Source of the DNA: Candidatus Saccharimonadota bacterium
GTDB taxonomy: Bacteria; Patescibacteriota; Saccharimonadia; Saccharimonadales; Saccharimonadaceae
Assembly: GCA_020160975.1 (NCBI GenBank)
Contig: JAIUPJ010000001.1
Location: 1 to 32,000 of the forward strand
Direction of reading: 5' to 3'
DNA: 32,000 nucleotides
Part shown: positions 1-32,000 of the stretch, in pieces
Layout: every line of letters begins with the position of its first letter
Position numbering within the stretch: the stretch's first letter is position 1
The notes under the pieces: model-generated
What the model was told of the DNA's origin: nothing
Database searches by the model: none
Seen by the model: the letters and a program-made list of their open reading frames with translations, nothing else
Program-made: the position numbers and the translations under genes

Positions 1-1
1 A

Positions 2-154
2 GCAACGACCACTCCAGGAGCGGCAGGCGGCTCGCTCGCCAGCACCGGCTTGAATGTTTATGTGCTCCTTGCTCTTGCTGCCACGTTACTCACGAGTGCA
101 ACCGTAATCTGGCGTAAAAGCGTTAAGGTACCAAAACGCGAATCGTTTAGATAA
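2..154 (+). CDS. C-terminal end of a surface protein with a sortase-type cell-wall sorting signal (gene starts upstream of the window)
   Basis: Frame 2 reads ...TTPGAAGGS-LASTG-LNVYVLLALAATLLTSATVIW-RKSVKVPKRESFR*. This is an LAxTG-like motif, a ~21-aa hydrophobic segment and a basic tail. Stop TAA is at 152-154 and a hairpin follows at 191-220. Confidence 0.55.
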   Translation, partial: ATTTPGAAGGSLASTGLNVYVLLALAATLLTSATVIWRKSVKVPKRESFR

Positions 155-190
155 ATAGATGCATCCAGGTAGTTACAACAAAACAGTACA

Positions 191-220
191 TAACACCCCC
201 AGAAGGATCTGGGGGTGTTA
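191..220. terminator. Hairpin between convergent surface-protein gene (+) and tRNA-Leu (-); probable bidirectional terminator
   Basis: Arms TAACACCCCC (191-200) and GGGGGTGTTA (211-220) are perfectly complementary, with a 10-nt loop. On the minus strand it is followed by TGTACTGTTTTGTTG. There is no clear T-tract on the plus side. Confidence 0.55.
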
Positions 221-309
221 TAGCAATATGACCGTGAAAACAAAAAAGTGCTCCACACTGGATCTCATAGGTCTCGTTTATGGAACACTTTTATATCTGT
301 TGTTCAATT

Positions 310-396
310 TGGTGCGGATAAGAGGACTTGAACCTCCACGTACTTGCGTACACTAGCACCTGAAGCTAGCGCGTCTACCAATTCCGCCATATCCGC
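310..396 (-). tRNA. tRNA-Leu (anticodon CAG), class II with long variable arm, CCA encoded
   Basis: Reverse complement is GCGGATATGGCGGAATTGGTAGACGCGCTAGCTTCAGGTGCTAGTGTACGCAAGTACGTGGAGGTTCAAGTCCTCTTATCCGCACCA (87 nt). It has acceptor stem GCGGATA/TATCCGC, anticodon stem CTAGC/GCTAG with loop TTCAGGT, a long extra arm and a GGTTCAAGTCC T-loop. The D and anticodon regions closely resemble E. coli tRNA-Leu(CAG). Confidence 0.92.
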
Positions 397-567
397 ATAA
401 CAAGTAAAATAACGTACAATCGAAGTTTATCGCCATTCTCGGGCAAGACGCGTAGCGCGTCTACGAACACATACGTTTCACGCAGCCGCCACATCCGTAT
501 AGATCAAGCTGTGTAGGTGAGTGCTTTCTTATGTTACAGAAACAGAGATATTTTTACAAGAAAATTA

Positions 568-596
568 TAGACATAAATATAAAAATATGATAGAAT
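568..596 (+). promoter_or_regulatory. Candidate sigma70-type promoter for the 641 ORF
   Basis: TAGACA (568-573), 17-nt spacer, TGaTAGAAT (588-596, extended -10), inside a very AT-rich stretch (541-600). Confidence 0.35.
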
Positions 597-640
597 ATTC
601 GTTATCGTCCAACCGGACGTGACCCGTCTATCCCACACTG

Positions 641-1096
641 ATGTGGGAGATTGGAGCCATCGTGCTCGAGAAAATTGACGTGCAAGCACCGAGCAGGGCA
701 TTCGAGGAGAAGACGAGGTCGATGATCGATCGGGCCATGGCGGCAGCCAAGGTCAAGAAGTTCGATCTCGACGGACGAGCGGTGGCCTACGAGGACTTGT
801 CGACGTGCCTGAAGCGCGTGGTCGACGACATGCTGGCACGAGTCGGCCTCCTGGTCGGCATCGGCGGCAAGGTCTCCGACGCCATCGACAACGGCATCTC
901 CGCCGTTCGCCGCGAGACCAGCCCCTACAGCTCAGGGTCTCGAGACCAGGCTGCAGAGATCGTGCGCAGCATGCTCGGTGACCGTCGGGTTCGCAGGATG
1001 CTGCAGGTTGCGCACGATCGCATGCAGCACCCGTCGAGCCACGAGCGTCGTCGTGTGCGCAACCGTGCACTTCGACCCGTCTCAACGATGGGCTGA
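641..1096 (+). CDS. Hypothetical protein encoded in a GC3-rich island; possibly horizontally acquired and possibly frameshifted near its 3' end
   Basis: 151-aa ORF. About 82% G/C at third codon positions over 641-975 (hand count), versus 50% in the first 60 codons of tuf. The first ~110 aa have ordinary composition and the tail is Arg-rich. It lies between a candidate promoter (568-596) and a terminator (1158-1178). No SD and no recognisable domain. Confidence 0.4.
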   Translation: MWEIGAIVLEKIDVQAPSRAFEEKTRSMIDRAMAAAKVKKFDLDGRAVAYEDLSTCLKRVVDDMLARVGLLVGIGGKVSDAIDNGISAVRRETSPYSSGSRDQAAEIVRSMLGDRRVRRMLQVAHDRMQHPSSHERRRVRNRALRPVSTMG

Positions 1097-1157
1097 TCTA
1101 CTCCAGGGCGGAGCGGTTGAGGCAATTGCAGCCTTCCGCTCCGCTCCGGCAGAACAT

Positions 1158-1178
1158 TCTCCCATGGGGGAGTTTTTT
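1158..1178 (+). terminator. Rho-independent terminator downstream of the GC-rich ORF
   Basis: TCTCCC (1158-1163) pairs with GGGAG (1168-1172) and is followed by TTTTTT (1173-1178). A second GC hairpin GCGGAGCGG...CCGCTCCGC lies just upstream (about 1108-1148). Confidence 0.6.
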
Positions 1179-1196
1179 ATTTGCTACCATGGATAC

Positions 1197-1721
1197 ATGG
1201 ATGATACCCGCAATGTAACAGATGAATTTAAGGGCCTGGCTCACAAAGAAATAGTGGAGGCACTTGATGACCGTGGGGTCGAGTTAGAAATTGCGATCGA
1301 AAATCTTGAAAGGGATTTTAATATGGGGACAATCGTGCGCAGTGCAAATGCGTTTGGAGTACGGACAGTGCATGTTATCGGGCGCAAGCAGTGGAACAAA
1401 CGCGGTGCGATGATGACAGATAAGTATCTGCAGGTACGGTACCATCAGTCTATCGACGCCTTCGTGGCAGCGACGGCAGGGAGGACGCTTGTTGCTGTCG
1501 ACAATGTTGAAAGATCTGTGCCGCTCGCCACGTCACCGCTGCCGCGGGACGCTCTATTGCTTTTTGGCGCCGAAGGCCCGGGAATTTCTGCTGAACTACT
1601 ACAAAAAGCAGCAACAATAGTCGCGATCGAGCAGCTAGGCAGCACACGGAGCTTGAATGTTGGGGTAGCGGCGGGCATCGCTATGTATGCATGGCTGCAA
1701 CAGCAGTACCTAGGGTCGTAG
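1197..1721 (+). CDS. SpoU/TrmH-family RNA 2'-O-ribose methyltransferase
   Basis: Contains the three SPOUT motifs: NMGTIVRSANAFGV, LLFGAEGPGIS and IEQLGSTRSLNVGVAAGIAMY. The ORF-track start at 978 lies inside the GC island and upstream of a terminator, so the start is placed at ATG 1197 (MDDTRNV); ATG 1164 is an alternative. Confidence 0.85.
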   Translation: MDDTRNVTDEFKGLAHKEIVEALDDRGVELEIAIENLERDFNMGTIVRSANAFGVRTVHVIGRKQWNKRGAMMTDKYLQVRYHQSIDAFVAATAGRTLVAVDNVERSVPLATSPLPRDALLLFGAEGPGISAELLQKAATIVAIEQLGSTRSLNVGVAAGIAMYAWLQQQYLGS

Positions 1722-1950
1722 TGAGCTCGCCAATAAACCTACATACCCTATCGGGTCGTGCCAGATAGTAACCATGACTGATGGTTGTTAACCCGTGTCT
1801 CAAGCCCCCTCGCTCCATACCTCACTACGCGTATGGTAGCCTTTACGGAAATACCAAGGTTGCAGTCGCGGTATGGCGTGTCGGAAAGGTTTTGATACTC
1901 GAGTTGGTTATCCTTGCGATTTACTAGTGTTTATGAGTAAATATGAACAC

Positions 1951-3297
1951 ATGGCAAACCTCAGCACCGACCCCTACAAGGGCACGCGAGATTGGTATCC
2001 CGAGCAGATGCGGCTCAGGGAATATATTTTCGCTGTGTGGCGAAGCGTCTCTGAGGGGTACGGCTACGAAGCCTACGACGCGCCGATTCTCGAGCCGATT
2101 GAAATCTATGCTGCCAAAAGTGGCCATGAACTCGTCTCGGAGCAAACCTATATGTTGACCGATCGTGGTGATCGTCAGGTGGCGATTCGCCCAGAACTGA
2201 CTCCTAGTGTCAGTCGCATGATTGCGGCGCGCCAGCAAGAAATCGCTTTTCCGGCTCGTTGGTACAACATTGGACGCTTCATGCGCTATGAGCGCCCTCA
2301 ACGCGGTCGAGAGCGCGAATTTTGGCAGCTGAACTGCGACGTGTTCGGTCTCGAGGGCGCGCAAGCGGAGGCCGAGATTATCGCTATGGGCCACGCAATC
2401 TTGACAAATCTGGGGGCCAACGAGTCGATGTTTTCGATCAAGATCAACAATCGTCGTATCATTAATGTTATGATGGCACACTACCTTGGGCTTGATGCGG
2501 TACAAGCACAGTTGATGATCAAACTGTTCGACAAGAAGAACAAGATTGCGCCCGAGGCCTTTCGCGATCAAGCCATCGAAATATTTGGACAAGACACCGC
2601 GACAAAGGGCCTTCAGAACATTGCTGAACTGCTGGCGGCGCGCACTATGGCCGACCTGCCAGAATCGATTCGCGATAGCGATGCCGTGCGCGAGGTGCAA
2701 GAGCTTTTTACTCAGCTCGAGCGACTCGGTATCAAAAACGCGATATTCGATATCACGCTGATGCGCGGCCTAGACTACTACACTGGCACCGTGTTTGAAT
2801 TCTTTGACACACACCCCGAGAATAATCGCGCGCTGTTTGGCGGGGGTCGTTATGATGGGCTGGTTGGGCTATTTGGTGGCGAGCCGATGAGCGCAGTTGG
2901 GTTTGCCCCCGGGCTGAGCATGACGGAATTATTTCTACAGGTGCACGATCTCGTGCCAGCACTTGCGTCGACAACCGACATCTATATGGTGGTGATTGGC
3001 GAGGCGATGCGTGGAGCGACCAAGATCGCGCAACAATTACGGCAAGAAGGTGTCCATGTCGAGCTCGATATGACCGGACGTAAATTGGACAAGCAACTCA
3101 AGACTGCCGTGAAAAAAAATGTTTCGTTTGTAATGTTTGTAGGTGAGGAAGAGTTAGCTACCGAGGTGTACTCGTTAAAAAACCTCAAAACTGGCGAGGA
3201 AACAAAGCTGAGTCTAGAACGAGTCGTCACGCGCGTGCTTGACCATCGCAACAAGCTTGCTTCTGAAGACGCCGACTTTGCTGTCGAGCGGGCGTGA
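1951..3297 (+). CDS. hisS: Histidine--tRNA ligase (class II)
   Basis: Contains YKGTRDWYP, FMRYERPQRGREREFWQ (motif 2) and GGGRYDGL (motif 3). Start chosen at ATG 1951 (MANLSTDPYKG); in-frame ATG 1933 or 1873 are possible. Confidence 0.93.
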   Translation: MANLSTDPYKGTRDWYPEQMRLREYIFAVWRSVSEGYGYEAYDAPILEPIEIYAAKSGHELVSEQTYMLTDRGDRQVAIRPELTPSVSRMIAARQQEIAFPARWYNIGRFMRYERPQRGREREFWQLNCDVFGLEGAQAEAEIIAMGHAILTNLGANESMFSIKINNRRIINVMMAHYLGLDAVQAQLMIKLFDKKNKIAPEAFRDQAIEIFGQDTATKGLQNIAELLAARTMADLPESIRDSDAVREVQELFTQLERLGIKNAIFDITLMRGLDYYTGTVFEFFDTHPENNRALFGGGRYDGLVGLFGGEPMSAVGFAPGLSMTELFLQVHDLVPALASTTDIYMVVIGEAMRGATKIAQQLRQEGVHVELDMTGRKLDKQLKTAVKKNVSFVMFVGEEELATEVYSLKNLKTGEETKLSLERVVTRVLDHRNKLASEDADFAVERA

Positions 3298-3347
3298 TTT
3301 GAAGGGCGGAGCTTGACGCCCGTCCTTGTTATTGACATAGTGAAAGC

Positions 3348-3932
3348 ATGAACACTATCACGCGCCGCGGCTTTACCTTGATCGAACTACTAGTCGTTAT
3401 CACAGTGATCGTGATCCTCGTGATGATCACGGCGACGATCTACAGAAGTGTGCAAGTTCAAGCCAAAGATACACAGGTCACTGCCGTCGCAGACAAAGTG
3501 GGCGATGCCACTGTCCTTTATATCACTCAGCGGCGTAATCGCATAGCTCCGCCTGCCGGCTTAGGATCTACTGCAGCAATTGGAACAGGGCCTAACTGTA
3601 ACGGAGGCTCTGGTGGCTGGTTCGCGAGCGGCGCATACCCATGCAGTCTTGAGGATGTTCTGGTACTCAATAAATACTTGCCTTCAGGCGTATTGACATC
3701 GTTGTCACAGAGCACGATATTTCCGAACAACACGTATAATTCAAACATTATCGTCGATTCGTTTGATGATACAAATCATCGGTTCATGATATGGTGGCGC
3801 CTAGAGAGTCCGTCGGGTGCTGAAACAGCGAATTTCACTGCACAAATGCAAAAATGTGGGATTAATCCTGCGGGTAGTGTGTCGCAGCGTGACACTTTTG
3901 GCATGAGCAATGCGAAGTGCCTCAGTTACTGA
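3348..3932 (+). CDS. Type IV pilin / pseudopilin with prepilin N-terminal cleavage-methylation motif
   Basis: N-terminus MNTITRRG|FTLIELLVVITVIVILV has a short basic leader, G at -1, F at +1, E at +5 and a hydrophobic helix. The C-terminal domain has Cys residues (NCNGG, PCSLED, KCG, KCL). Confidence 0.85.
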   Translation: MNTITRRGFTLIELLVVITVIVILVMITATIYRSVQVQAKDTQVTAVADKVGDATVLYITQRRNRIAPPAGLGSTAAIGTGPNCNGGSGGWFASGAYPCSLEDVLVLNKYLPSGVLTSLSQSTIFPNNTYNSNIIVDSFDDTNHRFMIWWRLESPSGAETANFTAQMQKCGINPAGSVSQRDTFGMSNAKCLSY

Positions 3933-3942
3933 GAAGACTATC

Positions 3943-3951
3943 TGATATAAT
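3943..3951 (+). promoter_or_regulatory. Extended -10 element (TGaTATAAT) 8 nt upstream of the tig ATG
   Basis: TG at 3943-3944, TATAAT at 3946-3951, ATG at 3960, no SD in between. It is flanked by the inverted repeat CTATCT/AGATAG. Confidence 0.4.
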
Positions 3952-3959
3952 AGATAGTC

Positions 3960-5264
3960 ATGAAATCTACTGTTACAACTATCTCTGATACACGTGTGTC
4001 GGTCGTTATCTCTGTCGACAAAACAGAGCTCGCTGATGCCAAGCAAGTCGCGCTTAAAAAATTATCAAAAAACACCAAGGTTCCGGGGTTTCGCAAAGGT
4101 CATGTGCCGCTAGAAGTCGTTGCCAAGCATGTCGACCCGGCAGCGCTGGCCGAAGAAACCCTCAACAACGCTATCAGTAAGTCAGTCGCTGAGGCGTTCT
4201 TAGGTAATCAAATTCAGGTGTTGGAGCGACCAGAAGTCGAGGTAAAAAAATATGTACCGGGCCAAGAATTGGAGTTTACCGCCGAGGCGGACGTATTGCC
4301 ACAGGTAAAGCTAGGGGATTACAAAAAGCTTACAGCGAAAAAGATTGTAGCAACGGTCACGCCAGATGATGTCGATGATGTCGTGCAGCGGATCCGCAAG
4401 GGATTTGTGAAGAAAAAAGCAGTCAAGCGAGCGGCGCAAATGGGCGACGAAGTCACGATCGACTTTGTCGGCAAAAGGAACGGTCAAGCATTCGATGGCG
4501 GCACCGGTAGCGACTACCCGCTGGAACTTGGCTCAAACTCGTTTATCCCCGGTTTCGAAGAAGCGCTCGTAGGCGTTAAAACTGGGGACAAGAAAGATGT
4601 ACCGCTGACATTTCCCGCTGATTACCATGCTAAAGACCTCGCAGGTCAAGAGGTTGTGTTTGAGGTCACAGTAAAAAGAGTTAGCGAGAACGCATTACCC
4701 GAGCTCAATGACGAGTTGGCTGCAAAGGCTGGGCCATTTACGTCGCTTCAAGAGCTGACCGATGACATAAAGAAAGAGATCGCGGCGCAAAAAGAGCGTG
4801 AAGCTACCGATAAGCTAAAGGACGAGCTGGTGCAGCAATTGGTCGCGAAAAGTAAGGTTGCCGTTCCCGCTAGCCTGCGTGATGATCAAATTCGCTCGCT
4901 TGAGCAAGACTTGAAGCAGAATCTCATGTATCAGGGAATGTCGTTCGACCAGTATCTCGAAGGAAAGGGCTATGCTGACCGCGATGCGTGGGTCAAGGCA
5001 GAGGCTGAGGAAGCGGCGGATAACCGCATCAAGGCCGGGCTGGTACTCGCCGAGCTGAGCAAAGAGCTGAAAACTGAGGCCACCGCTGATGAGCTGGCCG
5101 AACACATTAACACATACAAGTCGCAATACGCCAATAATCCCGACATGGCTAAACGCTTCGACGAACCAGAGACTCAACGGGAAGTTGCTAATCGTCTGAT
5201 TACCGAAAAAACCGTCGACGAGCTTGTGAAACTTAACACTACGAAATCTGCGCAAAAATCATAA
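3960..5264 (+). CDS. tig: Trigger factor (ribosome-associated chaperone / PPIase)
   Basis: 434 aa with the N-terminal ribosome-binding signature VPGFRKGHVP, a central FKBP-like segment (VTIDFVGKRNGQAFDGG...FIPGFEEALVG) and a helical C-terminal arm. Confidence 0.93.
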   Translation: MKSTVTTISDTRVSVVISVDKTELADAKQVALKKLSKNTKVPGFRKGHVPLEVVAKHVDPAALAEETLNNAISKSVAEAFLGNQIQVLERPEVEVKKYVPGQELEFTAEADVLPQVKLGDYKKLTAKKIVATVTPDDVDDVVQRIRKGFVKKKAVKRAAQMGDEVTIDFVGKRNGQAFDGGTGSDYPLELGSNSFIPGFEEALVGVKTGDKKDVPLTFPADYHAKDLAGQEVVFEVTVKRVSENALPELNDELAAKAGPFTSLQELTDDIKKEIAAQKEREATDKLKDELVQQLVAKSKVAVPASLRDDQIRSLEQDLKQNLMYQGMSFDQYLEGKGYADRDAWVKAEAEEAADNRIKAGLVLAELSKELKTEATADELAEHINTYKSQYANNPDMAKRFDEPETQREVANRLITEKTVDELVKLNTTKSAQKS

Positions 5265-5277
5265 GCACACTTTCTAA

Positions 5278-5310
5278 GCAAAAAGCTCCCATTCCACAGG
5301 AGCTTTTTGC
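5278..5310. terminator. Bidirectional Rho-independent terminator between tig (+) and the 5334-5597 gene (-)
   Basis: GCAAAAAGCTCC (5278-5289) and GGAGCTTTTTGC (5299-5310) form a perfect 12-bp stem. A/T runs inside the arms give a U-tract in both orientations. Confidence 0.8.
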
Positions 5311-5333
5311 TACTACAGAATGGGAGCGTACCG

Positions 5334-5597
5334 TTAGGTGTGACTCCGTCCACGGTTAATCCAGTCGGTGATCTTGGATGCGATGTACACAGCTGCAGTG
5401 ACCCCTCCAGCCACCATCACTGTCAAGTCGATGGCAACGCTTACTGAGATCAGGCCATCTGGAATGTTGTTTCTCAACCCCCATTCGGGATTGAGAAGGT
5501 AGAGGGGCGCGAGAGCCATCAGCGCGAGAAGTGCGACGATGAGAGGTGACATGAGGATCAGCACAAGCATCTGACGGGAGCGCTTTGTGTCAAGCAT
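5334..5597 (-). CDS. Small (87 aa) membrane protein, unknown function
   Basis: Strong SD AGGAG lies 5 nt upstream of the ATG (minus strand ...TTAGGAGAATCCATG). It has a basic N-terminus, two to three hydrophobic helices and the C-terminal motif KITDWINRGR. Confidence 0.68.
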   Translation of the reverse strand: MLDTKRSRQMLVLILMSPLIVALLALMALAPLYLLNPEWGLRNNIPDGLISVSVAIDLTVMVAGGVTAAVYIASKITDWINRGRSHT

Positions 5598-5680
5598 GGA
5601 TTCTCCTAACTTGGAAGGAACAAGAGTTACATCATTATAATTACATAGATCCTATATAATGTCAATATGATGTACTTGAA

Positions 5681-5707
5681 CTAGCACTCTGCTTGCTAGA
5701 GTGCTAG
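5681..5707. promoter_or_regulatory. CIRCE-type inverted repeat (HrcA operator) upstream of clpP
   Basis: CTAGCACTC-TGCTTGCTA-GAGTGCTAG compared with the CIRCE consensus TTAGCACTC-N9-GAGTGCTAA. The 9-nt spacer is exact and 16 of 18 arm positions are identical; the two outer positions co-vary. It lies 25 nt upstream of the clpP ATG. Confidence 0.75.
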
Positions 5708-5731
5708 TTTTTATGGTAGACTAGAGACATT

Positions 5732-6328
5732 ATGATGAAACCTCACAATTATTTAGTTCCCAATGTAATTGTAAAAACCCGCGATGGCGAGCGCGGCTAT
5801 GATATCTACTCTCGTTTGCTCGAAGACCGTATCATTTTTCTCGGCGAAGAAGTGAATGAACACACCGCAAATGTGGTGGTAGCGCAGTTGTTGCACCTGG
5901 CAAACGAAGACCCAGATAAAGACATTCACCTCTACATCAACAGCCCAGGTGGCAGCGTCTACGACGGGCTGGCGATCTATGACACCATGAACTTTATCAA
6001 GCCAAATGTGGCTACCTACGGCATTGGCCTGCAGGCGAGTATGGGTGCATTCTTGCTGAGTAGCGGCACCAAGGGTAAGCGGCATCTATTGCCCAATGCT
6101 CGCGTGATGATCCACCAGCCAAGTAGCGGTACGCAGGGTAAAGTAACTGACCAAGAAATTTCACTTAAAGAAGCGATCGAACTAAAAGAAAAGCTGGCTA
6201 CTATGATGGCAAAAAACACCGGCCAGAAGCTCGCCAAGGTAAAAGCCGACATGGAGCGCGACTTTTGGATGAGCGCCAACCAGGCAAAAGACTACGGGAT
6301 TGTCGATCAGGTAATTGACAAACGATAA
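5732..6328 (+). CDS. clpP: ATP-dependent Clp protease proteolytic subunit
   Basis: 198 aa with [35 protein letters not shown] (catalytic Ser) and MIHQPSSG (catalytic His). Confidence 0.95.
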
Positions 6329-6343
6329 CACTTGAAGTATAAT
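6315..6343 (+). promoter_or_regulatory. Consensus sigma70-type promoter (inside the clpP 3' end) for the 6400 ORF
   Basis: TTGACA (6315-6320), 17-nt spacer, TATAAT (6338-6343). Confidence 0.6.
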
Positions 6344-6399
6344 ATATATTCGGGCAATGCGGCATGCATCGTCTCTGACTCCTCTGAAAGGTGACTTCT

Positions 6400-6729
6400 A
6401 TGTCCGTTTCGACGGCAATTGCACTGTTGTTCCTTGCTGGAACGTGGATGTGCGTTCGTAAAGGCTCGGATGCCTTGAGACACTCCAGCCAGATCAGAAA
6501 TCGCGGCCGTGCAGCCTTCCAAGGGAGGGCTGACGAGCGGAGCTTCGACGCCTCGCTGTGGTTTCTCGGCGCATCGCTTCTTGTCGTCGGGGCTGCAGTG
6601 GCCCTCAGCCGTAACAACGGTCACCCGCAAACGGTTGAATTACCGTTCTACCTCGGCGGTATCGGCTCGTTCTTCTCACTGCTTGGCGCCATCAACGCGC
6701 TGAATCGGCGAAGAAAGCCAGGCGACTAG
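6400..6729 (+). CDS. Small (109 aa) membrane protein, unknown function
   Basis: The ORF lies between a consensus promoter and a very strong terminator. SD AAAGGTG lies about 8 nt upstream of ATG 6400 (the track starts at GTG 6391). It has three hydrophobic segments and a basic C-terminus NRRRKPGD. GC is about 60%. Confidence 0.55.
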   Translation: MSVSTAIALLFLAGTWMCVRKGSDALRHSSQIRNRGRAAFQGRADERSFDASLWFLGASLLVVGAAVALSRNNGHPQTVELPFYLGGIGSFFSLLGAINALNRRRKPGD

Positions 6730-6746
6730 GAGACGTACCCTACGGG

Positions 6747-6789
6747 TGTTCTGGCCGCGCGAACCTGCGCGGCCAGAACATCTTTTTTT
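6747..6789 (+). terminator. Rho-independent terminator
   Basis: TGTTCTGGCCGCGC (6747-6760) and GCGCGGCCAGAACA (6767-6780) form a perfect 14-bp stem with a 6-nt loop, followed by TCTTTTTTT. Confidence 0.9.
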
Positions 6790-6790
6790 G

Positions 6791-6819
6791 TTGACAAGCA
6801 AAGGCAAAGTCTCTATACT
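6791..6819 (+). promoter_or_regulatory. Consensus sigma70-type promoter for rpoB-rpoC
   Basis: TTGACA (6791-6796), 17-nt spacer, TATACT (6814-6819), immediately after the preceding terminator. This leaves a leader of about 150 nt before rpoB. Confidence 0.65.
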
Positions 6820-6977
6820 AAATAGTAATGAAGATTGTGTAACGTGGGTCAATGGTATACCGCGCCTATGGCGTGGCGTTTTGGTATGTGTAGACTCTAT
6901 CGTTAGTAAAGCTTCGGCGCCAAGCAAATGCGAGCTATCGCCTCCGTCGTGTCTGACCCACACCGACCGAGGAATAT

Positions 6978-9900
6978 ATGCAGCACAACTATCAACCAAT
7001 TAGAGAGGGGAATATCGTGGCCACACCCAAGCCAGCAGTTTCAACTCCAGTAAAGCGTGTCTTCTTCACGAGCGACGACACTGCGCTGGAAATCCCGAAT
7101 CTCATTGCTCACCAGAAAGAGTCTTGGAAAGACTTTGTCGAGACTGGTTTGAGCGAGATTTTCGCGGAACTTAATCCTATAAAGGATTACTCAGAACAAA
7201 AACTCGAACTCAGCTTCAAGGAATATGCATTTCAAGAGCCAAAAAACAGTGAGCAATTTGCCAAAGAGAATAACCTGACCTTTGACGCACCACTGCATGT
7301 CAATGTGGAATTGGTCAACAAAGTTACCGGTGAAGTCAAAGAGCAAGAGATTTATCTTGGCGACTACCCATGGATGACCGATCGCGGTACGTTCGTGATC
7401 AACGGCACCGAGCGTGTTGTTGTCAGCCAGCTGATTCGTAGTGCTGGTGTGTTCTTCACGGCAGAGCGTGGTGTTGGCAGAAGCCTCTATAGCGCCAAAC
7501 TAATTCCTGGTCGCGGTGCATGGCTCGAGTTTGAGACCAGTGCCAGCGGTGCGATGTATGTCAAGATCGACCGTCGCCGTAAAATTCCGGTCACGACTCT
7601 GTTGCGTGCCCTCGGTTACAGCAAAGTTGGTGAGATTAAAGAGCTATTCAAAGACATTGATACCGGCGAAACGAAGTATATCGACGCCACTCTCGAAAAA
7701 GATCCAACTCACGGTGTGAATGAAGCCTTGATTGAGGTGTATCGACGCCTCCGACCAGGCGACCTGGCGACCGTCGACAACGCCCGCCAGATGATCGAGC
7801 GCATGTTCTACGACTTCAAGAGATTTGACTATAGTCGCGTGGGCCGCTACAAGCTCAATCAGCGCCTCGGACTTGAGGTTGCAAACACGACTGAGAATCG
7901 CGTCTTTCAATTGAGCGATCTGGTGGCGATTATTCGCGAATTGATCCGTCTCAACAACACGCAAGAGGCCGGCGACGACATCGACGCCTTGTCTAACCGC
8001 CGCATAAAGCTAGTCGGCGAGCTCGTAGCCCGACAGTTCCGTGTCGGTATGCTTCGTATGCAACGCAACGCCATGGATCGCATGAGCATGAGCGACATCA
8101 CGACAGTCACGCCATCTCAGCTCATTAATGCCCGTCCTGTCGTTGCTGCAGTGCGCGAATTTTTTGCGAGCTCACAGCTGAGCCAGCTGCTCGACGAAGT
8201 CAATCCGCTTTCAGAACTGTCACACAAGCGTCGACTCAGCTCGATGGGCCCTGGTGGTTTGAGTCGTGAGCGCGCTGGATTTGATGTTCGTGACGCCCAT
8301 CCAACTCACTACGGACGTATCTGTAGCGTGGAAACACCAGAAGGCGCCAACATTGGTCTGGTGTTGAACCTCGCGACCTATGCGCGGGTCAATGAATACG
8401 GCTTTATCGAAACGCCATATCTCAAGGTCAAAAACGGCAAGGTGACCGATGAAGTGGTCTACCTCGACGCCAGCCAAGAAATTACCGAAGTTATTGCTGA
8501 TGCTGGTGCTGAGCTCGACAAGGATGGCAAGTTTATCGACGAGCGTGTCTCGGCGCGCAAATTCTTGAAGCCAGGCCAGGTCGACACAGACGAAGTCACC
8601 TACATGGATGCGGCACACAAGCAAATCCTGGGAAGTACCGCTGGACTCGTGCCATTTATCGAAAAGAACCGTATCGACCGAAGCTTGACTGGTTCAAATA
8701 TGCAACGCCAGGCAGTGCCGCTACTGACCCCAGAGGCCCCAACTGTAGGAACCGGTATTGAGGCAAATGTTGCTCGTGATTCGAGCCAGCTTATCGTTGC
8801 CGAGGGTGCGGGTGAAGTAGTACGTGCCGATGGCGACGTTGTCGAAGTCAAGTACAAAGATGGCGTCAAAACGTACGAGCTCGTGCACTTTGCTAAGAGC
8901 AACGACGACCGCTCAATCAACCAGAAAACTCGTGTAAAGCGAGGCGACAAAGTAAAAGCTGGTGACACATTGATCGAGGGCGCCTCTATCGCCCGCGGTG
9001 AATTGGCACTTGGCAAAGACCTCTTGGTAGCCTTTATGCCATGGGCGGGTTACAACATGGACGACGCAGTGGTGATTTCACGTCGCTTGGTTGAGGATGA
9101 TACCCTCACCAGCATCAACATCAAGGACTACAATGTTGAAGTTCGTGAGACCAAGCTGGGTCCAGAAATTGTCACCCGAGATATTCCAAACGTTTCTGAG
9201 GACAGCCTGCGCCACCTCGACGAGGACGGTATTGTCCAGGTTGGGTCAGAAGTGCGAGCCGACGATGTATTGGTCGGCAAGATTACGCCAAAGGGTGAGC
9301 AGGAGCTGAGCTCGGAAGAGCGACTGCTGCGCGCAATCTTTGGTGAAAAGGCCAAAGATGTTCGCGATACTTCACAGCGCATGAACAACGCAGGCGGCGG
9401 CAAAGTTGTCGGTGTAAAGATCTTTTCACGCGAGAATGGTCATGAACTCAAAGCTGGTGTGCTGATGCAGATTCAGATCTTTGTGGCACAACTTCGTAAG
9501 ATTAGCGTTGGAGACAAACTGGCTGGTCGTCACGGAAATAAGGGCGTTGTGGCTCGTGTCCTCCCTGCCGAAGATATGCCGTATATGGCAGATGGTACCC
9601 CTGTTGATATCGTCTTGAATCCGCTCGGTGTCCCAAGCCGTATGAACCTTGGTCAGCTGTTTGAGACGCACCTCGGTATGGCTGCCCGCGCTCTCGGTTA
9701 TCATGTCGCAACGCCACCATTCAACGGTGTGCCAAACACAGTGATTGAGGACGAGCTGGAAAAAGCTGGCTTCGCTCGCGACGGCAAGAGTCAATTGTTT
9801 GATGGCCGCTCTGGAGAAGCCTTTGAAGAACGCACTACCGTCGGTGTTATGCACATGATCAAGCTCCACCACATGGTGAGCGACAAGATCCACGCTCGCT

Positions 9901-10385
9901 CGACCGGGCCATACACCATGGTGACGCAGCAGCCACTGGGTGGTAAGGCGCAAAATGGTGGTCAGCGCTTTGGTGAAATGGAGGTGTGGGCACTGGAAGC
10001 ATACGGTGCCGCCAGCACGCTCCAGGAAATGTTGACCATCAAGTCTGACGATGTGTACGGACGCGCCAAGGCATACGAGTCGATCATCAAGAACGAGATC
10101 ATCACTGGTCCAAAGCTCCCAGAGAGCTTCAACGTCTTGGTGAAGGAGCTCCAGGGGCTCGGACTTCGTGTTGACCTGGTTGACGAAAGTGAAGATGCAA
10201 CAGTTGACGCTGAGTCAGTAATTGCCGAACACGGCCCTGAAGACAAAACCGTGCCTGTCATCGACGACGGTGAGACGCACGAAGCAGTCCTCGATGAAGC
10301 CGATGATATCGGTGATATCAATGACGAAGGTGGCATGAGTATTCAAGATATAGATGAAGTAGAAGAGATTAAGGAGGAGGCGTAA
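6978..10385 (+). CDS. rpoB: DNA-directed RNA polymerase subunit beta
   Basis: 1135 aa with hallmark segments, e.g. GDKLAGRHGNKGVV and PLGGKAQNGGQRFGEMEVWALEAYGA. ATG 6978 is preceded by GAGGA; GTG 7017 with GAGAGGGG upstream is an alternative start. There is an acidic C-terminal extension of about 68 aa. Confidence 0.97.
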   Translation: MQHNYQPIREGNIVATPKPAVSTPVKRVFFTSDDTALEIPNLIAHQKESWKDFVETGLSEIFAELNPIKDYSEQKLELSFKEYAFQEPKNSEQFAKENNLTFDAPLHVNVELVNKVTGEVKEQEIYLGDYPWMTDRGTFVINGTERVVVSQLIRSAGVFFTAERGVGRSLYSAKLIPGRGAWLEFETSASGAMYVKIDRRRKIPVTTLLRALGYSKVGEIKELFKDIDTGETKYIDATLEKDPTHGVNEALIEVYRRLRPGDLATVDNARQMIERMFYDFKRFDYSRVGRYKLNQRLGLEVANTTENRVFQLSDLVAIIRELIRLNNTQEAGDDIDALSNRRIKLVGELVARQFRVGMLRMQRNAMDRMSMSDITTVTPSQLINARPVVAAVREFFASSQLSQLLDEVNPLSELSHKRRLSSMGPGGLSRERAGFDVRDAHPTHYGRICSVETPEGANIGLVLNLATYARVNEYGFIETPYLKVKNGKVTDEVVYLDASQEITEVIADAGAELDKDGKFIDERVSARKFLKPGQVDTDEVTYMDAAHKQILGSTAGLVPFIEKNRIDRSLTGSNMQRQAVPLLTPEAPTVGTGIEANVARDSSQLIVAEGAGEVVRADGDVVEVKYKDGVKTYELVHFAKSNDDRSINQKTRVKRGDKVKAGDTLIEGASIARGELALGKDLLVAFMPWAGYNMDDAVVISRRLVEDDTLTSINIKDYNVEVRETKLGPEIVTRDIPNVSEDSLRHLDEDGIVQVGSEVRADDVLVGKITPKGEQELSSEERLLRAIFGEKAKDVRDTSQRMNNAGGGKVVGVKIFSRENGHELKAGVLMQIQIFVAQLRKISVGDKLAGRHGNKGVVARVLPAEDMPYMADGTPVDIVLNPLGVPSRMNLGQLFETHLGMAARALGYHVATPPFNGVPNTVIEDELEKAGFARDGKSQLFDGRSGEAFEERTTVGVMHMIKLHHMVSDKIHARSTGPYTMVTQQPLGGKAQNGGQRFGEMEVWALEAYGAASTLQEMLTIKSDDVYGRAKAYESIIKNEIITGPKLPESFNVLVKELQGLGLRVDLVDESEDATVDAESVIAEHGPEDKTVPVIDDGETHEAVLDEADDIGDINDEGGMSIQDIDEVEEIKEEA

Positions 10386-10386
10386 T

Positions 10387-13300
10387 ATGGCGCGTATAGC
10401 CCCAAGCACTGGGATTGCCGATTTTGACGCAGTCCGCCTCGCTGTCGCGAGTCCAGAAGATATGCTGAAGTGGAGTCACGGTGAAGTGACGAAGCCAGAG
10501 ACGATCAATTACCGTACGCAAAAGCCTGAGCGCGACGGATTGTTTTGTGAGCGAATTTTCGGACCAGTCAAAGACATCAATCCGCATGACAACAAACTAA
10601 AAGGTGTACGCTCACGCGAAGCGGCTATCGACAAAAATGGCGAGCTTGTCACGAAGTCGATTGTACGACGTGAACGCATGGGCCATATCACGCTAGCAGC
10701 TCCTGTCGCGCATATTTGGTTCATGCGCGGCACGCCAAGCGCCATGAGTTTGTTGCTCGGTATCACGGTGCGCAACCTTGAGCGTATTGCATACTTTGCA
10801 ACCTATGTGATTCTTGACGTACAAGCCGAGAAGCGTGACCAAATGCTGGCTGATCTAGAAGCCGAAACCGAAGCGGGTCGTATCGCTATTAAAATGCGCT
10901 ACGAGCGCGAAGCCGAGGCTGATGGCGCTGATGTGAAGAAGCTCGCTGAAGAGCAATCACGCGAAGTTGAAGAGCTTGACAGCAGTCATCTCGTGAAGAA
11001 GAATCAGCTCGAAAGTCTCGTTAAAGGTGCGTTACTCAATGAGACTGATTACCGCAACCTACCAGAAGAATACGAAGAGCTTGTTACAGTTGGCATGGGT
11101 GGTACAGCACTTAAAGCATTGCTGGATGAGATCGACTTGCCAGTTCTGATTGCCGAGCTCTCAGCTGAAGTTGCTGAGGCCAAGGGCCAACGTGAGAAGA
11201 AACTTCTGAAACGACTCAAGGTACTTGAAGGTATGCAGGCCGCAGGTATCAAGCCAAGCAGCCTTACGCTGACAGTGCTGCCAGTGATCCCTCCAGATCT
11301 CCGCCCTATGGTGCAGCTGACCGGCGGTCGTTTCGCAACCAGCGACCTCAACGACCTCTACCGACGTGTTATCAACCGTAACAATCGTCTCAAGAAGCTG
11401 ATTGACCTTAATGCACCTGAAGTGATTCGCCGCAACGAAATGCGCATGCTCCAGGAAGCAGTCGACTCGCTCGTCGATAACTCTGCAGCTCGTGGTGGCC
11501 GCGCGGTCAATGCGACCGGTGGACGCCGCCGTCTGAAATCAATCTCAGACATGCTCAAGGGCAAGCAGGGGCGTTTCCGCCAGAACCTGCTTGGTAAGCG
11601 TGTTGACTACTCTGGCCGTTCGGTAATTGTGGTCGGGCCAAAGTTGAAAATTAATCAATGTGGTCTGCCAAAGCAAATGGCGCTGGAACTATTCAAGCCA
11701 TTTGTCATCAGCTGGTTGATCCGCGGTGAGTATGCCCACAACATTCGTAGCGCCACTCGTTTGATCGAGGCAGGTGATGCGATTGTCTGGGACGCGCTCG
11801 ATGCGGTGATCGAAGGTAAATATGTACTCCTTAACCGCGCCCCGTCACTTCACCGACTTAGTATCCAGGCCTTCATGCCAGTGCTCGTTGAAGGCAAGGC
11901 GATCCAACTGCATCCACTCGTTGCCAGTGGCTTCAATGCCGACTACGATGGTGACCAGATGGCTGTTCACTTGCCGCTGAGTGACGATGCGCAGGCCGAA
12001 GCTCGTGAACTGATGAGCGCGGTCAACAACCTGTTGAAACCTGCAGACGGTAGTCCGGTTCTCAACATCAATCAGGACATCGTGCTCGGTAACTACTACT
12101 TGACTTATAACAAGCCAAGCGCGCAGACAGACACGCGACAAGTATTCGCCAATAGTCGTGATGCAGAGCTAGCCTACGATATGGGCAAACTGCAGTTACA
12201 GAGCCCGATCCGCGTTCGTGCCAAGGGCGAAATCCGTAATACAACGCTCGGTCGCGTCTTCTTCAACGAGATTCTACCCGAGGACTTCCCGTATAATGAC
12301 AATGTCCAAAATAAGAAAGAACTAAAGAAGGTTCTGGCGCAGATTTTTGACAAATATGGCGCCGAAGAAACTGCCAAGACCGCCGACCGCATGAAGGGCT
12401 TGGCCTTCCGGTTTGCCACGACTTCTGCCGTCTCGACTGGTATGCAGGACTACCTCAACTTTGATGAGATCGGAACATTTGTGAGCGAAGGCGATGACCG
12501 TGCTGCCCAGATCTCCGACCAGTACGATTCTGGGTTAATCACCGAGGACGAGCGCTATAGCCTGACCGTTGCCACCTGGCGTACAGTTGACCGTAAGGTC
12601 GAAGACTTCCTGCGTGGTGAGCTGGCCGAGATGGACACGAGTATCTCAACCATGGTTAACTCTGGTGCGCGTGGTAATATCACCAACGTCAAGCTGGCAA
12701 GCGCCATGATCGGTATCCAGGTGGACGCCACTAACCGTGAAATTGAACTGCCAGTGCGATCAAACTTTAAAAAGGGACTCTCCTCACTGGAGGCCTTTGT
12801 GGCAACCCGTGGTGCCCGTAAGGGTCTGATTGACACCGCGCTCAAGACAGCTGACTCTGGCTATCTGACGCGACGTTTGGTTGACGTTAGCCAAGATGTC
12901 TTCACCGTAGCCGACGAAGAGGGCGACGACAAGGGCTTTGCGGTCTACCGTAGCGAGTCAGAACTAACGATGATCGACTTTGGTAACCGTCTGTATGGAC
13001 GATTCACGGCCGAAGAAGTCCCTGGGCATATCGCAGCCAACGAGCTGATTACGCACGAAATTGCAGACGGTATTCAGGCTGACAGCAAGATCACTGAAGT
13101 CAAGATTCAGTCGGTGCTGTCGACCAATAATCTCCGCGGCATACCGCAGCGCAGCTACGGTATCGATATGGCAACGGGTAATCTCGTCGACACGGCTCAG
13201 CCGGTCGGTGTGATCGCCGCGCAGTCGGTTGGTGAGCCGGGTACTCAGTTGACACTGGACACCTTCCACAGTTCTGGTGTTGGTGGTTCCGACATTACTC

Positions 13301-14250
13301 AAGGTCTGCCACGTGTTGAAGAGCTATTTGAAGCTCGCAACCCGAAGGGTCAGGCTTACATGAGTGAAGTCACCGGTACGGTTGATACCTGGGAAGATGG
13401 CAAGAAGTATATTGTCCAGGTCACACCAGAAGCTGGCCATGTCGAACGCATGCCTCTTGAAGGCCGAACAGTTACTGTCAAATCTGGCAGCAATGTCAAG
13501 GTGGGCGATGTATTAGCAACTACCGACGGCGAAGCACACCCACTGGTCGCACCGTTTGATGGTGTGGTAGAAGTTGCCGAAGATACGATTGTAATCGCGG
13601 CTAACGCATCCGCGCCGGTTCGCTACGAAATTCCTGGCAACTCACAGCTTGTAGTCAAGAAGAATGACCGCGTAGAAGCGGGCGATCGCTTGACAATCGG
13701 CTCACTCAACCTGCATGACCTGATGCGGCTCAAGGGTACCGAAGCCACGCAGCGCTATATCATTAACGAAGTGTTGCGCATCTATGCCGCGCAGGGTCAA
13801 GATGTTGCCGACAAGCACCTCGAGATCATCGTGCGCCAGATGTTTAGCCGCGTGCAGATCGAAGACCCAGGCGATAGCGCCTTCGTGATGGGCGATATCG
13901 TATCAAAGGCAAGTATCGTTGACGCCAACACCATATTAGCCGCAGAGGGCAAAGAGCCTGCCCAGTATACGCAGCTGCTGCTTGGTATCACCAAGGTCAG
14001 TATCTGGAGTGACTCGTGGCTATCTGCCGCATCGTTCCAAGACACCACTCGTGTACTGATCAACGCTGCGACAAGTGGACGGGCCGATCGCCTAAACGGG
14101 CTTAAGGAGAACGTGATCATCGGACGCAAGATTCCTGTCGGAACTGGCGCACGTGTGCTGTCGGACGAGTTGACTCCTGAGGACGAGTATGTCGCTGATG
14201 TCGAGCTTGGCGACGAGGAGATAGGGGCAGACGTCGACCTCGAGTCGTAG
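10387..14250 (+). CDS. rpoC: DNA-directed RNA polymerase subunit beta'
   Basis: 1287 aa with catalytic [12 protein letters not shown] and [13 protein letters not shown]. The start lies 1 nt after the rpoB stop and is preceded by AAGGAGGAGG. Confidence 0.97.
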
Positions 14251-14270
14251 TCCCAAGATAAAACTCTCAC

Positions 14271-14304
14271 AAAATACCGCTCGCATGAGCGGTATTTTGT
14301 TTGG
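14271..14304. terminator. Bidirectional Rho-independent terminator between rpoC (+) and the 14317-15360 gene (-)
   Basis: AAAATACCGCTC (14271-14282) and GAGCGGTATTTT (14287-14298) form a 12-bp stem with a 4-nt loop. An A-run precedes it and a T-run follows. Confidence 0.85.
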
Positions 14305-14316
14305 AGGACTGGATAT

Positions 14317-15360
14317 CTAGATGGCGACAGTAGATTCTATGCCGTTGTTGTCGCATTTTTCACCGAGATAGGCTTTTTTCAGATCGAGAGTATTGTAGCT
14401 GTTGCAAGGGAGTACTTGTTGTGTACCAGTGAAGTAGTGCCATGTTTTGTCAGGAGTTTGATAAAACAGCTGTGCCGCACCGCCCGCACCCGCTTCGCCA
14501 TGCTCGTCAACACCGCCTGAACCGAGCTGGAGGGTTGTATAACCTGTTGACTTGCTAGGTTTCGCTTGCGATGGCGTACCAATCAAGGCTAATTGTACTA
14601 CCTTGAACGAAGCTGGAAATAGTTCGTAAAATGGCTGCAAGCTCTTGGCATTTGCTGTATAGACAGTCATATCTTGGCAGCCAGCCTCTACAAGGTGCTT
14701 ACCAGCAGGATTGTTGTAGGTTTTTATGGTGGCCACCCGGCAGACAACGTCTTTTTCGGCGTAATGGGCGACGTACATACTGTCAGCGTCGGTGCCTGGC
14801 TGGACGATTGTTTCAGCAAATCCCATTTCTTTGAGCGATTTGGCGATAGTTGCAGTCTCGACGCTTGATTGGTTGTAGGCGACTTCCTTTTGTGCGGCGG
14901 CTGCGGGCATTACGGTAGTAAAGAAATCATAGCCGGCCACCTTGATCGCTTGCATCATTGCATCGTTTTTCACGGTGTAGCCGGGAGTGATTTTGCTTAG
15001 TACGCTTGTTGCCGTAAGTTTCGGTGCTGTCTTCGACTGAGTAGTCTGCGTTGTGGTGCTAGCTGGCACTGGCGCGGGTTTCTCAATATATGCTTTGTAC
15101 ACGGTGAGTGCTGCTACGCCGCCGAGGGCTGCCATCAGGAGCGCGAGGAGCAGTACAAGTAGCGGTTTGCTGCGGCGTTTGGTCTTTTCTTTGGCGAGTT
15201 CATGACTGGTGGCGGCAAAGTCGTTGTCTCGCTTTACGTCGTCAAGCGAGTGATCGTTAGTAACCGACACGGTACCCTCTCTCTGTCCCATCGTTGCTCC
15301 TGTATGTTCACTATTGTCAGGAAGATTTTCGATTGCGTCTAATTTTTCTTCATCACTCAT
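14317..15360 (-). CDS. Membrane-anchored extracytoplasmic protein, unknown function
   Basis: Start placed at ATG 15360 (MSDEEKLD), with AAGGA 7 nt upstream and TATAAT further upstream; the track start at 15462 is unlikely. It has an acidic cytoplasmic N-terminus, one TM helix (KPLLVLLLALLMAALGGVAALTVY), a Thr/Ser/Pro linker and a Cys-containing outer domain. Confidence 0.7.
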   Translation of the reverse strand: MSDEEKLDAIENLPDNSEHTGATMGQREGTVSVTNDHSLDDVKRDNDFAATSHELAKEKTKRRSKPLLVLLLALLMAALGGVAALTVYKAYIEKPAPVPASTTTQTTQSKTAPKLTATSVLSKITPGYTVKNDAMMQAIKVAGYDFFTTVMPAAAAQKEVAYNQSSVETATIAKSLKEMGFAETIVQPGTDADSMYVAHYAEKDVVCRVATIKTYNNPAGKHLVEAGCQDMTVYTANAKSLQPFYELFPASFKVVQLALIGTPSQAKPSKSTGYTTLQLGSGGVDEHGEAGAGGAAQLFYQTPDKTWHYFTGTQQVLPCNSYNTLDLKKAYLGEKCDNNGIESTVAI

Positions 15361-15567
15361 ATCAATGTCCTTGATTATAATTATGGTTGTATTGTACGCC
15401 ACGGGGTGGACAAATGATAGATTTGTTGCTACACTGACAAATGAGTTTCTTTCTTGTGGCAATAGAGGCGAGTGTGAAGCAACTGTCGCCGCAGGAGACG
15501 TGAGTATGTGCTTGCTGCACGGTGCTCACAAAATAGCGAAGGCCTTTAGCAAGCCGAGTATGCGAAA

Positions 15568-15595
15568 GAATATAGAATATAGAATATAGAATAAT
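15568..15595. repeat. 7-bp tandem repeat (GAATATA x3 plus one imperfect copy GAATAAT)
   Basis: Read directly: GAATATA GAATATA GAATATA GAATAAT, in the divergent intergenic region about 20 nt upstream of the candidate rpsL -10 element. Confidence 0.9.
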
Positions 15596-15612
15596 GGTAA
15601 GAATGTAGCAAC

Positions 15613-15621
15613 TGCTATATT
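15613..15621 (+). promoter_or_regulatory. Extended -10 element TGcTATATT, candidate rpsL-rpsG promoter
   Basis: It has the same TGCTATA(A/T)T form as the elements upstream of fusA (20307-20315) and rpsJ (30482-30490). It lies 44 nt upstream of the rpsL ATG. SD GGAG is at 15654-15657. Confidence 0.4.
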
Positions 15622-15664
15622 CGATATACCGCATTCATATACTATTAATTTTCGGAGAAAATTA

Positions 15665-16078
15665 ATGCCTACAATTAATCAATTAGTGCGTAAGCCGCGC
15701 CAGTCTGCTGCGAAGAAGTCAAAGTCTCCTGCGCTTGGTCGCATTCATAACGCGCTCAAAGTCCGTTACTATGACCAGGATGCACCGCTCAAGCGCGGTG
15801 TGTGTGTCAAGGTAACCACCAAAACACCAAAGAAGCCTAACTCAGCCCTCCGTAAAGTAGCTCGTGTTCGCTTGACCAATGGTCACGAAGTCTGGGCATA
15901 CATCGGTGGCGAAGGCCACAACCTCCAGGAGCATGCCGTCGTGCTTGTTCGTGGTGGCCGTGTGCCAGACCTTCCAGGTGTACGTTACCATATCGTCCGT
16001 GGTGCACTCGACCTTCAGGGTGTTGCAAAACGTCAACAAGGCCGTTCAAAGTACGGTGCTAAGAAGGCGGAGAAATAA
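15665..16078 (+). CDS. rpsL: 30S ribosomal protein S12
   Basis: [12 protein letters not shown]...[19 protein letters not shown]...[10 protein letters not shown]...[21 protein letters not shown]. It is the Gram-positive-type long form. Confidence 0.97.
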
Positions 16079-16188
16079 GATGAGCGAATTCCCCAAAGCA
16101 CCAATTCCGCAAGAAGTACCTACACCTCAGTTGCCTGAACAGCAAGTCAATGACCCCACTTGTGAAGGTCTAGAATCGGAGAACGGCA

Positions 16189-16668
16189 ATGCCTAGAAAA
16201 GTTACCAAGAAACTACAGCGAACTATCAAGCCTGACCGCAAGTACCAGAGTGTACTCGTGCAGCGTTTGATCAACAAGAGTATGCTCGACGGCAAAAAAC
16301 TTGCCAGTGAGCGCATGGTCTACGCCGCGCTTGAGCAGGCAGCCAAGACCCTGAAGAGCGAAGAGCCACTTGAAGTGTTTGAGAAAGCCCTCAAGAACGT
16401 TTCGCCAAACTTCGAGGTCAAAAGTCGCCGTGTTGGCGGTGCGAACTACCAGATTCCGTTCCCTGTTCAGGGTCACCGTCAGCTGCACTACGCATTTAGC
16501 TGGCTCGTGCAATCAGCCCGTAGTCGTAGTGGTATCCCGTACGAAAAGCGCCTGGCGCTTGAAATCGTCGATGCCTACAACGAAACCGGTGCTGCCTTCA
16601 AGAAAAAGGAAGATACGCACAAGATGGCCGAAGCGAACCGCGCATTTGCGCACTTTGCTCGCGGATAA
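16189..16668 (+). CDS. rpsG: 30S ribosomal protein S7
   Basis: 159 aa with DRKYQSVLVQRLINKSMLDGKK...VKSRRVGGANYQIP...AFKKKEDTHKMAEANRAFAHF. SD GGAG lies 7 nt upstream. Confidence 0.97.
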   Translation: MPRKVTKKLQRTIKPDRKYQSVLVQRLINKSMLDGKKLASERMVYAALEQAAKTLKSEEPLEVFEKALKNVSPNFEVKSRRVGGANYQIPFPVQGHRQLHYAFSWLVQSARSRSGIPYEKRLALEIVDAYNETGAAFKKKEDTHKMAEANRAFAHFARG

Positions 16669-16672
16669 AATC

Positions 16673-16981
16673 ATGTCTGTTGAGCGACAACAGGGCCGAC
16701 CAACCGCAGAATACTTTACGGAGTCGGCCCTTCGCTTTTTAAGGGATGAATACTACTGGGTTAATCCTTTTAAAGGTGTGTATGAATACGATCACTCAAA
16801 ACGTGCTCTTGATATTGGCGTGATATGGCGTGAGTACCAGGCTGATGGACGAGTGCCAAGCGATAGCTTCGACCTCGAGTTTTTTTGCTCTTCGTCAACT
16901 AGCGCTCTATCATCCAAGCGCAAAGCCTGCGATATCAATGTGTCAGTAGAGCATTGCAATCCTTTGCCCTCTGCCTTATAA
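16673..16981 (+). CDS. Hypothetical 102-aa protein, first gene of the rpsG-fusA insert
   Basis: The ATG is 4 nt after the rpsG stop. It is the in-frame tail of track ORF 16370-16981; the upstream part of that ORF is an out-of-frame overlap with rpsG. The sequence is aromatic-rich and looks globular (FLRDEYYWVNPFKGVYEYDH...). No recognisable family. Confidence 0.5.
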   Translation: MSVERQQGRPTAEYFTESALRFLRDEYYWVNPFKGVYEYDHSKRALDIGVIWREYQADGRVPSDSFDLEFFCSSSTSALSSKRKACDINVSVEHCNPLPSAL

Positions 16982-16992
16982 CTATAAGCAGG

Positions 16993-18105
16993 ATGGGCGA
17001 GCAGCGAGTATCCAGAGTGCATTATGGCCAATCGATTCCAACAAATGGGTATGATGCGCTTGAAGCTGCACGTGCACTGCCACACGACCGCTGCGACAAA
17101 TCATTTACGTTTGACTACAATGCCGCCTACGGGCGGTATTTTCGTATCCAAAAGGTTTTGGTTGGCTCGAGCGGCTCGAGCGAACTTATCGACATCGCCA
17201 ATGAGCTTGCGGACACAAATCATCCTGACTATCTCAATGTGGCCGGTTGGTCGTACCTCGAGGCCGCGCTCAGCGGCGCAGAAGACTGTGCTATCGAGAG
17301 AATTGAATGTGTAGAGAAGGCCGAGTCCGCCTGGAAGCAAACACTTTCGATACTCGAAACAAACCCCATTTTTGCACCAGAGACCGGCAATGCCGACTAT
17401 GCCGACACACACCGTATAGCACTTAGCCTTGCTTATACTCCACTCGTCCGAGCCTTAATTGCAGGTAATATCACAGAGGCGGTACAAGAGCGCGTCTTTG
17501 CTGACACGCTTGCGATTGCCGAGCGATGCGTCATCGATCAGCATTTAGCGATGCAGCTGGAAGATGATGTAAAGCGGAGCGACGCACTGAGTGACTACAC
17601 GGGATTTCTTCATGAATGCAATTGTCTGCTGGCACTTCTTTACCGCAATGATCCGCAGCGAATTCCTATGCCCTCATCTGCGCGAGCTGGAAGTGGGCTT
17701 GAGTATGCTTCGGAGACCCATGACATTATGGTGATCCATCAAAAATGGGGGACGATCCACCGAACAACGCCGATTGAGGTCAAGTCACATTGTGGTACGC
17801 GCGAATACGATCGCTACAAGGCGCTTGTCGTGCGAGGCAAGGCGCATCTCTTGCCGCAAAACTTAGGCCATCATCACCCGTCACTGCTGGTTGAGGCATT
17901 TAGTGATACCTATAACTCTCATCAACCTGCGAGTCGCTCGCTCGATGCTTGTGATGCCGCAGCACGAGTGGTAGAACGACTACTCGTCGATTATCAAAAG
18001 AGCCAGCGTATCGATGAAGGTAGGGAGCGCAACACTCGCACGCATTTCCATGCCTCCCCCCATCTTGGCCGCTATGCCACGCGCGCAGACCTCCTCAGCG
18101 CCTGA
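16993..18105 (+). CDS. Hypothetical protein with a helical N-terminal region and a C-terminal PD-(D/E)XK-like nuclease signature
   Basis: About 370 aa. ATG 16993 lies 11 nt after the preceding stop; ATG 16954, which overlaps the previous ORF, is an alternative. In track numbering the motif is GFLHE221 ... THD257IMVIH ... x17 ... PIE275VK277S, followed by YDRYKALVVRGK. This is the order and spacing of restriction-endonuclease-fold motifs. Confidence 0.7.
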   Translation: MGEQRVSRVHYGQSIPTNGYDALEAARALPHDRCDKSFTFDYNAAYGRYFRIQKVLVGSSGSSELIDIANELADTNHPDYLNVAGWSYLEAALSGAEDCAIERIECVEKAESAWKQTLSILETNPIFAPETGNADYADTHRIALSLAYTPLVRALIAGNITEAVQERVFADTLAIAERCVIDQHLAMQLEDDVKRSDALSDYTGFLHECNCLLALLYRNDPQRIPMPSSARAGSGLEYASETHDIMVIHQKWGTIHRTTPIEVKSHCGTREYDRYKALVVRGKAHLLPQNLGHHHPSLLVEAFSDTYNSHQPASRSLDACDAAARVVERLLVDYQKSQRIDEGRERNTRTHFHASPHLGRYATRADLLSA

Positions 18106-18188
18106 TAGCATTGCAATCTTTGGCGTAGCGGCGTACACTAATCTCTATTATTACTGGGTGGTGGTAATCAAAAGCGGCGGGAGAAGAA

Positions 18189-20288
18189 ATGTCTGAAAGG
18201 GCGGTTATTCAACAAAACAAAGATGCAAAAGCGTTTGAAGCCTTTGCGCTCCATACTGACAAACATTACGATCCGGGAATCGCTGAGTTCCATCGTGCCG
18301 CCGTACGGGCCGAACAACTACTCCGAGATTCTGAAATAACTGTTGATGCCGAGGAGCTTCTCGACGAACTCAACCTTAAGTGGCCATTTCACGGACAAGA
18401 TATCACCGTGGCAGGAAGATTATATGTCTGCGGTGATATTGAACATATTGAGGAATATATCCTTGAAGCTCTTGGGACGCGCAAGCTCGATCACTGGGGT
18501 GAATACTTCGAAGTAGAGGATACGACACTTGTGTCGATGGGCGTAATCGATGCAAGCGCAACTGGTGATGATAGTAGTGAAGCATCGATAGTGTATGCGT
18601 ATGGACTTGACGAAGAGGATGCGGAACCAACCTTTATCGCTCGACTGGGCGACATTCATAGGGCCGAATACCCATATTCAACCTATGAAGGGTGTGTTGC
18701 CCACCTCAAATATGAGTACCCAGCAATCTATACAGACATAGTGCGTCTCATTACTCCAAATGTGTATGATATGAACAAACTCAATAATACCCTTCATTAT
18801 TTGGTGCAAACATATCCAGAAATTTGCGAGGACGATCGACTCGGTACTTGGGTATCAGTATTCATTACAAGACGCGCTAATTTCGATAAGCACACCACCT
18901 ACACATTTATGATGGAAGGAGAGATGATGCTTCCTGACGATGATGGTGACGAAACAGTATATTCAATTGTAGAACCGTATACTTTTGACGCAAAGATTAT
19001 GAGCATAGGATTCGGCACTATTGAGCGCGACGGCGAGACTGATGAAGCAGTCGCTAGCTATTTGTTGGCGCTTCCGAGCGGCATTAAGTCTGGAAGTGAG
19101 CACCTCGACTCCCAAGCAATCCTCCCTGTTAATTCAGTAATCACTGTTGAGCCGCGTCGGCCGGTCTTGTCTGTTCGCGAGCAGCTCGAGCGTGCGCAAC
19201 TTGATAAGGTTCGTCCTGCGCTCGCTCGTGCCGGGCTAATGAAGCTCGCTGATGTCGAAATGTCCGCACCCTATCAAGATGAAGAGGACAAGAAAGAAGT
19301 ACCTATTACAAAGCGTGAGCGATGGACAATGCTCCAGGCTCAGCTCGAAGATATGATTTCGAAAGTGAAGAAAGCACGTTCTCGTGATTATTCGGGCATC
19401 GAGGCTGCACACATCACGGCTCAGCATTTGGTAAATGAGTTTTATGCCTCATTAGGAGACCTTTCTGACACGCTACATCGAACGCTCATTGAAGTGGGAG
19501 GACGTGGAGTGTCAGTTCCACTCGTAAAGCTCGACCGCACGAGGACCGAAAGTGAAGATATTATCACCGTACGAGCAGACCTAGATGGCCTGAGAAACCC
19601 GGGGATTAGCCACGAAGTGAGGGGGACGTTGATTACGCTTGCAGCTTCGGTTCAAGAGCTCGATGATGATACCTACAAGCCAGCCGTATTCATGAGTCTT
19701 GATATGGGTAACTTGACGCGCAATATTGATATCGTCGCATTTGAAGAGCTTCCACTGGCAAAAATGCTCACAAGCCAGGCTGCACTCGTCAATCTTGACG
19801 GAACAGCAACGGTAGAAGTGAGCGGGCTGAAGTACGCAAACAGACGCGAAGAAATATTGCGTGAATTTCATCAAATGTGTCGAGCTAAGCAAGCAACTCG
19901 CGAGTTCGTCGCAATTCGCGCGCTAGATAAGGCAATCCACCGCGAGCTTGATTCGATGTCGATTCCGCTCGAAAATATTGCATTACTTGGTAATCTCCAC
20001 GATGTGATGCGATCTACCGAGCACGTAGATGATGTTGCACATGCGTTAAATGCCATTATGGGAGGTGGACGTATGCTTATCGTCAACGGTAATTTCATCG
20101 ATAAAGACGGTCAAGTGCTTGAAGCAAAAGACTATATGACATTTTGCGTTGATGTCGTGCACACTCTTCCGTTCAGCGATGAGCGCATACCGTCACTTGT
20201 TGTGATGCCAACCGGCATGCCGACAGGCACCAGTGAGGCACCAATGCACTATGTGCCTCTGCATAGCATTACAGCGTTGCAGTACTAG
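18189..20288 (+). CDS. Hypothetical 699-aa acidic protein, third gene of the rpsG-fusA insert
   Basis: A long uninterrupted ORF with SD GGGAG 7 nt upstream. I found no Walker A, HxH, DEAD or other catalytic motif by eye. There is a central charged helical segment (about aa 325-400) and the two flanking halves show by-eye similarity to each other. Confidence 0.8.
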   Translation: MSERAVIQQNKDAKAFEAFALHTDKHYDPGIAEFHRAAVRAEQLLRDSEITVDAEELLDELNLKWPFHGQDITVAGRLYVCGDIEHIEEYILEALGTRKLDHWGEYFEVEDTTLVSMGVIDASATGDDSSEASIVYAYGLDEEDAEPTFIARLGDIHRAEYPYSTYEGCVAHLKYEYPAIYTDIVRLITPNVYDMNKLNNTLHYLVQTYPEICEDDRLGTWVSVFITRRANFDKHTTYTFMMEGEMMLPDDDGDETVYSIVEPYTFDAKIMSIGFGTIERDGETDEAVASYLLALPSGIKSGSEHLDSQAILPVNSVITVEPRRPVLSVREQLERAQLDKVRPALARAGLMKLADVEMSAPYQDEEDKKEVPITKRERWTMLQAQLEDMISKVKKARSRDYSGIEAAHITAQHLVNEFYASLGDLSDTLHRTLIEVGGRGVSVPLVKLDRTRTESEDIITVRADLDGLRNPGISHEVRGTLITLAASVQELDDDTYKPAVFMSLDMGNLTRNIDIVAFEELPLAKMLTSQAALVNLDGTATVEVSGLKYANRREEILREFHQMCRAKQATREFVAIRALDKAIHRELDSMSIPLENIALLGNLHDVMRSTEHVDDVAHALNAIMGGGRMLIVNGNFIDKDGQVLEAKDYMTFCVDVVHTLPFSDERIPSLVVMPTGMPTGTSEAPMHYVPLHSITALQY

Positions 20289-20306
20289 AATTATCTTCAA
20301 AAATCT

Positions 20307-20315
20307 GCTATAATT
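20307..20315 (+). promoter_or_regulatory. Extended -10 promoter TGcTATAAT for fusA
   Basis: It lies in the AT-rich 101-nt gap after the 699-aa gene. SD GAAGGAAG lies upstream of ATG 20390. Confidence 0.5.
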
Positions 20316-20389
20316 TTATGCAAGTGCTATTTTTTATGGCAAAAAATCGTTAAGGGAATAATTTTAAGAGAAGGAAGAGTAATACTCGC

Positions 20390-22483
20390 ATGGCAACTCC
20401 AAAGAACGTCCCCCTAAAGGACTTCCGAAACATCGGTATTATCGCGCACATTGACGCTGGTAAGACCACGACTACCGAAGGTATTTTGTACCGAACCGGT
20501 ATTAATCACAAAATTGGTGAAGTCCGTGGCGACGGCGACGGCGCGACCACTGACTGGATGGCTCAGGAAAAAGAGCGCGGTATCACCATTACTTCTGCTG
20601 CGGTCACATGCTTTTGGAAGGGCCACAAAATTAACATTATCGACACGCCGGGTCACATCGACTTTACGGCCGAGGTGGAGCGCTCACTGCGCGTCCTCGA
20701 CGGCGCAGTGACGGTGTTTGACGGCAAGATGGGCGTTGAAGCGCAGTCTGAGACAGTTTGGCGTCAGGCAAACAAATACGGCGTACCTCGTGTCTGTTTC
20801 ATCAACAAAATCAACCAAACTGGCGGTGACTTCTACAAGTCACTCCAGAGCATCCACACGCGTCTTTCTAAGAACGCGCTGCCGGTACATCTCCCAATTG
20901 GCTTTGAAAAAGACATCAATGGCGTGGTTGACTTGATCGAAATGAAGGCCTATACCTATAACGACTTCACCGACAAAGCACTTGTCGAAGGCGACATTCC
21001 CGCCGACATGGTAGAAAAAGCGACTAACGCCCGAGCACTGCTGGTGGAAGCAGCAGTTGAAGCCGAAGACGAGCTTATGGAGAAGTTCTTTGAAGGTGGT
21101 GTCGAGGCGATCAGTAAAGAAGAGCTCAAGCGAGCTCTCCGCAAGCGTGTCCTCGCGGGCGACTTCTTCCTAGTGACGGGCGGCGATGGCCGTGGTGTGA
21201 TTGTTGAGAAGCTGCTCGACATCATGACTGACTACCTGCCAAGTCCACTCGATGTTGACGCCATCTGGGGCAAAAACCCGAAGAATGGCGACGAAGTATC
21301 ACGCAAGCCAGAAGACAAAGAGCCGATGGCAGCGCTAGCCTTCAAGCTCGCAACTGACCCATTTGTCGGTAAGTTGATTTTTGTACGCGTGTACTCTGGC
21401 GTGTTGACAGCAGGAAGCTACGTACTCAACACGACCACTGGCGAAAAGGAACGTGTTGGTCGTATCGTGCGTATGCACGCCGATAAGCGCGAAGAAATCG
21501 ACAAGGTTGGTGCCGGTGACATCGCGGCGGTGGTGGGCCTCAAGGGGACTTTCACTGGCCATACGCTTTGTGACCCTGCACATCCAATTGCCCTCGAAGC
21601 AATCACTTTCCCAGATCCACCGGTATCGATCGCGGTTGAGCCAAAGACAAAAGCCGACCAAGAGAAAATGGGTATTGCGCTACAGCGCCTGGCCGAGGAA
21701 GACCCAACCTTCCGCATCCACACCGACGAAGAGACGGGACAAACCATCATGTCTGGAATGGGCGAGCTTCACCTCGAAATTCTCGTCGACCGTATGAAGC
21801 GCGAGTTCAACGTCGAGGCTAATGTCGGAGAGCCACAAGTCGCCTTCCGTGAAACTATCAAAGCGACTGCCGAAGTGCAAGGAAAGCATGCCAAGCAGTC
21901 TGGTGGACGCGGTCAATACGGTGACGTTTGGGTGCGATTTGAACCAAACGAGCCAGGCAAGGGCTTCGAGTTTATTGATGCTATCAAGGGCGGTGTGGTG
22001 CCGCAAGAGTACCGCCCAGCTGTTCAAAAAGGTATTCGTGAAACGCTCGACGGTGGTGTTATCGCCGGCTACCCAGTGGTTGATGTCAAGGCAACACTCT
22101 ACGACGGTAGCTATCACGATGTTGACTCGTCTGAACTCGCCTTTAACCTGGCTGGTAGTTTGGCTGCACGCGAGGGTGTGAAGAAAGCCAGCCCAATCCT
22201 GCTCGAGCCAGTCATGCATGTCGAAGTAACGACACCAGAAGAATTCATGGGTGACATCATCGGAGACCTCAACAGCCGCCGTGGCCGTATTGAGTCGATG
22301 GAAGACCTCATGGGTGGCGCAAAGCTTATCAAGGCAATTGTGCCGCTGGCCAGCATGTTTGGCTACACCGGCGATATTCGTAGTATGTCCCAGGGTCGCG
22401 CAGCCAGCACCATGGAGCTCGCGCACTATGAGGAAGTACCACCAAACGTCGCGCAGGAGATCATCGAAAAGCGCAGCAAATAG
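20390..22483 (+). CDS. fusA: Elongation factor G
   Basis: 697 aa with [12 protein letters not shown] (G1), DTPGHIDF (G3) and NKINQ (G4, a variant of NKxD), plus domain IV and V segments. Confidence 0.97.
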
Positions 22484-22496
22484 CACAGAAACTTCC

Positions 22497-22524
22497 GGCC
22501 GCCTCTCATAACGAGGCGGTTTTG
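22497..22524 (+). terminator. Rho-independent terminator after fusA
   Basis: CCGCCTC (22499-22505) and GAGGCGG (22513-22519) form a stem with a 7-nt loop, followed by TTTT. Confidence 0.8.
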
Positions 22525-22531
22525 GTATAAT
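22523..22531 (+). promoter_or_regulatory. Extended -10 promoter TGgTATAAT placed for a leaderless transcript of the 22538 gene
   Basis: TATAAT is at 22526-22531, followed by 6 nt (GACCAC) and then ATG 22538. There is no SD. Confidence 0.5.
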
Positions 22532-22537
22532 GACCAC

Positions 22538-23122
22538 ATGAAGCGAAGCTATAGCAGTCTCAGTCTCGTCTGGGCGCTGGTCGGAACAGGTGTAATCGGT
22601 CTATCTCTCAGCATGGTGCTGACGAGCGATCAGAGGTGGTTGGAGTGGCATATTAGCCGATTGGGCGAAGGAAGCGGTCTGGCTGCAGCGATATTTAATT
22701 TCTCGCTCTCACTTGCTGGACTTATCCTTGTGCTCATCACGATGCGTATGACCGATGAAATTCGTCACCGCAACCCAAACAGTTCGGTGACAGCGCTACG
22801 CGCCCTACTACTACTCACAGCGGTGTGCTGGATAGGCGTCGCCTGCTTTCCGTTCGATCGATTTAAGCTCATTCACTGGATCTTCGGCTATACGCAGTTT
22901 TTCGTGATTGGGTTCCTGATGTTACGGCTCAAGCACCTCACTGCGGCATTTAGCGCTCGTACTCATGCGATCGGTCTGATGAGTGCACTGGTGGTGGCGA
23001 TTCTGATGGGGCTCCACCACACTATCCATCTTCTGCCGCTCCTCACCGTCGAGCTGGTCGGCGAGCTGGCGGTCTTTATCTGGCTTCTCTCGATGGCTTA
23101 TGATCAAAAACCCTCTCGTTAA
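22538..23122 (+). CDS. Polytopic membrane protein (tentatively DUF998-like)
   Basis: 194 aa with about 6 hydrophobic helices. The segment ISRLGEGSGLAAAIFNFSLSLAGL resembles the DUF998 signature as I remember it; this is unverified. Confidence 0.7.
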   Translation: MKRSYSSLSLVWALVGTGVIGLSLSMVLTSDQRWLEWHISRLGEGSGLAAAIFNFSLSLAGLILVLITMRMTDEIRHRNPNSSVTALRALLLLTAVCWIGVACFPFDRFKLIHWIFGYTQFFVIGFLMLRLKHLTAAFSARTHAIGLMSALVVAILMGLHHTIHLLPLLTVELVGELAVFIWLLSMAYDQKPSR

Positions 23123-23184
23123 GCTTTGTTTAAGCTCATTTTTTTAAGATGAGTACGACAAGGATATAAAGGAAAAGATACCTC

Positions 23185-23502
23185 ATGGCAAAAGAAATTA
23201 TCACAAAAGAAGTCACCGAAGAAGTTGCAACGCCGCCTATAGCTACAACTGAGAGTGTCATCCATACGGATACCACTTCCATCAACCGCTCACTGATTAT
23301 TGCAGTAGGGGCATCGGTAGTGCTATTCATTATTGGGATGGTCCTCGGCTATCTTCTCGGCCGCGTTACCTCGGGAGGTAATCATGGCAGGATGATGGAC
23401 GGCCATTACCGCACATTCGATCGCGATACAGGAGGACGCCTTCGCCAAAGCCAATCAACAGGCACCCAAAGTAGCAGTAACACTTCAACACAGGCACAAT
23501 AA
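23185..23502 (+). CDS. Small single-pass membrane protein with a Ser/Thr/Gln-rich tail
   Basis: 105 aa with the TM helix LIIAVGASVVLFIIGMVLGYLLG. Its stop TAA directly abuts the next ATG (TAAATG at 23500-23505), suggesting translational coupling. Confidence 0.5.
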   Translation: MAKEIITKEVTEEVATPPIATTESVIHTDTTSINRSLIIAVGASVVLFIIGMVLGYLLGRVTSGGNHGRMMDGHYRTFDRDTGGRLRQSQSTGTQSSSNTSTQAQ

Positions 23503-24024
23503 ATGGACGCCAAGAACAAAATCTTTACCGTCATTGGGTCAATAGCGCTGATTGCTGCGACGGCGACTGGTGGATATCTGCTCCTTACCGCGCCTACTGG
23601 CAATACTGTTGCGACCTCATCGAATACACAAGCCGTCACTCGGTCAACTGCAGAATCGGCCACCAACACTCCGTCCACAAGTACCAGTGAATCAACAGGT
23701 GCAGCTGACACAACGACAACGAGCTCGTACAAAGATGGTACCTACACTGCTACTGCCAGCTATAGCGTACCGCATGGAGAGCAAAACTCGATCGCCGCCG
23801 AAGTAACAGTTGCTGACGGTAAGATTGTCTCAGTTAAAACAACCGACAACTATAGCGACCACGAGTCGGCTATGTATATCAGCGGTTTTGAGTCGAGTGT
23901 GAACAGTAGCGCAAGAGATCAGTTGCTTGCTACCTACAGTCCAAGCCGTATCGGCGGCGCGAGTCTCACGACTGCTGCTTTTGGCGATGCATTGGATATG
24001 ATTCGCTCCCAAGCGATGGCGTAG
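23503..24024 (+). CDS. Membrane-anchored extracytoplasmic FMN-binding-domain protein (probable ApbE substrate)
   Basis: It has an N-terminal anchor IFTVIGSIALIAATATGGYLLL and a Thr/Ser linker. This is followed by DGTYTATASY...AAEVTVADGKIVSVKTTDNYSDHES and the C-terminal RIGGASLTTAAFGDAL. The last segment resembles the FMN_bind flavinylation motif (D-x-x-[ST]-G-A-[ST]), with GGAS in place of SGAT. Confidence 0.72.
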   Translation: MDAKNKIFTVIGSIALIAATATGGYLLLTAPTGNTVATSSNTQAVTRSTAESATNTPSTSTSESTGAADTTTTSSYKDGTYTATASYSVPHGEQNSIAAEVTVADGKIVSVKTTDNYSDHESAMYISGFESSVNSSARDQLLATYSPSRIGGASLTTAAFGDALDMIRSQAMA

Positions 24025-24032
24025 GCGGTCGG

Positions 24033-24923
24033 ATGATAGTGCTGTACGAATTTGATGCAATCGGTACTCACTGGTGGATTGAACTACTAGACGGTAGCCA
24101 CTTTGATGAAGCACTCGTTCATCGCATCAAAAAGACAGTGCAGCAGTTTGATCTTCGCTATTCTCGCTTCCTCGATGAGTCATTGGTGAGCGAGCTCTAT
24201 CGCACTGGCAGCCTCAGTCACCCGCCAGCCGAGATGATACGCATGCTCGAATTTGCGAGGGAAATGCAGGAGGTTTCGGAAGGCGCTTTCGATATTTCAG
24301 TAGGCAACACACTTCATCGGATGGGCTATGGCAAACGGTCAGTTGCAGGCTCGGTCGCCACACTATCTTTTTGGGATCACCTCACCCTTACCCCCATGCA
24401 AATCCTTCTGTTTCCGCCCATTGCTAAAGGCAACGTACCGCTAGCAGAAGGTGAAAAGGGAAATAATGCGAGAGGGATTATGTTGGATTTTGGTGGGTTT
24501 GGCAAGGGGTGGCTGATCGACCAGTTAGTACGTGATTTAAAATTGGCTGGCAAACATGAATTTATCGTCAACGGCGGAGGAGATCTCTATGTTCGTGCCA
24601 AAAAACCGATACGTATCGCTCTCGAGGACCCGATGAATGCAACATCATCGCTCGGCTATGTCGACATCATTCACGGAGCACTGGCAGGGAGCAACACGAT
24701 CAAGCGCGTATGGCAGGATGGCAGCGATACAAAGCATCATATCATTGATCCGTTGACAGATGACTCGAGCGCGACTGGCGTAATCGCCAGTTTTGTCATG
24801 GCCGATTCGGCATTGATAGCCGATGCCATGGCGACGATTCTGATCTTGCGGCCAGCGCTAGAAGAAAAATTGAAACACGCCTACAATCTGCAGACAGTTT
24901 TGATAAGAAAAGAAGCCCCGTAA
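24033..24923 (+). CDS. apbE: FAD:protein FMN transferase (ApbE family)
   Basis: 296 aa with ApbE-like blocks: GAFDISVG, DFGGFGKGWLIDQ, VNGGGDLY, KHHIIDPLT and ADAMATIL. Confidence 0.87.
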   Translation: MIVLYEFDAIGTHWWIELLDGSHFDEALVHRIKKTVQQFDLRYSRFLDESLVSELYRTGSLSHPPAEMIRMLEFAREMQEVSEGAFDISVGNTLHRMGYGKRSVAGSVATLSFWDHLTLTPMQILLFPPIAKGNVPLAEGEKGNNARGIMLDFGGFGKGWLIDQLVRDLKLAGKHEFIVNGGGDLYVRAKKPIRIALEDPMNATSSLGYVDIIHGALAGSNTIKRVWQDGSDTKHHIIDPLTDDSSATGVIASFVMADSALIADAMATILILRPALEEKLKHAYNLQTVLIRKEAP

Positions 24924-24953
24924 CGTGGGCTAGGCGACCGCAAAAACGGCAGG

Positions 24954-25235
24954 CTACACTTCAACATCACTTGCAGACGGCTCTCCTCTCCTGATCCAGT
25001 CATCAACGCGATTGATCACCGTGATAGCTACAAAGTATAGGCAAGTGATCAGGAGCACGAACACGCAGAAGAGACCGCAGAATGCAACGAATTTCACAGC
25101 CGAGAGCAGGATAGTTGCGTACGACAGCCCTCCCTTGGCATGGAGAGCCCAGACGGTAAGGCCGATAAGCGGTGTGTAGCGGGCGACACGGACAGCGTTC
25201 TTGCGTGCTCGCTGGGTGCGGAGGTACTTGGACAT
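24954..25235 (-). CDS. Small (93 aa) membrane protein, unknown function
   Basis: AGGAA lies 4-5 nt upstream of the ATG. It has a basic N-terminus, hydrophobic helices and the C-terminal RVDDWIRRGE (compare the 5334-5597 product). It is co-oriented with and downstream of the NOX-like gene. Confidence 0.58.
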   Translation of the reverse strand: MSKYLRTQRARKNAVRVARYTPLIGLTVWALHAKGGLSYATILLSAVKFVAFCGLFCVFVLLITCLYFVAITVINRVDDWIRRGEPSASDVEV

Positions 25236-25343
25236 AGCTTTCCTATCTGTAGAGTGCAGTCCTTGCCCGAATGATACAATGCTTTTTTGCTATCTGTAAA
25301 TAGCAGGTATCTTTGCTAAACTCAAGAACCTAGAACGTAACTC

Positions 25344-26645
25344 TCACCAACCGAATTTCTCGCTATATATATGTGAAGCGGGGACGCCAAGCGAGATAAT
25401 GGCAGACCTCGCTGTGCTCATCATTGCGTCTGGGCCACAGAGATAGTAAGTATAGCGAGTTGGGCTGTCGAGGTGTTTTCTCAGCAATTCGGCGGTGATA
25501 TGTCCGTTTGCTTCCCCTGGCGGTAGCTCATGGCTACCTTGGCTGAAGACCGTTACCGCATGACTACCAAGTCGTTCTTTGAGCGGTGCATACAGAACGG
25601 CCAGTTCACGATTACGATGTGCGGTAAATAGCCATTGTTCACGGTGCGAGGACTCACTCATGATCCGGTCAACAAAGGGTGTAACGCCGATACCTCCGGC
25701 GATATAGACAACGGGTGTAGAAGGTGCTCGATCAATCGAATCAGTAAATTGTCCATACGGCCCACCTAGCAGAACAAAATCGCCCTCAGCTAGTGCCTCA
25801 ATCTCCTTGCTGTACATACCTGCACGACGCACGCCTAGCGTAATATCACCTGACTTTTTGTTATACTGCACAACGCTGAATGGGTGATCCTCGCTGATGA
25901 ATCCAAGTTTGACGTAGACATACTGGCCGCGACGAGGAACAAGACGATGCTGGCCGGCTGGGCTCAGCTTGAGTAGAGTATCAAGTCCTGTCAACGTCGT
26001 ACGATGCACTACTTTATAGGGTAGCTTATCGAGGTTAAGCCAGCTGCGGAGGCGCAGAATCGAGATAAGGATGTAGATTATCATCAGCGTGGACAGGTAG
26101 GCTTTGATCCAAAGATGTGTCTGCACTTGAGCGCCAAGATCTGGAACATGTAGTAGTGCGAACGGAATCGCCAGATATGCCAGCCAGTGCAGGTACCGCC
26201 AGGTCCGCCAGCTTAGCTTGCCACGCACCACGGCAGAGCTTACCCAAAGGACAATAAGCGCCCAGAGCGCAACCTGCCCAAGCATAATATGTCGCTCAGT
26301 GAGCGTCGTGAACTGCGGGATAAACGAATACAGCCAGCTTTCGCCATAGCCGATGGTCACGAGCACAGGGTGGACAAAGATCAGCAGAGTGCCATAGATG
26401 CCGAGGTATTTGTGGATAGCGAGACTAGCGGCGAGGTCTGTGGTCAGAAATCGGCTGATGGATTTTGCGCCGAGGATATACATCCAGAGTAGGAGCGTTA
26501 TGCCGCTGTAGCCACAGATGGCCGAGCTCCAGAGTAGAAGCGCACTTGCAGACCACATCACTGGTAGCGGAACAATGAACAGTGGCGACACTATCGTCAC
26601 CGTGATTGCTGAAATAAGAAGGATGCGCTTAGGTAAATCACTCAT
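25344..26645 (-). CDS. NOX/ferric-reductase-family membrane flavocytochrome (6-TM bis-haem domain plus FAD/NAD(P)H dehydrogenase domain)
   Basis: TM helices HKYLGIYGTLLIFVH (H-x13-H) and HWLAYLAIPFALLH (H-x12-H). Also HPFSV (FAD), GGIGVTPF (NAD(P)H) and YLCGPDAMM (FNR-type CGP). Start placed at ATG 26645 (track: GTG 26651), with TATAGT 9 nt upstream. Confidence 0.87.
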   Translation of the reverse strand: MSDLPKRILLISAITVTIVSPLFIVPLPVMWSASALLLWSSAICGYSGITLLLWMYILGAKSISRFLTTDLAASLAIHKYLGIYGTLLIFVHPVLVTIGYGESWLYSFIPQFTTLTERHIMLGQVALWALIVLWVSSAVVRGKLSWRTWRYLHWLAYLAIPFALLHVPDLGAQVQTHLWIKAYLSTLMIIYILISILRLRSWLNLDKLPYKVVHRTTLTGLDTLLKLSPAGQHRLVPRRGQYVYVKLGFISEDHPFSVVQYNKKSGDITLGVRRAGMYSKEIEALAEGDFVLLGGPYGQFTDSIDRAPSTPVVYIAGGIGVTPFVDRIMSESSHREQWLFTAHRNRELAVLYAPLKERLGSHAVTVFSQGSHELPPGEANGHITAELLRKHLDSPTRYTYYLCGPDAMMSTARSAIISLGVPASHIYSEKFGW

Positions 26646-26732
26646 GCTCACTGCACTATACAGGGCCCATGCTTAAACGAATATTAAAACTTTGGCAGGC
26701 GCTCCTATGCTCAGTACGACACATGAAAAGTG

Positions 26733-26761
26733 TTTACAACCAGGGTGTTTTCCTCTATAAT
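26733..26761 (+). promoter_or_regulatory. Sigma70-type promoter for tuf
   Basis: TTTACA (26733-26738), 17-nt spacer, TATAAT (26756-26761). SD AGGAG lies 10 nt upstream of ATG 26870. Confidence 0.6.
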
Positions 26762-26869
26762 TATATCCATACGCTTTCGGCGCGGTTTTGTTTGGCAGGC
26801 GAGTCTGCTACAAGATCCAAGCCCGCGTCAAGAGTACTAATAATTAATAAGTAGGAGACATAACTACAT

Positions 26870-28054
26870 ATGGCAGACTTCGACCGAAGCAAGCCCCACG
26901 TTAACGTCGGTACTATGGGCCACGTTGACCACGGTAAAACAACTCTCACCGCAGCAATTACTGCTGTACTCGCTAAGAAGCTTCCTAGCGATGTAAACAA
27001 GCCTGTCGCATACGACCAGATCGACAACGCTCCAGAAGAAAAAGCACGTGGTATCACTATCGCTTCTTCTCACCAGGAATACGAATCAGAGAAGCGTCAC
27101 TACGCGCACGTTGACATGCCAGGACACGCCGACTACGTCAAGAACATGATCACTGGTGCGGCTCAAATCGACGGTGCTATCCTCGTGGTAGCAGCAAACG
27201 ATGGCCCATTGCCGCAGACTCGTGAGCACGTTCTGCTTGCTCACCAAGTTGGCGTGCCAAAGATCGTCGTCTTCCTCAACAAGATGGACCTCGCTGATCC
27301 TGAGCTGGTTGAGCTGGTTGAGATGGACGTTCGTGAACTACTTACCAAGAACGGCTACGACGGTGACAACGCGCCAATCATCAAGGGCTCTGCAACCAAG
27401 GCTCTCGAGGGTGACGCGGCTTCAGAAGACGCAGTCATGGAACTCGTCAAAGCGATTGATGATTACATCGACGAGCCACAGCGCGATCTCGACAAGCCAT
27501 TCTTGATGCCGATCGAAGACGTCTTCTCTATCAAGGGTCGTGGTACGGTTGCCACTGGCCGTATCGAGCAGGGTGTCATCAAGATCAACGATGCAGTTGA
27601 AATTGTTGGTCTCAAGGCAACTCAACAATCTGTTGTAACCGGCATCGAGGCCTTCAAAAAGAACCTCGACCAAGGTCAAGCAGGCGACAACGCCGGTCTT
27701 CTCCTCCGCGGTATCGAGCGCGAGCAGATCGAGCGCGGTCAGGTTGTGGTCAAGCCAGGTAGCTTGACACCACACACTGAATTCGACGCTGAAGTCTATA
27801 TCCTCAAAAAGGAGGAAGGCGGACGACACACACCATTTAGCAAGGGCTACAAGCCGCAGTTCTACTTCCGCACGACTGACGTCACCGGCGAAGTTGAGCT
27901 GCCAGCTGACAAAGAAATGGTCATGCCAGGCGACCAAGTTACCTTCAAGGTAAAACTGCTCGCTCCAATCGCCATGGACAAAGGTCAAGACTTTGCCATC
28001 CGCGAAGGTGGTCGTACTGTTGGCGCTGGTGTTGTCACCAACATCACAAAATAG
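26870..28054 (+). CDS. tuf: Elongation factor Tu
   Basis: 394 aa with [18 protein letters not shown] and NKMD, and typical domains II and III. Confidence 0.98.
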
Positions 28055-28078
28055 TACCTCACTCGATACTATTTAGCC

Positions 28079-28109
28079 CAATACACCTCTCACTACGGGA
28101 GGTGTATTG
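28079..28109 (+). terminator. Stem-loop after tuf (terminator candidate without a clear U-tract)
   Basis: CAATACACCTC (28079-28089) and GAGGTGTATTG (28099-28109) form a perfect 11-bp stem with a 9-nt loop, followed by CTTAG. Confidence 0.55.
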
Positions 28110-28214
28110 CTTAGAATATCAGTGGTGGCATGTACTCTGCGGGCAAATAGCAATATATTTCACGCATTTCTCGCCTCATTTAGGATACAATGAATGAAAA
28201 GCTAATAAGAGGCC

Positions 28215-30035
28215 ATGGCACTCCCTGATTTTATTTCACCCAAAACTAAGAGCGAATTGAAGCTTATGAATCGCAGTAGTATCGTGCTGCCAGTGATTGT
28301 GCTGCTCTTTGGTTTGGTGGTGACCGGTATGTATGCTACTGTGACCCGCGAGACGAACGACCGCGATTTTAAAGAGGGCGTCGTACAGCAGGCTGACAGT
28401 ATGAGTGCGTATGTGGAGACCTCGATGAAGCCCTACGGCCAGCTTCTCGAAGCAACTGCTGCGTTGTTGGGGGTCAAGCCTGACCTAACAGCAGATGAAT
28501 GGAAAACGTTTTATGAGCGTACCCAGTCTCATGAAACACTTTCTGCATTGATCGGTATTGGCTATGTACCCGTCGTGAGTCGCGAATCAGCAAGTGATAG
28601 CGTACAAATGGACTCGAGTATCGATGCGCCGTTGACGATATATCCCGAAGGTGACCGGGACATCTACGCACCGATTCAGTACCTAGAGCCGCGCACGGAG
28701 GACAATCAAAAAGCAATCGGGTTCGATATGTACAGCAATAGCACGAGACGCAGTGCCATGGAAGAGGCGAGAGATACCGGCAAATTAGTGATGTCAGCGC
28801 CACTCGTACTCGTGCAGGATAGCGAGAAAAAAGAACCGAACTACGGAGTGCTTATATACCAGGCCGTGTATCGATCATCTGTTATCCCAGATACGGTCGA
28901 GGAGCGACGCGCACAACTAATCGGGTATACCTACGTTGTCATGCACCCGTACGATGTGGTCAATGACTACCAAGCTCTCAATAGCGAGCGATTTGTCCGA
29001 TCGCGGCTCTTCCTAAAAGATACTACGGCTACAACTCCAGACAAGGCACCGATTCTTTATGCCCGCAACGAGCGAAAGGTACTCAGTTCGGCCGATCAGT
29101 ATCATGCGCTTGACTCTGCTTCGGTATTTGGCCGTACATGGTCTACAGATGTGGCGCGCGAACAGCTGCAGTCGCGTAGTCAAGGGCCAACTGTTATTTT
29201 GATGTCAGGCGGGCTACTGAGCCTGCTGCTCTCTGGTGTTGTGCTTGCGCTTTTTGTCCAGCGCATCCATGGCATTCAACGTACGCTCCAGAATGATGTC
29301 CAGCGCACAAAGGACGAGCTATTGGCTCTTGCGTCACACCAACTGCGTACGCCAGCCAGTGCCGTCAAGCAATATATCGGCATGCTAAAGATGGGTATCG
29401 TGGGCGACCTCACGCCAGAGCAAAAAGCTTTAGCCGATAAGGCCTATGACACCAATGAGCGACAGCTCAACATCATTAACGAACTTCTATACGTGTCGAA
29501 GCTCGATGCCGGGCAGCTGGTAATTGACCCGAGGGAGATGAACCTTACTGCATTTGTCCAAAAGACCCTTGACGACAATATCGACCACGCATCCGAGAAA
29601 GGTATTACGCTTCAATTCTCGCGCAAGCAACCGATCACAATTATTGCCGATTCGCGCTATGTTTCGATGGTGATCGACAACATCGTCAGCAATGCCATCA
29701 AGTATTCTTACCCAAGTACAAAGGTCTACGTATCGATTAAGTCAGACAGTGACTATGTGCTACTCTCTGTCAAGGATAGTGGAGTCGGGTTGCACAAGGA
29801 TGATATTGAGAGGATTTTCCATAAATTCACTCGTGTCGACAACCCACTTTCGCGCGAATCAGGCGGGAGTGGCCTTGGCCTTTTCTTGGCGCGCCAGCTG
29901 GCACGTGCCCACGGGGGGGATATCCGAGTAGAGTCAACCGAAGGTAAGGGGAGTGTGTTCATACTGAGGCTACCGAAAACACCAGTAATCGATACCAATA
30001 TCGTTCATCTCGACCCTACCTACGGCGACAAGTAG
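28215..30035 (+). CDS. Sensor histidine kinase with an extracytoplasmic CHASE-like domain
   Basis: It has TM1 IVLPVIVLLFGLVVTGMYA. The periplasmic-type domain contains IYPEGDRDIYAPIQYLEPRTEDNQKAIGFDMYSNSTRRSAMEEARDTGKLVMSAPLVLVQ...GVLIYQAVY, a CHASE-like pattern, and is followed by TM2. The H-box is LASHQLRTPASAV and the ATPase G-box is GGSGLGLFLARQLARAHGG. No response regulator is adjacent. ATG 28266 is an alternative start. Confidence 0.9.
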   Translation: MALPDFISPKTKSELKLMNRSSIVLPVIVLLFGLVVTGMYATVTRETNDRDFKEGVVQQADSMSAYVETSMKPYGQLLEATAALLGVKPDLTADEWKTFYERTQSHETLSALIGIGYVPVVSRESASDSVQMDSSIDAPLTIYPEGDRDIYAPIQYLEPRTEDNQKAIGFDMYSNSTRRSAMEEARDTGKLVMSAPLVLVQDSEKKEPNYGVLIYQAVYRSSVIPDTVEERRAQLIGYTYVVMHPYDVVNDYQALNSERFVRSRLFLKDTTATTPDKAPILYARNERKVLSSADQYHALDSASVFGRTWSTDVAREQLQSRSQGPTVILMSGGLLSLLLSGVVLALFVQRIHGIQRTLQNDVQRTKDELLALASHQLRTPASAVKQYIGMLKMGIVGDLTPEQKALADKAYDTNERQLNIINELLYVSKLDAGQLVIDPREMNLTAFVQKTLDDNIDHASEKGITLQFSRKQPITIIADSRYVSMVIDNIVSNAIKYSYPSTKVYVSIKSDSDYVLLSVKDSGVGLHKDDIERIFHKFTRVDNPLSRESGGSGLGLFLARQLARAHGGDIRVESTEGKGSVFILRLPKTPVIDTNIVHLDPTYGDK

Positions 30036-30040
30036 TACTC

Positions 30041-30100
30041 AAAAAAGCAGAAACCCCGCTGACCGAGAGGCCAACGGGGCCTGCAATCGGGGCGGGGTTA
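30041..30100 (-). terminator. Branched GC hairpin plus T-tract terminating the 30098-30394 gene (also sits after the kinase gene)
   Basis: AACCCCGC (30052-30059) pairs with GCGGGGTT (30092-30099), and there is an inner stem AGGCC/GGCCT. On the minus strand it is followed by TCTGCTTTTTT (30051-30041). Confidence 0.55.
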
Positions 30101-30394
30101 GGTGTAGAAGCGACCGACAACAGCCCAGTTGCCACGACCGTAGCGAAAAGCAACTACCTCTTGAAGGCTGATGTCATCACGTGAGCCACATGCCCGTTCG
30201 AGCGACGTTAGCTCATCTGTCACCTTGTTCACCAGCCGACGGCAGTCGGTTTTTAGTCCAACTGCTACTCCGATGTCGAGATGGGTTGCTCCGTACTTTT
30301 CCTGGTCGCGACGAGCCTTACTCCACATTGCACGTGCGATACCACAGGCGGTTTTGTCTGAGGGGTTGATCAAGGTTACTCTTGAAATATCCAT
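30098..30394 (-). CDS. Hypothetical 98-aa protein (three Cys), unknown function
   Basis: The ORF has a terminator downstream and a TTGACA-17-TATCGT-like promoter on the minus strand around 30430-30458. No recognisable motif. Confidence 0.55.
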   Translation of the reverse strand: MDISRVTLINPSDKTACGIARAMWSKARRDQEKYGATHLDIGVAVGLKTDCRRLVNKVTDELTSLERACGSRDDISLQEVVAFRYGRGNWAVVGRFYT

Positions 30395-30462
30395 CTGGAT
30401 AACCTATCTCTTTCGAGTATCAGGACATCCTTACGATACTTAGATTACGATAATATGTCAAC

Positions 30463-30490
30463 TTGTCAGTTCTGCTTTTTCTGCTATAAT
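30463..30490 (+). promoter_or_regulatory. Promoter for rpsJ (TTGTCA-16-TGcTATAAT)
   Basis: TTGTCA is at 30463-30468 and TATAAT at 30485-30490, with TG at 30482-30483. This leaves a leader of about 235 nt containing the 14-nt palindrome AAGCGAATTCGCTT (about 30611-30624). Confidence 0.55.
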
Positions 30491-30730
30491 GACCTATACA
30501 ATACCAATGGCATCAGAGAACTCAGCGCTGGCGATGACTCAATTCCGACCATCGCAGAGGTTACTGGAGCAATAATCAAGAAAGGAGATTCAGGGAAAGC
30601 GCAGCCGGATAAGCGAATTCGCTTCTCTGTCCGCGCAATAGGACACGGGGCTCCCAAAAAAATTGCAAGATTTTGAGGGGAGAAGTACCGCAGTTTTTCC
30701 TATTCAGTGAGTTCCTTGAACGAACGAGTT

Positions 30731-31063
30731 ATGGCAGACACCAAACCAAATCCAGCAGAAGGCTTGCGGATTCGCATTCGCCTCAAAGCATACGATCATA
30801 AAGTGATCGACCAATCAGCAAAACAAATCATCGACACCGCGCTTCGCACCGGTGCAAGTGTGGCCGGCCCAGTGCCATTACCAACGCGCAAAAGTACCTA
30901 CACCGTCGTCAAGAGCCCGCACGTCTACAAAATGGGCGGTGAAGCATTCGAGATGCGGGTACATAAACGCCTAATCGATATCACCAATGCGACGCCAAAG
31001 ACCATCGATAATCTGCAGAACCTCAGCTTACCAGCTGGTGTCGATGCAGAAATTCGTATGTAA
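30731..31063 (+). CDS. rpsJ: 30S ribosomal protein S10
   Basis: [56 protein letters not shown]...RLIDI. Start placed at ATG 30731 (the track begins at GTG 30707). Confidence 0.93.
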
Positions 31064-31080
31064 TTAGCCTGCGGAACTCA

Positions 31081-31116
31081 AAATACCCGAGATGACAATC
31101 ATATCGGGTATTTTTG
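31081..31116 (+). terminator. Rho-independent terminator immediately after rpsJ
   Basis: AAATACCCGA (31081-31090) and TCGGGTATTT (31104-31113) form a 10-bp stem, and the T-run extends to 31115. Confidence 0.85.
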
Positions 31117-31166
31117 TGTAAAGCTTAAACACTCTTATGGGACTGCCGCGGTTACCGTGCCACTAC

Positions 31167-31484
31167 CTACTGTGCTGTTGGAGACATGATTGAAATACTA
31201 TCTTGGTTCAATGAGTCGACTTCGTCGTAGATGCGTTGGACACGATCGTTAATATCGACTACCCATAGCCCGAGAGCGAGCACGATGATAGCCAAAGCCG
31301 CCCAATAAATCGTTTGTCGAGTGACACGAAGTGTCAAGAATGGGTCAGCGGGTCGCGCAATCCGAAATGACTGCACTGGAGCATCTCTCTTTCGCACCGT
31401 ATGAGTTACTGATGTCTTTGCTGTTGATTTAGCTGGTGCGCGCTTTACCGTCGCTTTTTTTACCGATTTCTTTGCAGTTGCCAT
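31167..31484 (-). CDS. Single-pass membrane protein with a Lys/Ala-rich basic N-terminal tail
   Basis: Start moved to ATG 31484, because AAGGAG (31490-31495) lies 5 nt upstream and the track GTG overlaps the SD. The sequence is MATAKKSVKKATVKRAPAKSTAKTS..., with the TM helix IYWAALAIIVLALGLWVV. Confidence 0.62.
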   Translation of the reverse strand: MATAKKSVKKATVKRAPAKSTAKTSVTHTVRKRDAPVQSFRIARPADPFLTLRVTRQTIYWAALAIIVLALGLWVVDINDRVQRIYDEVDSLNQDSISIMSPTAQ

Positions 31485-31568
31485 GACCACTCCTTAGATA
31501 ATTATCATTAGCTTCATTATCCTTAATGCCTGTCCGAATTGCAACATGCTTATGATATACTGGTGCCA

Positions 31569-31877
31569 ATGGTCAGAACACGAAACAAAAAGACACCTAC
31601 GAAAAAACGATACAAACTACGCGATCGGCAAGAGACCGACGGGCAGTATCTTCTCAAGCTTGTGCTGGTTATTCTCATGGGCACAGCATGGTTGAAGTTT
31701 GCGACGCCAGTAATGCTCGGCCCTGTACCTGTCGCCGGACTTCCGATCGGCATGCTGTTTGCCTTTCTTGTGATTCGTCGCTTTGAAAAACGCCAGGCCG
31801 ACCGCAAGATTTGGTACGCAATGCTCATCGTCGTGACGCTGATTTGTTACTTCGTGCCAGCCGGCATCATGATATAG
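31569..31877 (+). CDS. Small membrane protein with a basic N-terminus, unknown function
   Basis: Start placed at ATG 31569 (MVRTRNKKTPTKKRYK); the track starts at TTG 31539. It has three hydrophobic helices. Confidence 0.55.
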   Translation: MVRTRNKKTPTKKRYKLRDRQETDGQYLLKLVLVILMGTAWLKFATPVMLGPVPVAGLPIGMLFAFLVIRRFEKRQADRKIWYAMLIVVTLICYFVPAGIMI

Positions 31878-31880
31878 ACG

Positions 31881-32000
31881 ATGGTACGCAGGAAATCACA
31901 GCGCATCTCTCTTTTCTTCACCACCATCTCTCTTGCCGTGGGGTTGATTGTCACGGCTTGCTTCCTCGTGCTCGGCAAAGAGCAGGTACCTGTTACGCAG
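31881..32000 (+). CDS. 5' end of an ORF encoding a signal-anchor protein (runs off the window)
   Basis: ATG 31881 lies 4 nt after the previous stop. The sequence MVRRKSQRISLFFTTISLAVGLIVTACFLVLGKEQ... is open to the window end. Confidence 0.35.
   Translation, partial: MVRRKSQRISLFFTTISLAVGLIVTACFLVLGKEQVPVTQ

Follow-up and report, generated by a model that had tools for sequence, protein, structure and literature searches.

A variable gene slot between rpsG and fusA in Saccharibacteria and its nuclease-like cassette

Saccharibacteria are ultra-small epibionts whose genomes measure less than 1 Mb and whose lineage-specific genes mostly lack an assigned function. In the window (the whole stretch of 32,000 nt analysed here), the gap between the str operon genes rpsG and fusA measures 3.7 kb and is occupied by three co-oriented genes, ORF1, ORF2, and ORF3. 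What are these genes, and what kind of site do they occupy? The initial annotation took them for an insertion that would fit a nuclease-based module, either a defence or addiction system or a translation-linked function. Hereafter, the rpsG–fusA gap is called the slot and ORF1-3 its cargo.

Layout and transcription signals of the locus

The coordinates, lengths, and spacings first given for the three ORFs were all recovered (Table 1), as was a GGGAG sequence 9 nt upstream of the ORF3 ATG. The alternative upstream start of ORF2, described as an ATG at 16954, is a TTG codon, and the N-termini of homologues (MGE...) favour ATG 16993. Composition, first judged not obviously foreign, deviated mildly: GC3 was 0.45 in ORF1 and ORF3 and 0.52 in ORF2 (0.49 in rpsL), compared with 0.57–0.61 in rpoB, rpoC, rpsG, fusA, and tuf. 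A pair of direct repeats around ORF2 scored 12, when shuffles in the flanks reached at most 10, and it was also found in the relative L093 (97% identical overall).

Table 1. Features of the str region in the window
Feature	Position	Strand	Remark
TGCTATATT, extended −10-like box 5' of rpsL	15613..15621	+	one mismatch to TGNTATAAT
rpsL (S12)	15665..16078	+	Pfam PF00164, E 7e-36
38-aa ORF in the rpsL–rpsG spacer	16080..16196	+	lineage-specific 110-nt spacer
rpsG (S7)	16189..16668	+	Pfam PF00177, E 2e-53
ORF1, 102 aa	16673..16981	+	ATG 4 nt past rpsG stop
Direct repeat copy 1, AGCATTGCAATCCTTTGC	16950..16967	+	26 nt 5' of ORF2 ATG
ORF2, 370 aa	16993..18105	+	start 11 nt past ORF1 stop
Segment deleted in natural alleles L106-L108	17251..19585	+	2,335 bp, TGG microhomology at junction
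Direct repeat copy 2, AGCATTGCAATCTTTGGC	18107..18124	+	begins 2 nt past ORF2 stop
ORF3, 699 aa	18189..20288	+	start 83 nt past ORF2 stop
ORF3 N-half, aa 1-346	18189..19226	+	net charge −36
ORF3 disordered acidic linker, aa 347-367	19227..19289	+	pLDDT below 50
ORF3 C-half, aa 368-699	19290..20288	+	ends in conserved YVPLxxIxxLx[FY] strand
fusA promoter −10 element TCTGCTATAAT	20304..20314	+	T, A, T positions invariant in 28 loci
Conserved dyad GCTATTTTTT-ATGGC-AAAAAAT	20326..20347	+	~8 nt past fusA −10 box
fusA (EF-G)	20390..22483	+	Pfam, E 2e-54

The TGCTATATT box, which precedes the rpsL ATG by 44 nt, is judging by its sequence the presumed promoter of an rpsL-rpsG-ORF1-3 transcript. On the + strand between this box and the fusA box (20306–20314), a scan that tolerated one mismatch found no −10 box of the TGnTATAAT type. 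The terminator reported as absent from 16669–20288 was not found on the + strand in any convincing form; the sole candidate was a 5-bp stem at 16719–16734 inside ORF1. Terminator-like counts in this region were 14, compared with 8.1 ± 2.3 expected. ORF1-3 thus have the layout of str operon passengers, that is, one strand, short or coupled junctions, and no internal promoter or terminator in consensus scans. This layout suits the read-through proposed by the initial annotation, by which ORF1-3 are probably transcribed from the rpsL promoter.

The separate fusA promoter, TGCTATAAT, proved to be real and was kept in 28 related loci, and its −10 element was found whenever the rpsG–fusA gap was at least 173 bp. 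The dyad downstream of it was conserved together with the promoter in the 28 loci, with 75% pairing and double changes in 5 of 10 pairs. RNAalifold predicted no stable fold and Rfam gave no match; the dyad is a candidate fusA transcript start or operator.

Cargo and alleles of the slot among relatives

We compared 80 related species loci. The rpsG–fusA gap was 13–45 bp in some, 173 bp in an empty state that retained the promoter, and 0.7–5.7 kb with varied cargo in others. ORF3-type genes were in the slot in 18 of 18 loci wherever the flank was visible, usually directly upstream of fusA, and ORF2-type genes in 11 of 12, seven of which had an ORF3-type gene immediately downstream. All were on the strand of rpsG and fusA, and the order at this site was ORF2, ORF3, fusA. 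The full architecture was found again in L105, at 36% (ORF2) and 22% (ORF3) identity. The single ORF2 homologue outside the slot (L004) adjoins a gene for nucleotide-binding YajQ/DUF520. Both families were found only in Saccharibacteria, with no copies in phages and plasmids. The cassette is thus not a one-off insertion but consists of two uncharacterised protein families that recur at this exact site across the lineage. The refuting condition named by the initial annotation, these genes at this position in relatives, therefore applies in part: many relatives carry them there, although not all of them do, and they match no known operon extension.

The flanking core genes were conserved and the cargo differed among relatives. 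Other slot cargo comprised YajQ, alpha-amylase, protease, pilin-like, and PAP2 genes, and in some relatives pilin-like and phage-receptor-binding-like (DUF5907/BppL_N) genes. No integrase or transposase was found among the slot cargo domains, and no tRNA was nearby. We rejected an island with mobility genes or a tRNA/att target, considering the lack of integrase/transposase, tRNA, and phage or plasmid copies. A search of PADLOC-DB v2 gave no match for ORF1-3 at E <= 1, so the defence-system check of the initial annotation came out negative. The 103 ORFs taken from the slot in relatives yielded only incidental matches, namely GlgB-like and protease matches and a single one to LmuA in an unspecified member.

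The pairing of the two families was flexible. ORF3 occurred without ORF2 in L001, L003, and L094, and ORF2 without ORF3 in L097, L005, and L006. The gene upstream of ORF3 was either ORF2 or, in five loci, a member of the His-rich F264 family, which is absent from the window. F264 has an invariant HH...HNxxH motif (H99, H100, R123, H137, N138, H141), the spacing of which is atypical for HNH / His-Me finger nucleases, and it had no Pfam or PDB match. The co-occurrence that the initial annotation proposed to check was thus seen as direct adjacency in seven ORF2-type loci, while each gene also stands alone. For ORF1, just one distant homologue was detected (L010, E 9e-6), also directly downstream of rpsG. 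The conserved core of ORF1 is residues 1-71; its tail is variable, and the frame changes past codon 71 in L093 and L106. It had no family match in Pfam, PADLOC, NCBIfam, or PHROGs, and its dN/dS of 0.28 came from only 6 differences.

These patterns make toxin–antitoxin addiction, in which ORF2 would be a nuclease toxin and the acidic ORF3 (or ORF1) would neutralise it, very unlikely. A nuclease beside a strongly acidic partner would suit it, and the ORF3-type genes that stand alone could represent orphan immunity genes. However, ORF2 stands without ORF3 in the three loci above, and ORF3, which is often split, greatly exceeds known antitoxins in size; ORF1 and ORF2 are not conserved together, and there was no PADLOC or TA-family match. 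A type II system with obligate pairing to a small antitoxin was rejected, given that ORF2 and ORF3 are found singly and that ORF3 has 699 aa.

The alleles at the slot were deeply divergent. ORF3 was 25%, 47%, and 90% identical where EF-G was 94%, 93%, and 92% identical, respectively. Relative to L092, dS was 0.39–0.48 for ORF2 and ORF3, whereas it was 1.43 for fusA, and identity fell from 95–97% to 72–84% about 180 nt into fusA. The first ~180 nt of fusA belong to the recombined block common to the source genome and L092, which places one recombination breakpoint inside fusA. Near-identical strains carried the 2,335-bp deletion, in which most of ORF2 and ORF3 is gone and the remnant is 100% identical to L093. 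Since this allele removes ORF2 and ORF3 together, it is uninformative on addiction. The slot therefore combines discordant divergence, a recombination breakpoint, and presence/absence polymorphism. ORF2 and ORF3 are real genes, because their dN/dS values versus relatives of 0.08–0.17 indicate purifying selection. Such selection was seen within allele lineages, and sliding windows nowhere gave dN/dS above 1.

A translation-linked function, with ORF2/ORF3 as lineage-specific ribosome- or EF-G-associated factors (e.g., in mRNA/rRNA quality control), which would account for their position in the str operon just 5' of fusA, had been among the initial suggestions and is now highly improbable. The tight phylum-wide linkage to fusA/rpsG, with co-oriented genes separated by short spacers, and the similarity of acidic ORF3 to EF-G in size and charge are in its favour. 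It is disfavoured because the natural 2.3-kb deletion occurs in otherwise identical strains, because presence is patchy, with many relatives lacking the genes (including those with the 13–45 bp gap), and because of the 25% ORF3 identity at 94% EF-G identity; moreover, no GTPase, S1, KH, or other translation-related domain was found. Rather, the cassette is accessory, because it is absent from many relatives, has deeply divergent alleles, and is deleted in near-identical strains.

Taken together, it is very probable that in Saccharibacteria the str operon is interrupted between rpsG and fusA, that fusA has acquired a conserved promoter and dyad of its own, and that the gap is a permissive, swappable slot for an accessory cassette. 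The slot would lie upstream of the fusA promoter, bounded by the two highly conserved genes, and its genes would be swapped between lineages via homologous recombination in these flanking genes. The cargo of the window, in the order small ORF1, ORF2, ORF3, fusA, would be its most characteristic cassette.

Predicted architecture of ORF2 and ORF3

ORF2 had no match at E <= 1 in Pfam, NCBIfam, PHROGs, or PADLOC; scanning each of the 15 sequences in the alignment with Pfam gave nothing consistent, a PDB profile search nothing relevant, and BFVD no match. Its AF2 model (pLDDT 76, pTM 0.82) consists of an N-terminal helical domain (aa 18-217) and a core (aa 192-285; nt 17566-17847, + strand) with the element order alpha-beta-beta-beta-alpha-beta. 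E208, H243-D244, Q250, E262, and K264 were invariant in 23 of 23 homologues, down to 32% identity. In the model, the D...(D/E)xK signature lies on beta2 (D244; E243-251) and beta3 (E262/K264; E254-264), and the acidic residue E208 on alpha1 (H192-217). The residue motif and the predicted topology fit a PD-(D/E)XK nuclease-like protein, in line with the nuclease-like motif noticed at first. Sequence or profile similarity to a described PD-(D/E)XK family was not found in Pfam, NCBIfam, PHROGs, PADLOC, or PDB. ORF2 and ORF3 have no TM segment or signal peptide, indicating that they are cytoplasmic.

Saccharibacteria depend on salvaged nucleotides, and ORF2 may be a cytoplasmic nuclease for imported DNA/RNA (nucleotide salvage, competence, or recombination), with ORF3 as scaffold or regulator and high co-expression with ribosomal genes reflecting demand during growth. 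The invariant catalytic residues under purifying selection, the cytoplasmic proteins without TM segment or signal peptide, and the often metabolic or housekeeping neighbours in the slot, including the YajQ/DUF520 also beside ORF2 in L004, agree with such accessory nucleic-acid metabolism. Nevertheless we regard it as unlikely: alleles only 25–40% identical among close relatives, the swap with an unrelated His-rich protein, and loss by deletion within a population would be unexpected.

ORF3 likewise had no Pfam, NCBIfam, PHROGs, PADLOC, or PDB match, so that none of the three proteins belongs to a described family in these databases, as the initial annotation had stated. The model of ORF3 (pLDDT 87) had a fold that matches nothing, and no ATPase, sensor, or enzymatic motif was recognisable. 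Its two halves are related by internal duplication (hhalign probability 79%, E 1.7e-5), and the linker between them is the most variable portion between close alleles. Gene fission and fusion were seen among relatives, in which ORF3 is split into two genes; the N-half stands alone at ~320–335 aa and the C-half at ~340–365 aa. The family comprises 183 clusters at 50% identity and is uniformly acidic, with a median pI of 4.6. The conserved C-terminal motif was rejected as a tail signal, because it is a buried beta-strand that is repeated in the N-half.

The last point also bears on a host-interaction effector pair, in which the actinobacterial host of the epibiont would receive ORF2/ORF3 or be acted on by them and the alleles would represent host-range adaptation. 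The deeply divergent, recombining alleles with their presence/absence polymorphism, the restriction to Saccharibacteria, and the pilin-like and DUF5907/BppL_N genes in the slot of some relatives are compatible with it. However, there is no secretion signal or TM segment, the C-terminal strand is buried and repeated, and no secretion genes are linked, which makes it quite unlikely.

Candidate role and relation to known systems

Our best guess, offered tentatively, is that ORF2 and ORF3 form a nuclease-based conflict module versus phage, mobile DNA, or competing strains. ORF2 would be an active metal-dependent PD-(D/E)XK nuclease, the helical N-domain of which docks onto ORF3 or is under its control. 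The latter would be an acidic, pseudo-dimeric, non-enzymatic subunit for variable recognition or regulation, and the ribosomal-protein transcript would make expression constitutive. This role is favoured by ORF3 fission/fusion, the alternation of partners, the diversity and uniform acidity of the family, and purifying selection within lineages. More doubtful is the wider proposal that ORF2 or F264 plus the two-lobed ORF3 constitute an undescribed, Saccharibacteria-specific immune/conflict system that is built into the str operon, is thereby expressed alongside the translation machinery, and diversifies as alleles are replaced via recombination in rpsG/fusA.

A defence or conflict role is plausible, but several observations speak against it. 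The cassette resembles no known defence protein in PADLOC, ORF3 has neither a recognisable motif nor a known fold, ORF2 and ORF3 each occur without the other, the other slot cargo is ordinary, and no window has dN/dS above 1. Defence genes are normally mobile, and positional conservation within a single phylum, with no phage or plasmid copies, would be unusual for them. The co-transcription of ORF1-3 is putative and is suggested by signals in the DNA sequence. If the cassette is such a module, it would be a new system with a new kind of wiring, being carried along on a ribosomal-protein transcript.

The slot resembles core-gene-flanked variable hotspots, also known as replacement flexible genomic islands or defence hotspots, in that a fixed site between highly conserved genes holds cargo differing among close relatives, with deeply divergent homologous alleles, apparent exchange by flank recombination (breakpoint inside fusA), and empty (173 bp) and deleted states. 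Unlike these, it is flanked by str operon genes and its cargo apparently borrows a ribosomal promoter; it has no integrase, tRNA, transposase, or recognised defence system, and two cargo families are tied to one site across the phylum. Shedu SduA, Hachiman HamA/HamB, and Lamassu LmuA/LmuB are two-part defence systems with a PD-(D/E)XK effector and a variable N-domain or exchangeable effector. As a lead from these architectures, the cassette likewise has a D...ExK core fused to a non-catalytic N-terminal domain and paired with a large partner, and the gene in the effector position is replaced by the unrelated His-rich protein in some loci. In contrast, there is no sequence match in PADLOC, and ORF3 is without helicase, SMC, or ATPase motif or a known fold. 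The ORF2/ORF3 families are unusually tractable targets because they offer a precise genomic address, conserved order, a confident structural model with no known relatives, natural null alleles, and allele exchange.

The canonical order rpsL-rpsG-fusA-tuf, which the initial annotation ranked among the most conserved in bacteria, is retained on one strand here, whereas every junction is expanded: 110 nt with the 38-aa ORF, 3.7 kb with ORF1-3, and 4.4 kb with five genes before tuf. Also in contrast to the canonical operon, fusA has an independent conserved promoter. In about 25 related genomes neither fusA nor tuf lay within 10 kb of rpsG, and str gene order is generally loose in the Saccharibacteria lineage. 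The split of the operon across the lineage, accompanied by a conserved promoter and dyad at fusA, is of consequence for operon-based annotation and for the use of phylogenomic markers in the Candidate Phyla Radiation. The rpsL–rpsG spacer is a second small variable slot, with a gap of 2–5 nt in most relatives; in place of the 38-aa ORF of the source genome, L093 has an unrelated 65-aa ORF.

Gene layout and transcription signals between rpsG and fusA

Gene calls, spacings and signal scans bore out the initial annotation's claim of three co-oriented ORFs inserted between rpsG and fusA. In the window, rpoB, rpoC and then a minus-strand gene precede rpsL, and ORF1, ORF2 and ORF3 follow rpsG. The alternative ORF2 start proposed as an ATG at 16954 was dismissed, because the codon is TTG and the N-termini of homologues favor 16993. 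GC3 was 0.45 in ORF1 and ORF3 versus 0.57–0.61 in rpoB, rpoC, rpsG, fusA and tuf. The deposited annotation of the window's own proteins lists hypothetical proteins LCH21_00075 and LCH21_00080.

Consensus scans found no convincing plus-strand terminator inside the insert, as had been claimed, and no plus-strand TGnTATAAT-type box between those of rpsL and fusA. Judging from the sequence, genes in the slot, that is, the rpsG–fusA gap upstream of fusA's own promoter, probably owe their expression to transcription that reads through from the rpsL promoter. Some 20 nt before the –10-like box of rpsL, a 7-nt unit, TATAGAA, is repeated in tandem. The rpsL–rpsG spacer is a second small variable slot: the 38-aa ORF in the window begins 2 nt past the stop codon of rpsL and runs into the start of rpsG, the spacer of L093 (a relative 97% identical overall) holds an unrelated 65-aa ORF, and the spacing in most relatives is only 2–5 nt.

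A TCTGnTATAAT box was conserved upstream of fusA wherever the rpsG–fusA gap was at least 173 bp, and a T6-N5-A6 dyad (GCTATTTTTTATGGCAAAAAAT) lies about 8 nt past it. Box and dyad were found together in 28 loci, namely the window, where they occur once, and 27 others (e.g. L023, L100 and L105), including empty 173-bp sites, and were absent from gaps of 13–45 bp. Pairing in the dyad helix was 75%, and 5 of its 10 pairs carried double changes; RNAalifold gave no stable consensus fold for it, and Rfam detected no RNA family in 14000–24000. The dyad may act as a hairpin in the 5' leader or as an operator for a protein.

Positions of features in the window and in related Saccharibacteria loci (L handles)
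Feature	Sequence	Positions	Description
TATAGAA repeat	window	15571–15591	three copies
rpsL –10-like box	window	15613–15621	TGnTATAAT-type
rpsL	window	15665–16078	
rpsL–rpsG spacer	window	16079–16188	110 nt
Spacer ORF	window	16080–16196	38 aa
rpsL–rpsG spacer	L093	309–517	65-aa ORF
rpsG	window	16189–16668	
ORF1	window	16673–16981	102 aa; ATG 4 nt past rpsG stop
ORF2	window	16993–18105	370 aa; 11 nt past ORF1 stop
ORF3	window	18189–20288	699 aa; 83 nt past ORF2; GGGAG Shine-Dalgarno
Direct repeat copies	window	16950–16967; 18107–18124	18 nt
fusA promoter box	window	20304–20314	TGnTATAAT part, 20306–20314
Dyad	window	20326–20347	
fusA	window	20390–22483	
fusA–tuf interval genes	window	22538–26651	
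tuf	window	26870–28054	
Deleted segment	window	17251–19585	2,335 bp, TGG microhomology
Deletion junction	L106–L108	5012–5014	
ORF3 with 1-nt indel	L093	2517–4615	49-aa and 626-aa products
ORF2 homologue outside slot	L004	6374–7974	
F264 gene	L010	3845–4639	
F264 gene	L028	12947–13738	
F264 gene	L030	10570–11253	
F264 gene	L088	4311–5105	
F264 gene	L090	2007–2795	
DUF5907/BppL_N weak match	L028	10956–12815	minus strand
DUF5907/BppL_N weak match	L090	616–1821	minus strand
DUF5907/BppL_N weak match	L094	5913–6830	minus strand
Full-length ORF3	window, L001, L003, L088, L090, L095, L105		
ORF3 N-half genes	L010, L021, L028, L030, L099, L100, L104		
ORF3 C-half genes	L015, L094, L099, L102, L103		

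The rpsG–fusA junction in Saccharibacteria

Adjacency of rpsG and fusA is near-universal outside this phylum. The closest rpsG relatives all came from Saccharibacteria (Saccharimonadales, Nanosynbacter-like), and we sized the gap in 87 loci. A check of whether the interval is normally empty and under 200 bp had been proposed; this was true of some relatives (13–45 bp in several genomes and 173 bp, empty of cargo, in three loci) but not of about 25 loci in which assorted genes fill 0.7–5.7 kb; the gap was 244–654 bp in a deeper clade. A further set of about 25 genomes (e.g. L019 and L048) had neither fusA nor tuf in the 10 kb downstream of rpsG, which was followed by housekeeping genes (TMEM175-like, Dus, ABC-F, GAPDH, Rpe, PfkB and enolase). 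The variable gap and the missing fusA and tuf indicate that the adjacency is labile in this phylum, and Saccharibacteria have repeatedly undergone rearrangement with a breakpoint just behind rpsG. It is well supported that the str operon is cut at rpsG/fusA in this lineage, with fusA driven from a promoter of its own, and that the stretch preceding this promoter is a recombination-accessible slot.

Cargo always lay between the rpsG stop and the fusA promoter. Apart from ORF1–ORF3, it included YajQ/DUF520, alpha-amylase, a trypsin-like protease, pilin-like and PAP2 proteins and many unknowns. No tRNA was found near the ORF1–ORF2–ORF3 cassette, no integrase near it or in slot cargo, and PADLOC reported no defense system in slot cargo beyond incidental matches. 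One slot ORF of related loci (alignment A7) matched the PADLOC LmuA model (E 2e-8), and PDC-M35A and PD-Lambda-5_A were each matched by single members of this alignment. Downstream, fusA and tuf are 4.4 kb apart in the window, separated by genes for a DUF998 membrane protein, two small unknown ORFs, an ApbE-like protein and, on the minus strand, a ferric-reductase-like protein, so that the fusA/tuf junction is likewise open in this genome.

The ORF2 and ORF3 families

Searches of Pfam, NCBIfam, PHROGs and PADLOC returned no match for ORF1, ORF2 or ORF3, in agreement with the first impression that none resembles a recognized family. The single relative detected for ORF1, in L010, likewise comes straight after rpsG, and conservation is limited to residues 1–71.

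For ORF2, 14 homologues were found in 5.8 billion proteins and 8 more in metagenome contigs; an IMG/VR scan gave no relatives. The AlphaFold model (pLDDT 76, pTM 0.82) contains a helical domain (aa 18–217) and a core of helix 192–217, strands 223–227, 243–251 and 254–264, a short helix and strand 278–281, and the order of these predicted elements is that of the PD-(D/E)XK core. E208, H243-D244, Q250, E262 and K264 were invariant in 23 of 23 sequences, at identities down to 32%. Foldseek of the model against PDB and BFVD gave no match at E < 1e-3 and only TM-scores <0.3, the family profile against PDB sequences gave only noise, and Pfam on every alignment member gave no consistent signal; the PD-(D/E)XK assignment thus stands on motif and topology. 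The nuclease-like motif first noticed in ORF2 has gained invariant residues and a matching predicted topology, but its fold had no profile or structure match. An 18-nt direct repeat (16/18 identical, 12 exact) brackets ORF2 exactly; L093 shares this repeat, whereas the remaining ORF2 loci lack it. We set it aside as evidence of a mobile cassette because it is lineage-specific and marginally above chance; it may be the junction of an old insertion.

ORF3 had 5 close homologues, and when 1.84 billion cluster representatives were searched with a profile, 183 clusters emerged, most of about 700 aa and some with the N-part only or the C-half only (about 340 aa); a homologue search built on 62 aligned sequences added nothing to the five previously known proteins. 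In the confident model (pLDDT 87), a disordered acidic linker lies between two lobes (aa 1–346 and 368–699), which have in common a helical-plus-beta module with a terminal 'vP(L/V)xSI' strand (hhalign probability 79%, E 1.7e-5). Members of this family are acidic without exception (median pI 4.6) and lack TM segments. Foldseek of the model against PDB gave no match at E < 1e-3 and only TM-scores <0.3, the family profile against PDB sequences gave only noise, and Pfam on 10 distant homologues and all alignment members gave no consistent signal. By hhalign, families F264 and F225, ORF1 and the small ORFs of L005 and L003 showed no relationship to ORF2 or ORF3, and family F375 showed only weak similarity to the ORF3 C-half (probability 26%).

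All ORF3-type genes with visible flanks, whether full-length or half-length, were in the slot, normally just upstream of the fusA promoter. ORF2-type genes were in the slot at 11 of 12 informative loci. Co-occurrence of the two families elsewhere was also confirmed: an ORF3-type gene lay directly downstream in seven ORF2 loci, and L105 has the complete ORF2–ORF3–fusA layout at only 36% (ORF2) and 22% (ORF3) identity. However, each gene also occurs alone, which argues against a strict toxin–antitoxin pair, and the addiction role envisaged in the initial annotation, fourth in our ranking, is improbable. The only ORF2 homologue outside the slot (L004) has YajQ/DUF520 immediately downstream, which suggests that the two left the slot together, because YajQ is the commonest single slot occupant in other genomes. 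At five loci, ORF2's place upstream of ORF3 was taken by F264, a His-rich family of about 264 aa. Its invariant motif, HH...R...HNxxH, suggests a putative metal-dependent enzyme, possibly of the His-Me-finger type; F264 had no match in Pfam or PDB (the PDB profile search gave noise). The strand of ORF2-type, ORF3-type and F264 genes was always that of rpsG/fusA. Three loci with ORF3-type genes also carry minus-strand genes with weak matches to DUF5907/BppL_N (phage receptor-binding-like).

Divergence, loss and candidate functions of the cassette

The dN/dS values of ORF2 and ORF3 against close relatives were 0.08–0.17, and the sliding-window maximum between close alleles was 0.53, indicating that both are functional genes. 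Ongoing positive selection between close alleles was unsupported, since no window exceeded 1. Cassette divergence is decoupled from that of the flanks: identities to the window were 90% in ORF3 and 92% in EF-G for L092, 47% and 93% for L003, and 25% and 94% for L088. Against L092, dS was 0.39–0.48 in ORF2 and ORF3 and 1.43 in fusA, and nucleotide identity was 85–97% from ORF2 to the first ~180 nt of fusA and 72–84% thereafter; this fall places a recombination breakpoint within fusA. Since tblastn found no match in phage and plasmid records, we rejected an origin of the cassette from phages or plasmids.

Many 237-aa remnant products, at least 10 distinct ones being on record, fall within the ORF3 cluster at 90% identity. 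In their contigs, L106–L108, a deletion takes most of ORF2, beginning at about aa 87, together with two thirds of ORF3, up to about aa 465. This allele was present in several samples, and the sequence left in it matches the undeleted L093 at 100% identity. In L093, a 1-nt indel near the ORF3 start splits the product, reflecting either an assembly error or incipient gene decay. The deletion alleles show that the cassette is dispensable and polymorphic within populations. With the patchy distribution and allele divergence, the deletion alleles effectively exclude an essential or translation-factor role, and the translation-linked function once proposed ranks last, as highly improbable.

ORF2 and ORF3 are the signature cargo of the slot, a conserved but accessory cassette. 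Conflict systems usually show a nuclease site, a variable partner, swaps, fission and fusion, exchanged alleles and presence/absence polymorphism. We ranked a nuclease-based defense or conflict module first, as a tentative candidate from sequence evidence, because the invariant nuclease active site is paired with a large variable non-enzymatic partner, the upstream partner is exchangeable, the genes undergo fission and fusion, and ancient recombining allele lineages coexist with presence/absence polymorphism. Accessory nucleic-acid processing or salvage, in second place, seems rather unlikely, and a role as host-interaction effectors, in third place, is more doubtful still.

No description of the locus was found in the searched literature. 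Variable islands bounded by conserved genes are already known as a kind of feature; what appears to be new is the position of this one within a ribosomal operon, the two families of proteins, and the fact that both are fixed at a single address throughout the phylum.
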